A stretch of 64,000 nt of DNA, from assembly GCA_963693055.1 (NCBI GenBank), contig OY843751.1, positions 5,088,001 through 5,152,000 of the forward strand. Direction: 5' to 3'. Positions 1 through 64,000 of this stretch are shown here, one piece after another. The DNA comes from a bacterium (GTDB lineage: Bacteria; Zhuqueibacterota; Zhuqueibacteria; Residuimicrobiales; Krinioviventaceae). How positions within the stretch are numbered: position 1 is the stretch's first letter; every line of letters begins with the position of its first letter. Both the position numbers and the translations under genes were made by a program. A model generated the notes under the pieces. It saw only the letters and a list, made by a program, of their open reading frames with translations. It ran no database searches and was not told where the DNA came from.

Positions 1-294
1 GGCCTTGCGTTCATTAACGGATTTGATCTGCTTACTATTCTCAACATTATATTTGTTCTGCGTTAATTTTTTGATTGTTGATAGTGGGTAAAACTGCGGT
101 TCGGGATCCGTAAAATCCGGCTGCACACCGGGATCAAAGTATATCCCTTCTTTATAAACCTCTAAAAGCTGGCCTTTTAACACAGTACCATCTTTTAATG
201 TCAAAACATCATCTTTCATCTGCGTATTCATATCACTGGCATTTATTGATAACAACGTCCATAACACCAACACCATAATCATTGTAAATCGCAT
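1..294 (-). CDS. Secreted hypothetical protein (3'-truncated by window edge), paralog of the two upstream genes
   Basis: Not in ORF track. Read manually: GAGGTG RBS, ATG at 294, MRFTMIMVLVLWTLLSINAS...LTLKDGTVLKGQLLEVYKEGIYFDP, matching the motif in 305..1690 and 1756..3066. Confidence 0.8.
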   Translation of the reverse strand, partial: MRFTMIMVLVLWTLLSINASDMNTQMKDDVLTLKDGTVLKGQLLEVYKEGIYFDPGVQPDFTDPEPQFYPLSTIKKLTQNKYNVENSKQIKSVNERKA

Positions 295-304
295 TTTTTT
301 CACC

Positions 305-1690
305 TCAGAAATAAAATTTTAATCCAGCAGATATATTCAAATGGGTTGCACTTAATGTTTCATCTGATTCTATCTGAATATCATTAAATTCAAACTCGTC
401 AAATTTTCCCACAATCAGAGAAACGCCTACTCCCAAAGCCAGATTTTTATTCAACATTATATCTACTCCGGTTTGTAATCTAAAACCAATTGTTGTTTCT
501 TCTATTGTTGCTTGAATACCTGCTATTCTTCCTTCATCAGTATAACTCAACATTCCCATCCCCACTGTTCCATAAACAACCACTCCTTCCGTATCAGTTG
601 TACACAGGAATATTTGCCCGCCAACCAACTGGATACGTACATTATCCTTAACCAAACCAATATTCTTATAATAATTACCAATTTTAATCTTTTCATTACT
701 CACAACAATAGCATTAGAAGACCAAAAATTTGAATAGAAAATTCCAAAAGCAATATTGGGCCTGCTAAAGAATACCAAATCAAGGCCCTCTATTTTACCG
801 TTTTTTAATTCATCTGTATAGTCTTTCAAACTTTTCGGAGTATATTTTGAATCGTCTCCAATAATTTCACCCAATCCAAATTCAATTCCTATCCGAACTG
901 GATGTATAGCTTTTCGTTCTTTTTTGAATGACGGATAAATTGTTTTATTCTCATGCACACCCCTACTTTTTATGTTTTCAGTCTTTTTTTTCCGGGCTGT
1001 AACAGAATCACCAGAGGTTGTATCAACAGTTGTAGAGACATTCAACATTAATGGTCGAGGTGCTATCCGGACTCCATTAGCAATCCGGATATCTGAATCC
1101 GGTATAAAAACTGTTTTGGATCCCTGAAACAGTCCCATGGCCCCTTTTTTAAAAACCATGCCCTCTGTATTGATTTCAAGGATCTCTCCCACCAGAGTCT
1201 CATTATTCTGCAAAACAATTGTAGACATATTGTGTGGTAAAAGAGTTAGATCCGTTAAATAATATTCTTTTTTTATTTCATTCTTTTTTACAACTGGCGT
1301 TTCTTTTACCGTATCAACTTTTGCTTTTTTAACATCACTCACTTTTTCAAACAAATAGCTTAAAAGCTGGGGATCTTTAATTTCTTTACCCTCGCCGATT
1401 GCGATACTGCCATCCGGGTGAACAATGATCTTGCCGTTTTGATCAATAAAGGTTAATATCTTGGCATAGGGTATAAATAGCTCTGTATCGGATTCAAATT
1501 GAATTCCTTTTGCCTTGTAATCGAGGACTGCTCTGTGCCAGACCTTTTCAGGATACTCTTTTAAAATTAACAATGGACAGTGAGGTTGCAGCAACTCTTG
1601 GTACATTTCCAACAATTCCGGATCTGTCTGAGCAAACCCTGTTTGAATAGCAATAAATAGAAATACTATTATCAATTTACCATAACTCAT
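305..1690 (-). CDS. Putative outer-membrane beta-barrel protein with N-terminal periplasmic domains
   Basis: Start moved to MSYGKL (GGAG RBS, signal peptide). C-terminal alternating beta strands ending ISAGLKFYF. Confidence 0.7.
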   Translation of the reverse strand: MSYGKLIIVFLFIAIQTGFAQTDPELLEMYQELLQPHCPLLILKEYPEKVWHRAVLDYKAKGIQFESDTELFIPYAKILTFIDQNGKIIVHPDGSIAIGEGKEIKDPQLLSYLFEKVSDVKKAKVDTVKETPVVKKNEIKKEYYLTDLTLLPHNMSTIVLQNNETLVGEILEINTEGMVFKKGAMGLFQGSKTVFIPDSDIRIANGVRIAPRPLMLNVSTTVDTTSGDSVTARKKKTENIKSRGVHENKTIYPSFKKERKAIHPVRIGIEFGLGEIIGDDSKYTPKSLKDYTDELKNGKIEGLDLVFFSRPNIAFGIFYSNFWSSNAIVVSNEKIKIGNYYKNIGLVKDNVRIQLVGGQIFLCTTDTEGVVVYGTVGMGMLSYTDEGRIAGIQATIEETTIGFRLQTGVDIMLNKNLALGVGVSLIVGKFDEFEFNDIQIESDETLSATHLNISAGLKFYF

Positions 1691-1755
1691 TATCCAACTC
1701 CTAGTCTGAATATTCTCTGTACTCCCAATTGTACTTGAAAAAAACAGATATACTA

Positions 1756-3066
1756 TCATTCATGTAAATAAAACCTTAACCCCATAGAAATGGATTGAAA
1801 AGAAGCACTAAACGTTTTCCCCAATTCTATATCTGTTTCCTTGTAATTTATTTCATCAAACCTGCCCAATACCATAGACACTGAACCGGATAATGCAATC
1901 ACATCATTAAACATATAATCAAATCCTGAACTGAATCGGGTACCCGGTAAATTCTTGTCAGAAATAATCTCTTTTTCATTCAATGTCCATATAATTTTAT
2001 ACTTGATTATTCCAGCACTCATGTCAGCCCACAAGATTGTATGATCTGACACCGACCCCCTGAAACAAAAGCCCGGACCGAAAAAAGCTATAGATATATG
2101 CTCATCACCCGTATCATATATCGCGTATTGATTATTTTGCTCATAGATCAAGTTAGAATTAAACAAAGCATTGTGTGATTTAAATAAAGAATAATCAAAT
2201 GACAAACCAAAATTCTGAGAAAAATAATATGCAATCTGGCCGTTAATGATTATACCATCAACATCATCTTCCCTGCCATAATACATCACTCCTGCATTAT
2301 ATTGGGCGTCCCGGGCGAGCAGGGGGCCTCTCCCCAATTCAAAACCGATCTTGAAAGGATTAATAACCGGTCTATCATCAAAACCATCAGGATATATTAC
2401 AATCGCATTTTCGGCATTCGCATCAGAACCCGTGCCTGCCGAGTTTTGTTGTTGTGTTTTTTCTGTTAATTCCTTATCAGAGAATATTGTCTGACCATTT
2501 ACAAATTTTAATGCGGATGCCTCAATAAAAACCGGTTCCGGATTACTAAACAATCCCCCATCGGGATCAAAAACAATTCCATCACTTTTAATTTCCACAA
2601 TCTTGCCCACCATGACCTGGCCATTCTTGAACTCTATTGTACTTTTATAACCCACTTTTGGCATTTCGATTTCATTAACCAGGTTCTTTTGCTTATACTC
2701 TTGATCCCTTTTTTCATTTTTCAACAAATCTAAAAGTCTGCCTATTAACTCGTTCTCTTTAAAATTATCACCTTGAGGTACTATCTCAAAATTTGCATCT
2801 TTATCTATCAATAAATACATTTCAGATATTGAAAAATATGATGCTTTTTGATCTCTTTTTAAATAGACAAAAATAATATCATCATCTTTGACAATTTTTT
2901 CAGCGGTAATAACCGAATCCGGATTTTGTTTCAAAATGAATAATGGACAATACCGAGATAATTCTTTCTTATAATCATCATGATTCATTGGGGCATCTTG
3001 AGTCAATCCTTCACCTGAAAGAACGACAAACATTGCAAATAGCAATCCTGCGATTTTATTCAACAT
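1756..3066 (-). CDS. Putative outer-membrane beta-barrel protein (paralog of 305..1690)
   Basis: Signal peptide, shared CPLxILK and IxFKNGxxxxGxIxE motifs, C-terminal beta strands ending GLRFYLHE. Confidence 0.7.
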   Translation of the reverse strand: MLNKIAGLLFAMFVVLSGEGLTQDAPMNHDDYKKELSRYCPLFILKQNPDSVITAEKIVKDDDIIFVYLKRDQKASYFSISEMYLLIDKDANFEIVPQGDNFKENELIGRLLDLLKNEKRDQEYKQKNLVNEIEMPKVGYKSTIEFKNGQVMVGKIVEIKSDGIVFDPDGGLFSNPEPVFIEASALKFVNGQTIFSDKELTEKTQQQNSAGTGSDANAENAIVIYPDGFDDRPVINPFKIGFELGRGPLLARDAQYNAGVMYYGREDDVDGIIINGQIAYYFSQNFGLSFDYSLFKSHNALFNSNLIYEQNNQYAIYDTGDEHISIAFFGPGFCFRGSVSDHTILWADMSAGIIKYKIIWTLNEKEIISDKNLPGTRFSSGFDYMFNDVIALSGSVSMVLGRFDEINYKETDIELGKTFSASFQSISMGLRFYLHE

Positions 3067-3189
3067 AATAACACCCCACTAAAAATTTTAAAAAATCATG
3101 CAGGCAAACTTCCCCTGACATTGCATTTCATCAAAAATATAGCAATTCATCTATTAAAACACAATAACTTATATATCCCCTAAAATGAA

Positions 3190-3216
3190 AAGGGCTGTCA
3201 ATTTTAGACAGCCCTT
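3190..3216 (-). terminator. Intrinsic terminator hairpin
   Basis: AAGGGCTGTC-aatttta-GACAGCCCTT directly after the esterase stop. Confidence 0.7.
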
Positions 3217-3220
3217 AAAA

Positions 3221-5080
3221 TTACTCGAGTAGTATAGCTTTTTGAAAGATCCTTGTATTGTCATGTTGAAATACCACATAATATACACCAGTGGGATAGT
3301 CCAGTTCCATCTTCCAGTTCAATTGCCACTGACCCGGATACAATTTCACATTCTCCCGGTGGAGCTGTCTGCCCAGTATATCAAAAATACGGATATCCGC
3401 TTCCATATTGTTATGCGCAGGTTCAAATTGTATGGTGGTATTTAATGTGCTGTTAAAAGGATTGGGATAAACCGAAATTAAATTCAAATTCTCAGGTACT
3501 TTATCGGTTTCAGCAACATCGGTTGTCTGGTACGAAAAAGATTCAACCTCAGACCACTCACTTGCGCCCAGACCGTTTATACTTTTAACCCGCCAGTAAT
3601 AGTCATGGCCGGATTCAACATCCAAAGACCAGCTGCATCCGGCTATCTCATTATCAAATACCAGATCAGCTTCTCCAAATGATGCATCTGTAGCAACCTG
3701 TAACTGATAATGTGTTGCTAATTTTTCATCCTGCCAGTTGAACGTAATCATTTCACCCATTGTTGCTTCTTCCGGTATAGGTGTGGCCGGTAAAACATCT
3801 AAATTTTCCGCAACCATATGGGTAGATACACTGTTCCACATTTTGGTATTAATGGCATATATCTCTTCATAATGCCCTTCGGTCTCTCCGGGAAAATCTA
3901 CATCCACTATTTCTTGTGGAATATCTGTTACGTTCAGCCTGGCAATCTCTACCTGGGGACCGTTCAACCCCTCTATGCTGTTGTAAAAATTGTCAGCATC
4001 CTGTACAAATCCCGGCATATCCAGAAACTCTCCTTCTTCGTTGAGAGATATAATCAGAAAAGGGGGTTGGTCAACGTTAATAAAATTACCGGGAGACGCG
4101 GCAAGCAGCACATCCTCTTCCCAACTGTCAAAGGTGTTCTGGCACAGTGTTTTATACCCCAATGCGTCAACGGCATCCAGTCCTAAAGGATTTGACGGCC
4201 AGATCACAAGATCATATAAATTATAAGCGCCACTCATCAGCACCGCGCTTTTGATCAAATCTGTAGACAATCCCAGTGACTCTAAATACGAACCATCTGT
4301 ACTCATCAGTGCGCATAAATGCGCGCCGGCGGACTGGCCCATAATGTGGATCGATTCAGGATCGCCACCATATTCGGCAATATGATCTACTACCCATGCA
4401 AAAGCCATTGCAACATCCATTACATGTGTGGGGTGCTTGGCATTCCAGGGATCAGACGACAACTGGTAATTTGCAATCACCGTTGTCACATTATAGTATC
4501 CTGCATAGGTATTTCCCAACTCCATATAGAGTTCCTTGTCGCCCTGCTTCCATGCCCCGCCATGGATAAACAACAACACGGGTGTATTGGTTTTATTTTT
4601 GGGTTGGTATACATCCAACTGATGCTTACCTCCGCCCTCAGCAGGAGATTCCGCGTAAGCGATATTAAAAGAGGCATCTACAAGATCCAGTACATACCGG
4701 GCTTGAACAATCTCACTGTTTTCCATCCCATCGGCAATGGCAACCGCCCGCACCGTGGCAGAATAAAAGGTTTGCGGCTCGGCCGCATCAGAGGGGGCAT
4801 TGTCGCTATTGCCGGTCAAGCTGTCACCGGTCACATGGTGATATAGTACAATAGGGCCGCCATCATACAACAGATCTGATTCATCCGGATCAGTACCATC
4901 AAGTGTATAATAAATTCTCGCATCGGGAGTGTTACAGGTCAGGCACAGGTTTATGGCCTGTTCATATTTTCCGGTTTCATGACTAAAGATTGGTGAAGAA
5001 ACTTGAGCAGCCAATACCCATTGCGTCAGGCATTGGAACAAAATCATAACAGCCCCTATTACTTTAATTTTTTTACACAT
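3221..5080 (-). CDS. Secreted alpha/beta-hydrolase (HSL-like esterase) with Fn3-associated domain and T9SS-type C-terminal domain
   Basis: HGGAW oxyanion motif, GQSAG nucleophile, IYYTLDGTDP, YPNPFN...ILLE tail. Confidence 0.85.
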   Translation of the reverse strand: MCKKIKVIGAVMILFQCLTQWVLAAQVSSPIFSHETGKYEQAINLCLTCNTPDARIYYTLDGTDPDESDLLYDGGPIVLYHHVTGDSLTGNSDNAPSDAAEPQTFYSATVRAVAIADGMENSEIVQARYVLDLVDASFNIAYAESPAEGGGKHQLDVYQPKNKTNTPVLLFIHGGAWKQGDKELYMELGNTYAGYYNVTTVIANYQLSSDPWNAKHPTHVMDVAMAFAWVVDHIAEYGGDPESIHIMGQSAGAHLCALMSTDGSYLESLGLSTDLIKSAVLMSGAYNLYDLVIWPSNPLGLDAVDALGYKTLCQNTFDSWEEDVLLAASPGNFINVDQPPFLIISLNEEGEFLDMPGFVQDADNFYNSIEGLNGPQVEIARLNVTDIPQEIVDVDFPGETEGHYEEIYAINTKMWNSVSTHMVAENLDVLPATPIPEEATMGEMITFNWQDEKLATHYQLQVATDASFGEADLVFDNEIAGCSWSLDVESGHDYYWRVKSINGLGASEWSEVESFSYQTTDVAETDKVPENLNLISVYPNPFNSTLNTTIQFEPAHNNMEADIRIFDILGRQLHRENVKLYPGQWQLNWKMELDYPTGVYYVVFQHDNTRIFQKAILLE

Positions 5081-5436
5081 TACCTTTTACCTCAACATTA
5101 ATATTTATTTTGGGAATGTATACGGGATGTTACAAAAAAGCATGTGATTTAAATCAATATATTATTATTTATCGGCCTCCTTGTCATTTCTTTAAGAAAA
5201 AATGGAAGCAAATGCATGTTTCTATTGTCTAACTTGCAAATAACAGAAAAAACATCGCCACAACCATAAAAAAAATACTTCTTTTTACACCGAAAAAATT
5301 TCCTATTTCACACATAACTTTTTGTTTAATAGACCTATACGCAGCATTTCAAAAAAACATTTTCACTTTTAAAAAAGTTACGCTAAAAGAATGTTTCAAA
5401 AATCAGTTGACTAGAAAAAATAGAAATCATGGTGCT

Positions 5437-5643
5437 ATGAACAAAAGAAAAACCTATAGCGGAGAATTTAAAGCAAAGATCGTAAAAGAATGGATTTTAG
5501 GGGAAAAATCGCTTCAAGAACAGGCGATTCTGTACAATTTGCACCCAAATCAGATCAAAAACTGGAAATCTCCTCTTTTTTAGAATGCAGACCTGGTATT
5601 GGATGACCAGAGAAAAAACAGGACCCCGATCAAGAAGAAATGA
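5437..5643 (+). pseudogene. IS3-family OrfA-like HTH transposase remnant
   Basis: MNKRKTYSGEFKAKIVKEWILGEKSLQEQAILYNLHPNQIKNWK, in-frame TAG at 5581, no orfB or terminal inverted repeats seen. Confidence 0.7.
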
Positions 5644-5891
5644 TGGCGTAACTTGTTAATTTATTTGTATCTACAAATACTCATTTTTATCCGGTTCTGG
5701 CATATCAGCTGCGTAAAACGGATTGTGCAAACTGTCAGAAACATCTACGACAGTGATCATCGATTGCAATCAAAACAACACAAATCCGTATTAATCATCA
5801 AAAGGCAGTAATGTTGTAATCTTGCTTGCAGACGAGAGGAATTGCAAGAACGGATTCAGCTTTTTACAACCTAAACAAAAGGAGTTGTAGA

Positions 5892-6545
5892 ATGATTAAC
5901 AACGCAAGTAGTATGAGCCAATATTCGGATATGACGAGTATGCGGTCCATGCAGGGAGGCAGAGACCCATCTCAGATGTTCAACAAAATGGACAGCGACG
6001 GTGACAAAAGTATTGGCCAGGCTGAATTTGAGCAGGCAGCTGCATAAATCTCAGAAATGACCGGCAATTCTATCAGTTATGAAGACGCATTAGCGACTTT
6101 TGATTCTGATGGAAACGGAACGTTTAGCGCTTCTGAAATGGATTCTTTTATGAAAGCAAGTGGACCCTCACCACCTCCTATGGACGGATCGTTTGCATTA
6201 CAAGGTTCTGAAAATGATACCATTCTCTCATTATTGAACCAACTCAATATGTCTCAACCACCTTCCCCGGAAGAGTCGTTTGCGCAGATTGACAGTAATG
6301 GTGAAGGTGGTATTGACGCAACTGAATTGCAATCCATGATGGAAGGTGTTTCAGAAAGTTCTGATTCAGACTTTTCAGCAAGTGACGCAATTGCAGAATA
6401 CAAAATAAACGGAGACGGAACACTTGATCAGAAAGAGATGGATGCGTTTATTCAAAACAACAGGCCTTCCTTCCAGGCACAGCAAACCGTTTCTGCTTAT
6501 GCCAGCAACACACTCGATACATTGTCGCAATTGATCAGCTCTTAA
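5892..6545 (+). pseudogene. EF-hand repeat protein interrupted by in-frame TAA
   Basis: AAGGAG RBS, ATG 5892. ORFs 5826..6047 and 6057..6545 share a frame. DSDGDKSI, DSDGNGTF, DSNGEGGI, INGDGTL loops. TAA at 6045-6047. Confidence 0.8.
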
Positions 6546-6710
6546 GCGATCAACACGGCCAATAATGCAGCAGTAAGCATTATTGCATAACACACCCCTC
6601 GTCCCCCGGTTCTTCGCCGGGGGATTAATTTTTTGGAACATTCCCCTATCCACTACGTATCAATAACCAATCCAACAGAAAAAAAACATATTATTGGGGA
6701 AAATCAATCT

Positions 6711-7646
6711 ATGAAGCAATCGGGCCGGTTCATTATGCTATGCATGCTTTATTTTTTTACCACCACACCACTTTTTAGCCAAATTATAGAATCACCCGAT
6801 CCGCAAACTCTAAACCCTGTCTTACAATTCGATTATTACAAGCATCCTTTGTATGAAGTGGATCCAATCAAAACAGATTATATAACCAATTTTGCGCTTG
6901 GAGGAATTTTAGATGGATCTCTATATGGCTTAATAGGCGGAATTGCACTGGCAGGCACAAGTAGCAGCAAAGGTGCTGAAGGCGAAATTACAAAATCAAT
7001 AACGTATACAATGGGAATAGTTGCAGGGTCTATACTTGGTGGGTATTGGGGTTATCGAAAGGGGGCCCAATATCAAAAACTGGCAGACACAAAACCCGGA
7101 TTTTATGGTACCCGGAGAAATTGGGGCTATTCCGTGCAAGGTAGTGCAAATCAGAGTTTTCAATTTTATGATGATTTGGGTACAAGCCTGGTTGTTCGTA
7201 AATGGTCACAAAAAAAATGGATACCTAATAAATTTTTCATCACTTTCAAAAAAGAAAATTACGATGGGGTGATCATTCCAAATAGTACTGGAAACTATAG
7301 TTACTGGGCTGAAGCAAAAAAAATCCAAGTAATGTTTCAATACAGTACAAAACCTGCATTCCAAAATATACATGCCGGATTTGGTCTTGGTTATGCGGAA
7401 GGTACATTTAATGAACGCTGGAATGTCATTGATTACGTGACAAATACTGAAACCAATGTTGTACCTATCCATACGCTATATTTTATCACCAATTTGGGAT
7501 TAGAGATAAACCTGGGTGATTTACTCTATTTACAAACGGATATAGAATATGATCCACTCGGTTTTTATAATCATCTTCAAGATTATCAATCATTTAACGA
7601 CCAACATCTCAAAGTGATTGTCAGAGTTGGTAGATTTATTTTCTAA
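6711..7646 (+). CDS. Secreted/outer-membrane hypothetical protein, tandem paralog 1
   Basis: Signal peptide, FDYYKHPLYE motif, glycine zipper, C-terminus VGRFIF. Confidence 0.75.
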   Translation: MKQSGRFIMLCMLYFFTTTPLFSQIIESPDPQTLNPVLQFDYYKHPLYEVDPIKTDYITNFALGGILDGSLYGLIGGIALAGTSSSKGAEGEITKSITYTMGIVAGSILGGYWGYRKGAQYQKLADTKPGFYGTRRNWGYSVQGSANQSFQFYDDLGTSLVVRKWSQKKWIPNKFFITFKKENYDGVIIPNSTGNYSYWAEAKKIQVMFQYSTKPAFQNIHAGFGLGYAEGTFNERWNVIDYVTNTETNVVPIHTLYFITNLGLEINLGDLLYLQTDIEYDPLGFYNHLQDYQSFNDQHLKVIVRVGRFIF

Positions 7647-7693
7647 AATTAATTATCTTTGTATACAAGAGTACAATTTATAAGGATTCTATA

Positions 7694-8626
7694 ATGTACA
7701 TGATACGGAAATATACTCTAAAACTAGCATTATTATTACTTTTTATTACCACCCATTTAACTGCTCAGGAAATTCAATGGCAAAACATTACTCGTGATAA
7801 TTCTGACTTACAATTCGATCCATATAAACACCCCTTGTATGAGCACAATCCTTACAAAATCAACTACAAATCTTCCTATTTCACCCGGGGATTATTCGAC
7901 GGTACAATGGCCGGACTTTTTGGTAGTATTGCCCTGGCTTACCCATTGATTGGAGACTCGCCTGATCCTGGAGCAGCAATTATTCCTCTTGGCGGTGCCG
8001 CGATTGGACTTGTTACAGGTGCCATTATGGGGTACAAAAAGGGGGCAAAATATCAAAAAAAATGGCAAAACAATCCCGCTTTTTATGGTACCCGGCGAAA
8101 GTTGGGTTATGCCATACATAACAATTCAACCTATAATTTTCAATTCAATCAATATTATGGCGTCTCTTTTGTCATACGTAAATGGACTGATAATAAATGG
8201 GTACCCAATAAAATATTTTACAGCATAATAAACGAACATTATGATGGTAATATTTCAACGAAAACACTGGCAAGTCATGAATATTGGGGAGAATCAAAAA
8301 AAACTGAATTATTACTGCAATATAGCACAAAACCTTCATATATCAGCCTGCATTATGGAATAGGGCTGGGACGTGCTAAAGGTTCATTTAAAGAGCGCTG
8401 GAAAAATTACGATTATCGTGGTCAATTCAAAACAAAATCCATTCCAATAAATACATGGTATCTGTTTACAAACGCAGGGATTGAATGGAATCTTGACGAT
8501 TTCCTTTATTTTCAGTTTGATGTAGAATTGGATCCATGGGGATTTTATTACCAACTCAACAAGCACAAATCTTTTGAAAATAATCCACTAACATTCGTTG
8601 TGAGAATGGGACGGTTTATAATATAG
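7694..8626 (+). CDS. Tandem paralog 2
   Basis: AQEIQWQNITRDN, FDPYKHPLYE, glycine zipper, C-terminus MGRFII. Confidence 0.75.
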   Translation: MYMIRKYTLKLALLLLFITTHLTAQEIQWQNITRDNSDLQFDPYKHPLYEHNPYKINYKSSYFTRGLFDGTMAGLFGSIALAYPLIGDSPDPGAAIIPLGGAAIGLVTGAIMGYKKGAKYQKKWQNNPAFYGTRRKLGYAIHNNSTYNFQFNQYYGVSFVIRKWTDNKWVPNKIFYSIINEHYDGNISTKTLASHEYWGESKKTELLLQYSTKPSYISLHYGIGLGRAKGSFKERWKNYDYRGQFKTKSIPINTWYLFTNAGIEWNLDDFLYFQFDVELDPWGFYYQLNKHKSFENNPLTFVVRMGRFII

Positions 8627-8680
8627 GACGTAAAATCCATTTCAAAGAGTTTTACAATCAAAACAGGAAAAGTATAATAT

Positions 8681-9625
8681 ATGAATACAATACGATTTAA
8701 GCGGATATGGATTCTTTTTTTATTATTCTTAATAACTAAAAGTATTTCAGCTCAGGAAATCCAATGGCAAAATATCACCCGTGACAATCCGGACAAAACA
8801 TTCGATTATTTCAAACATCCCTTGTATGAGCACAATCCATACAAAACCAACTATAAAGCCACCTATTTCATCCATGGAGTATTTGACGGCACAATGGCAG
8901 GTTTCCTGGGTGGAGTAGCGTTAACACACCAATTGGTTGGTGATTCTGGTGATTTAGGAGCAGCTATAGCATGGGCAATTTTCCCAACAACGGGTGCTGC
9001 TATTGGACTTGTCTCAGGTGGTATTATTGGCCACAAAAAAGGCATCAGATATCAAAACAAATTGGAAAATAGTCCGGGATACTATGGCATTCGAAGACAT
9101 TTCGGCTATTCTGTATATGGAATTTCTACAACAGATATGCAGCTCTATACAAGTCCCGGAGCGGCGCTGGTTGTGCGAAAATGGACGAATAACAAGTATG
9201 TACCCAATAAGATCTTTATTTCATTTGAAAATGAAAGATATGATGGACAAACTACGCTCATTAATTCCAGGGTATATAATTACTGGGGTAATGCAAAAAA
9301 TTATGAACTGTTATTTCAATATGCAAATCAACCAAACTTTATAAGCTATCATTACGGGCTTGGGCTGGGATACGCAGAGGGTTCTTTTGAAGAAGAATGG
9401 AAAGACCCAATTACTGCTTATATTAAAAAAACAGAATCAACTCCCATAAATACTTTATATCTATTTGTAAACACGGGGATAGAGCTCAACCTGAACGATT
9501 TTATATTCTTACAAGCCGATGTCGAATTCGATCCCATTGGTTTCCAATATCGACTTAATGAACACAAGCACTTTGAGCAGCATCCCTTTACTTTTATTTG
9601 CCGCATAGGGAGATTTATATTATAA
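8681..9625 (+). CDS. Tandem paralog 3
   Basis: AQEIQWQNITRDN, FDYFKHPLYE, glycine zipper, C-terminus IGRFIL. Confidence 0.75.
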   Translation: MNTIRFKRIWILFLLFLITKSISAQEIQWQNITRDNPDKTFDYFKHPLYEHNPYKTNYKATYFIHGVFDGTMAGFLGGVALTHQLVGDSGDLGAAIAWAIFPTTGAAIGLVSGGIIGHKKGIRYQNKLENSPGYYGIRRHFGYSVYGISTTDMQLYTSPGAALVVRKWTNNKYVPNKIFISFENERYDGQTTLINSRVYNYWGNAKNYELLFQYANQPNFISYHYGLGLGYAEGSFEEEWKDPITAYIKKTESTPINTLYLFVNTGIELNLNDFIFLQADVEFDPIGFQYRLNEHKHFEQHPFTFICRIGRFIL

Positions 9626-9659
9626 TTTGCATTCTTGATCAAATAATCAAAAATAATCC

Positions 9660-9688
9660 TTGACTTTAAATGAATGATCGTTTAATTT
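9660..9688 (+). promoter_or_regulatory. Sigma70-like promoter with embedded palindromic operator for tetR
   Basis: TTGACT-17bp-TAATTT. TAAATGA-N4-TCGTTTA at 9667-9684. Confidence 0.6.
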
Positions 9689-9694
9689 AGAACT

Positions 9695-10264
9695 ATGAGA
9701 CATAAAGATGAAAAAAAGTTTGATGCGATTTGCAACGCTGCCATCTCTTTAATTAACGAGATCGGGTTTGCGCAGGCTTCCATGTCCAAAATCGCAAAAC
9801 GCGCAGAGGTATCTCCCGCTTCCATCTATACCTATTTCGAAAACAAGGAAGATATGCTGGTGCAGCTCTATATTCAGGGCAAACGCAAAATGATGATGTT
9901 TATCATGCAGGATTATAATCCCGATCTGAGTATAGAGACCTCTACAAAAACGATTTTTAAAAAGGTGTTTCAATTCGCAATTGAGCATAACGATTTTTTT
10001 GCGTTCACCGAACAGTTTAGCAATTCGCCGCTTATCCATTGCGTCAAAGAAGAAACCCAGGATCTGTTCATACCCTTGATGGAAATGGTAGAAAAAGCAA
10101 AAAAGGATAACATTATTCGCGATCTACCCATGGAACTGATTACTGTATTCAGCTTTTTCCCCATTATGCAATTGAGTAAGGCACATCTGATTGGCGAAAT
10201 CAAAGTGGATGATAAACTGCTGGATACCGCAGTAGATCTGGCCTGGAGGGCCATAACGGTTTAA
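9695..10264 (+). CDS. TetR/AcrR family regulator
   Basis: GFAQASMSKIAKRAEVSPASIYTYFENKEDM HTH. Confidence 0.95.
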   Translation: MRHKDEKKFDAICNAAISLINEIGFAQASMSKIAKRAEVSPASIYTYFENKEDMLVQLYIQGKRKMMMFIMQDYNPDLSIETSTKTIFKKVFQFAIEHNDFFAFTEQFSNSPLIHCVKEETQDLFIPLMEMVEKAKKDNIIRDLPMELITVFSFFPIMQLSKAHLIGEIKVDDKLLDTAVDLAWRAITV

Positions 10265-10427
10265 AAAATTTTCTTTCTTAAATAAATGAACATTCAATAA
10301 ACAAAGGCATTTATTTTGAGAACCATACTTTTATTATTAAGAATTACAGATAAACTATCAATTACTATTTTATTGGCTGCCCTGCTGCTGCTTGCTCTGG
10401 GACAACTATAAAATACAGGAGATGAAA

Positions 10428-11624
10428 ATGCAATACAGAACCGTTCCGAAAAATGGTGACAAACTGTCAATTCTCGGCTTTGGCGCTATGCGCCTGCCTA
10501 TGAAACGCAGACAAATTGATGAAAATCGTGCCCAGGCCCAGATCTATTCAGCAATTGATCAGGGAGTCAATTATGTGGATACCGCCTGGCCCTACCACAA
10601 TGGCGCCAGCGAAACCTTTTTGGGCAAGATCCTGCCGCAAAACGGATATCGCGAAAAGATCAAACTGGCTACCAAACTGCCGCACTGGTCCGCTAAAAGT
10701 AAAACAGATATGCTAAACCTGCTTGACAAACAGCTCGCGAAACTGCACACAGACCATATTGATTATTACCTGGTGCACAACTTGAACAAAGACAACTGGG
10801 GCCTAGCCAAAGAACACAGTGTGCTCGAGTTCCTGGACGAAGCCTTGAAATCCGGAAAGATCATAAATGCAGGATTTTCATATCACGGTGCTGCCAGAGA
10901 TTTTAACAGTATTGTAGATGATTACGACTGGACCTTTTGCCAGCTCCAGTACAATTATCTGGATACGGAAAACCAGGCCGGTAAAGCCGGGCTTGAATAC
11001 GCGGCATCCAAAGACCTGGGCATTATAGTCATGGAACCGCTGCGTGGTGGGAATTTGTCCAAAACACCTCCCAAAGCAGTTCAGCAGATCTGGGACGAAT
11101 CAGAAGAAAAAAAAACAGCAGCTGAATGGTCTCTGCGTTGGATCTGGGACCATCCACAGGTAACCACAGTGCTTTCCGGCATGAATGAAGAAGCCCATAT
11201 TGAAGAGAATATAAAAATCGCCTCTGGTGCGTTACCCAACGCCATGTCTGAATCCGATCGCAATCGTGTTGATACCGCTGCTGCCACCTTTCGTCAGTTA
11301 ATGAAAGCGGGCTGTACAGGGTGCCAATATTGCGTTCCCTGCCCCAAAAATGTCAATATTCCCGGATGTTTTGAACTTTATAACTCGTTACATACGTTTA
11401 AAGAAAAGAGGGCCAAATTTAGATATCTGGTTTTAAACGGTGGTATTATTGGCGGCAAGCCCGGTATGGCATCACAATGTATTGACTGTGGTGTATGTCT
11501 TGAAAAATGCCCACAGAATCTGCCCATTCCTGACTTGCTAAAGGATGTAAAAAATGATTTTGAAGGCATAATGACCAAACCCACTTTATGGCTCGCAAAA
11601 CAGGTTGTAAAAAGAATGCGTTAA
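10428..11624 (+). CDS. Aldo/keto reductase with C-terminal 4Fe-4S dicluster
   Basis: LGFGAMRLP, YVDTAWPY, CTGCQYCVPCP and CIDCGVCLEKCP. AGGAG RBS before ATG 10428. Confidence 0.93.
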   Translation: MQYRTVPKNGDKLSILGFGAMRLPMKRRQIDENRAQAQIYSAIDQGVNYVDTAWPYHNGASETFLGKILPQNGYREKIKLATKLPHWSAKSKTDMLNLLDKQLAKLHTDHIDYYLVHNLNKDNWGLAKEHSVLEFLDEALKSGKIINAGFSYHGAARDFNSIVDDYDWTFCQLQYNYLDTENQAGKAGLEYAASKDLGIIVMEPLRGGNLSKTPPKAVQQIWDESEEKKTAAEWSLRWIWDHPQVTTVLSGMNEEAHIEENIKIASGALPNAMSESDRNRVDTAAATFRQLMKAGCTGCQYCVPCPKNVNIPGCFELYNSLHTFKEKRAKFRYLVLNGGIIGGKPGMASQCIDCGVCLEKCPQNLPIPDLLKDVKNDFEGIMTKPTLWLAKQVVKRMR

Positions 11625-11641
11625 CAAAAAGGGAGAATATC

Positions 11642-12544
11642 ATGCATCAAAAATGGAATAGTAAAAATATATCAGACCAAAGCGGACGGGTTGCCATTGT
11701 AACCGGTTCAAGCAGTGGCATAGGGCTTGAAACCGCACGCGTACTTGCAAACAAGAATGCAGAAGTGATTATTGCTGTTCGAAATCTGCAAAAAGGCAAC
11801 AAGGCCATGGAACTGATCAAAGCACAAAATCCAAACGCAAATCTGCGCATCATGGAACTGGACCTTGCGGATCTGACGTCTGTCAAATCCTTTACGGAAA
11901 CATTTCAAGCCAATTACAATCGATTGGATCTGCTCATCAATAATGCCGGTGTAATGATACCTCCATATTCAAAAACAAAAGACGGCTTTGAGCTGCAAAT
12001 GGGCACCAACCACCTGGGCCATTTTGCCCTGACCGCGCAACTGATGGACCTTCTCTTGAAAACAGAAAACAGCAGAATTGTCAATGTTTCCAGCATGGCC
12101 CACAAATATGGCAACATTGACTTTAATGATCTGGACTGGTCAAGCCGCAAATACAAACGTGAACGGGCTTATGGTGACAGTAAAATTGCCAACCTCTATT
12201 TCACCCGAATTCTTGCAGAAAAATTAAATACCTCAGGAAATAACACCATTGCTGCTTCTGCCCATCCCGGCTGGACAGCAACGGATCTTCAGCGTCATGT
12301 AGGGTTTGTTGAATTTCTGAACAACTTTTTCGCGCAAAAAATAGAAATGGGCGCATTGCCCACTCTCTATGCGGCTGTTGGTCCCGATGTTCAAAACGGT
12401 GATTTTTACGGTCCTAATGGATTTATGGAAATGCGCGGTTACCCCATCAAAGTTACTCCCAATGAACTGGCACATAAAAAATCCATTGCCGAACAGCTAT
12501 GGCAGGAATCAGAAAAACTTACGAACGTTACTTTTCAGATATAA
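11642..12544 (+). CDS. SDR oxidoreductase (retinol-dehydrogenase-like)
   Basis: TGSSSGIG, NNAG, YGDSK. GGGAG RBS before ATG 11642. Confidence 0.93.
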   Translation: MHQKWNSKNISDQSGRVAIVTGSSSGIGLETARVLANKNAEVIIAVRNLQKGNKAMELIKAQNPNANLRIMELDLADLTSVKSFTETFQANYNRLDLLINNAGVMIPPYSKTKDGFELQMGTNHLGHFALTAQLMDLLLKTENSRIVNVSSMAHKYGNIDFNDLDWSSRKYKRERAYGDSKIANLYFTRILAEKLNTSGNNTIAASAHPGWTATDLQRHVGFVEFLNNFFAQKIEMGALPTLYAAVGPDVQNGDFYGPNGFMEMRGYPIKVTPNELAHKKSIAEQLWQESEKLTNVTFQI

Positions 12545-12550
12545 ATAAAA

Positions 12551-12581
12551 AACGGCCCATATTGATAGCAAATGGGCCGTT
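12551..12581. terminator. Bidirectional terminator between convergent genes
   Basis: AACGGCCCAT...ATGGGCCGTT with A/T tails on both sides. Confidence 0.7.
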
Positions 12582-12592
12582 GCTTTTTCCGA

Positions 12593-13924
12593 TCAGGATT
12601 CTTTTAAAAGCTTTTTTCGGTTTTCATAAATCTTTGTTATGCCATCCGCAATATCATCCATATCTTTTTGACTGCCCAGCAACAGGTTCTGCGTAAAACA
12701 AACCGCTTCGTCACACAACTGATCATTATTGGGAAGATTATGCAGCTCGTCTCTGTACCGGTCAAGCCTTTCTTTTGAAAACAGCCGTTTATATCCGCGT
12801 GAATTGAGCATTTCTTCAATCAATCCGTCATGGTATTGCTTGCCGTACCCCGTGCTCAGGGGTATACCTTCTGCCCTGGCTGCTTTAATAAACTGCTCAC
12901 GGGACAATTCGTCAAACTGTTCTTTTTTATAGCGAAAAGGATACAAATGGTATGCGGACCGTGTTGCTCCATTTGCAAGCTTGTAGGGGATGATGCCCGG
13001 AATCTCTTTAATTTTGGAAGATAAATACAGCGCGTTTTTCAACCGCAGGTCTGCATCTGCCTTGATGCGCTTCATCTGTGACATAAGAATAACCGCCTGA
13101 AATTCCTGCATTCTGCGATTGCTGCCACGTGAAGGATAATTACTGGTCTTTTTTACACTACCATACGGTCGACCGCAGTTGTGAAAGGAAACACAGCGGT
13201 CCATAATTCCCTCATCATTCCCAACAATTGCACCACCTTCACCCGCCGGCAAATGCTTGGAATTCTGAAAGCTGAAGCAGCCCAGGTCTCCCAGGGTACC
13301 GCATTTTTGTCCCTTGTACTCTGCAAGCCATGCCTGGCAGGCATCTTCAACCACAACCAGGTCATGCTTTTTTGCAGCCGTGTTAATACCGTCCATGTCA
13401 CATGGCATTCCGTAGATATGCACCGGTAAAATGGCTTTGGTGCGGTCAGTTACCCGCGACTCAATGGAAGCGGGATCCATGGTAAAGGTCTCCTGGTCCG
13501 TATCGGCAAATACCGGTAAAGCTTTATTGATAATGACAGAATTATAAGTAGCAATAAATGTGAATGGAGAAACGATCACTTCATCACCCGCGTCAACACC
13601 CAACACATGCATTGCCGTAAGTAACGCGGTTGTACCACTGGCTGTAGCAAGGCAGCGTTTTGCGCCCATCAGATCCGCGTATTTTTTTTCAAACTCGGTT
13701 ACTTTGGTACCATGCCCACGATACCAGTTACCGCTGTGAAGCACAGAAAGAATATCCTCTTCAGCATCCGAGTCCCAAACCGGCCACTTGGGCCAGACAC
13801 CATCATGGACCTTTGGGCCACCCAAAACAGCCAGATCTCCGGATGCGGCTTGAATGTTACCCAACACTGGCATCATAACGGCAGCGGCTGATGCAGTTTT
13901 TATAAATTTACGTCTTTTCATCAT
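12593..13924 (-). CDS. DegT/DnrJ/EryC1/StrS PLP aminotransferase with Tat signal
   Basis: KRRKFIK Tat motif, SGTTAL, EDACQA, FSFQNSKHLPAGEGG. Confidence 0.92.
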   Translation of the reverse strand: MMKRRKFIKTASAAAVMMPVLGNIQAASGDLAVLGGPKVHDGVWPKWPVWDSDAEEDILSVLHSGNWYRGHGTKVTEFEKKYADLMGAKRCLATASGTTALLTAMHVLGVDAGDEVIVSPFTFIATYNSVIINKALPVFADTDQETFTMDPASIESRVTDRTKAILPVHIYGMPCDMDGINTAAKKHDLVVVEDACQAWLAEYKGQKCGTLGDLGCFSFQNSKHLPAGEGGAIVGNDEGIMDRCVSFHNCGRPYGSVKKTSNYPSRGSNRRMQEFQAVILMSQMKRIKADADLRLKNALYLSSKIKEIPGIIPYKLANGATRSAYHLYPFRYKKEQFDELSREQFIKAARAEGIPLSTGYGKQYHDGLIEEMLNSRGYKRLFSKERLDRYRDELHNLPNNDQLCDEAVCFTQNLLLGSQKDMDDIADGITKIYENRKKLLKES

Positions 13925-14094
13925 AATCTTCTCCCAATATATAATGACGGGTGTTTACTATAGAACATTAATCGAAAAACATAAAATCCATTCTTAAAAC
14001 TGCTCGAGTTTCACAAAAACAAACGGTATATCAATGACAGGATAATTTATGACATAAACAAAAAAGGGCCTGAAAAATTCAAGCCCGGTCATTT

Positions 14095-15633
14095 TTATTT
14101 CAATGTCAACATAACTATCGATTTCGGAGGCAGTATTGTTTCCACCATACCATCTCTAACTTTGGCATTGGAAAAAGATTTGATAAAGACGTTTTCCTTT
14201 TTACCAAAATCATTATACGCATTGATTGCATCTGCCGTAATAATTTCACCACTGACAGACTTAACATCAGCACCGCGGATATCACAACTTATGGACTGCG
14301 CCTTGTTGGGATCAGAATTGGTCAGACTGATATGGATAACTCCCTCTTTGCGCGAAGCTGAAGCATTGATTGCCGGCACAGATTCTTCACCAAATGTATA
14401 ATCAACTGTTTCAACACTGGAAGGTAACAATTCGGCATCATGATGCGCGGTAAAAAGTTTAAAAACATGCCAGGTGGGTGTTTTTACCATCAAATCGTCT
14501 TTGGTCAATACCACCGCCTGCAATACATTCACAGTCTGCGCAATATTACACATTTGCACACGGTCACAGTTATTATTAAAAATATTAAAATTGATTGCAG
14601 CAATCATTGCATCTCGTAACGAGTTTTGCTGATACAAAAATCCGCGTTCGGTTCCCGGTTCTACGTTGAACCAGTTTCCCCACTCGTCAATAATCAAACC
14701 CACGCGTTTTTCAGGATCGTAATAATCCATTATGGCTAAATTCTTTTGAATAATCTTTTCCATATGCAGCGTTTGATCAATCTGCTCAAACCAGTCAGCT
14801 TCTTCAAAATCCGTTGCAGAGCCCTTGTCGCGCCAGTTTCCATGAGCAACGGTGTAATGATGCATGGAAATACCCTGCATTTGTCGTGGTCCTACATCTC
14901 TCATCAGGGTTTCGGTCCAAATAGCATCGTCTCCATTGGGGCCGCAAGCAACTTTGAAAGGACGTGTGCCACCAATAGTGCGACAAAAAGTAGCGTAATG
15001 TTTATAGATAGGTGCATAATAATCCGGTGTCATACTGCCACCACAGCCCCAAACCTCATTACCAATACCCCAGTATCTTACTTTCCAGGGTTTTTCACGG
15101 CCATTCTCTTTACGCCAGTTGGCCATAGGATTCCCAACCTCTCCGTTCACATACAATACCCAATCTTTTAAATCCTTTGGGCTGCCTGTGCCTACATTGA
15201 CAGCAAGGTACGGTTCGCAATCCAGTAATTCACACAGATTCAAAAATTCATGTGTACCAAAGCTATTGTCTTCAATCACATTGCCCCAATGATAATTCAA
15301 GATCGGTGGGCGTCCCTCTTTGGGGCCCAAACCATCCTGCCAGTGGTAGGTATCGGCAAAACAACCACCAGGCCAACGCAGATTAGGGATCTTGATTTCC
15401 TGCAAAGCCTCAACAATATCTTTACGATATCCGTTGATATTGGGTATGTCAGAATCTTCACCAACCCAAATACCACCATAAATACAATGGCCCAGATGCT
15501 CTGCAAAATGACCATAGATATGTCGGCTGATGGTGTATTTAGCTTGATCGGCGTTAATGATCAACTTGTTTTCAGCAGCGTTCAACGACAACACTGCAAG
15601 TAAAAGAACAAAAATGATAGTACGGCTTTTCAT
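14095..15633 (-). CDS. GH51 alpha-L-arabinofuranosidase
   Basis: IYGHFAEHLG, RWPGGCFAD, WGIGNE, IIDEWG. Confidence 0.95.
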   Translation of the reverse strand: MKSRTIIFVLLLAVLSLNAAENKLIINADQAKYTISRHIYGHFAEHLGHCIYGGIWVGEDSDIPNINGYRKDIVEALQEIKIPNLRWPGGCFADTYHWQDGLGPKEGRPPILNYHWGNVIEDNSFGTHEFLNLCELLDCEPYLAVNVGTGSPKDLKDWVLYVNGEVGNPMANWRKENGREKPWKVRYWGIGNEVWGCGGSMTPDYYAPIYKHYATFCRTIGGTRPFKVACGPNGDDAIWTETLMRDVGPRQMQGISMHHYTVAHGNWRDKGSATDFEEADWFEQIDQTLHMEKIIQKNLAIMDYYDPEKRVGLIIDEWGNWFNVEPGTERGFLYQQNSLRDAMIAAINFNIFNNNCDRVQMCNIAQTVNVLQAVVLTKDDLMVKTPTWHVFKLFTAHHDAELLPSSVETVDYTFGEESVPAINASASRKEGVIHISLTNSDPNKAQSISCDIRGADVKSVSGEIITADAINAYNDFGKKENVFIKSFSNAKVRDGMVETILPPKSIVMLTLK

Positions 15634-15670
15634 TTATTGCCTCCGGTTTAGTTGATATTTATATAACTAC

Positions 15671-18013
15671 CTAGTATATAGCTTTGAGATTGTAATTTCC
15701 TTCCTTGACCTTGTAAATGATATAGTTGTCTTTTTCATCACTAAATTCTATACCTGCCTGCTGAGCCGCTTTATTCTTTTCCCATACTGGTTTTCCATCG
15801 CACATTATGGATTTTGGGGTTTTATCCGCAGGAATACCCACAAGAGCAGTTGCGCCTTTAGGCACACCAACGCTTGCAGTAAATTGCTTATTTGTTTGTT
15901 CAAGCTCAACACGAATCTCACCCGCTGTACTCGCGACCTCAGCCTGAATGTGGTTCAGACTCCCCATCTGCGGCATCACCTGAAAAGATTTGTATCCCGC
16001 TTGTAATGGCGATATACCGGTAGCATATTGCGACAACATCGTCAGCGGTCCACCGCTCCAGGCGTGATTATAGGTACCCCACCTGAAATTGCGTTGTTGG
16101 TCTTCCCAGCCTTCCCACAAGGTAGAAAGCTCGCTATCAACCATTTCATCATAACGTTTCTTCATCCGATCCAATGCATCCTGCGGTAAACCCATCAGAT
16201 ACAATGCTTCAAGCACATATTTTTCCATATAGGGACTGGCATGGTACTCGTCTTTTAATACTTTTTGTATTTTTTTAAACTGGTCCGGTTTTGCCAGGCC
16301 CGAAACAACGGCCAGTGCGTTGGCGCGATCATCGGTTTCACCATCATAATCCGGTGAACGATAGGCTTTGCCGTTCCAAAATGTTTTATTAAAATTGGCA
16401 TCTATACTGTCCATCCGTTCCTTTGCCCAACTCTTATCATCCGAGCGGCTGAACAGTTCTGCCATGTTAGCATACCCCTTTAATGCCAGATAATACCATT
16501 CATTAAAAAGGATTTCCATATCTTTGTTTTCACCCCAGTCACCCCATGTCCATCCCCCTTTGCGTGGAACAACCAGTCCGTTTTCACCCAGTTTCCAAAC
16601 CTCTAAATAGGTCCTGACATGGGGAAACACGGAACGCAGTGTTTCTATATCTCCGGAATGAAAATAATAGGTCCAGAATCCATAATAGCCAACACTTGCC
16701 AGCATCTGCATGGGCAGTTCACGATCATAATTGCCCGCAGGAATCGGAGAAAATATGGTAGAATCGGGCCTCTGCCAGCTCATGAGCTCAATTATGGCCT
16801 TTTTCGCCAAAAGCTGAGACTGCGGACATAATGCGTAAAAGGATTCGCCAATTTCATTCACGGCATCTCCCCACCACTGCGCGCGTTCCCTGTCCGGACA
16901 ATCCATATAGTTATCGCGCATGGTAATGTACAATGTTCGTCTGGATTTCTCCCACAGCGTATTATAAAAGGGATCATCACATTCAAATTGGCCGCTGAAT
17001 TCCGTATTGTACCCGGTTTCGCGGTATTTCAGATCCAGCACCTCTACACCCGCCGGAATGATATAATACATTTCATGCCCGTTGATCCACCCCAGTGATT
17101 CATATTCCTGCTCACCATCTTGAGTAATATATGCTGCACGCAGGTTTGCCGGGCCACCGCCGTGGTAATCATCTGTCAGCATCTCTATTTTCAGTCCAGC
17201 TTTGGCTTTGACTTTAAGATATGGGGTGACCTGTGCGTTATAGGGCAGTTTACAAACCAGGGTATCTCCGGTGGAGGTTAATGGCAGTTGGGGTGCTTTT
17301 GTATAGGATTTCAAACCATAATCTTTCCATTGTGGAATGGGACGTTTTACCAGCTTGTTCCAGGGTTGGCATCCTGCAGGGCCATATTCTCCCGTATCCC
17401 CCCATCCCCTGAGTTTGAAACCGGATTGCTGCCAACCGGGCATATCGTTTCGGGCGTCAAAGCATACATTCGACTCTGACAAACGATAATTCGGCTGGGA
17501 ACCGGAATCATCATTATAATATCCGGGGTGCACACGGCTGCGCCAGGATTGGTCAGATTGCACCAGCACATTGCCCTTTTCATCGTTGATTTCAAAAATC
17601 AATCCCGCTCTGCCGCTGGAGTGATGCGAAAATCCATTTTTACCAAAGTACCAAACCAATACCGCAATGGTGTTTTCGCCTGTTTTTAAATGTTCGGTCA
17701 GGTCCAGTTCGTCATAATAGGTATCCTGCGGAGATGGACCGCGTTTTAATCCGCCTTCAAACACAACCAGTTCTCCGTTCAACCACAACCAATATTTAGA
17801 ATCTACAGCAATTTTAGCAATTGCTTGTTGTGGCAGACTGTCAAGAGTAGTTGTCTTGCGAAAAGCAATCCAGCTATTGGATTTATCCTGCGCGTTAAAA
17901 TTATAAATCCATTTGGCTTGCCAATCTGTTTCCTGAGCGTGCAAAACATTAATGGGGGAAAAATATACAACCGCTAAGATTATTAATAAGAAATACAGCG
18001 TTCTTGTTCGCAT
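15671..18013 (-). CDS. GH78-like alpha-L-rhamnosidase
   Basis: MDCPDRERAQWWGD, TLWEGW, NHAWSGGP, signal peptide. Confidence 0.9.
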   Translation of the reverse strand: MRTRTLYFLLIILAVVYFSPINVLHAQETDWQAKWIYNFNAQDKSNSWIAFRKTTTLDSLPQQAIAKIAVDSKYWLWLNGELVVFEGGLKRGPSPQDTYYDELDLTEHLKTGENTIAVLVWYFGKNGFSHHSSGRAGLIFEINDEKGNVLVQSDQSWRSRVHPGYYNDDSGSQPNYRLSESNVCFDARNDMPGWQQSGFKLRGWGDTGEYGPAGCQPWNKLVKRPIPQWKDYGLKSYTKAPQLPLTSTGDTLVCKLPYNAQVTPYLKVKAKAGLKIEMLTDDYHGGGPANLRAAYITQDGEQEYESLGWINGHEMYYIIPAGVEVLDLKYRETGYNTEFSGQFECDDPFYNTLWEKSRRTLYITMRDNYMDCPDRERAQWWGDAVNEIGESFYALCPQSQLLAKKAIIELMSWQRPDSTIFSPIPAGNYDRELPMQMLASVGYYGFWTYYFHSGDIETLRSVFPHVRTYLEVWKLGENGLVVPRKGGWTWGDWGENKDMEILFNEWYYLALKGYANMAELFSRSDDKSWAKERMDSIDANFNKTFWNGKAYRSPDYDGETDDRANALAVVSGLAKPDQFKKIQKVLKDEYHASPYMEKYVLEALYLMGLPQDALDRMKKRYDEMVDSELSTLWEGWEDQQRNFRWGTYNHAWSGGPLTMLSQYATGISPLQAGYKSFQVMPQMGSLNHIQAEVASTAGEIRVELEQTNKQFTASVGVPKGATALVGIPADKTPKSIMCDGKPVWEKNKAAQQAGIEFSDEKDNYIIYKVKEGNYNLKAIY

Positions 18014-18378
18014 TCCGTCTCCCAAAGTTGATTAGACATAGATATCCGGGTCCGGGAAAACCCGAATGTTCATTAATATATTTTTAAACGGGACAATCAT
18101 GGCAGGTCCTTTAATAGAAACCAGTTATTTAAATATAAGAATGAAATAATTAATTGCAATAAAAACTCTAATATAGCTTAATATTTCAAGTGAGAACCGG
18201 ATTCTTTCAAGTTTAAAATAGCTCCTGTTTTTGCAAGCCATAAATAATAAACAACAGGAGAACAAATGATTTATTACCAAAATATGCCAACAATAATCCG
18301 GGAATTTTTCTACAGTTCCAATGATCAAGTTAGCCCAAATTATCTGACATTATGAAAAAACCTTACGAAAAATCACCC

Positions 18379-20844
18379 TTATTTCAATAATAAACATTTT
18401 TGAAACTGTTTGTGATCTTTGGATGTCAATTGGATAAAATATATTCCTGAAGGAAGATTGTCAGCCTCCCAAATCACATTATGAACTCCCTCTTGAAATC
18501 CTTTATTCACAAGAACTTTTACAAGTTCTCCTTTTGAATTAAAAACGGATATATTAATAACGGTATATTTTGACACAGTGAATGATATATTTGTAGATGC
18601 GTTAAACGGATTCGGATAATTTTCATATAATGCAATTGAAAAAGGAATCTCTTCACTTTTATATATATTCGAAGAAACATTGATATCATTTCGATACCAT
18701 GATACAGTATTGTTACTTCTTGAAGCTAAAACGATATCCATATCTCCATCACAATCTAAATCCGCTGTCGAAATCGAACAGACACCTTCTGCCATGTCAG
18801 TTATAACTTGCTGCTCAGCAAAATTACCATTTCCTAGATTTTCATAATATGCCATTTTGCTATCAAAGTTAGAAGAAGACAAAACATCAACATCATTATC
18901 GTTATCCAGATCACACGCAACAACAATTGTTTGCCCCTTTACTAATGATGTAACAATTTGTGAAAGGCCAAAAGTACCATTACCATTGTTTTTAAACCAT
19001 ACTATTTGATTTCCATTTCGAAAAGCAACAATAATATCCTGAATACCATCATTATCAAGATCAGCAATCTGCAGATCAAACACTTGTTCAACAAAATTTC
19101 CTATTACCTGCTGCGATCCCCAATTTTCTCCATCAATATTTTCGTGGTAACCGATAGTCTTGTCATAATTTGATACAGAGATAATATCTATATCACTATC
19201 ATTATCAACATTTAATATATTCAGAAATGACACACCCACATCTTTATCACAGACAAGATTTCTTGGCCAGCTCGAATCAGCACATGTATTTTCATACCAT
19301 GCGATTGATCCATTCCACCCCCAGGACAAAATATCAACAAAATCATCACCATTTAGATCTGTTGTGACCAAACGGGTTGCTTCTTTTGCCAATGCAGTAA
19401 TTAATTTTTCCGGCCCAAATACCCCGGAACCATAATTTTCTTGCCAATAAATTTTATCCGTCAATTCTGATACATATATAATATCAAGATCATCATCATT
19501 ATCAATATCTGCTGTATTAACAGTTTGTATTTGCCGTGCAGACCGGGTAATAACCTGTTGTTTGCCAAATGCTACCCCATTATTCTTATACCAAACAATT
19601 TTATCATCATTTTGCACTACTGCAATCACATCTGGTATAACATCATTATCAAGATCAACAGTAGAAACATATTTCACGTTTTCAACGGAGGTTGTTATAG
19701 TATGTTTAACAGGAAAAGTCCCCTGATTTGTATTCTCATACCAAGCGATTTCACAATTTTGATGTGCCGCTGAAATCACATCTATATCTCCATCATTATC
19801 CAAATCAGCAGCATGAACAGCTATTGCTTCTGTCGCTGTATTGGAAATGACTTGTTGCTGACCGATAACTCCACCCCCTTCATTTTCATACCATGCTATT
19901 TTATTATCAGCATATGAAGAAGAGAGCACATCCAAATCTCCATCAGAATCAAGATCAGCGGTATATACCAAAGTCCCCCAGTATGCATCTGTTGTAATTA
20001 CATTCATATCACTAAAGGTTCCGTCACCTTTATTTTCAAACCAAGCCACATGATGCGTAACATTTTCTGATGTTGAAAGCACGTCAACATCTCCATCATT
20101 ATCTAAATCTGCTGCATGAACAGAACGAGCTCCACCACCCGCAATTGTCAAGAATCTCTGTGGTCCAAACTCACCTCCGTTATTTTCATACCAAGCAACA
20201 TAACCACCACCCGCAGATAAAACATCCAGATCATTATCACCATCCAAATCAGCCGCAAATACAGATTTTGCTTCAGGTGCATTGTTTGTTATATTCTGAC
20301 GTGGACCAAAAACACCATTTCCATCATTTTCAAACCAGGCAACTTGGTATTCATCATTCCAAGAAGACGAAGATGCAAGTATATCATTATCTCCATCTCC
20401 ATCAAGATCAGCAGCAAAAACATTATTACCCCAAGTTTCCGCCCCTATAAAATTTCTTGTATCACTAAAAATTCCGTCACCATCATTTTCAAACCAGCAT
20501 ATTTTCCCACTTGTTGAAATAACATCCAAATCATTATCTCCATCCAAATCAGCCACAGCAAAACTACCACCCACATTCGAACCAGAAGCTATAATCTGCT
20601 GATGCCCAAACTCTCCGCGTCCATCGTTTTCATACCATGCAAGTTTACTATCATTCGCAGATGCAGAAAGAATATCGTTATCACCATCGTTATCTAAATC
20701 AGCAGCAAATACATCAATTGGCATATCGGTCAAAGTTTCCTGAATAATTATTGGTCCATTAAATGGAATTTTTGCAAAAATTGGATTGGATAGAATTAAC
20801 AAAATATTGAAACAAAACAAACTGATTCGTAAACTATTTTTCAT
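18379..20844 (-). CDS. FG-GAP/VCBS repeat protein with T9SS-type C-terminal domain
   Basis: About 13-14 ADLDxDGDxDxxS...WxEN repeats, YPNPFN...LLLK tail. Confidence 0.92.
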   Translation of the reverse strand: MKNSLRISLFCFNILLILSNPIFAKIPFNGPIIIQETLTDMPIDVFAADLDNDGDNDILSASANDSKLAWYENDGRGEFGHQQIIASGSNVGGSFAVADLDGDNDLDVISTSGKICWFENDGDGIFSDTRNFIGAETWGNNVFAADLDGDGDNDILASSSSWNDEYQVAWFENDGNGVFGPRQNITNNAPEAKSVFAADLDGDNDLDVLSAGGGYVAWYENNGGEFGPQRFLTIAGGGARSVHAADLDNDGDVDVLSTSENVTHHVAWFENKGDGTFSDMNVITTDAYWGTLVYTADLDSDGDLDVLSSSYADNKIAWYENEGGGVIGQQQVISNTATEAIAVHAADLDNDGDIDVISAAHQNCEIAWYENTNQGTFPVKHTITTSVENVKYVSTVDLDNDVIPDVIAVVQNDDKIVWYKNNGVAFGKQQVITRSARQIQTVNTADIDNDDDLDIIYVSELTDKIYWQENYGSGVFGPEKLITALAKEATRLVTTDLNGDDFVDILSWGWNGSIAWYENTCADSSWPRNLVCDKDVGVSFLNILNVDNDSDIDIISVSNYDKTIGYHENIDGENWGSQQVIGNFVEQVFDLQIADLDNDGIQDIIVAFRNGNQIVWFKNNGNGTFGLSQIVTSLVKGQTIVVACDLDNDNDVDVLSSSNFDSKMAYYENLGNGNFAEQQVITDMAEGVCSISTADLDCDGDMDIVLASRSNNTVSWYRNDINVSSNIYKSEEIPFSIALYENYPNPFNASTNISFTVSKYTVINISVFNSKGELVKVLVNKGFQEGVHNVIWEADNLPSGIYFIQLTSKDHKQFQKCLLLK

Positions 20845-21014
20845 ATAAACCCCAGCATTAACATTAAATAACAATTTTTAAATTTTATTAATACTCAAAA
20901 AACCCCTATTGAATAAAAAAAAGTACACTGGAAAATACAACTAATTTATAAAAAAACAAATTTATTACTTCTTGAATTCACAAACCAGAACCCATACAAT
21001 GTATAAAATAAAAA

Positions 21015-21045
21015 AAAGGGAATGATAGTTTCTATCATTCCCTTT
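21015..21045 (-). terminator. Intrinsic terminator
   Basis: AAAGGGAATGATAG-ttt-CTATCATTCCCTTT with A-tract on the left. Confidence 0.75.
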
Positions 21046-21068
21046 AATAAACAAAAAAATAAACTCGC

Positions 21069-22412
21069 TTATCCATCCAGCGTCCAGCCTTTGCGATAAG
21101 GTTTGGTGAGATATTCGTTCGCGGCTTCATTGTTGGTTATACGTCCGGCTTTACCGTCATATTCCAATCTTTCTCCAACGCGGTACGCTGCAAGGCCCAG
21201 TGCAAGCTGTTCAATCTCGTTCCCGGCATACTCAAAATCGCAAGATGTTTTCAAATCTGTCTTGCAGGCATTAAACCACTCTTCTTGGAACCCTATCATT
21301 TCAGGGATTAATAAATTCTCTGATCGAGGTTTATAATAGGTCATATCCGCTTCATCGCCAAAAGGCAAAATGATGCGTGAATCAAAATCACAGATCAAAA
21401 ATCCTTTATCGCCCTTGAACATGGCGCCATGTCCAATTTGGTCCAGATCGATATACTTTTTCGGCGTTGTGGGCATATCTCCGCCCTGGTGCCAAACCAC
21501 CTTGATGGGGCCGCGCCAGGCGTTCGCTGGATGCTCAAAGACCGCTTTTAATTTCACCGGTGTAACATCAGGATTAAAGGGATCGCCTTCTGCTTCAACA
21601 GCAGTGGGAAAATCAGCATCAATTACATTCCATGCAAGATCCATGGTATGACTGCCCATATCTCCAACCTGGCCCATACCAAAGTCCCAGTACATATTCC
21701 AGCTCAAACAGTTATTGCCGGGATTCGGTCGTTCAAAGTACCCGGGATTATACGGATGGTATGGAGAAGGTCCCAGCCACAAATCATAATTCAAATGTTT
21801 GGGAGGATCTCCGGCAGCAGGCAGATACCCTGGTTTGGGCAATTGACGGTTGCCCCAGGTATGTACGGCTGAAAGCTCACCTATAACACCGTCCAGAATC
21901 AATTCACGCACGCGGTTAAAATTGGGTTTTGCATGACGCTGGGTTCCATGCTGGACTGCGATTTTATGTTTATTTTTCAGGTAATTTTCACGGACGGTCC
22001 GGGCTTCATGCACGGTAATACCAATGGGTTTTTCACAATAGACATGATATCCGCGGTTGATTGCCCAGTTGGCTACAAACGCATGATTATGATCAGGCGA
22101 GCAGATCACAACCGCGTCAATGCCCTTGTGGTCCAGACACTTGCGCCAGTCCACATACTTTTTCGCTCCCGGAAATTCTTTGGCAGCAATATCCAGATGG
22201 TTTGAATCGACATCACAAATGGCGATTACATTTTGAGTATGAAGACCCCGATAGTGTGCGGTTGCCCGTCCCCAGGCACCAATCAATGCAATGTTTAATT
22301 TATCACTGGGTTTATTCTGGCCAAACAGAGTACCAGACGGCAGTACCATCAATCCCGCTCCTGCGGCTGCGGTGGTACGCAAAAAATTTCTCCGTTCTTG
22401 CGAAAATTTCAT
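21069..22412 (-). CDS. Tat-exported Gfo/Idh/MocA oxidoreductase
   Basis: ERRNFL, SPDHNH, VYCEKP, GDMGSH. Confidence 0.93.
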
Positions 22413-22458
22413 AACCTCACTCCTTGATTTTTGACCTGTAAAACAATTTATATTTTAA

Positions 22459-23586
22459 TCACATATACCAACCATCAAAACGCTTCCACTCATCAATAAC
22501 TATATCATTTTGTATGACTTTATAATGATCATGCATGGTCGCAGTTGAACAGGCATGATTCGGCAAGATCCTCACCTTATTACCCCTGGCTAATTCGTTA
22601 TAGTCCACCTTGTTTCCTGATCGGGAGGTCACAATACCATGCTCCTGACTTGAGCCGCAAACATATAGATCATCAATAGGTTTGCCATTCACATCACATA
22701 CCACTCCAAAATCTTCTACATCACCCAACCCCCGATCTCCGGAAATAGCTGTCCAGCCGGCGTCAATCAATAAAAGATTACGTTCCGGTTGATGCCCTAT
22801 AACCGAAGCTAGTACTGATACCGCAATGTCATCCAGACTGCAAACGCCCAACTGTTTCATCATCAGATCCTGAAACAGGTAAACGCCGGTGCGCAGCTCG
22901 GTTACATCTGTCAGGTCTTTAGCAAAACTGGCAGTAGGTGTAGACCCCACACTCACAATAGGATAGTCAAATCCGGCATCTCTTAACCGTTTGGCGCTTT
23001 TTATGGTTTCAGCTCGTTCCTGTTCAGCATAGGCTACAATTTCATCCACAGATTTACTGACGTACGATGCTCCGGCATGGGTCAATACACCCTCTAGTGA
23101 AACTCCCGGTAAATCATTCAAAAGTTTTCCGGTTTCTAACAGCAGCTCACTCCCGGGTTTGATACCCGCACGATGTCCGTCACTGTCAATTTCTATCATC
23201 ACTTTAAAAGAGGAACCGAGTTCTTGTGCTTTTTCCGAGACGCTTCGTACCATTTCAGGACTGTCAAGAATGATCTTGACATCCGCACCTTTTGCGTTCA
23301 ATTCGGCAATATGTTTCAATTTATCAGGAACAATACCAATGGCATAGATAATATCTGTAATGCCCTGTTCTAAAAAATAGCTGGCTTCTTTCAAGGTAGA
23401 TGCTGTAATACGTTGTGCATTACCTTTTAAAGCCAATTCTACAACCTCTTTGCTCTTGGCTGTCTTTACATGTAGGCGCAGGTCTACGCCCAATTTTTGA
23501 ATCCGGGCATTCATTGTATCAATATTATTCTGTAATCGGGATTTGTCTAAAAGCAGGCAAGGTGTATCAAGAGAGTGGATATTCAT
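22459..23586 (-). CDS. DSD1-family PLP enzyme (D-serine dehydratase / D-threonine aldolase-like)
   Basis: TPCLLLD, RLHVKTAK, GHRAG, SVGSTPT, QEHG, PNHAC. Confidence 0.9.
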   Translation of the reverse strand: MNIHSLDTPCLLLDKSRLQNNIDTMNARIQKLGVDLRLHVKTAKSKEVVELALKGNAQRITASTLKEASYFLEQGITDIIYAIGIVPDKLKHIAELNAKGADVKIILDSPEMVRSVSEKAQELGSSFKVMIEIDSDGHRAGIKPGSELLLETGKLLNDLPGVSLEGVLTHAGASYVSKSVDEIVAYAEQERAETIKSAKRLRDAGFDYPIVSVGSTPTASFAKDLTDVTELRTGVYLFQDLMMKQLGVCSLDDIAVSVLASVIGHQPERNLLLIDAGWTAISGDRGLGDVEDFGVVCDVNGKPIDDLYVCGSSQEHGIVTSRSGNKVDYNELARGNKVRILPNHACSTATMHDHYKVIQNDIVIDEWKRFDGWYM

Positions 23587-23700
23587 AAAAGCTCCAATCG
23601 TTATCAGGCGATTTTATAAAATAGTAATCCTTTATTAATATCCAAATAAATTTTGGGCCAATAAAACGGGGTAACAAAACTTGGTTAGAAATTAACCAAT

Positions 23701-24171
23701 TCAGGCAACTCTTTTCCCCGAATTATCACATCGCAGCAATTCTTTTAAAAATCCTTTAGGGTCCTGAAGAGTATCCATGCATTTCAAATAAACCGCACAC
23801 AGCCGGCAATCATCCAGAGTTTTAAAACTGCAATTGGCAGGAGTAAGCCAACATGGGGCAGAACTCTCGCTAAAAGCGGGACAGTTTTCACGTATATCTT
23901 CCGGGCATCCTACAAAGGTCCAGCAGGGAGTTAACGAACATAACATCTTTACAGCTTCAAGATTCAATTTTTTAACTCGAATCAAATCCATTATAACCTG
24001 TACGCGTCGAATATCATTTCGGGAATATACCCGCCTGCCGGTTTTGGTTCTATGAGGAATAATCAAACCTGCTTGCTCATACATACGCAGTGTAGGGACT
24101 GCTATACCAAGCTTGTCGGCTGCCAAACCGATGGTATAAACAGGTTCATTCATTAATTCTTGATCGTCCAT
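23701..24171 (-). CDS. MerR/HspR-like regulator with Cys-rich (two-CW) C-terminal domain
   Basis: YTIGLAADKLG...TLRMYE...GRRVYS, then CW-x4-C-x7-CPA-x7-CW-x5-C-x7-CxxC. Confidence 0.9.
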   Translation of the reverse strand: MDDQELMNEPVYTIGLAADKLGIAVPTLRMYEQAGLIIPHRTKTGRRVYSRNDIRRVQVIMDLIRVKKLNLEAVKMLCSLTPCWTFVGCPEDIRENCPAFSESSAPCWLTPANCSFKTLDDCRLCAVYLKCMDTLQDPKGFLKELLRCDNSGKRVA

Positions 24172-24325
24172 TCTTCACCTTACAATATAGATTTTCTATA
24201 GAAATGGCTAAAACAATATACATGATATATTATTAGCAGTCAAGTAAAAGTGCCGCATTCTGCTGACAATGCTTCGCATATACGAACCAAACCCAAGTTT
24301 TTAATAAATTTATACTGCTTTTCAC

Positions 24326-24373
24326 TTGACACTTTATTGGCAATTATGTATATACCTATAGTGAACACTATAG
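24326..24373 (+). promoter_or_regulatory. Promoter and inverted repeat upstream of the cytochrome gene
   Basis: TTGACA at 24326, TATATA at 24349, CTATAGTG-AA-CACTATAG at 24356-24373. Confidence 0.6.
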
Positions 24374-24484
24374 ATTTTGTTGTTTTTACAAAACAGAAAA
24401 AATTAGATGGCTACAGCAAGGATAAAGTATACAAAAATATACATTATCTATTCAACATATAAATCATTTACAGGAGGTAAACCC

Positions 24485-27103
24485 ATGAACAAATTGTACA
24501 TCGTTTTTCTATGCGTTCTACTTGCCTTTTCCGCAGCGATGTCACAAACTGTATCCATCATGCCGCATGGAATCTCACCTGCGCAGATGAAGGCGGATAC
24601 ATTGGGAGACGCGGATTATGTCGGTATATTTGATCGTACGTATTCTGGTATTCTCAATGTAGGTGTAGAAACACAAACATACCTGAAAGGTATGAGTGAT
24701 GTTCAACTTGTAGCACCCACATGGACGGTTGTTACAAAGCCAAACAATTCCAATGCTGACATTGCAAAAACTGCGGATGTTGACACATCAACCCAGTTTG
24801 CTGTTTTCACCCCCGATGTTGTCGGTACATATGTCATTGAATTTGCCGATGGCGGTGAACCCGCATCTGTAACCATCAATGCCGCCAAATATATTGGCTT
24901 TCAGGATGGTAACTGTTCACTCTGTCACAGTGGTATTGCTTCCGATTGGAGGGAAACCGGTCACGCTGACTTTTTTACCAGAGCTCTCGATGGTGAGGTA
25001 AGCAGCCACTATAGCGAAAGTTGTATTTCCTGTCACGTCGTAGGATACGACCTTGATGCCGACAATGACGGTTTTGACGATTTTGCATTTGAATTCCCCG
25101 CAACGTTAGAAGCAGGCACAGCCGATGCAATGGTCGCGCAATATCCCAATGCAATGAAACGCGCAAATATCCAGTGTGAGGCTTGTCACGGACCGGCCGG
25201 TTCACATTATGGAATTACAGAAGACAATAAAATGGTTGCTCCTCTGGCCTCTCAGGCTTGTAATGTATGTCATGATGATGATCATTATCATGTATATCCA
25301 TCACAATGGAAAACCGCAGGTCATGCAAACATTCCTTCATATCCCGGTGGCTCAAGAACCACTTGTCGAGGATGTCACAATGGTGCACAATTTGTTCAGT
25401 ACGTTGAAGGTGAAACAATTACCGTTCAAGACCACGTAGATATAACTTGTGCTGTATGTCACGATCCTCACTCTGCTGAAAATGAAAATCAATTGCGTAC
25501 ATTGGATGCAACCTTGTCGAATGACATGATGGTATCCGGTGTTGGTAAAGGCGCTCTCTGTATGAACTGTCACCAAAGTCGCCAGGAAGCCAACTCTTAT
25601 ACCGAACAACCCTCAGGACACTTTGGCCCACATTACGCACCTCAGGCTGATATGCTGTTGGGTGTTAATGTTGTTACATTTGGTAAAACCCTGCCCGTAT
25701 CTCCTCACCTTGAAGCTACAGGTGATGCATGCGTAACCTGTCATATGTATGAAGGTTCTAATGGCGGACATGATGCAGAAGGCAACCTGACCACAGCCGG
25801 TATGCACTCATTCAGTATGGTTAGTGCTGGTGGTGTAGACAATGTCGCTGCATGTTCAGATTGTCATGGAGATGTTGGTGAAACTTTTGCTGAAAAGAAA
25901 TATTTCCTGAATGGCATTGCCGATCATGATGGCGACGGCGTTGACGAAGGTCTGCAGGAAGAAGTTCATGGTTTAATGGATGTTCTTGCTGAAATGCTGC
26001 CGCACGCAGCAGATGTTGAAGCCTTTGATCCCCATGATGATCCGGATTCTACCTGGACAAAAACCGAATTAAAAGCTGCTTTTAACCACAAAATGGTTTA
26101 CTATGATCACAGTTATGGTATCCACAACCCGGCGTTTACCGTTTCTCTGCTAAAAGTTAGTATTCAAGCATTGATGAATAATGCAATTGACGGTGACATT
26201 GTTGCAATTGACGATGTTCCCAACGATCAGGGTAAACAGGTTCGTATCATATGGAGCAAGTTTGTAGATGACGGTACCGCAATTGATCCTGTTAATACGT
26301 ATATCGTAAAACGCTGGGATGTAGATAAAGAAGTTTGGGTAGGCGTTGGTGAACACACTGCCGATGGCAGCATGCGTTACGCAATGGTTGTTCCTACCGT
26401 TTACGATTCTACTGCAATGGGCGATGGAATGACCTCGTTCAAGGTAGTAGCCGTAACCCAGGGTAGCAATGTTCACGAATCTCTGCCGGCAGATGGTTAC
26501 TCTGTTGACAATCTTGTTCCTATGGCTCCAACAAATGTTATGGCCAATATTGTTAGCGGTCAGGTACAAATCACCTGGGATGAACCTGTAGATACTGATT
26601 TTAAATACTTTGCAGTATATCGCAGTGACGCATCCGGTTTTGAACCTACCGAATCAAACCTGGTTGGAACCATTACCGGTACCCAGTTTACTGATATGGA
26701 AATCAGTCAGAACGAGACCTATTACTATAAAGTCTCTGCAATCGATTTCTCAGGAAACGAATCAACACATTCAGAAGTTTCTATTCTGATTACTGCTATT
26801 GAAGGTGAAGGCGGCTCTGTGCCCACAACCTTCTCACTGGCTCAAAACTATCCGAACCCGTTCAACCCAACTACCATGATTGAGTTTGGTGTTCCCCGGG
26901 CGGAACAAGTTACCATCCGTATCTATGACATTCGCGGATCGCTGGTACGCACCCTTGCCGATGGCAAATTTGCAGCCGGTTTCCACAATGTTATTTGGGA
27001 TGGACGTAACGAATCAGGCTTGTTGGTAAGTGCGGGCACATATCTCTATCGCCTTGAATCTCCAACAACCAACTTTACCAAAAAGATGATATTCCTCAAA
27101 TAA
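24485..27103 (+). CDS. Nine-heme c-type cytochrome with FN3 and T9SS/FlgD-type C-terminal domain
   Basis: AGGAGG RBS, signal peptide, nine CXXCH motifs, FN3 (YYYKVSAID), YPNPFNPTT...KKMIFLK. Confidence 0.92.
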   Translation: MNKLYIVFLCVLLAFSAAMSQTVSIMPHGISPAQMKADTLGDADYVGIFDRTYSGILNVGVETQTYLKGMSDVQLVAPTWTVVTKPNNSNADIAKTADVDTSTQFAVFTPDVVGTYVIEFADGGEPASVTINAAKYIGFQDGNCSLCHSGIASDWRETGHADFFTRALDGEVSSHYSESCISCHVVGYDLDADNDGFDDFAFEFPATLEAGTADAMVAQYPNAMKRANIQCEACHGPAGSHYGITEDNKMVAPLASQACNVCHDDDHYHVYPSQWKTAGHANIPSYPGGSRTTCRGCHNGAQFVQYVEGETITVQDHVDITCAVCHDPHSAENENQLRTLDATLSNDMMVSGVGKGALCMNCHQSRQEANSYTEQPSGHFGPHYAPQADMLLGVNVVTFGKTLPVSPHLEATGDACVTCHMYEGSNGGHDAEGNLTTAGMHSFSMVSAGGVDNVAACSDCHGDVGETFAEKKYFLNGIADHDGDGVDEGLQEEVHGLMDVLAEMLPHAADVEAFDPHDDPDSTWTKTELKAAFNHKMVYYDHSYGIHNPAFTVSLLKVSIQALMNNAIDGDIVAIDDVPNDQGKQVRIIWSKFVDDGTAIDPVNTYIVKRWDVDKEVWVGVGEHTADGSMRYAMVVPTVYDSTAMGDGMTSFKVVAVTQGSNVHESLPADGYSVDNLVPMAPTNVMANIVSGQVQITWDEPVDTDFKYFAVYRSDASGFEPTESNLVGTITGTQFTDMEISQNETYYYKVSAIDFSGNESTHSEVSILITAIEGEGGSVPTTFSLAQNYPNPFNPTTMIEFGVPRAEQVTIRIYDIRGSLVRTLADGKFAAGFHNVIWDGRNESGLLVSAGTYLYRLESPTTNFTKKMIFLK

Positions 27104-27129
27104 TTGAGATAAAAAGGTCCCTATCGAAG

Positions 27130-27164
27130 AAAAGCCGGTCCTGATGTTTTGGGACCGGCTTTTT
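27130..27164 (+). terminator. Intrinsic terminator
   Basis: AAAAGCCGGTCC...GGACCGGCTTTTT. Confidence 0.8.
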
Positions 27165-27286
27165 CTTTTACGAATTATTACTTTGAATAGTGATTCCTGG
27201 AATAATTTTTTGACATTTACTTCCTGAGTTTAAATCCTCGTTACAATCAAAAAAAGGTCTTCCCTCAATTGTAATCCCCTGATTTT

Positions 27287-28138
27287 TCAAGGTTTGATAT
27301 ACTCTTTCAGTATTGTCGTTTTCGGAAATTGTTTCTGCAACTCGATCAGGGAATTTTGGTGTTCCTGTTCAGGCAACAATGCCAGCCACTGATCTATTGC
27401 CATAAATAGAACAGGCTCAACTTCTTCTTTTTCCTGAATGTGTTGTGCACCATTATTCTTTTCCAGTTTAAAATCTATTTTCTCTTTCTTTTCATTCTGC
27501 AACTGCCCAAGCCCCTTTTTCACTGCTTTCAATGCCATGTCCCTTGCTTGCTGCAACTCGTCAATCTCTACATAGTATCCCGCAATATGCAAATATGGCA
27601 ACAGACTGGGTGTATTGTACTGTATGGCTTTGCGATAGTAATCCACATAGGCTGTATCCATACCCACAAAATACAACAGCAATCCCATCCGTAGATAGGG
27701 GTAATCCCAATCCGGTTTTATCGCAACCATAGCTTTATAAGCCGCCAGTGATATTTGAGGGTCCATATCTTCATACATTCGGGCAATCTTGCTGTACAAC
27801 TGCAAACTGTCTTGCTGTGTTGTCACTACATTCAAAGATTGCCTATACACCTGTTCAAGAACCTCCGGTATTTGAGGTTCTCCATAATATTTCCCCTGTA
27901 ATGAAAGCAAAAGCGCTTCTGCTTTATCAAATTCTCCCAAACCTGTATATGCTCTGGCAAGTCCCAGACCTGTGTGTAGCGTATCTGATGAGGTTTGCCC
28001 TGCATTTTTAAAAAAGCTGACGGCTTTATCAAACTCCTGATTCTCAACATACAGAAATCCAGGCTCCAGTTGTTTCGAGGCTCCCCAAAGATAAAGTGGA
28101 ACCATCATTACGAATAGTGCTTTTTTAAAAACTCTCAT
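27287..28138 (-). CDS. Secreted tetratricopeptide-repeat protein
   Basis: Signal peptide, helical repeats such as LARAYTGLGEFDKAEALL. Confidence 0.75.
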   Translation of the reverse strand: MRVFKKALFVMMVPLYLWGASKQLEPGFLYVENQEFDKAVSFFKNAGQTSSDTLHTGLGLARAYTGLGEFDKAEALLLSLQGKYYGEPQIPEVLEQVYRQSLNVVTTQQDSLQLYSKIARMYEDMDPQISLAAYKAMVAIKPDWDYPYLRMGLLLYFVGMDTAYVDYYRKAIQYNTPSLLPYLHIAGYYVEIDELQQARDMALKAVKKGLGQLQNEKKEKIDFKLEKNNGAQHIQEKEEVEPVLFMAIDQWLALLPEQEHQNSLIELQKQFPKTTILKEYIKP

Positions 28139-28412
28139 ATTTTTCTCATTTTTTCATTTAGAAAACCAGACAGATTTATTACAGCTATTTATATCAGAAC
28201 AAAAAAATCTGCTTTATATTCGAAATATAATCGTATAGACCTTTACTAGCAAGCCTAAATCATCAATTCTGTGACAGGCATAACAGAAAAGCTGCTATAT
28301 GAGCTTATTTATCAAATCTAAAACAAATAAAGGGACGCATTTTTGTCGAAAAACGTTGTTTTTGTTGGATTAATATCATATTATAAGCAATCAATAATTT
28401 GTTGAGGCCTTT

Positions 28413-29318
28413 TTGATAGACACATTCACACTCATTTTACACGATGCCATTGTTATTACAGCAACAAGTTTTTTCCTTCTGCTTTACATGCGCTTACAAA
28501 AAACCTATTCCGGATTTGACTTGTGGCTGCTAAGCATGTTTTTAACAGGCACTGTTTACTTTATAATGCTGGGTAGAGAGATATTTATTCCGGCATGGAC
28601 AAGTATTCTTTTAGTAAATTTTACATTCACCCTGGCAGCCATTATTCGATACGATGGCACCCTTCGATTCACCTTTGATCGGCGCTTGAATAAAAAATAT
28701 TATTTGATCCCGATATTTCAATTACTAATTGCCATTTACTTTACATTCTTTCAGGATGAAATTATTATTCGCAATTTCACTCTCACATTAATTATTTGCT
28801 ATATGGCAGTTTCAATAGCTATTCTCTTCTTTAAACGATCAAGGAAAAAAAAGACAACCATCTATTTATTTGCGGGTTATTTACAATTAATTTTTTCTAT
28901 ATTATTATTTTTGCGTGCATTTTTTTGGATATTCACCCCCCAAAGAGGATTATTCGACTCGAGTTCCCTGCATATTGTATACTTTATATTCATTACCATA
29001 TACGAGTTTGGCTGGGGCGTTTGCATCATGATGCTCAATGGGAAACGCCTTGAAGATGAATTAAAAGAATCAAAAGATAAGCTGGATGTTACAGTCAAAG
29101 AGCTGATAAAAGCAATATCCGAACTCAAAACATTGAGCGGCCTGGTCCCCATTTGCTCATCTTGTAAAAGCATAAGGGACGACAAAGGTTACTGGAACCA
29201 ACTGGAAGCTTATGTTGAAAAACACTCTGACGCAAGATTCAGTCACGGCATCTGTCCTGATTGCGCAAGAAAATTATACCCACAATTGTATCCCGATACT
29301 GACAACGATAATGAATGA
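28413..29318 (+). CDS. Multi-TM membrane sensor-like protein with C-terminal Cys/His putative metal-binding domain
   Basis: About 7 hydrophobic segments, coiled coil, PICSSCKSIRD...FSHGICPDC. Confidence 0.8.
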   Translation: MIDTFTLILHDAIVITATSFFLLLYMRLQKTYSGFDLWLLSMFLTGTVYFIMLGREIFIPAWTSILLVNFTFTLAAIIRYDGTLRFTFDRRLNKKYYLIPIFQLLIAIYFTFFQDEIIIRNFTLTLIICYMAVSIAILFFKRSRKKKTTIYLFAGYLQLIFSILLFLRAFFWIFTPQRGLFDSSSLHIVYFIFITIYEFGWGVCIMMLNGKRLEDELKESKDKLDVTVKELIKAISELKTLSGLVPICSSCKSIRDDKGYWNQLEAYVEKHSDARFSHGICPDCARKLYPQLYPDTDNDNE

Positions 29319-29466
29319 AAATTAATCCCCTGATAATGGATACTACTGCTCCGGATGCTCTTGACCAATCCCCTAAAAATTACACACCCAGAGTAAAAAA
29401 ATCAATTATACATAAAAATCCACAATCCCCTCAAAAAACTATTACAACGTGGAAAACACTATCACA

Positions 29467-29943
29467 TCAATACATGAAATCATACTTGCTTTCATTATAG
29501 CCATAGTTGGTAAAATTACCAATGGTAGGATGTTCAAGCTGTACAAATTCATCCACCGGCACTTTGATTACATTGTCATGCGTTCCCGTATTAAAACAGA
29601 TCTCTTTTTTCTCAAGAACCGTATTTGAGCAATACACCGGTATATCTACCAGTGTGCCCAGTGCGGGAAGAGCGGTAGCATCGCACTTGGGGAACAAGAC
29701 TTGACATTCATCTTCCTGTACAATATCAATGCGATCCACATGCAGCATACACTTCATGCGTTTGATATCAATATGCTCACTTTTCTTTAACACCATTAAA
29801 GCATACTGCCCATCTATTTTTACAGGTACGGTTTTAACGGTTCCGTCAAATTCATTATCATGATTGCTAAAATAATCGGACAAGATATCCCAATGAATTC
29901 TGTTGGTATTTAAATATTTTTTTATAACATCAGCATTTAACAT
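29467..29943 (-). CDS. YbaK/EbsC-like aminoacyl-tRNA editing-domain protein
   Basis: VKTVPVKIDG, LFPKCDATALPALG, ICFNTGTH. Confidence 0.75.
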   Translation of the reverse strand: MLNADVIKKYLNTNRIHWDILSDYFSNHDNEFDGTVKTVPVKIDGQYALMVLKKSEHIDIKRMKCMLHVDRIDIVQEDECQVLFPKCDATALPALGTLVDIPVYCSNTVLEKKEICFNTGTHDNVIKVPVDEFVQLEHPTIGNFTNYGYNESKYDFMY

Positions 29944-30218
29944 AACAAACCTCCAATATATAGTAAAAGGAGAAAATTAAATATATAAATTAATAAAATC
30001 TCTAGCCTGCAAGTCAGAGGTAATCAGAAAACTATAGAAGATGTGTATCCTGGCCCTTTTTATTTTTAACATCGCTAAAAATGGCAATATTCCGAGGATT
30101 TCAAACCGTCATAAAATTTTATTCTTGTATTAAGCAAATATTGGTTGTATTATTCAATACAGCAAGAGCAGCATTATTATGACCTTTATAATTCAATCAT
30201 ATAAAAAGGAGTGCAAAC

Positions 30219-31621
30219 ATGCAAGATCAAAAGTCTAGTGAAAAAAGGCAGGACAAGGGTCTGTCACGCCGGGAATTTCTTGGCGGTACTGCTGTAGCAG
30301 CAGGAGCCGCGTTTACGATTGTTCCCAGTTCAGTACTGGCCGGTAACGGAAAAACCGCCCCCAGTGACAAGATCAATATCGCAGCAATTGGAGCCGGTGG
30401 TATGGGCGGTGGAAATCTGTCCCGATGTGAGACCGAAAATATAGTTGCCTTGTGTGACGTTGATGATGACCGTGCCGCAAAGAGCTATGAAAAATATCCC
30501 GATGCAGCTCGTTACGCAGATTATCGTATTATGCTTGACAAACAAAAAGACATTGACGCGGTGATTGTTGCAACTCCAGACCATACGCATGCACCTGCGG
30601 GTATTGCCTGCATGAATCACGGTAAACATGTATATGTACAAAAACCCATGGCGCATACGGTTTTTGAAGCCCGTAAAATGGCCGAGGTTGCCAGAGCCAA
30701 TAACGTTATGACCCAAATGGGTAACCAGGGACATTCCGGCGAAGGTGTGCGTTTAATGACAGAATGGATCCAGGATGGCGCCATTGGCGATGTTCGCAAA
30801 GTGGTTGCATGGACCAACAGACCCGTATGGCCGCAAGGCTTGTATCGCCCTTATGAAAAACCCCGTGTTCCCGACACCATGAACTGGGACTTGTGGCTGG
30901 GTTCTGCCCCGTTCGTCCGTATCACCCCGCATACGCTCCCTGGAGCTGGCGCGCATGGTGGGACTTTGGCTGCGGTGCTATTGGAGATATGGCTTGCCAT
31001 GTACTGGACCCCGTCTTTACCGTAATGGAACCGGGTTTCCCCTCTTCTGTTGAAGCCTGTACGCCACAAGTGTATGTTGAAGGCAGAATCCTTAAAAATT
31101 CAATTGAAGAGTGCGGACCCACATCATCCATCATTCACTATCGTTTCCCCAAACGCAAAAAAATGCCGGCGTTTGAACTGACCTGGTACGATGGCGGACT
31201 CATGCCGCCCCGTCCGGAAGAACTGGAACCCGGCCGCAGAATGGGTGGCGGTAACAGTGGTGTAATTTTTGAAGGTGACAAGGGCAAGATCATGTGCGGC
31301 GAATATGGCGACAACCCCCGCATCATTCCCGAAGCCAAAATGAAAGAATACAAACAACCCAAACAAACTATTGAACGTGTTCCCGGCGGCAGCGGCGGCC
31401 ATGAACAGGATTGGATCCGCGCCTGTAAAGACGGCAAACCCGCCTGCTCAAACTTTGATTACGCCGGCCCCATGACCGAAACCGTATTGCTGGGTAATGT
31501 GGCAATCCGTGCCGGTAACAACCTGCAACTGGATTGGGACGGCCAAAACATGAAAGTGCTCAACCATGACGAAGCCAATCAGTATGTAAACAAACAATAC
31601 AGAGAAGGTTTTGGCATTTAA
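30219..31621 (+). pseudogene. Tat-exported Gfo/Idh/MocA oxidoreductase split by a frameshift near 30911
   Basis: SRREFL, TPDHTH, VYVQKP in the first frame. WDLWLGSAP continues as VRPYHP...GDMACH in the other frame. Confidence 0.85.
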
Positions 31622-31783
31622 ATCAAAGTATTAAAAATTTCCTCCCGCCCAAGCTGTGCTTGGGTGGGATTTTTTTTAGGATTTGCTATATCCAACCTAC
31701 TTGATATTTCTCACGCCTCCCGACCAAGCTGCAAGACGGTGAAAATAATTATAAAAAACAGTATCGCATTTTTTATTAAAGAC

Positions 31784-31946
31784 GTGGAGTGCATTACTTT
31801 TAAGGAATGCGGTCCGTCAAAGACGGCCCTGATGTAATTATACTTTTGAACTTACAATAACACTGTAATTTCTTTATATTTATTTAAGAGGTCAAATTTA
31901 TATCGGACCATTGGCCCGACACATCGCATAAACGCGATGCACTCCA
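31784..31946 (+). repeat. GGAG-type REP doublet (REPIN/MITE-like), copy 1
   Basis: TGGAGTGCA...TGCACTCCA termini, each with two GC hairpins, AT-rich core. Inverted homologous copy at 42720-42892. Confidence 0.8.
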
Positions 31947-31968
31947 AAAACAAAAAAATTTCTAGTAC

Positions 31969-32037
31969 GTATCCCGGACTTGGCATCGGGATTTTTATCT
32001 CCAATTACAATAATCCCAGACACGAGGTTCGGGCTAC
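31969..32037. repeat. GTAG-type REP doublet
   Basis: GTATCCCGGAC...CGGGAT and, on the minus strand, GTAGCCCGAAC...TGGGAT. Related copy near 60375-60395. Confidence 0.55.
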
Positions 32038-32386
32038 CAACTAATTTTACGATCCGTGACAAAGGGTTACCGGTTTAAGAGGAGTACAGTCCGTTTATGG
32101 ACTGTGTGTGGATCGCAGATCCACTCATATATTTTACGCCTGTGCTTCAATGCAACCGATATTCACCGGTTTCCAGGACGGATTGAGTAAAACTTTGGAC
32201 CTTTCGGTTCGGCAAATTGCTTAAAAGCAATGAACTAAGCCCGGGATTTTTTTCTCCGTCCCAAATTCCGATTTGGGACGGAACTATGGCGCAAAGCTCC
32301 GCTTCACAATTCTCTGTAAAACAAACATTTACACAATGCACTAAATTCTCCGGGCACAGGTTGTATTATCCACCTGGAGTTTTTAA

Positions 32387-33238
32387 TCAATCACCCACAA
32401 AAGTTGAGGGTAATGTTAATAATTTGTATTGAATCGTTTTTGCTAACCGGTAATTCCCTTTGGAATTCAAGTGCAAACGGTCCGTTTCACTGTTTCTAAA
32501 ATACTGCGTGTGAGAATCGGACAATGGATACAAACCGCTCACGGAGTAAAGATCAATAATGGGTACCGCCCAGTGCAAGGCTGCTTCTTTGATAGTATTT
32601 ACATAATCTTCAATGTACAATCCCTGATCGTTACAAAAATTTTCTTCGGGTTGAACATTGCGATCACTGAATTTGGCAAATCCACGATGCAGCGGAGTTA
32701 AAATAACAACCTGCTGCTCCGGATAATGAGTCTTGAGAAAAGACATCACTTTGTTTATGCGTCCGCAAAACGTAGAATCACTATAAATCCGTGATCTGTA
32801 TTTGCGGGTTACCGTTTGACCATTATGGTTGGTTTGTTTTGTAGTTTCGGTAAAAAATTCACCCATGGGGAGGCTGTGATTGTAATCATTCGTGCCGGCA
32901 AAAATAAAAATAGCATCAACATCAGAGCCACGCTCATTCTTGAGCTTGACAGCCTGATCATAAATATCATCCCACTGGTGCCCGCTAATACCATAAACAA
33001 AGGGCTTAATACCCAGTAATTTTTCCAGGTACTCCCAATACACCGTAGAGCCATCGCCCGGTTTTTGTGTCATTGAATCGCCCAGGTAGGCAACACGTTT
33101 TCCATCCCACTGCGAGTTGAGGGTTTTCTCTGAATCTTTTATTACTTTTTCGGTTGCGGATCCATTCTGGCAAAAGCCATAGCTGGAAATCAGCAGAAAA
33201 ATCAATATAAATCTGGATATAACTTTATTAAACGTCAT
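32387..33238 (-). CDS. SGNH/GDSL hydrolase (putative carbohydrate esterase)
   Basis: LGDSMT, GISG, GTND, DRLH. Confidence 0.92.
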   Translation of the reverse strand: MTFNKVISRFILIFLLISSYGFCQNGSATEKVIKDSEKTLNSQWDGKRVAYLGDSMTQKPGDGSTVYWEYLEKLLGIKPFVYGISGHQWDDIYDQAVKLKNERGSDVDAIFIFAGTNDYNHSLPMGEFFTETTKQTNHNGQTVTRKYRSRIYSDSTFCGRINKVMSFLKTHYPEQQVVILTPLHRGFAKFSDRNVQPEENFCNDQGLYIEDYVNTIKEAALHWAVPIIDLYSVSGLYPLSDSHTQYFRNSETDRLHLNSKGNYRLAKTIQYKLLTLPSTFVGD

Positions 33239-33512
33239 AAAGCGTTCCTTTCATCTGTTCAAGCGCAAATATAATATTAAAAAATTTAATAACATTTTTA
33301 CAGGATTTGAATCACCCGGGAACATTATTCTTTTTTTAATATATATACATTTTTGTATAAAGAATCAAGGGATTATTAAATTTGTTATTCTCTCCGCCCT
33401 GGCTGGTATGTTGTGTGAAAACTTGTTTCTATTTGAGTGCATCGCATTCATGCGCTTGACTGTGAGCATATACTTGCCCGACACCTCGGAGGTGCCGGGC
33501 AAACCAAAACCC

Positions 33513-34685
33513 TCAATCTCCCCTGCGTCTCTCTAACATCGCCCGGATTCCCGCCAGCGGCAACGCCGCACTGGCAAGATAATGCGGTAATTTGTGGGTG
33601 TCTCCAATGGTCCATTCGCAGGCGCCATAGGTTTTAAAATCCGTCACCATATCCACGACAGTCTGTTCGGCAAGGTCCCTATCCACAAGATCGAGTGTGT
33701 ACACAAACCAGCCTACGGGCGTGGCCCAATAGGCGCCGTTCTGATAGGTGTCGGGCTGGGTATGATAAACCGACTGCCAGTACATACCGCCCGGCAGATG
33801 GCGCAATTGTCCCCTGTACACAATCTCGTAATAATGCTGTTTAAAATATGAAGCAATTTTCAAGGCAGTTTCCGTATCCGCAACGCCAAGATACACAGCA
33901 AAGGCAGAGCCCCAGATATCGGGCTGCCTGCAGGAAAGCGTAGCAGCAGTGTACAATCCCGTTTCCTCATCCCAAAAGACGGCATGAATTTGCGAGATCG
34001 TCTCTTGCGCCTTTCGCTCCCAAACCACTTTTTCGGCAGGATTACCGGCGACCTCTGCCAGGTCCGCCATTTGCCGGCAGGCCTGTATGTACAACAGCGA
34101 GGCAAACAGTACGTCCCCCTGTTTCAATACCGTATCCGTAAATCCATAGGGACACCGGTCATGCCCTTCGGGACGGATGTGCACCAATCCGGTTTCTGGA
34201 TTCAGCGGCACCGCCTCCATCGTCCGGACCAGGTCCGCTATGACCTCGCGCACAAACAGCGAGTCACCGGTCTTTTTCCAGGTATGCCACACCACATCCA
34301 CGGTAAACTGCGAGCCGTCCGCAACCGGGTTCTCTCCCATACTCCCGAATCCCGGTTTGTATATGGGGGTACCGTCGAATTTGATGCAATCCACACCCGC
34401 ACCATCATCACGAATAGATTTTACAAACAACCGTGCCGCATCAAGCAGTTCCTTGTCCGAATACGCTTCTATGGCACCTTCCAGAGTATAGGCATAATCG
34501 CGCAGCCAGAACGCTTCGTATCCCAATCCCACCTGGGGAGGAAAAGCCGCGGTCCCGTCCTGCATGGTCCGTTCCGATTCACGAATGATCCGGTAAGCCT
34601 CTTTTTCCAGCCAGTTGACAGATGCCTGAAAATCCGCAGCAAATATATTAATCGCTAAAAATAAAAAGATAGTAATTCGATACAC
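33513..34685 (-). CDS. Six-hairpin glycosidase-like protein
   Basis: AGGAGG RBS plus GTG start, signal peptide, YEAFWLRD, YGFTD, YQNGAYW. Confidence 0.7.
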   Translation of the reverse strand: MYRITIFLFLAINIFAADFQASVNWLEKEAYRIIRESERTMQDGTAAFPPQVGLGYEAFWLRDYAYTLEGAIEAYSDKELLDAARLFVKSIRDDGAGVDCIKFDGTPIYKPGFGSMGENPVADGSQFTVDVVWHTWKKTGDSLFVREVIADLVRTMEAVPLNPETGLVHIRPEGHDRCPYGFTDTVLKQGDVLFASLLYIQACRQMADLAEVAGNPAEKVVWERKAQETISQIHAVFWDEETGLYTAATLSCRQPDIWGSAFAVYLGVADTETALKIASYFKQHYYEIVYRGQLRHLPGGMYWQSVYHTQPDTYQNGAYWATPVGWFVYTLDLVDRDLAEQTVVDMVTDFKTYGACEWTIGDTHKLPHYLASAALPLAGIRAMLERRRGD

Positions 34686-34735
34686 AAACCCCTCCTGTTT
34701 TCGGTCTTGTATATAAAAATATACGTATCCGCAGG

Positions 34736-35053
34736 CTATATCACAAACAATTTCACTGCCAGCGCTGCACCCAGCCATATCCCGGACAAAGTAACCGCCC
34801 AGTTAGCAATCCTGGCCCAATGCTCTGTCATCCATTTCCGCTGCAATACCAATCCAACAGACATGACATGAAACGGAACCGGTAGACTCAATATCAATGC
34901 AGACAATAGACCCAATTCAACTGTTACATGAGACACATCAAGCGTTCCCCGGGATGCCTGAAATAAAATTTTCATCAATAGTAAAAACCCCACAATCACC
35001 GTCAAAGACGCGGCAGTTCTATATATCTTTAGAGCAATATGATTATTCAACAT
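34736..35053 (-). CDS. Small membrane hypothetical protein
   Basis: Three hydrophobic segments, GGAG RBS. Confidence 0.6.
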   Translation of the reverse strand: MLNNHIALKIYRTAASLTVIVGFLLLMKILFQASRGTLDVSHVTVELGLLSALILSLPVPFHVMSVGLVLQRKWMTEHWARIANWAVTLSGIWLGAALAVKLFVI

Positions 35054-35344
35054 GAACCTGGCTCCATATATTCTCAATCCGCATCAGCATAAATCATCAC
35101 GGAAGTCATAGACAAAATGAATGTACAATGTAAGAAACCCAAGAACCAAAATAAAACAAAATGGACAACAGATCGATATGATACCACGAAATACTGCATT
35201 CTCTGAAAAATAATCTCTAAAAAAAGGTTAACAATGTATTGCATCCCTAACAATAAATACCTATAATAATTATATTTAGAAACAGCTTGGTATTGATTTT
35301 GCTATAAAAATCAAAAAAACCTAATTATATCTCCAGAGGCAAAA

Positions 35345-38158
35345 ATGAAAAAAATCTTTTCGCTACTTTTAATCCTTTTGATAATTTCAAATATAACCGG
35401 TGCAGCAGAACAAAACCATGTGTTCCATGTTCACGCAAATGGCGTAATCCAAACTGCTGATCAAACCTTTACAACCTGGCAAGACTATTATGCCTCTGAC
35501 TATTTCAAACAGACCGGCAAACGCTGTCTGGTAAAATCCGTTCCCGAACAATACCGCAGTAATGAAATTAATAGCCAATCGGACTGCTCCATGTTCAAGA
35601 CTGTCATTAAAGATGAATACTGGCCAACGGTCACCTGGATCATCCCTGTGGTTGTACATAACATCATGGACACTGACAGTACGGGTTTTCTTGACGATGA
35701 ACGCATACAAGCCCAGATTGATGTGCTGAACGAAGACTATGGCGCCATTGAAGGCACCATGGGAGAATTGGGATTCGACTCTAAAATCCGTTTTGAACTT
35801 ACTGAAATCACTCGCACCTATAAGGATGATTGGTTTAATGATGAAAACGAATACGAGTATAAAAAGGATCTTGCACGGGACACCGACCGGTTTTTAAATA
35901 TTTATACCAACTCTGCTGGTGGTTATTTGGGATATACTTATTTACCGCAGCAAGAAGCAGGAGTAGATTCAGTGGATGGTATAGTAGTGCTTTATGAAGC
36001 CTTTGGCGGCAGAGACCAGGGAGCTTGGCCCTATAACCAGGGACGCACACTGACACATGAAGTGGGGCATTATTTGGGTCTTTTACATACATTCAAAGGA
36101 TTTGACTGTTATAGCGGCTATACAGAAGGTGATCTTTTGGATGATACTTTTCCTCAAAAAGATGAATTGTTTGAATGTGTTGAAACAAACTCTTGCAACA
36201 GTCCGGACAATATTCACAATTACATGAATTATACCCCCGATCTCTGCATGTCCGAATTTACTGCCGAGCAGGCCAACCGCATGATCTGCGCCCTGCTATC
36301 TTATCGTCCTCAACTGGCAACCGTGGGAAATTACGCGCCGGTTATCACCTCTGTGCCGGATACGGTTGGACATGTTAACGAACCCTATCAATACACAGTC
36401 ACGGCTACCGATGAAGAAAACGACGCCATTACCTTTACTATTGAACAAGGCCCCGAAGGTATGGATCTTGATCCGCTAACCGGTGAGCTGACCTGGCTGC
36501 CCGGAGCTCTGGATGCGGGATTTTACACTATAACCATATTGGCTTCTGATGAAACCGGCTATGACAGCCAGACTTTTAATCTCTCTATTCTTCCCTCAGG
36601 TCTATCCATTGTAGCAGATTTTGTTGCAGATACAACCACAGGCAATATTCCTTTTGCAGTACAATTTCAAGACCGGTCTCTGGGTGAACTTACGCAATGG
36701 GCCTGGGATTTTGGAGATTCCTCGACATCCGACCTGCGTAATCCCGAGCATATTTATACGGTCCCCGGCATCTATACGGTAAAACTGCGGGTAACCGGCC
36801 CCTTTGGTGCGGATTCGCTCATCCAGGAAGATTATATTACCGTACTGGGTCAGGCCCCGGTTGCCGCATTCACATCCGAAGAGATCCTCAGCGACAAGCC
36901 CTTTCATGTTCAATTCACCGACCAATCCCAGGGAGAGATCACTTCGTGGTATTGGGATTTTGGCGACAGCTCGTTCAGCATCTTGCAAAATCCTTTGCAT
37001 GTCTATACACAACCGGGAGTATACTCGGTTGGATTGACAGTTACCGGTCCCACCGGTCAGGATTCTCTGTACAAAGAAAATTATATCGAAATTATGGGCC
37101 CCGGTGTGACAGCCAATTTTTCAGCCGAACCGCGTTCCGGCAGTGTCCCGCTGACCGTGCAATTTGCGGATTCATCAACCGGCAATGTTATTGCCTGGTA
37201 TTGGGATTTTGGGGACGAAACAACCAGCTCTGATCAAAATCCACAGCACCTCTATACAGACATTGGCAATTATACGGTTACATTAATCGCAATCGGTCAG
37301 ACTGAATTTGACACGCTGACAATAGAAAACTGCATCCGGGTGACCGAAGAAACTCCCACAGCCGCTTTCGCGGCTGATCCGCTTATTGGGCCCTGGCCCC
37401 TGACAGTACAATTCTCCGATTCATCAACCGGCATTGCCGATAGCTGGATCTGGGATTTTGGAGACAGTACCCTCAGTAGTCGTCATAATCCCGAGCATAC
37501 CTATGAACTGCCGGGCTTTTATACCGTCAGCCAGATTGTTACCGGTCCCGGTGGCGCAGATACATTGAGAAAAATAAATTATATACAGGTTTTGGAAAAA
37601 GCCCCGGTTGCCTGGTTTGGCGCGGGAGAAACCACAGGCATCATCCCCTTTACGGTACAGTTTAGTGATTCGTCTTACGGCATCATTACCTCATGGTACT
37701 GGGATTTTGGGGACAGTACCCACAGTGAGGAACAAAGTCCTGTTCACGAATACGCGCAAGTCGGTGATTATACGGTTGCGTTAACGGTCAACGGACCGGG
37801 AGGGGCAAACACAGCCACCCGTGAACTGTTTATCGAGGCACAGTTTCCACTAACAATCGATGATAGTGAGGCCATTCCCACAGAATTCAAACTACACCAG
37901 AATTACCCCAATCCTTTTAACGCGGGTACAACCGTCTCGTATCAACTGCCCAACAGTGAAGATGTTTGGCTGGGTATTTATGACATGAACGGCAAGCTGG
38001 TACGTGTTCTGGAGCACGGTAGTCGTAATCCGGGCCATTATCAGGTACAATGGAACGGCCTGGACAATAACGGCATTCCGGTTTCTTCGGGACTGTATAT
38101 GGTACAGATCCAGGCAGGCTCACACCGGGAATATGTCAAAGCATTGATGCTGAAATAA
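35345..38158 (+). CDS. M43 (pappalysin-like) zinc metalloprotease with Ig domain, five PKD repeats and T9SS/FlgD-type tail
   Basis: HEVGHYLGLLH, NYMNY Met-turn, five WxWDFGD repeats, YPNPFN...LMLK. Confidence 0.93.
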   Translation: MKKIFSLLLILLIISNITGAAEQNHVFHVHANGVIQTADQTFTTWQDYYASDYFKQTGKRCLVKSVPEQYRSNEINSQSDCSMFKTVIKDEYWPTVTWIIPVVVHNIMDTDSTGFLDDERIQAQIDVLNEDYGAIEGTMGELGFDSKIRFELTEITRTYKDDWFNDENEYEYKKDLARDTDRFLNIYTNSAGGYLGYTYLPQQEAGVDSVDGIVVLYEAFGGRDQGAWPYNQGRTLTHEVGHYLGLLHTFKGFDCYSGYTEGDLLDDTFPQKDELFECVETNSCNSPDNIHNYMNYTPDLCMSEFTAEQANRMICALLSYRPQLATVGNYAPVITSVPDTVGHVNEPYQYTVTATDEENDAITFTIEQGPEGMDLDPLTGELTWLPGALDAGFYTITILASDETGYDSQTFNLSILPSGLSIVADFVADTTTGNIPFAVQFQDRSLGELTQWAWDFGDSSTSDLRNPEHIYTVPGIYTVKLRVTGPFGADSLIQEDYITVLGQAPVAAFTSEEILSDKPFHVQFTDQSQGEITSWYWDFGDSSFSILQNPLHVYTQPGVYSVGLTVTGPTGQDSLYKENYIEIMGPGVTANFSAEPRSGSVPLTVQFADSSTGNVIAWYWDFGDETTSSDQNPQHLYTDIGNYTVTLIAIGQTEFDTLTIENCIRVTEETPTAAFAADPLIGPWPLTVQFSDSSTGIADSWIWDFGDSTLSSRHNPEHTYELPGFYTVSQIVTGPGGADTLRKINYIQVLEKAPVAWFGAGETTGIIPFTVQFSDSSYGIITSWYWDFGDSTHSEEQSPVHEYAQVGDYTVALTVNGPGGANTATRELFIEAQFPLTIDDSEAIPTEFKLHQNYPNPFNAGTTVSYQLPNSEDVWLGIYDMNGKLVRVLEHGSRNPGHYQVQWNGLDNNGIPVSSGLYMVQIQAGSHREYVKALMLK

Positions 38159-38409
38159 TTTCATATACAGGTTTCAGGTATTGCCTGAAACCTGTTTTTC
38201 TTTTTAACAGAATAAATACATATCTGCTTGTTGCCAAACTTTTATTTATATAAATTGCAATTCCTTCCCCTTAATAGAAATTTTAATTTATCCTCATCAT
38301 AACGCTGTCATTTAATTTGTGACAATTCGCTTCATGGGTGTCATTCGTGTTCAATTATTGCGATAGTATTCAAAATTCACCCACAGATTACAACATAATC
38401 CCCAATTCC

Positions 38410-38434
38410 TTGACATTGAATGAATATTCATTCA
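38410..38434 (+). promoter_or_regulatory. -35 box followed by a perfect 18-bp palindromic operator
   Basis: TTGACA then TGAATGAATATTCATTCA at 38417-38434. Confidence 0.65.
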
Positions 38435-38542
38435 CGTGCCATTGTTATGATATTCACAATAATTAAAATATTCAAGGGTGACTGCGGGGAGCTAATTATA
38501 TCACAAAAATAGATATTGATTATCTATACAAAGGAGTAACTC

Positions 38543-39523
38543 ATGCTAAAAAAGAAACTCGGAAATTCTGACCTGGTGGTTTCTCAGATCGGCTTGGGAA
38601 CCATGGGCATGTCTGAATTTTACGGAAAAGGTGATGATGCTGAATCCATTAAAGTCATACACAAGGCAATGGAAAAAGGTATCACTTTTTTTGACACTGC
38701 CGACATGTATGGATACGGTCATAACGAACAACTTTTAGGTAAAGCTTTAAATGGCAAATTTGATCAAATAGTACTGGCCACCAAGTTTGGTGTAAAACGC
38801 GGTCCCAACGGTGAATGGTTGGGATTATCAGGCAAGCCTGAATATGTCAAACAGGCCTGCGATGCCAGTTTGAAACGCCTGGGTACCGACACCATTGATC
38901 TCTATTACCTGCACCGCGTAGATCCTGAAACTCCTATTGAAGAAACGGTTGGTGCCATGGCAGAACTGGTGCAAGCAGGCAAGGTACGCTACCTGGGCCT
39001 CTCGGAAGTCAAGGGCGAGACATTGAAAAAAGCCAATGCGGTCCACCCCATTACCGCGGTCCAGTCCGAATATTCCATCTGGACCCGCGATCTGGAAGAC
39101 GCCAATCTGGATGCCTGCCGCGAGCTGGGTGTGTATACCGTAGCATACAGCCCGTTGGGACGCGGATTTTTGACCGGTAAATTTCAAACCAAAGAAGATA
39201 TGGCCAAGTTTGAGGCCCGTGGACTGGCGCCCCGTTTTGACGATGAAAATTTTGAGCACAATATGGGTATTGTAAGAAAAGTGGAAGAGATTGCCGCATC
39301 AAAAGGAGTAAAACCCTCACAGATTGCGCTGGCATGGGTACTTGCAAGAGGCGAGGACGTTGTACCTATACCCGGTACCAAGCGGGAAAAATATCTGCTC
39401 GAGAATATTGCTGCCGTGGATGTATCACTCACATCCGATGAAATAGCAGAATTGGACAAACTCTCAGATCTGGTACAAGGAACAAGATATCAGGCAGAAA
39501 GCATGAAAGCGACCCTGCGTTAA
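38543..39523 (+). CDS. Aldo/keto reductase (AKR13-like)
   Basis: [37 protein letters not shown]. Confidence 0.95.
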
Positions 39524-39572
39524 CCCCCTCAAACAAATCCCCGGTAACATGATTACCGGGGATTGTATTATT

Positions 39573-39908
39573 TTAATTGGGACGTATAACCTTGTCCGCA
39601 GTTGCCATAACCTGAACTGTCATATCCATGGTACCCACGCCGCCAATCAACAATTCATCACGACGTTTATGAAAATCCAGACAGGTACCGCAGGTTGCAA
39701 TCTGTGCGCCTTTGGCCTCAAGCGCCTTTAGGCTGTCAATCACTTCGCTGCCCTCGGTGGTTAAATTAATCCCTGAATTGACGCAACCAATCACATCAAT
39801 TTGCACATCCGATTTTGCCAACTCACTCAAAAACGATTTCATCAGTTTCTTGCCCAATTCAGGGTCCCCTTGTCCCATTTTATCAGAATTCAGATACAAA
39901 AAAGTCAT
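39573..39908 (-). CDS. DsrE-family protein (YedF C-terminal-like)
   Basis: SDKMGQGDPELGKKLM, CVNSG, CGTCLD. Confidence 0.85.
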   Translation of the reverse strand: MTFLYLNSDKMGQGDPELGKKLMKSFLSELAKSDVQIDVIGCVNSGINLTTEGSEVIDSLKALEAKGAQIATCGTCLDFHKRRDELLIGGVGTMDMTVQVMATADKVIRPN

Positions 39909-40000
39909 ATTATCTCTCCAAATTTACGGTTTAGCATCTTAATTGTTAATCAAAAGCACCTTTTGTACGGCCTGGTGTTGTGTGGTTTAAGTTAAAAAAA

Positions 40001-40405
40001 TCACCTTTCAATCGCCAGTCTCAAAGTCAGTACAGCCATAATAATCGTTACGGGACTAAACACCCATTGTTCAACAAATGAATGAGATGCAAAATTGCCA
40101 ACAGTATTGAGCAGAAAATATACAAACAGCACCCAGACCGTAATGTCTACAATCCGTTTCAGGATCTTACCGGCCTTGATGTACCCTGCCTTTATTGCAA
40201 CAATGAGCATGAACAGCAGCATCACCACAAAGGCAATGCCTTCTAATAGAACTACACTGCTCCCTGATGCGTCCATCCGCCCGCCCCAGACAATGGAGGA
40301 CGGTACAATGCCCACCAGAATCAGCACATGCATCAGCTCAAACAATGCCATAATCGCCAACAAAATGTTGGCAGCGAGTTTAAAATCCAATTTTCTCATA
40401 AACAT
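40001..40405 (-). CDS. Four-TM membrane hypothetical protein
   Basis: Hydrophobic segments, VWGGR, LNTVGN. Confidence 0.75.
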   Translation of the reverse strand: MFMRKLDFKLAANILLAIMALFELMHVLILVGIVPSSIVWGGRMDASGSSVVLLEGIAFVVMLLFMLIVAIKAGYIKAGKILKRIVDITVWVLFVYFLLNTVGNFASHSFVEQWVFSPVTIIMAVLTLRLAIER

Positions 40406-40431
40406 CTCCCCTTTTTATCAGGACCTTTCGG

Positions 40432-41517
40432 TTATGAATGGTCCAGCAGGTATTTTAATCCGATCTCACTCAAAAAACGCCCGGGGAAAATGCCGCTCAG
40501 CGCTATTACCCGCTCTTCCCGGTTTGCCGCACGCAGCCATTTACTCAGATCTGTAAAAGACGCACACGCGTTTCTCAATTTTGGATTATAGATAATCTTT
40601 TCGTCTTTATCGAAATAGAGATATTTATCGGATTTAAATTCTTTTAAAAACTTTTTTCTTTTCAACAAGGGACGATAATAATGCAACAGATGCAGTGTAT
40701 TGTGATGATCGAGGACCAGGTTGCCGCAATGAGAACAGCATGATCCTTCAATGCGCCAGAATTTCAACTCCTTGTTTTCGTACAGCTTTTCACAATGGCT
40801 GCAATGGGCATTAACGGTTTTGTCATTTTCCTGAAACAGTTCCTTGTCCAACACTTTTCTAAATGCAGAAAATCCCAAAGCGATTCTCAGCAAATACAAT
40901 TGCAGCAATATCAATCCAATAAACAGGGCATGAAACACAAACGGCGATGCCTGATGAAACAACACACCGTCATAAAATCCATGTGCCAGTGCGGCAATAA
41001 CAATGGATAAAACAATTCCGCCATAATTCTTGTGCACTTTTTTGTGGATATAAAAGGCTATACCCATGTAACCCGAGAATGAGATATGGCCCAGAACCGG
41101 ATAAATAGAACGCTGAAATAGAATCAAAAACGGACCGTCAAACTTGAACGCGTAAAAAATATTTTCTATGGTGGCAAATCCCAAAGCGATGGCAGTGATA
41201 TAGATTATACCGTCCACAATCTCGTTAAAGTCCCGGCCAATAAACCGGAACAGGATCACCAATGCCAGGTACTTGGATGCTTCTTCAATCAATCCTATTT
41301 TAAAAATAGCATCAGACCAGTTGTATTCCACATGTACAAACTCGTACAAAAACAGCGAAGTAAAGATAGAAATGAATCCGCCAAAAGCGGTCACTATCAT
41401 CAATTTTAACAGGGGTTCTTTTTCATAAATATCATAACTCCTGATCTTGAGCAGGTAAAGCAAGCCCACTACCGAAGCCAGAGCGATGATCAGTATGTCC
41501 TGAATGTTCATTCGCAA
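40432..41517 (-). CDS. prsW: PrsW-family intramembrane metalloprotease with C-terminal Cys-rich extension
   Basis: EEASK, GFATIEN, GHISFS, HGFYD. CSHC and CSHCG in the tail. Confidence 0.88.
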   Translation of the reverse strand: MRMNIQDILIIALASVVGLLYLLKIRSYDIYEKEPLLKLMIVTAFGGFISIFTSLFLYEFVHVEYNWSDAIFKIGLIEEASKYLALVILFRFIGRDFNEIVDGIIYITAIALGFATIENIFYAFKFDGPFLILFQRSIYPVLGHISFSGYMGIAFYIHKKVHKNYGGIVLSIVIAALAHGFYDGVLFHQASPFVFHALFIGLILLQLYLLRIALGFSAFRKVLDKELFQENDKTVNAHCSHCEKLYENKELKFWRIEGSCCSHCGNLVLDHHNTLHLLHYYRPLLKRKKFLKEFKSDKYLYFDKDEKIIYNPKLRNACASFTDLSKWLRAANREERVIALSGIFPGRFLSEIGLKYLLDHS

Positions 41518-41543
41518 TTCCCTTACTGGTGAATGTCATAAAA

Positions 41544-41735
41544 CTATTTTTTGTATATTATATATTCCACAATTAACAGAAAAAGAGGAAAGGTCAAACT
41601 TAATGCAATTTGTGTATCCATGCCGATAACAGCATCGCCTTTGATCTGGGACAAGGACCTAAACAGTAGAAATACAATAGCAGCCAGTGATAAACTTTGC
41701 AGGGAACCGAATATCCAGAATGCGCTAGATTTCAT
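41544..41735 (-). CDS. Small two-TM protein
   Basis: AAGGAG RBS, two hydrophobic helices. Confidence 0.65.
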   Translation of the reverse strand: MKSSAFWIFGSLQSLSLAAIVFLLFRSLSQIKGDAVIGMDTQIALSLTFPLFLLIVEYIIYKK

Positions 41736-41778
41736 TAGAGACTCCTTTTGTTGAAATGAATGATCTGATTAAAACAGA

Positions 41779-41934
41779 TCAACGTACCAGGCGATACAAT
41801 ACAAACAATACAGTGAGTGATAACCACAAGTAGAATACCCTCAGCCAGTGAATTTTATTCCCCTTGCCGGACCGCAGCACCACATGCAGGGCACCCAGAA
41901 AAAACAGAATGATGATCAGAACATACGAAATCAT
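41779..41934 (-). CDS. Small two-TM protein (51 aa, not in ORF track)
   Basis: GGAG RBS, MISYVLIIILFFLGALHVVLRSGKGNKIHWLRVFYLWLSLTVLFVLYRLVR. Confidence 0.5.
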   Translation of the reverse strand: MISYVLIIILFFLGALHVVLRSGKGNKIHWLRVFYLWLSLTVLFVLYRLVR

Positions 41935-42071
41935 TGGCAATCTCCAACACCCAAACAGTCCCCATTATTGAATTAAAACAGCAAACCAAACATAGCGGAT
42001 TTAAATGAAAAAATCAAGATATTGCGGTAAACAGAGCAAAAAAGATTAGTGTAGTTGAGCCTTTTCAATTG

Positions 42072-42656
42072 TTAGTGGGATTGCGCAATATTCTCATCAT
42101 CAATATTGAAATATTGGGGAACACTGGAGGCCTTTAATGAATGTTTAAAAATTTTCAAATCCACGTCCGAGTTATCCAGCAATTCTACAACATAATACTC
42201 ACCGGGCACATAATATCTGAACAAAGATACTTTAATATCGGGAGCAGTTCGAATGGAGCTGATCCTGCTCCAGGGGATGAGCAGGGTCGGATGACTAAAC
42301 CTGAGCGGCAGCAACATTTTTAATATCATTCCCTGCTCGCTCGCGCCAATCTGTAAGCAACTGTTGTACCGCATGTTGTTGATTCGGGCACTGGCGATTT
42401 TGAACCGGATATCCTTTATTGCCGGTAATTGGCTTTTATCCAGAGCATAGCGTTTCGCAAGGCCTGCCCAGCCGCTTTGTCGGGAAACGATATATGTCGT
42501 CAACATGCCTATTGTGATAAAAACAACCGGTATGGCAAAAGGCCTTATTGCCCGATCAAGCGATACGGGGACATAACCGGTGAGCTCCAGCAATAAATAC
42601 ACAAAAATAATTATTGCCACTATGCGTAACAAAAATTTAATTCTACGAACCATCAC
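42072..42656 (-). CDS. Membrane-anchored hypothetical protein
   Basis: SRQSGW and HPTLLIPWS motifs shared with 42999..43630. Confidence 0.75.
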   Translation of the reverse strand: MMVRRIKFLLRIVAIIIFVYLLLELTGYVPVSLDRAIRPFAIPVVFITIGMLTTYIVSRQSGWAGLAKRYALDKSQLPAIKDIRFKIASARINNMRYNSCLQIGASEQGMILKMLLPLRFSHPTLLIPWSRISSIRTAPDIKVSLFRYYVPGEYYVVELLDNSDVDLKIFKHSLKASSVPQYFNIDDENIAQSH

Positions 42657-42719
42657 ATCCTCATTTTTTCCTGGTTCCGGGGCTCTTGGCCTATGTGAAA
42701 GCTAAAAAATTGTACTTTT

Positions 42720-42892
42720 TGGAGTGCAGCGCCTTTATGCGCTGCGTCGGGCCGGAGGTCCGATTTAGATTAGACTTTATTGTCCAATTATTTATACCAT
42801 AGTAACATGACAAGTTCAATATTATTATATAAATTTATTTTTATTATGGCCGTCTACGACGGCCCGCATTACATAAAGGTAATGCACTCCAC
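42720..42892 (-). repeat. GGAG-type REP doublet, copy 2 (inverted)
   Basis: Reverse complement aligns with 31784-31946 at both hairpin ends. Confidence 0.8.
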
Positions 42893-42998
42893 ACCATTTT
42901 GACTTTTCTCAATCTCAACAAATTTTTTATTTTCAAAATTAAATCATTTTCATACAGTCTGTCAGCCCTGGAACCAACAAGAAACACAGACCTACTTT

Positions 42999-43630
42999 TT
43001 AAACCACCTGTTGCAATCCATTTGCCATTACCGTGCAATACTGCGGCACTGTAGAGTTTTCCAGTGATCGTTTCCATATCCGTATATGCGCCTCGGGATG
43101 GTCTCGCAATTCGATGCGGTAATATTGTCCTTTATAGACGTTTCTCAACGATGAAAATATAGACGTTTTATCACTATTATCTTCAAGTGTTATGGATTTG
43201 ATATTGCTCCAGGGTATAAACAACGGCTTGTGAAACAGGCTGAATAAAAACATTATTTTCATACCCACACCATGCTCATTGGCACCTATCAGGATACAGT
43301 TACTAAAACTGGCATTGTTCATCTTGCCACTGGACAATTTGTATTTAATACCGTCTATAGGATCACGATCTTTATTTTGGCTAAAGTCCTCAGCCAATCT
43401 GGCCCAGCCGGACTGCCGGGACAATGCAAACAACACAAATACCCACATGGCAATAAAAAACACAAAAAAAGTAATATTGTTTGAAAAAAAATTTTATCAA
43501 ATAAACCTGCCCCTCCAAAGAAAATCCTTTCCACAAATGATGAATGATAGAATCCCATTCGCTCAAGAACAATCAAAAAAAATAAAACAGGCCCAATATA
43601 CTTTAGCACAAATTTAAAATATTTATTCAA
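42999..43630 (-). pseudogene. Paralog of 42072..42656, frameshifted in a poly-T tract
   Basis: N-terminal half in ORF 43355..43630 (AAGGAG RBS), C-terminal half in 42999..43463. Homopolymers at 43455-43495. Confidence 0.65.
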
Positions 43631-43650
43631 CAGCAGCTCCTTGTTTTCTA

Positions 43651-44049
43651 TTATTTTCCTTTCGCATCCATTTCAAGCACATCCATACCGCAGGCAACGA
43701 TCCAGCCTGTCATTCCATAAGAAGGAGATAAAACAAAAGCCTTTAATCCTTTTTCATTGATCTCTTCAATGAACTCTTGCATTGTCCCTGTTTTTATGTC
43801 CGACCCGTGGATTGCATGCTCAATTAATTCTTTGTTAAAATATCCATAAAACTGTTCCGGTGGGTACGTCTCTACATCCAGAACAATATTGCCCCGGCAA
43901 GTTCCTGTAAAATGGTGAGCCGCCACACCACTAAAACGGACGAGATAATACTGCGGCGGATTCACCTCGTTTAATTCAGTATAGATATGTATTTCTTGTT
44001 TTTCTGCAAATACAGTATATTGATAAATATTGTGATCATGAAGTTGTAT
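43651..44049 (-). CDS. Hypothetical protein (frame open back to an ATA codon)
   Basis: Frame extends 28 codons above the GTG to ATA-CAA-CTT-CAT-GAT, preceded by a G-rich RBS-like run. Confidence 0.6.
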   Translation of the reverse strand: MQLHDHNIYQYTVFAEKQEIHIYTELNEVNPPQYYLVRFSGVAAHHFTGTCRGNIVLDVETYPPEQFYGYFNKELIEHAIHGSDIKTGTMQEFIEEINEKGLKAFVLSPSYGMTGWIVACGMDVLEMDAKGK

Positions 44050-44072
44050 TATTCCCCCTGATTCTTTCCCGC

Positions 44073-45098
44073 CTACATATTCAAAGCAGCCATTCTAAAA
44101 TCATCAATAAATGGTAAATCATCTACATGCTCTATCTTGATATTCAAATCATTAAATAACGGTTCTAAAAGACTGACCAATAAAGGTGTTTTCATTTTTA
44201 CTTTGCAAGGTTTTTGCAGATCGCCCAAAGTCTTGCAAACATTTAAAGGGAGATTGCAATACATACTATTCAAATCTGGTAATGGTGACAGCAACTCGTG
44301 TGCGATGATCATGCCGGTCTTTTCATCCACTATAGCAAGCATATAAGGATAATAAGGCTGTTCTTTATTATCATCAATAGGCCTTGGCAATAAGAAAACA
44401 TCCATTTCAACTATCAGATCACTAATTGGCATTTCAAGTAATTTTTCAAATACCAACGAATCCACCCTTATATTATAATCAGCAGGTACAGGATCAGGAA
44501 CCTCAAATTCAGTATCAATCCAAACTTTTTCATTCCCTTGCTGGACTTGCTTCCGTAAAAGGCAGATATCTTTATCATTATCCTCAAAATTTAATATAGA
44601 GGAATCATTTTCTGCTCTGGCACAAACATCCAGAGCCTGCTCAACAACAATTTGTAAAAATTTGACTTCAGACGCATCCAAATACCAGGGCACAAAACCT
44701 GGCTTGAAACTTTTAGCCAGTGGCCAGGCATTTTTCCCTCTAAAGGTTAATCCCAATTGTTTGTATAATTTCTTGTCCCTGGAAGAAACATCTACACTAT
44801 CTTCAAAAGAAACTTGTAACTGTGGAATTTCCAGTATTTTTTGATACGTAAATGGTCCCGGTTCGGTAAACTGTAATCCCCAAAATTGATGATAGGCATT
44901 TATACCCATGTAGAAAGATAAGGCATAGAACTGTTCTGTTGCGCCCATAACACTTGCAAAGCCAATTTCCCCGGTGTCTGGATGCTCGACGGCAAACATC
45001 TCTTCTTCTACCATCCACTGCCATGGGGCCAATTTCTTCAATTCTATTATTAATTGATACAATTTTCCCCAATCTTTAATCTCTGGCTGTTTACTCAT
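44073..45098 (-). CDS. Conserved hypothetical protein
   Basis: 341-aa ORF with LAPWQWM, SVMG, SFKPGFVPW. GAGG RBS. Confidence 0.75.
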   Translation of the reverse strand: MSKQPEIKDWGKLYQLIIELKKLAPWQWMVEEEMFAVEHPDTGEIGFASVMGATEQFYALSFYMGINAYHQFWGLQFTEPGPFTYQKILEIPQLQVSFEDSVDVSSRDKKLYKQLGLTFRGKNAWPLAKSFKPGFVPWYLDASEVKFLQIVVEQALDVCARAENDSSILNFEDNDKDICLLRKQVQQGNEKVWIDTEFEVPDPVPADYNIRVDSLVFEKLLEMPISDLIVEMDVFLLPRPIDDNKEQPYYPYMLAIVDEKTGMIIAHELLSPLPDLNSMYCNLPLNVCKTLGDLQKPCKVKMKTPLLVSLLEPLFNDLNIKIEHVDDLPFIDDFRMAALNM

Positions 45099-45135
45099 GA
45101 ATCCCTCTTTCAGTATACATTAACATTCATTAAAC

Positions 45136-45430
45136 TTAAATCACCTCTTGAGCAAGATACTCTTTAATATACGGTTTTATATACTTTTCTCTGCACAAGT
45201 CTACATCCCGTTGAAAAGACTGTTTTAAAAAAGGCCCTCAGGTCTGACTTTTTTTCAAAAATATTATCAGTATCCGGTTGAAACTCGAACAGAATATCAA
45301 TATCACTTTTTTCGGTCTGTTCACCCCTGGCAGAAGAACCGATCAACCCGATTTTTGATATTAAATACTCGGATTGTAATTCATCACGATGGTCACGTAA
45401 AAATTGTAATATTAAATTTCGATCAAGCAT
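45136..45430 (-). pseudogene. Minimal nucleotidyltransferase (MNT antitoxin-like), frameshifted near the C-terminus, no HEPN partner
   Basis: GSSARGEQTEKSDIDIL. Alternative frame gives QRDVDLCREKYIKPYIKEYLAQEVI. Confidence 0.75.
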
Positions 45431-45468
45431 TTATTCAATTATCCCGATAATAATATATAAATAAATGG

Positions 45469-45516
45469 AATTCAACCATAATATGCAATTGAAATCCATT
45501 AGGGCACCCACATTTT
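45469..45516. repeat. 48-bp intergenic direct repeat, copy 1
   Basis: AATTCAACCATAATATGCAATTGAAA...AGGG.ACCCACATTTT, repeated at 47023-47070. Confidence 0.8.
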
Positions 45517-45573
45517 GGAACCAACAAGAAATACACGTGTCCAGGCAGGGCTTGTGCACAAAATAACACCTGT

Positions 45574-46164
45574 TTATACTACTTTTATCATAGGCTCAAT
45601 TATATTCTCGTTTACAGATACCATTTCTTTATTTCGTTTTAACTTGAAATTCCAGATTGAAATCACAATTGGAATTATTGGAAATAATAAACATCCGTAA
45701 TCATCCAGATAATTTTGCTCAATGGGACACTCTATAACCTTGTCACCTTGCTGCCAAACGCAATCTGTTTTGTATTTTTGACTTTCATAAAAAGTTGTAC
45801 GTTCTATCCAACCATGATACAATGGAATATTTACCCACTCATCAACATCTTTAACATTTTTGAGATTGAAAGCTGACCCTACACCGTCAAAACCGTATTT
45901 ATTAGCTTGATTATCACGTCTCAATTTAGGTGAATCCGGATGATTAAAATAAACATCAAAGAGTTCTAAGTAATGGAACAAAATAAAAATGATCTCTGTT
46001 TTACATTTTTCATCCTTCAATGTAATCCGGTAACTAATCAAACGTACATTTTCTTTGTCAAACAACTCTATATTGAAAATATTATTATTACTAAACTTGT
46101 AATGAAAATAATCCATCCAATTCTCAAATTTTTGATCATTATATATTACAGCACTCATTTTCAA
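45574..46164 (-). CDS. AT-rich hypothetical protein
   Basis: 196-aa ORF with one C-terminal hydrophobic segment. Confidence 0.6.
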   Translation of the reverse strand: MKMSAVIYNDQKFENWMDYFHYKFSNNNIFNIELFDKENVRLISYRITLKDEKCKTEIIFILFHYLELFDVYFNHPDSPKLRRDNQANKYGFDGVGSAFNLKNVKDVDEWVNIPLYHGWIERTTFYESQKYKTDCVWQQGDKVIECPIEQNYLDDYGCLLFPIIPIVISIWNFKLKRNKEMVSVNENIIEPMIKVV

Positions 46165-46189
46165 GCCTTACAATATCTTTTTAAAAACA

Positions 46190-46879
46190 TTAATAACTCC
46201 AAACAAACAATTTTTCAACGACCTTATAAAATCCCACAAGGACATATCCCAAGGGTCCCGGAGTTATATGTGGTTTAGTGGATACGTGTATGGTAGAAAA
46301 CTTTGCCAAATGAGTCAAACGGTTCAATTCCCCTTTTAACAAATCAATTTCTTTGTTCAATCTTTCCAATTCTTTTTCAACATCCAATGCTGATTCTACG
46401 GATTCTGCCATTTCCAGCAATTCCAGATAGCGGTGCCTGGACTTTTCCGCATTGTCTAATCTGATCTCATAATCACGATATTGACTGGTTACATCACTCC
46501 CTTTGATATTTTTATTCGTCACGATACCGAATGTTTCTACATCCATCAGGACATCATCCAGACTACTGGTGGGTATACGTATTGAAGTTTTGGTATTGCT
46601 TGAAAGTAAAACATATCCCTTATATTTTTTTGCCAAATTTGAAACAGCATGGTGCACGGAATCCGGCGTATTGGTTTCAATGTCGATATTGGCAGTAAAA
46701 ATTATTATACGATTTTCTGAATTGTTTGAGGCAGAAAAATCATCCTGATTTTTAGTACTTGTTATATTCCTGTCCTGAGTAACATAAACTTTAGCACTGG
46801 TCATTTCAGGAGGTGCTGCACAAGCGGCAATCATAAAAAAATATGATAAAGCAATCAACAGACACTTTTTCGTTCTCAT
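46190..46879 (-). CDS. DUF4349-like lipoprotein
   Basis: IAAC lipobox, SIRIP, DVTSQYRD, coiled coil LDVEKELERL. Confidence 0.85.
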   Translation of the reverse strand: MRTKKCLLIALSYFFMIAACAAPPEMTSAKVYVTQDRNITSTKNQDDFSASNNSENRIIIFTANIDIETNTPDSVHHAVSNLAKKYKGYVLLSSNTKTSIRIPTSSLDDVLMDVETFGIVTNKNIKGSDVTSQYRDYEIRLDNAEKSRHRYLELLEMAESVESALDVEKELERLNKEIDLLKGELNRLTHLAKFSTIHVSTKPHITPGPLGYVLVGFYKVVEKLFVWSY

Positions 46880-47022
46880 TTTTTCTCCTTTTCAGAATTG
46901 ACTGAATATAAATTCACAGGTGATTTTCATGGTTACAATTGGACGAAAACATGCTATTTTTAATAATTCATAATTATGACACCCCGTTACCCCGTTTATT
47001 ATTTTACTTTATAAATTAATGC

Positions 47023-47070
47023 AATTCAACCATAATATGCAATTGAAAAACATCAGGGTACCCACATTTT
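47023..47070. repeat. 48-bp intergenic direct repeat, copy 2
   Basis: Matches 45469-45516. Confidence 0.8.
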
Positions 47071-47323
47071 TTAACGATTCGGTCACAACACTATTGCATA
47101 CCTGACGGGATGCAAACACCCGCAGTCACGTTGCTACAAATAATCCATTTCGTTTGTCCGTCGCAGACGGACCCTTGATGATTATTGGATGTACAAAAAA
47201 AAATTATTAATGACGATAAAATACCCCAAGAAAAACAATGAATTCTCTAAAAAATGTTAACATAGAATAATGCTTACCCCTAAACGAAAAAAGCCGCTAC
47301 CCCAAAAGGGCAGCGGCTTGAAA

Positions 47324-47635
47324 TCAACAAGAAGACGCGCCGCTAAAAGCGACAATAAAACGTCCTCCGGAGAGATGTCTCACATAATCAACGATCAAAC
47401 CACCGTAAAAACGAGTCATGTTGTCGACCTGTTTGTCCCAGATCAGGGTTATGCCCTCTTCAACAAAACTCCGGTCTTGATCTATGTCCTTTTCAGAAGC
47501 CTGTACCAGGCCCATACTGGGTCCGCCTCATCCAAATCCTAAAATCAATACACGAAATACCGGTTCTTTGATATCTCCGCTTGTCAAAAGTGTGTTGAAT
47601 GCCTTTTTGGCTTCCTGCGTAATTTTAAACATCAT
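47324..47635 (-). CDS. HesB/IscA-like selenoprotein (TGA read as Sec)
   Basis: GGAG RBS. MMFKITQEAKKAF...FRVLILGFG-U-GGPSMGL...SSC, in-frame TGA at 47528-47530, hairpin just downstream, terminator after the stop. Confidence 0.88.
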
Positions 47636-47706
47636 TTCTCCATAATAAATCATTTTACAGGTAATAATTAGATGCGCTATTCTTGAAAAAGATTCACATC
47701 CGCCCA

Positions 47707-48993
47707 TTATTTTAACAATGTAATCCGTTTCATGACCGATGCATTATTCACTCGGGTTTGGACAACATAAATACCTGTAGCAACCGGCATACCATTATCA
47801 TTTGTACCGTCCCACAATTGTTCATGGTCTCCGTTGTTCATCATTTGGTTCGAGATCAGTGTCTTGACTTTTTTGCCGTTGATATTGTAAATCTCTATCG
47901 ATACCGGCCCCGGTTCAACCAACCGAAACGCAATCTTTGTACCCGCATTAAAAGGATTGGGATAGGTCTGAACAGTTACCGGAATAAACGTTTCCGGTTG
48001 GTGTTCCTGAATTCCAGTTAAAGAATTATAAAAAAATATTATTTTATTATTGGGACTCCATTTATCAGAAAGCCAGCTCCATTCTACTTTTTCAACAAGG
48101 TTCCCTTCCTGGTTATTTTCATAATAAACTTGTTTTTTATTTTCCCATTCATCTTTGAACAATTGTTGTCTTTCTTTTATCAACCATTGGTTATCATCAT
48201 ATTCATACAAATACCGTTGATCATCATCATAACCATCAGTATGATAGGTTTGGTTACGTCTTTCTATCAAATTACCCCATTCATTATAATCAAAAACCGT
48301 GTTAAATCGACGCATAAAAGTTCCATCATTTAAATATAAAAATTCCGGCTGCTCTATCAATTGTCCTGATTCATTATATATATAATCGTAATAATTTACC
48401 GATTCCCAGGATTCTTCATGCCAGCTTTCACGCTGACGTCTGATCAACTGATTTTCTTCATTATATAAATAAGTATAACGTCGATAATTTTGCAATTCCA
48501 AATTACTTTGTCTTTTTTCCAACATTTCAATTTGATTATTTAAATCATCAAAAATATATATAGTCTGATACTCAAGTATCCAGTTTTCTTGCAAAAATCT
48601 CCATTCATCTTTTATAATCAAGTTGCCTCTATTATCATAGGAATAGTTCTCTCTTTTTTTCTCATACCATTTTTCATCATCCCAATCATAATAGGTATAT
48701 TTTGTCAATTGATTTTGTTCATTATAAATCCAAACCACACTATCAAGATTTGTTTCTGAACCGTCATAATAAGAGTTTCTCTTTTTTACTATTGCATTGC
48801 CGAATTGGTCATACTTGAAAAAACTTTTTCCATTCAAGAACCAGTCTAAACCTGACCAGACATAAACCTCCTCGCAATACACATTATCACCTGTAGCAGA
48901 CGGCACAACCTGTCGACTTTCATCATATGCATATACAGAAACTACAATAACAGCACAAACACAAAAAATCGAAAGAAATGACAATTTTTCCAT
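47707..48993 (-). CDS. Secreted beta-hairpin repeat protein with T9SS/FlgD-type tail
   Basis: Repeated YxYN/DxxxxLIE...W units, YPNPFN...ITLLK. Confidence 0.8.
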   Translation of the reverse strand: MEKLSFLSIFCVCAVIVVSVYAYDESRQVVPSATGDNVYCEEVYVWSGLDWFLNGKSFFKYDQFGNAIVKKRNSYYDGSETNLDSVVWIYNEQNQLTKYTYYDWDDEKWYEKKRENYSYDNRGNLIIKDEWRFLQENWILEYQTIYIFDDLNNQIEMLEKRQSNLELQNYRRYTYLYNEENQLIRRQRESWHEESWESVNYYDYIYNESGQLIEQPEFLYLNDGTFMRRFNTVFDYNEWGNLIERRNQTYHTDGYDDDQRYLYEYDDNQWLIKERQQLFKDEWENKKQVYYENNQEGNLVEKVEWSWLSDKWSPNNKIIFFYNSLTGIQEHQPETFIPVTVQTYPNPFNAGTKIAFRLVEPGPVSIEIYNINGKKVKTLISNQMMNNGDHEQLWDGTNDNGMPVATGIYVVQTRVNNASVMKRITLLK

Positions 48994-49073
48994 TTGAATA
49001 CTCCCCGGATTTAGATGAACTTTCCCCGACATAAATCCGATCCGCCGAAACGGACCGGATTCATTTAAAAAAA

Positions 49074-49823
49074 CTAGCCGTTCACAATCTTGATACTTGC
49101 GCTGGCGCCAATTCGGTTTGCCCCGGCTTTGACCATGGCAAGCGCGGTCTCGCGGTCACGGATACCGCCTGCGGCTTTAACTCCTACGGAATCTCCCACT
49201 ACGCGGCGCATTAATGCAACATCCTCAACCGTTGCACCAGCCGCGTTAAATCCTGTCGATGTTTTTACAAACTGTGCACCCGCTTTTTTTGCAATTATAC
49301 ACGCCGTGACTTTTTCTTCATCCGTCAACAGACAGGTTTCAATGATCACCTTAACAAGTGCAGGCTTGGCCGCTTCAACCACCCGATGAATATCACGATA
49401 GATAAAATCCAGATCACCGGTTTTCAGCATACCGACATTGATAACCATATCAATCTCCATAGCCCCGTCAGAAACCGCGCGTTTGGTTTCTTCTACCTTT
49501 AGACAGGTGGTATTGGTGCCCAGGGGGAATCCGATTACGGAGCATACATCCACTTTGGATCCAAACAACCGCTCAGACGCAGTCTTGATCCAATAGGGAT
49601 TCACACACACGGATGCAAAGCCATACTGTTTGGCTTCATCGCATAGTTGCAACACCTGTTCTCGGGTGGCTTCTGGCTTTAATATGGTATGGTCAATATA
49701 TTTGGCCAGATTCGATGGCTCACCGGCTTCAGGCACACTGCTTCCTTCCGGTTTACCGGTCACTTCGGCAATGACCTGGTCAATAATACGATCTATATCT
49801 TTTTCCTGCATTCTATTCTCCAA
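49074..49823 (-). CDS. deoC: Deoxyribose-phosphate aldolase with N-terminal extension
   Basis: [37 protein letters not shown]. Confidence 0.97.
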
Positions 49824-51188
49824 TCAGGCTAAATTCATTACTTCTTTTTTAAACTGCTCTACCAGCGATTTTGTTTCAGCTTCTGTGGGTGATTCAGCAA
49901 TCACCCTAATGATAGGCTCTGTATTAGACGCGCGGATGTGCACCCATGCCTTGTCATAGATAATTTTTAATCCATCAATCAGATCAAGGTTTTCATTGAC
50001 GTGAGCGGCCTCAAGCTTATTCACCACGCCCTTGGCGTCTGCGTCAAAGGGCAGTTCAATTTTGTCTTTGATCATGGTATAATGGGGAATGCTGTCATAC
50101 AATTCGCTGATAGCCTTGCCGCTTTCAGCCATATACTGCAATACCAGGGCAATGCCTACCGGGGCATCACGACCGATATGAATAGCCGGATACATAACAC
50201 CACCGTTACCTTCGCCCGCAATGACAGCGCCAACCTCATGGGCCTTGACCGCCACATTGATTTCACCCACTTTAGAGCGGTGCGCGGTTTTGCCATAATC
50301 CTTTGCAACATCATCGATCATTCGCGAGGTAGATGCGTTCACTACAATATCTCCCGGTGTTTTGGAAAGGATATAACGGCTCACACAAGCCAGTGTATAT
50401 TCTTCACCCATGGGCTCACCCTTGTCCGATACCAGCGCCAACCGGTCCACGTCAGGATCCACGGCAATACCCAAATCTGCTTCATATTTTTTAACCGCGT
50501 TACACAAATCGGCAAGATTTTGGGGAATCGGTTCGGGACTACGCGGGAAAAATCCGTCGGGTTCCGGATTCATATGTATCAATTCACAGTTCAGTGCTTC
50601 AAGTAATGGCGGTACAATGGTTCCGCCAGCGCCATTACAACTGTCCAGAACAATTCTGAATTTTTTGGATTTAATTGCATCCGCATTGACCAAAGGCAGC
50701 GCAAGGATCTTGGCGATATGGTCCTGAACCGCAGTATCGTATGTAGTTACTTTGCCCATCTTGTCCCATGACGCAAAATTATAATCATTATCTTTAACGC
50801 GCTGCAAAACTTTTTCACCGGCCTCTGCGGTTAAAAACAATCCGTTTTCCGCCAACAGCTTTAACGCGTTCCATTCGCGGGGATTATGACTGGCGGTTAT
50901 AATGATGCCGCCGACATGTCCGGACAATTCAGTAACCAGTTCGGTGGTAGGAGTTGAGCAGATGCCTACATCTACTATATCACACCCAACGGACATGAGA
51001 CCCGCCCAAACAGCGTGTTTAACCATTTCACCCGTGGCGCGTGAATCGCGACCTACAACAATTTTTCCGGGTCCCATTTCACTGCCATATGCCTGGGCAA
51101 ATTTCATGGCGACATCCGGGGTAAGGCCTTCACCCACTATACCCCGTACACCGGAAACAGATATCATTAAATTTTTCAATTCACTCAA
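49824..51188 (-). CDS. Alpha-D-phosphohexomutase (GlmM/PMM-like)
   Basis: SGVRG, TASHNP, DPDVDR, GEGNGG, RASNTEP. Confidence 0.92.
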   Translation of the reverse strand: MSELKNLMISVSGVRGIVGEGLTPDVAMKFAQAYGSEMGPGKIVVGRDSRATGEMVKHAVWAGLMSVGCDIVDVGICSTPTTELVTELSGHVGGIIITASHNPREWNALKLLAENGLFLTAEAGEKVLQRVKDNDYNFASWDKMGKVTTYDTAVQDHIAKILALPLVNADAIKSKKFRIVLDSCNGAGGTIVPPLLEALNCELIHMNPEPDGFFPRSPEPIPQNLADLCNAVKKYEADLGIAVDPDVDRLALVSDKGEPMGEEYTLACVSRYILSKTPGDIVVNASTSRMIDDVAKDYGKTAHRSKVGEINVAVKAHEVGAVIAGEGNGGVMYPAIHIGRDAPVGIALVLQYMAESGKAISELYDSIPHYTMIKDKIELPFDADAKGVVNKLEAAHVNENLDLIDGLKIIYDKAWVHIRASNTEPIIRVIAESPTEAETKSLVEQFKKEVMNLA

Positions 51189-51224
51189 AATATACCTCAC
51201 GCTAAAAATTAGATCGGTTTAAAC

Positions 51225-52532
51225 TCAAATATAAGGAACCAGACGCATATTTACAACCCCCGGTCTGGACAATTGTTCCACCTGCTTATCCAATGCCGGT
51301 TTATCCTTTTCTGCTTCTTCCATCGTCAAGGGCTTGCCCTTGTTCGGTAGTGTATGGCCAATATCTGCCCGCAATGCTCCATCATAGAGCTGACGGCGTT
51401 GACGTACCAGATTGAGCAGCTTGGCACCACGATAAGAGATATCAAAAGCAGGAATGTCTGACAAATCCAACCCCTTTTCCAAATCCTCACGGCTGTATTT
51501 ACCCAACAAATGTTTATCGTGATATACCGCATACCCCGCAACGCCGGACTGACTGACCTGCAATACAGGACGTATCAGTTTATCATCCAACGCTGACAGC
51601 TTTTCTACTCCCGGAACCTTGAGAAATACCGGGACCTTTAAGGTCCAGTCAAATTGTACATCTCCACCGGGAAAGGATACATTTTTCACACTTCCGGAAA
51701 TCTTTTTATCCTGAATGCGCACTTTGGTCATCTCTGTTACCGGGAATTCGTTCCAAGCCTTTAAAATGGTTTCTGCCATAATCCAGTGCCCGGCAGGACC
51801 GGGATGCACACCGTCTCTTGCAAGATAATAGTTGGGATCCTGTTGACGGTTCTTGCGCAAATGCTCTAGCATGGGTGTATGGATGTCCACAGGTGTTATA
51901 TCCGGTGCGGATAAAGTCATAATCCATTCACCATAATGATTCAACACATCATCATAATTTTCATAGGGTGTCTGATATCCAAATTGCAGAGCATCTTCAC
52001 CTACGGTTTTGTCTTTGACCGGTACGGGATCATAAGGCGGCGGAGTGATCACATACTGGTGCTGCGCGCCGGCAGCCCGCACCTTTTCAATTACTTTTTC
52101 AATACCCGCCTTGTACGCGGCAAAACGATCTTCCGACAAGGGCGCATAAATACCGTCATTCATACCGTAACAGGTCATTACAACATCCGGTTGGGTACGC
52201 TCAAGTATACGATCCAGCCGGTCATGCACATTGGGGCGCGGATACGGGTGCACCGGTTCTGTCAACCCGCAAACCGTCTCGCTTGACAATCCCAGACCCA
52301 CAACATTAAAATGCCTGTCAGGATGCTTTGCCAACAGGAATGTTTCAATAAAATTAACATACGTTGCATCCTGAGTAATACTATCACCAATGAACAATAA
52401 AGTTTGCCCGTCTTTTAATACCGATTTGGCAGCAGGGTTCTTTTCAGATTTTGAACACTGCACAAATCCACCAAAAACAACCGGGGCTGCAGCACTGCTC
52501 AATAAAGTTTGAATAAACGCTCTTCGTTTCAT
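51225..52532 (-). CDS. SGNH/GDSL hydrolase with Tat-like signal
   Basis: KRRAFI, IGDSIT, YGMND, DGVHP. Confidence 0.9.
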   Translation of the reverse strand: MKRRAFIQTLLSSAAAPVVFGGFVQCSKSEKNPAAKSVLKDGQTLLFIGDSITQDATYVNFIETFLLAKHPDRHFNVVGLGLSSETVCGLTEPVHPYPRPNVHDRLDRILERTQPDVVMTCYGMNDGIYAPLSEDRFAAYKAGIEKVIEKVRAAGAQHQYVITPPPYDPVPVKDKTVGEDALQFGYQTPYENYDDVLNHYGEWIMTLSAPDITPVDIHTPMLEHLRKNRQQDPNYYLARDGVHPGPAGHWIMAETILKAWNEFPVTEMTKVRIQDKKISGSVKNVSFPGGDVQFDWTLKVPVFLKVPGVEKLSALDDKLIRPVLQVSQSGVAGYAVYHDKHLLGKYSREDLEKGLDLSDIPAFDISYRGAKLLNLVRQRRQLYDGALRADIGHTLPNKGKPLTMEEAEKDKPALDKQVEQLSRPGVVNMRLVPYI

Positions 52533-52540
52533 AATGTCCT

Positions 52541-55006
52541 CTATTTTTGAGATGCCAACAGATACATACCATCTCTGTCGGTTTTTAAATCATATACATA
52601 CCATGTCTTTTCCACAACCTCTACCGGTTGCGCTGAACGATTTTCAATAGCCGGTATCGGCTGTTGCTTGCATAAGGGATTGGGGTTCTCACCTTTAGCG
52701 GATTCTAAAACTCCTGATGACAACAATTGCAGCGGGACTGCACTTTTGATCCGGCAGTTGCCGCCAAGCGGAGATTTAACCAGAACACTATCCATTGCAC
52801 CATCCTGCCATTTCACATCAAATTCAAAGCCGCCACGGGCCTTGAGTCCGCTGAACCCTCCATCTGGCCAGGCTTTTGGCAATGCAGGTAAAAGATGTAT
52901 CTCGCCGGCATGACTTTGCATCAGCATCTCGGTTATTCCCGCGCAACCGCCAAAGTTACCGTCAATTTGGAACGGCGGATGGGTATCGAACAAATTGTAC
53001 AATGTAGATTTGGCAAGCAGAGCCACCAGGTTTTCATAGGCGCGTTCTGGTTGCAGCAATCGGGAGAAAAAACTGATAATCCAGGCTCGGCTCCATCCTG
53101 TATGTCCGCCGCCATTTGCCAAACGATAATCCAGTGTATGGATTGCAGCCTGTGCCAGTTCCGGTGTGTGCGGCCAGGTGATCTGCCGTCCGGGATGCAG
53201 TCCAAACAGATGCGAAACATGCCGATGTCCGGGTTCCACTTCTTTAAATTCGTGCGGCCATTCCATTATACGGCCGTCTTTACCAATACGGATAGGTGTA
53301 AGCTGTTTTCGCAAATCAACCAGTTCATTATGAAATCCAGTGTCTGTACCCAATACATCGGCAGCTTCAATGCAGTTGCTGAACAGATCATAAATGATCT
53401 CGGTATCTACAGTGGTCCCCATATTCAAAAAGGCAACTTCACCAGACGGACCATAAAATCTGTTTTCCGGTGAACCCGATGGTCCTGTTACCAGATAACC
53501 CGTTTTGGGATCTTTGACCATATAGTCTACAAAGAACAGTGCCGCCTCTGTCATAATGGGATACGCTTCCTGTAAAAAAGCCCTATCACCGGTATACAAG
53601 TAATGCTCCCACAAATGCTGACTACACCAGCCAACACTCATGGGCCACATGCCATATTGGATATTGCCAATAGGTTCTGTCCACCACCATACATCCGTGG
53701 TATGGTTGGCGGTAAACCCCCTGCTGTTATATACATGCCTGGCGGTCTTGCGTCCGCTTGCGCGTAAACTGTCAATCAATGCAAAGAACGGAGTATGGCA
53801 CTCGCTCAGGTTGGTGACCTCCGCGGGCCAATAGTTCATTTGAATATTGATATTTATATGATAATCCGAGTTCCAGGGCGGTGTTAAACCATCTACCCAA
53901 ATTCCCTGTAAATTAGCGGGCAAACATCCGGGACGTGAGCTGCTCATCAGCAGATAACGCCCATATTGAAAATACAGCGTCTCTAACCAATGGTCCTGCT
54001 GCCCGTTTTTAACATTCTCTAATCTCTGATTTGTGGGGATATCATCCTGAAAAGCATCAGTCAGTTGCAATTTTACACGACCAAACAACTCTTGATGCGC
54101 CTGTTTATGATCGTTTTTAACAGATTTTAAATCTTTATTTATAACACCCTGCATAGTTTTATCGCATAGAACATGTGGGCCCTCGCCTCTATAATTTGTA
54201 GCCGCAGCTAAATACAGCACCAGGGAGTCTGCATTTTTCACAGACAATGTCCTGGCATCTGCCTGAATTGTACCACCGGCAGGCATTGCTTTTAATTGCG
54301 ATTCATAACGAACACCTTTACCATTTCCGCCGGTAACATGACCGTTCATGAACAGCATATCATTCCCAACAGCCTTAACATCAAATTCAGCGGGACGATC
54401 AAGCGCCAAATCCACCGTAATCTTGCCCGGTTTATCGGCTGTCAACACAACAACAATCACCTGATCAACAGGAGATGAAAAGACTTGTCGTTTATATTTT
54501 ACACCATCCACAACATATTCAACACCAGCAATGGCTTCATCAAGCGATAAAGATCGTTTATAATCGGTATAGGCTCCGTGCCCCGGGAACGTTAATCTCA
54601 GATCGCCCAGGGTTTGATAGGTATGATAATTATTATCGTAACGGGGGCCCATTACGTTGTCTTGCATTACTTTTTCGGCCTCGTTAAATTTGCCGTCAAA
54701 AAGTAATTTGCGGGCCTCCTGAACGTATTTCCAGGCATCATCCTGCAGGCGAGTGGTCTTTTCTCCGGTCCAAACCGACTCTTCGTTCAATTGTATACGT
54801 TCATGCTCAACCGTGCCATAAACCATTGCCCCCAAGCGGCCGTTTCCAATGGGCAATGCCTCTATCCATTGGCTTGCGGGTTCTGTATACCACAGATTTA
54901 ACTCAGGTTGATTAATGCTTAACGCCTCAACAGTATTGCCAGACATTCCACAATTAACTGACAAACAGCAAATTATGATCAATAAAAAACCCAAATATCG
55001 TTTCAT
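52541..55006 (-). CDS. GH95 alpha-L-fucosidase-like glycosidase
   Basis: [34 protein letters not shown]. Confidence 0.96.
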
Positions 55007-55158
55007 AATGCCCTCAATTTAATTTATTTGTAATGTAAAAAAAATACATATAAAAAACATCTTTGAATTATTTTTTCACAGAAATATTACTTGCATTGTG
55101 GCAAGGCAAGTGGTATATTTCTTTATTTATTAATAGTTTTGAGAAAACAGGACAATTT

Positions 55159-55887
55159 TTGAAGTACGCAATAATATCCGACATTCACAGCAATCTGGCC
55201 GCGCTCGAACAGGTACTAGAGTATATCCATAATGAAAAATGCGACAGCACCATTTGCCTTGGTGATATTGTAGGATATGGCCCGCATCCCAATGAATGTA
55301 TTCAGCTTGTTCGCGATTATACGGATATCGTTATTGCCGGAAATCACGATTATGCCGCCGCCGGCTTGACAAATATGGATTATTTTAACGTCTATGCTAA
55401 AAAAGCAATGGATTGGACCATTGCCAACCTTAAAGATGAATATATGGAATATCTCAGGTCGCTACCTCTTGCTGCGGAAATAGACCAGGCACACCTTGTT
55501 CATGCGGCGCCCATGTCCCCCGAAAAATGGGGCTATATTTTCACACCCTATCAGGCGCAGTTGAATTTTGAACATTTTTCAGAACGTTGTTGTTTTATTG
55601 GTCACTCGCATTTACCCATTATTTTTCAGAATAACGACAACGAAGAACCGGTTACAATTTATGATACCAAATTGGAACTTGAAAAGGACAAGAGATATAT
55701 AATAAACGTCGGCAGTGTTGGACAACCGAGAGACCACCAGCCCACCGCTGCTTTTGGCATTTTAGATACCGACAACGCTTTTTTTCATATCGTTCGTGTT
55801 GAATATGATGTGTATACTACGCAAAAAGCAATGATGGCGCGCGACTTTCCTGAATTTCTCATAGAACGCCTAAAACATGGCAGGTAA
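55159..55887 (+). CDS. Metallophosphoesterase (MJ0912/YfcE-like)
   Basis: SDIHSN, GDIVGYG, GNHD, GHSH, NVGSVGQPRD. Confidence 0.93.
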   Translation: MKYAIISDIHSNLAALEQVLEYIHNEKCDSTICLGDIVGYGPHPNECIQLVRDYTDIVIAGNHDYAAAGLTNMDYFNVYAKKAMDWTIANLKDEYMEYLRSLPLAAEIDQAHLVHAAPMSPEKWGYIFTPYQAQLNFEHFSERCCFIGHSHLPIIFQNNDNEEPVTIYDTKLELEKDKRYIINVGSVGQPRDHQPTAAFGILDTDNAFFHIVRVEYDVYTTQKAMMARDFPEFLIERLKHGR

Positions 55888-55901
55888 CGAATTATTAGTA
55901 T

Positions 55902-56432
55902 ATGGTGGAACCCGATATGGAAGCAAATCACAAAGAAGCTTTTAACAACCGCATCGTTTTTTCTGAAAAGACTTATCAAAACATTATCAGCATTTTAACT
56001 GAACTGCGCACACGCCTCAATGCCAAAATCACTATTTTTGCGGATATGAACGGGTATCCCATCGGATATGATGAAACAGTACCCGCAATTGACATTACCT
56101 CACTAACGGCTCTTGCATCTGGTACATTTTCAGCAACATCCGAAATGGCAAAAATGGTACAGGAACAAGATAAATTTCGCTTTATCTATCTTGAAGGTAA
56201 AGAGAATAATATTTACATGTGTAATGTTAGTAAAGATTACCTGATCATTGTCTTGTTCGACAAGAGTGTAGCTATGGGTATGGTAAGAATACTGACCCAC
56301 AATACAGTTGAAAAACTGTCAAAAATATTGGATGAGTTGTCAATGGAGAATCAGCAGGCATCCAAATACATAGACATAGAATTTAAATCTATGCTTAATA
56401 AAGAATTGGATAAATTTTTCGGAATTGACTAG
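55902..56432 (+). CDS. mglB: Roadblock/LC7 protein, MglB-like
   Basis: DITSLTALASGTFSATSEMAK, VLFDKSVAMGMVR. Directly upstream of mglA. Confidence 0.85.
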   Translation: MVEPDMEANHKEAFNNRIVFSEKTYQNIISILTELRTRLNAKITIFADMNGYPIGYDETVPAIDITSLTALASGTFSATSEMAKMVQEQDKFRFIYLEGKENNIYMCNVSKDYLIIVLFDKSVAMGMVRILTHNTVEKLSKILDELSMENQQASKYIDIEFKSMLNKELDKFFGID

Positions 56433-56438
56433 TTTTAT

Positions 56439-57011
56439 ATGTATATAGATCAAAACAGACAAGAAATACAGTTCAAAATTGTATATTATGGGCCGGGTTT
56501 GGGTGGCAAAACAACAAACCTGGAATATATCCATGCCAATATTGATCCCTCAATTCGTGGTGAACTGGTTAGCCTGAAAACCAAGGACGAGCGCACGCTC
56601 TATTTTGACTTCATGCAGCTTGAACTGGGACAAATCAACAACAAAAAACCACGCTTTCATCTTTATACAATCCCCGGACAGTTGCATTACAGCTTTAGCC
56701 GCAAAATCATTTTGCGTGGCACAGACGCTGTGGTCTTTGTTGCGGACTCTCAACCGCTTCGAATGGATGACAATCTAGACACCCTGCTTGACCTGGAACA
56801 AAAGCTGATTGAACAGGGCGCCTCACTCGATTCTTTTCCATGGGTTATGCAATACAACAAAAGAGATCTCACCAATTCCATGAGTATTGATGAAATGCAG
56901 TCTAAACTTAATTTTTTAAACGTTCCCTATCACCAGGCCATTGCAACAAAGGGAAACGGAGTTTTTGAAACCCTGAAAACAGCCATCCAACTGGTTATTG
57001 AAAAAATGTAG
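56439..57011 (+). CDS. mglA: MglA-family small GTPase
   Basis: KIVYYGPGLGGKTTN, ERTLYFD, TIPGQ, NKRD. Confidence 0.95.
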   Translation: MYIDQNRQEIQFKIVYYGPGLGGKTTNLEYIHANIDPSIRGELVSLKTKDERTLYFDFMQLELGQINNKKPRFHLYTIPGQLHYSFSRKIILRGTDAVVFVADSQPLRMDDNLDTLLDLEQKLIEQGASLDSFPWVMQYNKRDLTNSMSIDEMQSKLNFLNVPYHQAIATKGNGVFETLKTAIQLVIEKM

Positions 57012-57019
57012 AGGAAAAC

Positions 57020-57454
57020 ATGCCAGGCTTTCCCAAAAACGGAAAAAACACACCGCACCATCACCAGAACAACTCGATACAAGTTAAAATAGAAACCATA
57101 CTAACCAATCTGGTTAATAGCGGCCTTTACGATGCCATCTATTTGTTTGACGAAACCGGTTTGCCCATCGTTCAGCGTAAAAAGAACCAAGCCTTTAGTA
57201 ATGATATTGAGACTGTTGAAGTTACCACGTTAATGAATCAGATCAAATCTTCAACAACACGTATAGAAGAATTTGAAAAATTGAACGAGATCATTATTGA
57301 AAGCAGTACCGGTAAAAGGCTCATTTTTAGATTTATTGACTTTTTTGGACAAACTGCAACACTGGTTGCTATTATTCCCCAGGGAAAAAGCTATAGAAAT
57401 ATGACCAACAATCTGCTGCGCACTCTTGACCGTCTAACTGAATCGGAATTGTAG
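57020..57454 (+). CDS. Divergent roadblock/longin-like protein
   Basis: AIYLFDETGLPI and LNEIIIE pattern, located after mglA. Confidence 0.55.
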   Translation: MPGFPKNGKNTPHHHQNNSIQVKIETILTNLVNSGLYDAIYLFDETGLPIVQRKKNQAFSNDIETVEVTTLMNQIKSSTTRIEEFEKLNEIIIESSTGKRLIFRFIDFFGQTATLVAIIPQGKSYRNMTNNLLRTLDRLTESEL

Positions 57455-57457
57455 AGA

Positions 57458-58780
57458 ATGACAGAGTCCACAATTCAACGTAAACCCACACGCATTTCAA
57501 CAACCGCGTGGATACTTTATGATCTGGCAAACACTGCCTATTCCATGAATGTGGTTTCACTCTATTTCAGCACCTGGATCATTTTAACATTTCAAATGAG
57601 TGATATCTGGGTATCGCTTGTCAATTCATTATCCATGTTGTTTGTTGCTTTTACTATGCCGGTATTGGGTGACTGGTCAGACATTAAACAAAAAAAATTA
57701 AAGGGATTAATGCTGTTCTCCCTTATTTGTATCAGTGGAACAGCACTTATTGGGCTTTTGGGCCTAACCCTAAAATCCACCGCAATACTTTTACCCTTGG
57801 TTTTGCTCATTTATATTGTCACCAATTATAGTTACCAGGGCGGACTCGTTTTTTACAATGCCCTGATGCCTGCTGTCAGTACCCCCAAAAATATGGGACG
57901 CGTTTCCGGTTACGGTACAGCTATTGGCTATATGGGGACCATTCTTGGGCTTATGGTGGCCCGCATTTTTGTAGAAGGTGATTTTTTCGGACTCACCCTG
58001 CCCGGCGTACAAGCCGGAGGTCCCGGGGCTGCATTCATCCCCACTGCCGTTCTATTTCTTGTGTTTGCGCTGCCGGTATTCTTTTTGGTGGACGAGTCTT
58101 TAATACCCGCGCCCAAGCAAAAAGAATGGAAGATCAAAGCCTCTTATAAAAAAGTGATCAACAACATCAGAGATACGCAAGAACATCCCGGATTATTGCG
58201 ATTTCTCATATCACGGTTGCTGTATCAGGACAGTGTAGCCACCATCATTATCTATATGGGTGTATTTACGCAGGTGGTTATGGATTTTACCCTGAACGAA
58301 GCTTCGCTGTTTATGATCATCCTTACACCCTTTGCAATTATTGGATCAGCAATTTGTGGTATTTTGACCGACCATTACGGCCCCAAAAAGGTACTTACCG
58401 TGGTAATCGTTTTTTGGGTGATCAGTCTTGCGGTAATCATCATTTCATCCAACCGCACCCTGTTCTGGATCATGGGAGCCATCATTGGCATTCTGCTGGG
58501 ATCGGTAGAGACCTCATCCCGTCCGCTGCTCATCACTCTTGCACCGCGGGAAAAAATGGGCGAGTTTTTCGGAATCTATGCATTATCGGGAAGATTGGCG
58601 GCCATAATCGGCCCACTGGTATGGAGCGCGGTAACCTTTTCATTTGGCGCCTTTGGTGATGTGTTTAAATTCAAAGCTGCCATAGGCGCACTGGCTATAA
58701 TCATGATTTTGGGACTCTTGGTACTGCTGCCGGTACCAGATTTTCATAAAAAAGTTAAAAAATTACACATTCAAAGCTAA
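57458..58780 (+). CDS. MFS transporter (UMF1/Atg22-like)
   Basis: WILYDLANTAY, FYNALMP, GEFFGIY, about 12 TM. Confidence 0.92.
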   Translation: MTESTIQRKPTRISTTAWILYDLANTAYSMNVVSLYFSTWIILTFQMSDIWVSLVNSLSMLFVAFTMPVLGDWSDIKQKKLKGLMLFSLICISGTALIGLLGLTLKSTAILLPLVLLIYIVTNYSYQGGLVFYNALMPAVSTPKNMGRVSGYGTAIGYMGTILGLMVARIFVEGDFFGLTLPGVQAGGPGAAFIPTAVLFLVFALPVFFLVDESLIPAPKQKEWKIKASYKKVINNIRDTQEHPGLLRFLISRLLYQDSVATIIIYMGVFTQVVMDFTLNEASLFMIILTPFAIIGSAICGILTDHYGPKKVLTVVIVFWVISLAVIIISSNRTLFWIMGAIIGILLGSVETSSRPLLITLAPREKMGEFFGIYALSGRLAAIIGPLVWSAVTFSFGAFGDVFKFKAAIGALAIIMILGLLVLLPVPDFHKKVKKLHIQS

Positions 58781-58822
58781 AAAAGCTTGACTCGAATATA
58801 AAAATACCTTATATTTACTTCT

Positions 58823-59095
58823 GTGACTATGGACAAAAAAAGTACAAAACCAAACACAGCCAAAAAGTCGAATAAAACCTTTTTGGATTTTTCAGCCCGC
58901 AACTATCAAATATTCGGTGTTGCGTTGGTTGTTATCGTTTTGGGTTATTTTGCAATGGCCCAACCCCCTGCGGAAGGTGCTATGTCTTTGACAGTTGCGC
59001 CCATTCTGCTGGTCATTGGTTACTGTATTTTGATTCCTTTGTCTATTTTCTGGCGCCCTAAAAAGCAAGCCAGTGCCACAACAATGGGCGATTAG
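58823..59095 (+). CDS. DUF3098-like small membrane protein
   Basis: NYQIF...LGYFAM...SLTVAPILLVIGY. Confidence 0.75.
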   Translation: MTMDKKSTKPNTAKKSNKTFLDFSARNYQIFGVALVVIVLGYFAMAQPPAEGAMSLTVAPILLVIGYCILIPLSIFWRPKKQASATTMGD

Positions 59096-59160
59096 CTCAG
59101 TTGGTCTAGAGCACCTGCCTTACAAGCAGGGGGTCGCTGGTTCGACTCCAGCATCGCCCA
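59086..59160 (+). tRNA. tRNA-Val(TAC)
   Basis: GGGCGAT acceptor stem, CCTGC-CTTACAA-GCAGG anticodon arm, GTTCGAC T loop. Confidence 0.96.
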
Positions 59161-59241
59161 CAGCCGCAAGGCACATCAAGATAAAAGATTTTTATTGCAT
59201 CTTGATAAAAAAAGCACTAAGTTGTTAGTGCAAACCCAAAC

Positions 59242-59315
59242 GGGGTCGTGGTGCAGATGGTTAGCACATCGGCCTGTCAAGCCGAAGGTCGCGGGTTCAA
59301 GTCCCGTCGGCCCCG
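59242..59315 (+). tRNA. tRNA-Asp(GTC)
   Basis: GGGGTCG/CGGCCCC acceptor stem, TCGGC-CTGTCAA-GCCGA anticodon arm, GTTCAAG T loop. Confidence 0.96.
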
Positions 59316-60065
59316 CAAAAAGCCTCAGAATTTTTCTGGGGCTTTTTTGTTTTCAGGGGATATAATATAGAGGTCATTCTGATTTCAATTTGAGACTTGC
59401 CCCGCAAAAAGCCTCAGAAATTTTCTGGAACTTTTTTGTTTTTAGGGGATATATTGCAATGGCCGTCCCGATTCCACTTCGGGGTTGGTACCTGATAATT
59501 ACATCTAAATTCATTCAAGGTCTTTTATCAAATCAATTGGGGGTAAATATGGGGAAAACAGATCAATTTTTCGTTTATGTTTTAAAAAATCCATTCGGGA
59601 AGTTCTATGTGGGGCAAACTCAAAATCTTGAAGAACGATTAAACAGACATAACTGTGGCCAATCCACATACACAAAAAACAGAGGCCCTTGGGAATTAGT
59701 TTATTATGAACCTGTAGAATCCCGATCAGCAGCTATGCAAAGAGAAAAAGAAATCAAGAATAAAAAAAGCGCAAAATATATACAATGGTTAATCGATAGT
59801 CAAAATATCTAACCTTATCTAACCGTGGTCGTCCCGAATTCACTTCGGGATCGGCCCCGCAAAAAGCCTCAGAATTTTTCTGGGGCTTTTTTGTTTTCAG
59901 GGGATATAATATAGAGGTCATTCTGATTTCAATTTGAGACTTGCCCCGCAAAAAGCCTCAGAATTTTTCTGGGGCTTTTTTGTTTCTAGAGGGGTGTATT
60001 GCCGAGGTCATCCCGAATTCACTTCGGGATCGTCTACGCAAGAAGCCTCTGAAATTCTTCAGGGG
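59307..60065 (+). repeat. Array of ~89-bp units derived from the tRNA-Asp 3' end plus terminator
   Basis: CCCCGCAAAAAGCCTCAGAA at 59311, 59400, 59855, 59944, degenerate at 60034 and 62306. Confidence 0.9.
59549..59812 (+). CDS. Stand-alone GIY-YIG nuclease
   Basis: FVYVLK...FYVGQT..LEERLNRHN...YTKNRGPWELVYYE...AMQREKEIK. Confidence 0.93.
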   Translation: MGKTDQFFVYVLKNPFGKFYVGQTQNLEERLNRHNCGQSTYTKNRGPWELVYYEPVESRSAAMQREKEIKNKKSAKYIQWLIDSQNI

Positions 60066-60370
60066 ATTACCATGTAGAACGAAATTTATTTCGTTTACCC
60101 GGCGCAGATGGACCCGGCAGGACGCGACTTGACGAATCATTTATCGTTATTAGCAGGCGAGCCCTCATGATAAAATAGTGCCAACCTGCAAAGCCCCCAG
60201 AGTATTCGAAATGAGAGTTGAATGGTATAATCAGAGTTGTAATGGAGACAATCTCTCACAGTAACAGTTTACAAGGTCAATTCAATCCTGTAATCCTTTA
60301 ATCATACAAATCATAACTCAAACAAAAAAGCGTCGAGTACTGCATGGTTAGCAGAAGACTGGTGCTTCAT
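60034..60370 (+). repeat. ~330-bp non-coding element, copy 1
   Basis: Colinear with 62306-62634, e.g. GACCCGGCAGGACGCGACTTGACG, CCTCATGATAAAATAG, AACCTGCAAAGCCCCC. Confidence 0.9.
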
Positions 60371-60408
60371 GATGAAAACTCGTGCCACAAGTACGGGCTA
60401 CAGTCTAT

Positions 60409-61104
60409 TCACTCGTTTTCAATTTTCGTAAAACAAATATCCTTAAACTCTAATTTTTCAACAATATTTTTAAAATTCTCTGTTACAATAATTGCAGTTG
60501 GCAATTCAACAATTCTAAAAACCTCTTCATCCAAAAGTTTTGGTGAAATACTAATTTTTATCTTATCCGGCATTGTGATAGGGATGCGTCCACATCTTTC
60601 ACACTTTTCAATAGGATAATCTAAAATTCTGGCTTTGGGGATTATCTGAAATTCATAATAATCAAAATCCCTTTTATCATTCATTACAATTTTCGTTTTA
60701 GCAACCTTAGGTAACTTTATATCCTCTTTTTTCAATAATTCATATGCATTATAACTTACCAGTAGCGTCCACGGATTAAGCCATGCAAAGTCATAGAACC
60801 TACCTTTTGCAATACCTTGTAAAGGACCAAATTTTGTTCCAGGCAAAACAAACATATCTTTAAATAAATTATCTGTAGTTGGTTTCATCTCATGATGTGT
60901 TTGCCATGGATAAGGCTTTCGAATTGAATAATACTCTTCATATTCAGCATATTCATTACTTAAAACAATATTTGGATATTGAATACCAGTAACGGCCCAT
61001 TTGCTTTTGCATATGTCACAAATCATACCGGGTATACTATATTTGTGAACAGCATCAATTAAATAACTTTTTGATTTGTCACATGAAATTTTATAAAAAC
61101 TCAT
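60409..61104 (-). CDS. Double-CXXCG-type (SitI6-like) immunity protein
   Basis: HKYSIPGMICDIC, QYP, PGTKFGPL, TLLV, CERCGR. Immediately downstream of the toxin. Confidence 0.75.
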   Translation of the reverse strand: MSFYKISCDKSKSYLIDAVHKYSIPGMICDICKSKWAVTGIQYPNIVLSNEYAEYEEYYSIRKPYPWQTHHEMKPTTDNLFKDMFVLPGTKFGPLQGIAKGRFYDFAWLNPWTLLVSYNAYELLKKEDIKLPKVAKTKIVMNDKRDFDYYEFQIIPKARILDYPIEKCERCGRIPITMPDKIKISISPKLLDEEVFRIVELPTAIIVTENFKNIVEKLEFKDICFTKIENE

Positions 61105-61113
61105 ATTAACCTT

Positions 61114-62190
61114 TCAATATAAAATTTTGATATTAATTTGAGCTTGATTTAAATCAAAATCATACAACATCTTACCCAATTGTTTATAAATATCCTTGTC
61201 ATTAGCCATTGGATTTAAATCAAAAAAATCTTGCCATGCTTTATTCCAGTTTCCTCCTCGAGCTCCTCCTCCATGTATACCTGTTGAACCAATATAAACT
61301 CTTCTTGGGAGTGGCATTATATAATCATGTATATCTATTCCTTGTTCTACAAACTTCTCAGCTAAATCTTGTCTTTGAGAGAAAATATGATGACCTTGAA
61401 TAGGCGTTGCTTCAATTGCTGTTGGATAATCATACGTAAATACACTAAAATCTTCATCAACTACATCATCTAAACCAAATCGTTGTGACCCTAACTCACG
61501 TCTTTGAAAAAAATCAGTGTTAGGTACCAAGTTTGACTGTAACATTTCCGGAGTATCAGCCAATCCACCAGTCCATGGATTATACCCCATATTTTTAGCA
61601 TACCTATAACCTCCAATACCACCAAAAAGGCCTCCACCGACTGCTCCCCCAATAAAACCTGCCCAAACATCCTGGCCGGAAAGCCCAGCTGTTAAGGCAC
61701 CAACCCCTCCACCAGTGGCTGCACCATATGCCAATCCTGGCAGGAACCCAGCGGGAGCGAATATTGAAGCAGCTGTACCTAAACCTCCACCTAAGGCCCC
61801 AATACCAACTGAAGAGAAAAAGCCCCCTACTCGAAATTATCAGAGTGGTTTATTGCATATGAAATGCCACCTGTTGCGCCACCAATTAGCGCACCTGCAA
61901 GAATTACTTGCCAAAACTCCCCATCCGGATCCACCATAATCAATGGATTATTGCCGCAATACACATACGGGCTGAATCCCTGTCCAGCGGGGTCAGGCAC
62001 AAACCAACGGCCAATCTCGGGATTATAGTATCTTGCTCCAAAGCCGCAGCGTAGCGGAGGTGCGCCTATGGAGTATAATAAAGTCCGATGTCTGAGTCAA
62101 GCTCTTTTTGTGAGAACTGGTAGCTGTTATCATCATTCCCCGAAGCGACCAGAGTTTCACCAAAGGGGGTGTAATCACGGGTCATATCTA
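61114..62190 (-). pseudogene. Orphan RHS core plus C-terminal toxin (DUF2380/SitA6-like), disrupted
   Basis: DYTPFG, KELD..GLYY/FGARYYNPEIGRW..PDP, PYVYCGNNP..VDPDG. 32-bp insertion, TAG at 61827-61829 and a frameshift. Tip HHIFSQ...GIDIH...IH.GG.WN.AW. Confidence 0.85.
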
Positions 62191-62305
62191 AATTGCTCAG
62201 CCGTCGAGTACTGCAAATCTGATTCAGTCCCCATCCCGTAAGTAACGGATCACGCTTTCTAATCTCGCAGCATTTTCCCTCCGGGATGTAAAAGCCCAAG
62301 ACCAG

Positions 62306-62634
62306 CCCCGCAAGAAGCCTCAGAAATTCTTCAGGGGATTGCCATGTAGAACGAAATTCATTTCGCTTGTTCAGCGCAGACTGACCCGGCAGGACGCGAC
62401 TTGACGCATCATTTATCTTTATTAGCAGACAGGCCTCATGATAAAATAGAGCTAACCTGCAAAGCCCCCAAAACATTCGAAATGGATAAAAGAGTTATAA
62501 TCAGAGTAGTGACGGAGATAATCTCCCCCATGATCAGTTTTACAAGATCATTTCAATCCTTTAATCCAACAAATCTTAATTCAGACAAAAAAAACGCCGG
62601 GTACTGCGTGGTTAGCAGTGAAACGGCGCTTAAT
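62306..62634 (+). repeat. ~330-bp non-coding element, copy 2
   Basis: Colinear with 60034-60370, begins with CCCCGCAAGAAGCCTCAGAA. Confidence 0.9.
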
Positions 62635-62759
62635 AAAGGTATTTATTCGTTGGATAAATGTCAAGGGAAATTAAAAAAAATCTATCCATCTAACCAGAAC
62701 ATAATAATTATTTCCCCTTTTCAGGGATAAAATTTAATATACATGAATAAAAATTTACC

Positions 62760-63245
62760 TTATGGTTTAAATCTTCTTGTAATAAAGAAATCAATGGGGC
62801 CGATATCAAAATATTCATCATCAATTTTTATATAATTTTGAGCCTTAATAGTTACTTTATCTCCAATATTTAATATTTTATCTCCTTTATAATAAAATCC
62901 ATATCTAAAAATGTCGCTCTCTTTATTGAGATTTACATTTAACTTTTCATATTCTTTTCCTTTATAAAGAATATAATATTCAGCTTGATTATCATTAAAA
63001 AATATTTTTAATGAATCCAAAAAAAATTGAATTGAATCTTTAGTATTTACACTTTCAAGTACGCCAAAATGTATATTATGCATTGTATCTAAACTAAATG
63101 ATAAGGTAGTATTGTTAATATTAATTATTTTTTCATCACTTCCATTTTTTAATAATAATGTAGCCTTTGGATCACAACTAAAAAAAACAAAAAAAACAAG
63201 AACACCAAATTGAAATATTTTACAATTTCCAGGGATTTTTTCCAT
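62760..63245 (-). CDS. AT-rich lipoprotein, candidate immunity protein
   Basis: FFSC lipobox-like signal, start overlaps the end of the upstream toxin-like gene. Confidence 0.6.
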   Translation of the reverse strand: MEKIPGNCKIFQFGVLVFFVFFSCDPKATLLLKNGSDEKIININNTTLSFSLDTMHNIHFGVLESVNTKDSIQFFLDSLKIFFNDNQAEYYILYKGKEYEKLNVNLNKESDIFRYGFYYKGDKILNIGDKVTIKAQNYIKIDDEYFDIGPIDFFITRRFKP

Positions 63246-64000
63246 ATGCAATCCTTTCCTGATAATTTGCACGTCCCTTTGAATCATGACCTATCGATAA
63301 AGCATAGTACATTTGTAATATAAAATTTGGAAAAAAAGAATTATTAAAAGCTCGTGAGGTCCATAGATGATGAAGTTCATGTTTCCAATAATTAGTTCCA
63401 GGAGCTTCATTAATAACACTAAAAGCTCCAAAGCCTCTACCATTTATACTTTTTATTGTACCACCTGTATAATAAGGTGTTAAATGATTCTTATCAAATC
63501 CCCATTCCCCCTTACCAAAGAATTTATTTCCAATACCTAATGCATTAATAGCAATATTTCCAATATTATTTTCAGCTTGCAATAAGCGCTGATTTTTACC
63601 AAATGTAAAATTAACTGGGCCAACTCCAATAGTATATTTTGAAAATAGATCTCTTCCTGCAGCCCAATTATTCCCAACGGAACTACCTGCGGTTGCTAAA
63701 CCTTGATATCCAAGTCTCCCCCAGAATCCCTTTTTAACCATACCAAATCCACCGGTAATATTAAAAGCACCAGAAGCAGCTCCAGTAATACCAAACTTCC
63801 AAAGATCACCACCATTTGCACCTGATGAATAAGCCATAGCCATATTAACATTAGCACCATTGACAATACTCGATGTTATACCCCAACTCGTTGTTGCAGC
63901 AACTTGTGGAGTTCCAACCCCAGTAGCAATGGCTGAGGGATATAAAGGAACAGCAATCATAGAACCAATTCCTGCTCCAATAAAACCACCTGTAATAGCT
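63220..64000 (-). CDS. C-terminal part of a probable RHS-type polymorphic toxin (5' end outside window)
   Basis: Gly/Ala-rich hydrophobic linker like the neighbouring module, HELHH (HExxH) near the C-terminus. RHS core itself not visible. Confidence 0.6.
   Translation of the reverse strand, partial: AITGGFIGAGIGSMIAVPLYPSAIATGVGTPQVAATTSWGITSSIVNGANVNMAMAYSSGANGGDLWKFGITGAASGAFNITGGFGMVKKGFWGRLGYQGLATAGSSVGNNWAAGRDLFSKYTIGVGPVNFTFGKNQRLLQAENNIGNIAINALGIGNKFFGKGEWGFDKNHLTPYYTGGTIKSINGRGFGAFSVINEAPGTNYWKHELHHLWTSRAFNNSFFPNFILQMYYALSIGHDSKGRANYQERIAYGKNPWKL

What the first reader, a model, noticed from the sequence alone, without database searches (positions are those of the whole stretch)
24485..27103. 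Nine-heme cytochrome c carrying a T9SS-type secretion tail
Seen: signal peptide, nine CXXCH motifs (CSLCH, CISCH, CEACH, CNVCH, CRGCH, CAVCH, CMNCH, CVTCH, CSDCH), an FN3 domain and the same YPNPFN...K tail as four other secreted proteins in this window. It is a monocistronic gene with no adjacent porin partner. Established: such tails route folded periplasmic proteins through the type IX secretion system, whereas characterised extracellular electron transfer uses porin-cytochrome conduits, lipoproteins or cytochrome filaments. Inference: T9SS-delivered surface or extracellular cytochrome, a possibly distinct route for extracellular electron transfer.
Basis: partly seen in the sequence, partly recalled or inferred. 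Interest (0 to 1): 0.8.

Follow-up and report, generated by a model that had tools for sequence, protein, structure and literature searches.

The report
Nine-heme cytochrome with T9SS export tag
This bacterial gene encodes a cytochrome with nine heme-binding motifs, predicted to fold like a known cell-surface iron-reducing enzyme, and it ends in the export tag of the type IX secretion system, so the cell likely places it on its outer surface, where it would take electrons from a separately encoded porin-cytochrome wire.

Summary
Observation confirmed. Window 24485-27103 encodes 872 aa: signal peptide, PKD-like domain, nine CXXCH, two FN3 domains and a type A T9SS tail that scores above the TIGR04183 and PF18962 cut-offs. 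The heme core is a relative of the surface reductases OcwA and OmhA (profile E 3e-23; model Z 14.7), with two likely open-coordination hemes. The genome (KSB1) has SprA, PorV, PorU, PorZ and Ccm genes, and a model docks the tail on its PorV (0.93, best control 0.00; like complexes are solved). No GldK/L/M/N energy chain was found. The tail is on 202 of 217 proteins examined. One correction: this complements porin conduits rather than replacing them. All 55 core-positive genomes of 145 carry one porin-like family (28 of the 90 others do), and it lies within 10 kb of the cytochrome gene in 24 of 54. Best reading: a T9SS-exported terminal reductase fed by a porin-cytochrome conduit (0.55). Export, anchoring and substrate are untested. 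I found no paper linking T9SS with multiheme cytochromes. Earlier notes of this scan report this family in two other genomes.

The parts
24473..24477 (+). Ribosome-binding site GGAGG, 7 nt before the ATG
   Evidence: sequence
24485..27103 (+). Whole gene, 872 aa (P0001)
   Evidence: 95% aa identity to the same-genus copy
24485..24544 (+). Sec signal peptide, residues 1-20, likely cut before Gln21; no lipobox at the cut site
   Evidence: inspection; helix 2-18; Q21 at least 90% conserved
24545..24886 (+). N-terminal all-beta domain, residues 21-134, likely PKD-like
   Evidence: all-strand in the model; PF22352/PKD hits on the same region of homologs P0127, P0131, P0139, P0085, none on P0001 itself
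24887..26179 (+). Nonaheme core, residues 135-565, OcwA/OmhA-like (c554-like plus NrfA-like modules)
   Evidence: profile vs PDB: OcwA 6I5B E 2.9e-23, OmhA 6QVM 5.8e-14; Z 14.7, rmsd 3.5, 333 aligned
24914..25867 (+). Span of the nine CXXCH motifs (first 24914-24928, last 25853-25867)
   Evidence: motif Cys and His invariant in 102 aligned sequences
25286..25291 (+). Tyr268-His269, aligned to the first OcwA His-His pair (the one at five-coordinate heme 2)
   Evidence: H269 in 102/102; position 268 His 51, Tyr 49, Arg 2; alignment; heme assignment inferred
25580..25645 (+). Arg366 ... His383-Tyr384 ... Gln387, likely the pocket over heme 5
   Evidence: R366 102/102, H383 102/102, Q387 100/102, position 384 Tyr 71, His 30; OmhA alignment; spatial role inferred
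25952..26179 (+). C-terminal three-helix bundle, residues 490-565, with the GIHN motif (His547)
   Evidence: helices 490-504, 526-541, 549-565; aligned to OcwA, OmhA, NrfA
26192..26797 (+). Two FN3-like domains (about 570-672 and 677-771), likely a stalk
   Evidence: FN3 hits Z 12-13; absent from the 650-690 aa homologs
26816..27103 (+). Type A T9SS sorting domain (CTD), residues about 778-872, YPNPFN motif and Lys867
   Evidence: TIGR04183 and PF18962 over cut-off; K867 invariant; PorV model 0.93 vs 0.00
27126..27168 (+). Intrinsic-terminator-like hairpin with U-run
   Evidence: -26.8 kcal/mol, z -5.9, 0 of 200 shuffles as stable
23701..24171 (-). Divergent MerR-family regulator with a Cys-rich C-terminal half; candidate regulator of the gene
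   Evidence: MerR_1 59 bits; an ortholog lies next to the cytochrome gene in 3 of 20 relatives, all same family

Best explanation
The gene encodes an OcwA-like nine-heme cytochrome that is likely exported across the outer membrane by a T9SS-type translocon and likely acts there as a terminal reductase fed by a porin-cytochrome conduit. Steps: (1) Sec export and heme attachment by Ccm in the periplasm: genes shown, activity inferred. (2) The folded holo-protein is recognised by its tail on PorV/SprA: tail and genes shown, binding predicted by a model. (3) PorU cuts the tail and either links the protein to a surface lipid or releases it: inferred from Bacteroidota. (4) Electrons come from the quinol pool through NapC/NirT-like and cytochrome-b multiheme proteins, a 12-heme cytochrome in a porin-like barrel and a multiheme lipoprotein: genes shown elsewhere in this genome and linked in relatives, wiring inferred. 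[quoted passage not shown]
For: Tail over two curated cut-offs; it ranks 77 of 242 on a profile of this genome's own tails, and 186 of 217 tailed ORFs share its Lys at position -6. SprA 662 bits, PorU 883 and 876 bits, PorZ 277 bits, PorV family 311 bits, all over cut-off. SprA in 143 of 145 and the PorV ortholog in 61 of 61 phylum genomes. Tail-PorV model: 0.93 vs best of 3 controls 0.00, runs agree in at least 96% of contacts, partner pLDDT 90; the mark was reached by 116 of 157 solved and 2 of 215 mismatched pairs; like complexes are solved, so the pass may be from memory. Tail motif on 202 of 217 proteins, query included, and on 28 of 30 phylum loci, the other two running off their contigs. 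Four homologs, one named Limisphaera, form their own clade and carry a different C-terminus, as a swappable tag would. Best solved relatives are two cell-surface reductases. Barrel family in 55 of 55 core-positive genomes vs 28 of 90 others, and within 10 kb in 24 of 54, six families; 16 of 46 without the 8 genomes used to build the profile.
Against: No GldM, GldL or GldN match and only sub-cut-off GldK matches; GldM_1st over cut-off in 0 of 145 phylum genomes, while GldM was found in 10 of 41 genomes of another phylum. In Flavobacterium the motor is needed to release cargo (PMC10994853). The PorV ortholog is just under the equivalog cut-off (242.6 vs 250). In this genome and its same-genus relative the barrel gene is megabases away. 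Co-occurrence counts rest on related genomes, and lineages without cytochrome-rich respiration lack both genes. The barrel fold was not confirmed by a model. The OcwA His-His pairs and His/Met ligand are not strictly kept, and an invariant Arg366 points to a specific small-anion site. A shared fold shows no function; OcwA itself also reduces nitrite and hydroxylamine (PMC6703420).
Confidence: 0.55

Rival explanations
1. The protein is exported by the same route but is a dedicated enzyme for a small soluble substrate (nitrite, NO, hydroxylamine, a sulfur or metalloid oxyanion) that it reduces or detoxifies at the cell surface.
For: NrfA and ONR are the next structural hits (Z 12.9, 12.4, 12.0). 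Two spare invariant His plus invariant Arg366 and near-invariant Gln387 look like a conserved pocket. OcwA reduces nitrite and hydroxylamine in vitro (PMC6703420, Discussion). NCBI names one homolog a nitrite reductase c552 (P0161).
Against: No CXXCK and no CX15CH. Small anions reach the periplasm through porins, so export brings little (general knowledge). Recurrent neighbours in 20 relatives are porin-cytochrome and quinol-oxidising genes.
Confidence: 0.2
2. The protein is exported and wired to the conduit but works in the other direction or between cells: electron uptake from reduced minerals or partners, or a released, diffusible shuttle or matrix electron store.
For: Sequence does not give the direction of a conduit. 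Cargo can be released rather than anchored (PMC5445135, PMC10994853). OmhA was proposed to act partly as a loosely bound shuttle (PMC7829351). The genome has alternative complex III and oxidase-like genes (by inspection).
Against: Both solved relatives are described as reductases or as induced on ferrihydrite (PMC6703420, PMC7829351). PorU and PorZ, the anchoring components, are present.
Confidence: 0.13
3. The tail is an FlgD-like Ig domain that does not cause export in this lineage, and the cytochrome stays in the periplasm as a soluble reductase or relay.
For: FlgD_ig scores higher than PF18962 on the tail (45.6 vs 27.4 bits). The known energy chain was not found. No secretion by this machine has been shown in this phylum in the papers I searched.
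Against: SprA and PorV are near-universal in the phylum. Over 200 proteins of this genome carry the tail; the four others in the window are an esterase, an FG-GAP protein, an M43 peptidase with PKD repeats and an unassigned protein. The tail docks on PorV in a model. FN3 and PKD domains are typical of outside proteins (general knowledge).
Confidence: 0.1

Closest known systems
OcwA of Thermincola potens (PDB 6I5B; PMC6703420)
   Same: Nine CXXCH hemes, c554-like plus NrfA-like modules, C-terminal three-helix bundle; His at six of seven likely distal-ligand positions and His at both pocket motifs; 26% identity over 333 aligned residues, Z 14.7, rmsd 3.5.
   Different: Diderm host. Adds a PKD-like domain, two FN3 domains and a T9SS tail. 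His408 where OcwA has the heme-9 Met. Tyr-His and His-Tyr instead of His-His pairs. Invariant Arg366, where OcwA and OmhA show Glu.
OmhA of Carboxydothermus ferrireducens (PDB 6QVM; PMC7829351, PMC9250108)
   Same: Same core, Z 14.6, rmsd 4.1, 335 aligned, 27% identity; GVHHPQ matches GPH[HY]xPQ.
   Different: OmhA has 11 hemes and sits in an S-layer of a monoderm; no T9SS tail.
Type A cargo of the Bacteroidota T9SS (gingipains, RemZ; PMC5445135, PMC10994853)
   Same: Signal peptide plus C-terminal domain with near-terminal Lys; SprA, PorV, PorU, PorZ in the genome.
   Different: Cargo is a covalent-heme redox protein; the tail has an FlgD-like insertion; the host has no recognisable GldK/L/M/N.
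MtrC/OmcA and Geobacter outer-surface cytochromes of porin-cytochrome conduits (recalled; Ignavibacteria conduits noted in PMC7399161)
   Same: Likely the same role: the outermost multiheme partner of a porin-cytochrome wire.
   Different: Those are lipoproteins, moved out by type II secretion in Shewanella (recalled). This protein has no lipobox, carries a T9SS tail, and matches the OcwA fold.
NrfA, ONR and MccA
   Same: Same superfamily (Z 12-13 for NrfA and ONR).
   Different: No CXXCK, no CX15CH; those enzymes are periplasmic.

Membership tests
T9SS type A cargo | N-terminal Sec signal peptide | tested here: met
   By inspection and conservation only; no predictor available
T9SS type A cargo | C-terminal domain matching type A CTD profiles | tested here: met
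   TIGR04183 34 > 23; PF18962 27.4 > 27
T9SS type A cargo | Near-invariant Lys close to the C-terminus (PMC10994853) | tested here: met
   K867 invariant in alignment A1 of 102; Lys at -6 in 186 of 217 genome tails
T9SS type A cargo | Tail binds the PorV carrier | tested here: met
   In a model only: 0.93 vs best control 0.00; may be recalled from solved complexes
T9SS type A cargo | Tail cleaved by PorU; protein anchored or released outside | not testable with these tools
   Two PorU over cut-off with GHG and ATC motifs (dyad motifs recalled)
Canonical T9SS (host machine) | SprA translocon, PorV, PorU, PorZ | tested here: met
   PorV equivalog score 242.6 vs cut-off 250
Canonical T9SS (host machine) | GldM/PorM motor arm | tested here: not met
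   No match in G000; PF12081 over cut-off in 0 of 145; positive control 10 of 41. A very remote homolog is not excluded
Canonical T9SS (host machine) | GldK, GldL, GldN | tested here: inconclusive
   GldL and GldN no match but no positive control; GldK best 104 bits vs cut-off 350
OcwA/OmhA surface cytochromes | Nine-heme core of c554 and NrfA modules with three-helix bundle | tested here: met
OcwA/OmhA surface cytochromes | Two five-coordinate hemes with a non-bonding distal His | tested here: inconclusive
OcwA/OmhA surface cytochromes | His-His pair at heme 5 (H380/H381 kept in all OcwA and OmhA, PMC9250108) | tested here: not met
   His383-Tyr384 here; His-His in 30 of 102 of A1 and 16 of 28 of A2
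OcwA (strict) | His/Met ligation of heme 9 | tested here: not met
   His408 invariant where OcwA shows Met nearby; ligand mapping inferred
OcwA/OmhA surface cytochromes | Surface location and electron transfer to minerals, shuttles or electrodes | not testable with these tools
   needs bench work
NrfA/ONR | CXXCK catalytic heme motif | tested here: not met
   all nine motifs are CXXCH
MccA | Eight hemes, last one CX15CH | tested here: not met
   nine CXXCH, no spare Cys in the mature protein
MtrC/OmcA | Lipoprotein signal with Cys at the cut site | tested here: not met
   Only non-motif Cys is Cys9; mature start is Gln
MtrC/OmcA | MtrC fold | tested here: inconclusive
   PF22113 hits over cut-off on CXXCH stretches; top fold rows are OcwA and OmhA

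The most novel reading that the evidence does not exclude
KSB1, Calditrichota, Fidelibacterota, Ignavibacteria and kin use a T9SS that lacks the known GldKLMN motor to push fully matured multiheme cytochromes through SprA and anchor them on the surface as the terminal reductases of porin-cytochrome conduits. That would be a further way to build an extracellular electron transfer chain, with a family of over a thousand OcwA-like proteins behind it, and a type IX system powered in an unknown way.
Probability: 0.45. Interest if true: 0.85.

Novelty: new variant of a known kind. Interest (0 to 1): 0.68.

Why it matters
Both parts are known, but their joining is not in the papers I could search. 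OcwA and OmhA were represented by two and four close sequences, each from one monoderm genus (PMC9250108). Here at least 1,266 related clusters appear, most of those examined with a T9SS tail, in sediment and subsurface phyla. If export is real, T9SS cargo includes covalent-heme redox enzymes, and a sequence marker exists for extracellular respiration in lineages whose iron reduction has no identified terminal enzyme. The claim is directly testable, because the tail can be tried on a reporter and the core can be expressed and assayed. The missing motor raises a second testable question, how this T9SS is powered.

Tried and rejected
Foldseek on the whole model returned only FN3 proteins; VIA-align found OcwA and OmhA. 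MccA, HAO, c554 and MtrC were not among the 50 rows shown in either list, which excludes nothing. The scan of genome contigs was swamped by the tail pattern and gave one full-length relative among 77 loci. A single-sequence fold of the barrel failed (pLDDT 32); its porin label rests on the ESM Atlas (0.99 to a 'porin family' cluster) and on a C-terminal aromatic pattern; Pfam, NCBIfam and PDB sequence searches gave nothing. The Atlas gave no useful hit for the N-terminal domain (0.76). No RNA holder listed. The search of 50%-identity representatives never ran, so distant tail-less relatives are under-sampled. The tree is a quick one, midpoint-rooted, on 61 chosen rows: no donor or order of events is claimed. 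An ExbB/ExbD pair near sprA as substitute motor was seen in only 5 of 21 loci: not supported. SprA co-occurrence is uninformative inside the phylum (143 of 145). The UshA-like hit (NF041198, 65 bits vs cut-off 275) is a shared c554-like stretch. Whether Limisphaera lacks SprA was not tested (recalled). CcmE was not searched. The Lauber 2018 SprA paper was not held, so pore size against cargo size was not checked.
Full report
Observation. The ORF at 24485-27103 gives 872 residues. The nine CXXCH motifs are as reported; they hold 18 of the 19 Cys, and none of 20,000 shuffles gave more than two motifs. The tail passes TIGR04183 (34 bits, cut-off 23) and PF18962 (27.4, cut-off 27); four other window proteins pass PF18962 too. 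The gene stands alone: a divergent MerR-family gene upstream, a convergent TPR gene downstream, a GGAGG before the start and a strong hairpin after the stop.

Anatomy. A model from 102 aligned sequences (mean pLDDT 90.5, pTM 0.69) shows a signal helix, a beta domain (21-134), a heme core ending in three helices (135-565), two FN3 domains and the tail. A profile of the core finds OcwA (6I5B, E 2.9e-23), OmhA (6QVM, 5.8e-14), then NrfA and c554 among solved chains (one search agrees). Against 48,161 representative chains OcwA and OmhA rank first (Z 14.7, rmsd 3.5, 333 aligned; Z 14.6, rmsd 4.1, 335 aligned), ahead of NrfA (12.9) and ONR (12.0). OcwA has six bis-His hemes, one His/Met heme and two five-coordinate hemes under His-His motifs (PMC6703420, structure section and Discussion read). 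Outside the motifs, nine His are invariant in 102 of 102 sequences. Seven (160, 241, 280, 329, 408, 441, 547) would serve seven six-coordinate hemes; six align with OcwA His and 408 lies beside an OcwA Met. The other two (269, 383) align with the OcwA His-His motifs. I infer seven bis-His hemes and two open sites. The pockets differ from OcwA: Tyr268-His269, His383-Tyr384 and an invariant Arg366, three residues after the heme-7 His, where NrfA has its catalytic Tyr (position recalled). So it works like OcwA by fold but fails two strict OcwA features, and it is not NrfA, ONR or MccA. The mature part is acidic (107 Asp+Glu, 35 Lys+Arg).

Host and export machine. The genome is one contig, 100% complete. 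A same-class genome encodes P0002, which NCBI labels candidate division KSB1, so the phylum is KSB1. It has SprA (662 bits, one 2,104-aa ORF), two PorU (883, 876 bits), PorZ (277, cut-off 260) and 22 PorV-family matches over cut-off, one of which is the ortholog (242.6 vs 250 on the equivalog). CcmC and CcmF match PF01578 over cut-off, with CcmA- and CcmB-like ORFs beside them by inspection. A motif search finds 217 tailed ORFs over 200 aa, 186 with Lys at -6; a profile of them finds 242, the query ranking 77th. SprA is in 143 of 145 phylum genomes and the PorV ortholog in 61 of 61. A model of the tail with this PorV scored 0.93 against a best control of 0.00 (three controls; runs agree in at least 96% of contacts; partner pLDDT 90; mark reached by 116 of 157 solved and 2 of 215 mismatched pairs). 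The interface includes 786-794 and 865-872. PorV-tail complexes are solved (PMC10994853, substrate-binding section and passages read), so this shows likeness, not binding. Against: GldM, GldL and GldN gave no match and GldK only sub-cut-off matches. GldM_1st passed its cut-off in 0 of 145 phylum genomes. The GldM model rang in 0 of 5 mixed genomes and in 10 of 41 genomes of another phylum, so it works. In Flavobacterium the motor is needed to pull cargo off the translocon, so this machine is either powered differently or by very remote homologs.

Family. The N-terminal 550 residues find 1,266 clusters and the core profile 1,406; only the best 120 of each were listed. Names span KSB1, Calditrichota, Fidelibacterota/Marinimicrobia, Ignavibacteria, Latescibacterota and Rhodothermales. 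Of the 217 proteins listed, query included, 202 carry the tail motif. Of the 15 without, three are marked partial, six stop at or soon after the core, two are 17-18-heme forms with another C-terminus, and four, one named Limisphaera (Verrucomicrobiota), share a different C-terminal domain and form one clade (SH-aLRT 99, quick tree). The core was found in 55 of 145 phylum genomes, one of them a weak match.

Neighbours. I fetched about 19 kb around the gene in 20 relatives chosen for long contigs. Recurrent neighbours: a porin-like protein with a 12-14-heme cytochrome in 8, a multiheme protein with a lipoprotein-like N-terminus in 9, a multiheme/cytochrome-b family in 6, a NapC/NirT-like hexaheme in 5, a second tailed 7-8-heme cytochrome in 5, and a Rieske protein in 3. 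G000 has homologs of the first four elsewhere (C1:1145547-1147643, 2681458, 5906965, 5911185). A profile of nine barrels found the family in 83 of 145 genomes: all 55 core-positive ones and 28 of the 90 others. It lies within 10 kb of the cytochrome gene in 24 of 54 genomes with a strong core match, in six families; leaving out the eight that built the profile, 16 of 46. Fragmented assemblies make these lower bounds; kinship makes them non-independent. In G000 and its same-genus relative the two are megabases apart. The barrel label rests on the Atlas, not on a fold.

Mechanism. The evidence fits a division of labour. A porin-cytochrome conduit would carry electrons across the outer membrane, and the T9SS-type machine would deliver the terminal enzyme to meet it, PorU anchoring or releasing it (mechanism as in PMC5445135, passages read). 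Export is likely (about 0.85). That the job is reduction of extracellular acceptors is less sure (0.55 overall). Rivals are an exported small-anion reductase (0.2), uptake or shuttle roles (0.13) and periplasmic retention (0.1).

Literature. Nine searches ran. 'multiheme' + 'type IX secretion' + 'cytochrome' gave 0 papers; 'T9SS' + 'c-type cytochrome' gave 8, none on this by listing; none of the 30 rows listed held 'T9SS'. Passages read by term search: PMC5317091, PMC7829351, PMC5492636, PMC9012183, PMC13608581, PMC7399161 (porin-cytochrome clusters in Ignavibacteria; no sorting-domain mention), PMC5596340 (Por tails in Marinimicrobia, not on cytochromes), PMC10732223 and 10.1101/2025.05.29.656830. 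Term searches in PMC11475568 and 10.64898/2026.05.27.727921 returned no hits. PMC9250108: Results and Discussion read. PMC7829351 notes that OcwA groups with nonahemes of Gram-negative bacteria, so some relatives may appear unremarked in its tree. No supplements were read, and most subscription journals are not searched, including the species descriptions of iron-reducing Ignavibacteria. NCBI already labels members 'T9SS type A sorting domain-containing protein', so the domain call is public; the inference is what I did not find.

Verdict. A real, conserved fusion of an OcwA-like nonaheme core to a T9SS tail, in a genome with translocon, carrier, sortase and heme maturation genes and a separately encoded porin-cytochrome cassette. 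New variant of a known kind; interest 0.68. Earlier notes of this scan reached a similar reading in other genomes; they are not independent support.

Noticed in passing
G000:C1:5668021-5674335 (L026/L027) and L173-L192: SprA, PorV, PorU and PorZ are present without recognisable GldK/L/M/N. sprA lies head-to-head with a two-gene pair that looks like lptF/lptG (by appearance, not scanned) in 19 of 21 loci; ExbB/ExbD-like genes are in the fetched stretch in 5 of 21, and another ExbB/ExbD/TonB-like set lies about 10 kb from porV in G000.
   Followed up: partly
G000, 32 places: 22 PorV-family matches over cut-off in one genome, several directly beside tailed genes; a possible set of cargo-specific carriers.
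   Followed up: no
window 23701-24171 (-): MerR-family regulator whose C-terminal half has about nine Cys (CW...C...C...CW...C...C..C); a possible metal or Fe-S redox sensor, adjacent to the cytochrome gene in 3 of 20 relatives.
   Followed up: partly
G000:C1:4628345-4630282 (L029) and C1:1644302-1647052: Two more tailed heme proteins in this genome: a five-CXXCH protein (TIGR04183 33 bits) and a 916-aa protein with two CXXCH.
   Followed up: partly
L160, L161, L163, L166, L167: A second tailed 7-8-heme cytochrome lies next to the gene in 5 of 20 relatives; two of three scanned also carry an ethylbenzene-dehydrogenase-type (PF09459) domain.
   Followed up: partly
G000:C1:2004136-2009383 and C1:3832967-3841422: Further conduit-like loci: a 49-CXXCH protein with a downstream barrel-like gene, and 20-, 28- and 10-CXXCH genes with a related barrel-like gene.
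   Followed up: no
P0020, P0074, P0090, P0103, P0111; P0085, P0088: Homologs with the nonaheme core doubled (17-18 hemes), five with the T9SS tail and two with another C-terminus.
   Followed up: no
P0208, P0153, P0179, P0195: Homologs (one named Limisphaera) that end in TSP3-like repeats and a shared, unassigned C-terminal domain ending in F/Y-Y-R-V; possibly a sorting tag of another export system.
   Followed up: partly
window 30219-31621 (+): An oxidoreductase gene appears as two overlapping ORFs (268 and 242 aa); the same-genus genome has one 467-aa ORF, so a frameshift or an assembly error is likely.
   Followed up: no
window 60409-61734 (-): Adjacent Gmx_para_CXXCG and DUF2380 genes, families I recall from myxobacteria.
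   Followed up: no

Follow-up and report, generated by a model that had tools for sequence, protein, structure and literature searches.

The nearest studied family to the element described here is Ssn (cd10448), which consists of single-domain GIY-YIG proteins of ~90 aa flanked by short hairpins (NTS/SRM). SsnA acts on single-stranded DNA (ssDNA) only, binds its own hairpin and cuts a few bases upstream, and the hairpin-gene-hairpin arrangement is likened by the authors to an insertion sequence (Chenal et al. 2025, PMC11893778, accessible parts). Proteins with an SLX1-like domain are given there as a sister clade, sparsely characterised in bacteria (PMC11893778, supplement 5). The term tRNA occurs 0 times in the main text of that paper and, in 12 of its 14 supplements, only in descriptions of host genes. 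SegB of phages T4 and T6 is a free-standing GIY-YIG homing endonuclease, found beside tRNA genes of many types, where it drives tandem tRNA-gene amplification via recombination (PMC13096335, accessible parts). It cuts double-stranded DNA, and no hairpin swap is described in the accessible text of the two reports (PMC13096335, PMC2330249). In the REPtrons (RAYT with REP) and the IS200/IS605 elements a small enzyme gene is accompanied by cognate short hairpins, with gene-less copies through the genome, and RAYT is an HUH tyrosine transposase that performs covalent strand transfer (PMC3733652, accessible parts). For UPF0213-type proteins, the part of a 2006 survey that was accessible gives methyltransferase neighbours, not tRNA genes (PMC1564403).

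The class of elements represented by our locus pairs a small enzyme with hairpins as Ssn/SRM and the REPtrons do, and is tied to tRNA as SegB is; by the features tested, it fails to qualify for any of these systems. Unlike Ssn, the protein lies outside the SRM-type clade, and its hairpins are embedded in tRNA copies and carry no fixed tag. In contrast to SegB, the gene is chromosomal and encodes no more than the catalytic domain, and the tRNAs are broken in the copies. SegB-type homing endonucleases have a DNA-binding part beyond the catalytic domain, and this extra part is absent from the 87-aa single-domain protein. In contrast to the REPtrons, the present protein is a GIY-YIG hydrolase (Pfam and fold), and its hairpins replace stem-loops in tRNA copies. 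As in integrase islands at tRNA 3' ends (attL/attR), the 3' part of the tRNA is duplicated, the tRNA itself stays whole and a circle could form between the repeats; the array, however, has no integrase, its duplicate has a swapped arm and is not perfect through the T arm, and layouts at the 5' side exist.

The array was found within the window (the whole 64,000-nucleotide stretch analysed, to which the coordinates below refer), with all its features on the plus strand. It lies at the 3' side of the only tRNA-Asp gene of the genome, an intact tRNA-Asp(GTC) at 59242-59316 that is the target of the element, while the upstream neighbour tRNA-Val(TAC) (59086-59161) is unduplicated. The order is tRNA-Asp, terminator, units 1 and 2, the GIY-YIG gene, and units 3, 4 and 5. 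The five units, all derived from the tRNA-Asp 3' end, start at 59368, 59457, 59823, 59912 and 60002 (spacings of 89, 366, 89 and 90 nt), unit 1 beginning 89 nt after the 3' end of tRNA-Asp itself. The left copy of the direct repeat (59307-59419; tRNA 3' end, terminator and unit 1) is identical to the right copy (59851-59963) over 113 nt, with 0 mismatches, at a distance of 544 nt, and cannot be extended. The 89-90 bp array and the exact repeat around the gene, as reported in the first-pass annotation, are confirmed. The intrinsic terminator of the tRNA operon (59317-59347) is recopied at 59861-59891 and 59950-59980.

The perfect hairpin TCCCGAATTCACTTCGGGA is present twice, in unit 3 (59832-59850) and in unit 5 (60011-60029), and degenerate versions are located at 59377-59395, 59466-59484 and 59921-59939, so that hairpins are found on both flanks of the gene (59466-59484 and 59832-59850). 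Unit 1 (59372-59436) consists of GGTCA, a decayed hairpin, the tRNA end and a decayed terminator. In unit 2 (59461-59484), GGCCG is followed by a near-intact hairpin, and the tRNA end and terminator are lost, which corrects the first description. The gene (59549-59812, 87 aa) is preceded by a GGGGG ribosome site at 59539-59543. Unit 3, proximal to the gene (59827-59891), is made of GGTCG, the perfect hairpin, the tRNA end and the terminator. Here the 19-nt hairpin stands in for the 15-nt inner T arm (C to G; 59292-59306 in the intact gene), with GGTCG and TCGGCCCCG retained. Unit 4 (59916-59980) is a copy of unit 1 with an intact terminator, and unit 5 (60006-60039) comprises GGTCA, the perfect hairpin and a decayed tRNA end. 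The fold of unit 3 has a z-score of -5.7 (0 of 200 shuffles equally good), whereas for units 1 and 2 shuffled sequences do equally well (+0.2 and +0.3). The Rfam scan passed only the two tRNAs and scored no unit as a tRNA, and the Tandem Repeats Finder run missed the array. No promoter was found for the gene in the promoter scan, in which the TATAAT of the unit tails failed (2 sites against 3.7 expected by chance). Among the sequencing runs listed as holders of the locus, none is of RNA.

An assembly artefact was considered as the source of the duplication and rejected on the contigs of three short-read runs, all of a single sample that may be the source sample. Within the repeat lies a 97-nt contig that each run covers to about double the depth seen in its neighbours (19.4 vs 9.9, 25.9 vs 14.1, and 10 vs 4.8), and a contig of 491-494 nt runs through the gene and joins units 1 and 3; the whole array is spanned by no single piece.

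The tail of unit 5 is at the same time the head of an Rhs-cassette spacer (60037-60345) that recurs at five more places of the genome; this head resembles the tRNA end plus terminator. The spacer copies are ~81-84% alike and are located at 62309-62607 of the window and at four other genome places. From 60037 to the end of the window at 64000, and on to about 5161300 of the contig, an orphan Rhs-type cassette array runs on the minus strand, with a SitA6-like tip (61114-61734) and SitI6 immunity (60409-61104); every cassette is preceded by a 300-nt spacer with the head like the tRNA-Asp end and terminator, and IS256- and IS5-like ORFs occur farther along (labels by eye). Two Rhs loci without tRNA-Asp (1540121-1540492 and, on the minus strand, 2233820-2234241) show the terminator, a hairpin unit and the spacer, and both continue into the same upstream stretch; all three were likely carried along there by recombination between Rhs loci. 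At 55902-57454, upstream of the MFS gene, two roadblock-like ORFs and one for an MglA-like small GTPase were recognised by eye.

The 87-aa protein matches PF01541 at residues 7-77 (E 1.8e-18) and has no further domain. Residues Y10, Y20, E66 and K70 are invariant among 66 homologues; both motif tyrosines and the metal-binding glutamate are intact and correspond, by motif position, to Y6, Y17 and E64 of SsnA. The predicted structure (pLDDT 83.8) has UPF0213 and Slx1 as the closest folds, and the best sequence match (E 1.2e-8) and best fold match (E 2.1e-4) are likewise UPF0213/Slx1-like (PDB 1ZG2, 1YWL). The TIGR01453 score is 23.8 bits against a cut-off of 56, and NCBIfam holds no model that separates the small GIY-YIG groups. 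In a tree of 74 rows (23 of 97 rows were omitted from the first tree as short or broken) the protein falls outside a nine-row Ssn-like clade (support 100/99, on a long branch). These nine rows, which have an NPxW tail and GTCA-tagged flanks, serve as a proxy for Ssn; we take them to be Ssn from the cd10448 tail together with the flanks of the clade. Matching the SRM consensus to the array hairpins requires 3 mismatches, but in none of 10 Ssn-like control loci was the exact pattern found either. The family is large: among 50%-identity representatives, 596 clusters match at E<=1e-10, and 9071 at the looser cut-off of E<=0.001, which takes in other small GIY-YIG groups as well.

Homologues were collected by two scans seeded with six short query peptides, mainly PWELVYYE. 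At 37 of 64 genome loci a tRNA is located within 300 nt, in every case on the strand of the gene and never on the opposite one (upstream in 25, downstream in 12; 14 anticodon classes), compared with 478 of 200000 random windows of the own genome (0.24%) for a same-strand tRNA. The metagenomes gave 80 loci, 66 of them non-redundant, with 35 same-strand tRNAs and 1 opposite. Pooling (151 non-redundant full-length genes from 211 loci, grouped by protein motifs, our own locus included) results in 75 of 124 homologues of the main group with a same-strand tRNA within 300 nt. Over the genome and metagenome loci with a tRNA, gene and tRNA are co-oriented at 72 of 73. Among control small GIY-YIG genes, 0 of 13 Ssn-like and 1 of 14 YhbQ-like are tRNA-linked, which sets the present class apart from the UPF0213/Slx1-like stand-alone proteins that give its best matches. 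(L063 is a spurious locus row, and L086 and L087 gave no match.) For the other 49 homologues of the main group no whole tRNA was detected at up to 300 nt, and 13 of these 49 are of a separate type flanked by inverted repeats, several in rRNA or RNase P genes.

One Ignavibacteria genome carries such genes at tRNA-Asp, Asn, Pro, Ser and Arg and at tmRNA, and another at tRNA-Val, Pro, Gly, Met and Ser; the Ssn-like genes of the same two genomes lie among GTCA-tagged repeats, with no tRNA. Near-identical paralogues at different tRNAs of one genome were not found, the best being 75.5% over 98 nt, and jumps between tRNA types are therefore old or rare. On the protein tree, tRNA type requires 31 changes against 55.7 +/- 1.9 when shuffled. 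For the 33 rows with a phylum, type requires 15 changes (23.0 shuffled) and phylum 17 (19.6 shuffled), on trees of 87 columns with many open forks and interrelated loci (L009, L127 and L201 are false rows of the layout and tree analysis). Tandem gene copies are present at L015, L036, L069, L127, L220 and L223, and several copies show frameshifts or stops, with decay and tandem junk. Among viral contigs no close relative was found (3 candidates, none confirmed), and the plasmid (1) and phage (5) records, at about 40-44% identity, are distant relatives only.

The subgroup flanked by inverted repeats (CCCCGCACC...GGTGCGGGG type; L025, L029, L046, L162, L165, L168, L171, L172, L177 and L187) is mostly from Patescibacteria and occupies rRNA, RNase P or intergenic sites, the RNA genes being taken as 16S, 23S and RNase P from reading the sequence by eye. 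A further small GIY-YIG subgroup (L231, L235, L038) is located just after tmRNA genes or their 3' ends and has other hairpins.

A hairpin-swapped tRNA copy is observed at 32 of the 49 tRNA-linked loci (31 once a false row is removed; L068 and the second L127 are the false rows of this count), compared with 1 of 49 in a control with tRNAs of other types; 17 of the 49 show no clean swap. Flanks of the homologues are thus enriched both in tRNA genes and in swapped copies, in agreement with the earlier description of a minimal module that is linked to tRNA and holds a small GIY-YIG gene. The unit is composed of the gene, a short tRNA-derived piece (median about 10 nt), the hairpin and the rest of the tRNA, always on the strand of the tRNA, and the functional tRNA stays whole. 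This design is shared by loci at many kinds of tRNA across a range of bacterial phyla. Two layouts exist: tRNA, gene, short piece, hairpin and tRNA 3' part (layout A), and its mirror, with tRNA 5' part, hairpin, short piece, gene and tRNA (layout B). The short flank is on the side of the gene in both (medians of 11 vs 31 nt in 29 loci, and 9 vs 27 nt in 9 loci). The hairpin takes the place of a whole anticodon arm, a T arm or half an arm, or of no segment at all, and D-loop insertions occur as well. Replacement of the T arm at the tRNA 3' end, as first proposed, therefore holds for the present locus and not as a rule.

The replaced segments have complementary ends in 37 of 41 cases (control mean 15.0, maximum 25 in 2000 draws) and C...G ends in 32 of 41 (control 4.5), the rows being non-independent and including five doubtful ones (mis-anchored L022, L030 and L191, and two ambiguous). 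After leaving out whole arms of 15 and 17 nt, C...G ends are found in 17 of 24. The stems belong to a few fixed families (TCCCGA, TYCGCC, TCCTTC, CCTGCC), and the loops vary. Likeness of the hairpin loop to the replaced loop is 46.6 against 33.3 +/- 3.1 over 17 groups; with four doubtful groups dropped it is 37.1 over 13 tRNA-site groups, against 25.0 (permuted), 29.1 (shuffled), 25.7 (reverse complement) and 27.8 in a fourth control. Protein tails proved uninformative as to the hairpin (13 of 158). What is new here is that the replaced segments have complementary ends, that the loops resemble the loop they replace, and that the protein lineage follows tRNA type more closely than host phylum.

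Within the present genome, the pattern CCCGA-N7-TCGGG occurs 12 times, compared with 2.3 at other spacings, and the second hairpin family 19 times (2.1). Gene-less cognate hairpins thus exist elsewhere in the genome, five copies of them inside another repeat. This CCTGAG...TATCGAAG repeat, unrelated to tRNA, has 30 genome matches (e.g. 278731 and 4400493), and its loop holds many different nested hairpins, both families of the tRNA units among them. A second small GIY-YIG gene, a paralogue with the same design (L092, 2551597-2553321), is found at a tRNA-fMet fragment, with a TTCGCC swap (TYCGCC family) and a truncated tandem copy, and adjoins an integrase at an island end. At 3672754-3673100, gene-less duplicates that carry a TCCGCC hairpin come after a tRNA-Pro.

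Genome G001, of the same genus, agrees to 99% with the present one as far as the end of the tRNA, and there it has a 22.5-kb island that encodes an integrase, a cytosine methylase and Vsr. The att repeat of G001 copies the tRNA 3' part perfectly and has no hairpin; the same terminator comes next, and then a single gene-less hairpin unit. The 55 kb of G001 that were covered contain no GIY-YIG match. A hairpin-free att repeat beside a hairpin unit indicates two different things at one site. The number of units therefore varies between relatives, with five in the present genome and one, gene-less, in G001. In 29 tRNA-Asp rows of relatives, the gene is found within 700 nt of tRNA-Asp in two (the present genome and G010) and the hairpin motif without the gene in three more; seven rows ended at contig ends. 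G001 also has a longer array at tRNA-fMet (L127). Between the hairpin unit and the Rhs spacer of G001 (C3:605300-637190; L126, L259) lie ~32 kb with no match in the present genome and, in the part examined, largely carbohydrate-use-like genes. Letters of the hairpin right arm are present at both ends of this stretch, so the site may have served loss or gain.

The array is best seen as a nuclease-plus-hairpin unit of a widespread kind, partly decayed and set in duplicated tRNA-gene sequence, and it is probably a minimal selfish element whose enzyme would bind the hairpin in ssDNA and nick beside it. By analogy with SsnA and NTS, the TCCCGA...TCGGGA hairpin would be the putative recognition site of the GIY-YIG enzyme, which is more likely than its being a shield. 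The nicks would be mended by host recombination or by template switching between the tRNA-like flanks, and this repair could add or remove tandem units, leave units without a gene, and place new hairpins at further stem-loops; the precedent of SegB suggests that units may be made and removed in this way. GIY-YIG enzymes are not known to have a strand-joining step, and every joining step would hence be borrowed from the host. The nuclease would drive the amplification, as the first-pass annotation proposed. The conserved tRNA arm beyond the hairpin may act as a homology handle by which the unit enters the corresponding tRNA of another genome with no need of an integrase, which fits the protein lineages that track tRNA type. 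The copy at tRNA-Asp keeps no more than 10 nt of tRNA on the 3' side of its hairpin and hence gives the impression of local amplification rather than of readiness to move between species. A hairpin might reach a new arm by template-switch copying at the stem base, or by the grafting of constant arms onto the target loop.

The nuclease could instead behave as a homing endonuclease that cuts the arms of intact tRNA genes, with the hairpin swap immunising the copies. The agreement of protein lineage with tRNA type is as expected for such an enzyme, the likeness of the loops could reflect a target that is read, and the tRNA-gene sequence that T4 SegB cuts is a T-arm motif (PMC2330249, accessible parts). 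An intact target remains beside the gene, however, so the carrier allele is not immune. Relatives have the swap at different arms of the same tRNA (the anticodon arm in G010 and G025, the T arm at the present locus) with the other arms intact, the hairpins occur also in repeats unrelated to tRNA, and the protein is a catalytic domain alone. We therefore regard this explanation as unlikely. The protection of the copies proposed initially is a poor fit for the same reasons, and in Ssn the hairpin is the binding site beside the cut (PMC11893778, accessible parts).

It is also rather improbable that each hairpin is newly written, the enzyme setting constant stem arms on a C:G-closed target and keeping part of its loop. 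The C...G ends, also without the whole arms, and the loop likeness above controls over 13 groups are in line with such grafting. At one Gly locus C-AACCTT-G has become TCCCGA-AACCTT-TCGGGA, and the loop at tRNA-Asp retains TTCA or TTCAA of the T loop. Against it, many loops have just 2-3 letters in common with the loop replaced, and in the five loci with hairpins at two arms the matching is better in 3, tied in 1 and worse in 1 (30 vs 23; a weak test). Selection for a loop read by the same protein would produce an equal pattern, and no chemistry for grafting is known.

A non-selfish device kept by the host, be it a tRNA read-through RNA that serves as decoy or regulator or a nuclease for repair that is stationed at tRNA genes, would account for the co-orientation with tRNA, the anticodon letters retained in several hairpin loops and the fold nearest to Slx1 and UPF0213 proteins. 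The patchy presence, decay, broken frames and tandem junk speak against it, as do the units at tRNA-Asp, which lack the 5' acceptor strand and are situated behind terminators, and we find it very unlikely. Finally, that the units are att scars of integrase islands, with the gene as cargo, is hardly credible and largely refuted already for the hairpin units: tRNA-Asp is a real integrase site in G001, the downstream Rhs cassettes each begin with a tRNA-end-like remnant and the fMet paralogue sits at an island end, but the nearest of seven integrase (PF00589) matches in the genome is about 780 kb from the array, the G001 att repeat lies beside the hairpin unit rather than replacing it, and the mirror layouts duplicate the tRNA 5' part.

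Returning to the proposed selfish nuclease-plus-hairpin unit, in the literature searched, mostly outside subscription journals, no description of hairpin-swapped tRNA copies beside small GIY-YIG genes was found, and the class is apparently undescribed there. A broader reading, which we offer tentatively and hold to be doubtful, is that of an element class free of integrase and transposase, in which a GIY-YIG protein of 80-90 aa would rewrite ssDNA stem-loops, a constant stem replacing a C:G-closed arm with part of the loop kept, and tRNA arms would act as homing handles across phyla. If true, each tRNA type would be served by a separate lineage of enzymes, and thousands of tiny hairpin-addressed tools for ssDNA would exist. 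The junction rules (C...G ends, the ~10-nt flank on the side of the gene, loop likeness, lineages by tRNA type) make the birth and spread of hairpins testable with oligos and a very small protein.

In general, the results suggest a likely role for a very large unannotated group, the sparsely characterised sister clade of Ssn. Pseudo-tRNAs and odd tRNA calls next to the tRNA genes of Bacteroidota, Ignavibacteriota, Patescibacteria and other groups would find an explanation in such elements, which would also show that a plain nuclease unable to join strands can behave as a mobile element with site specificity.
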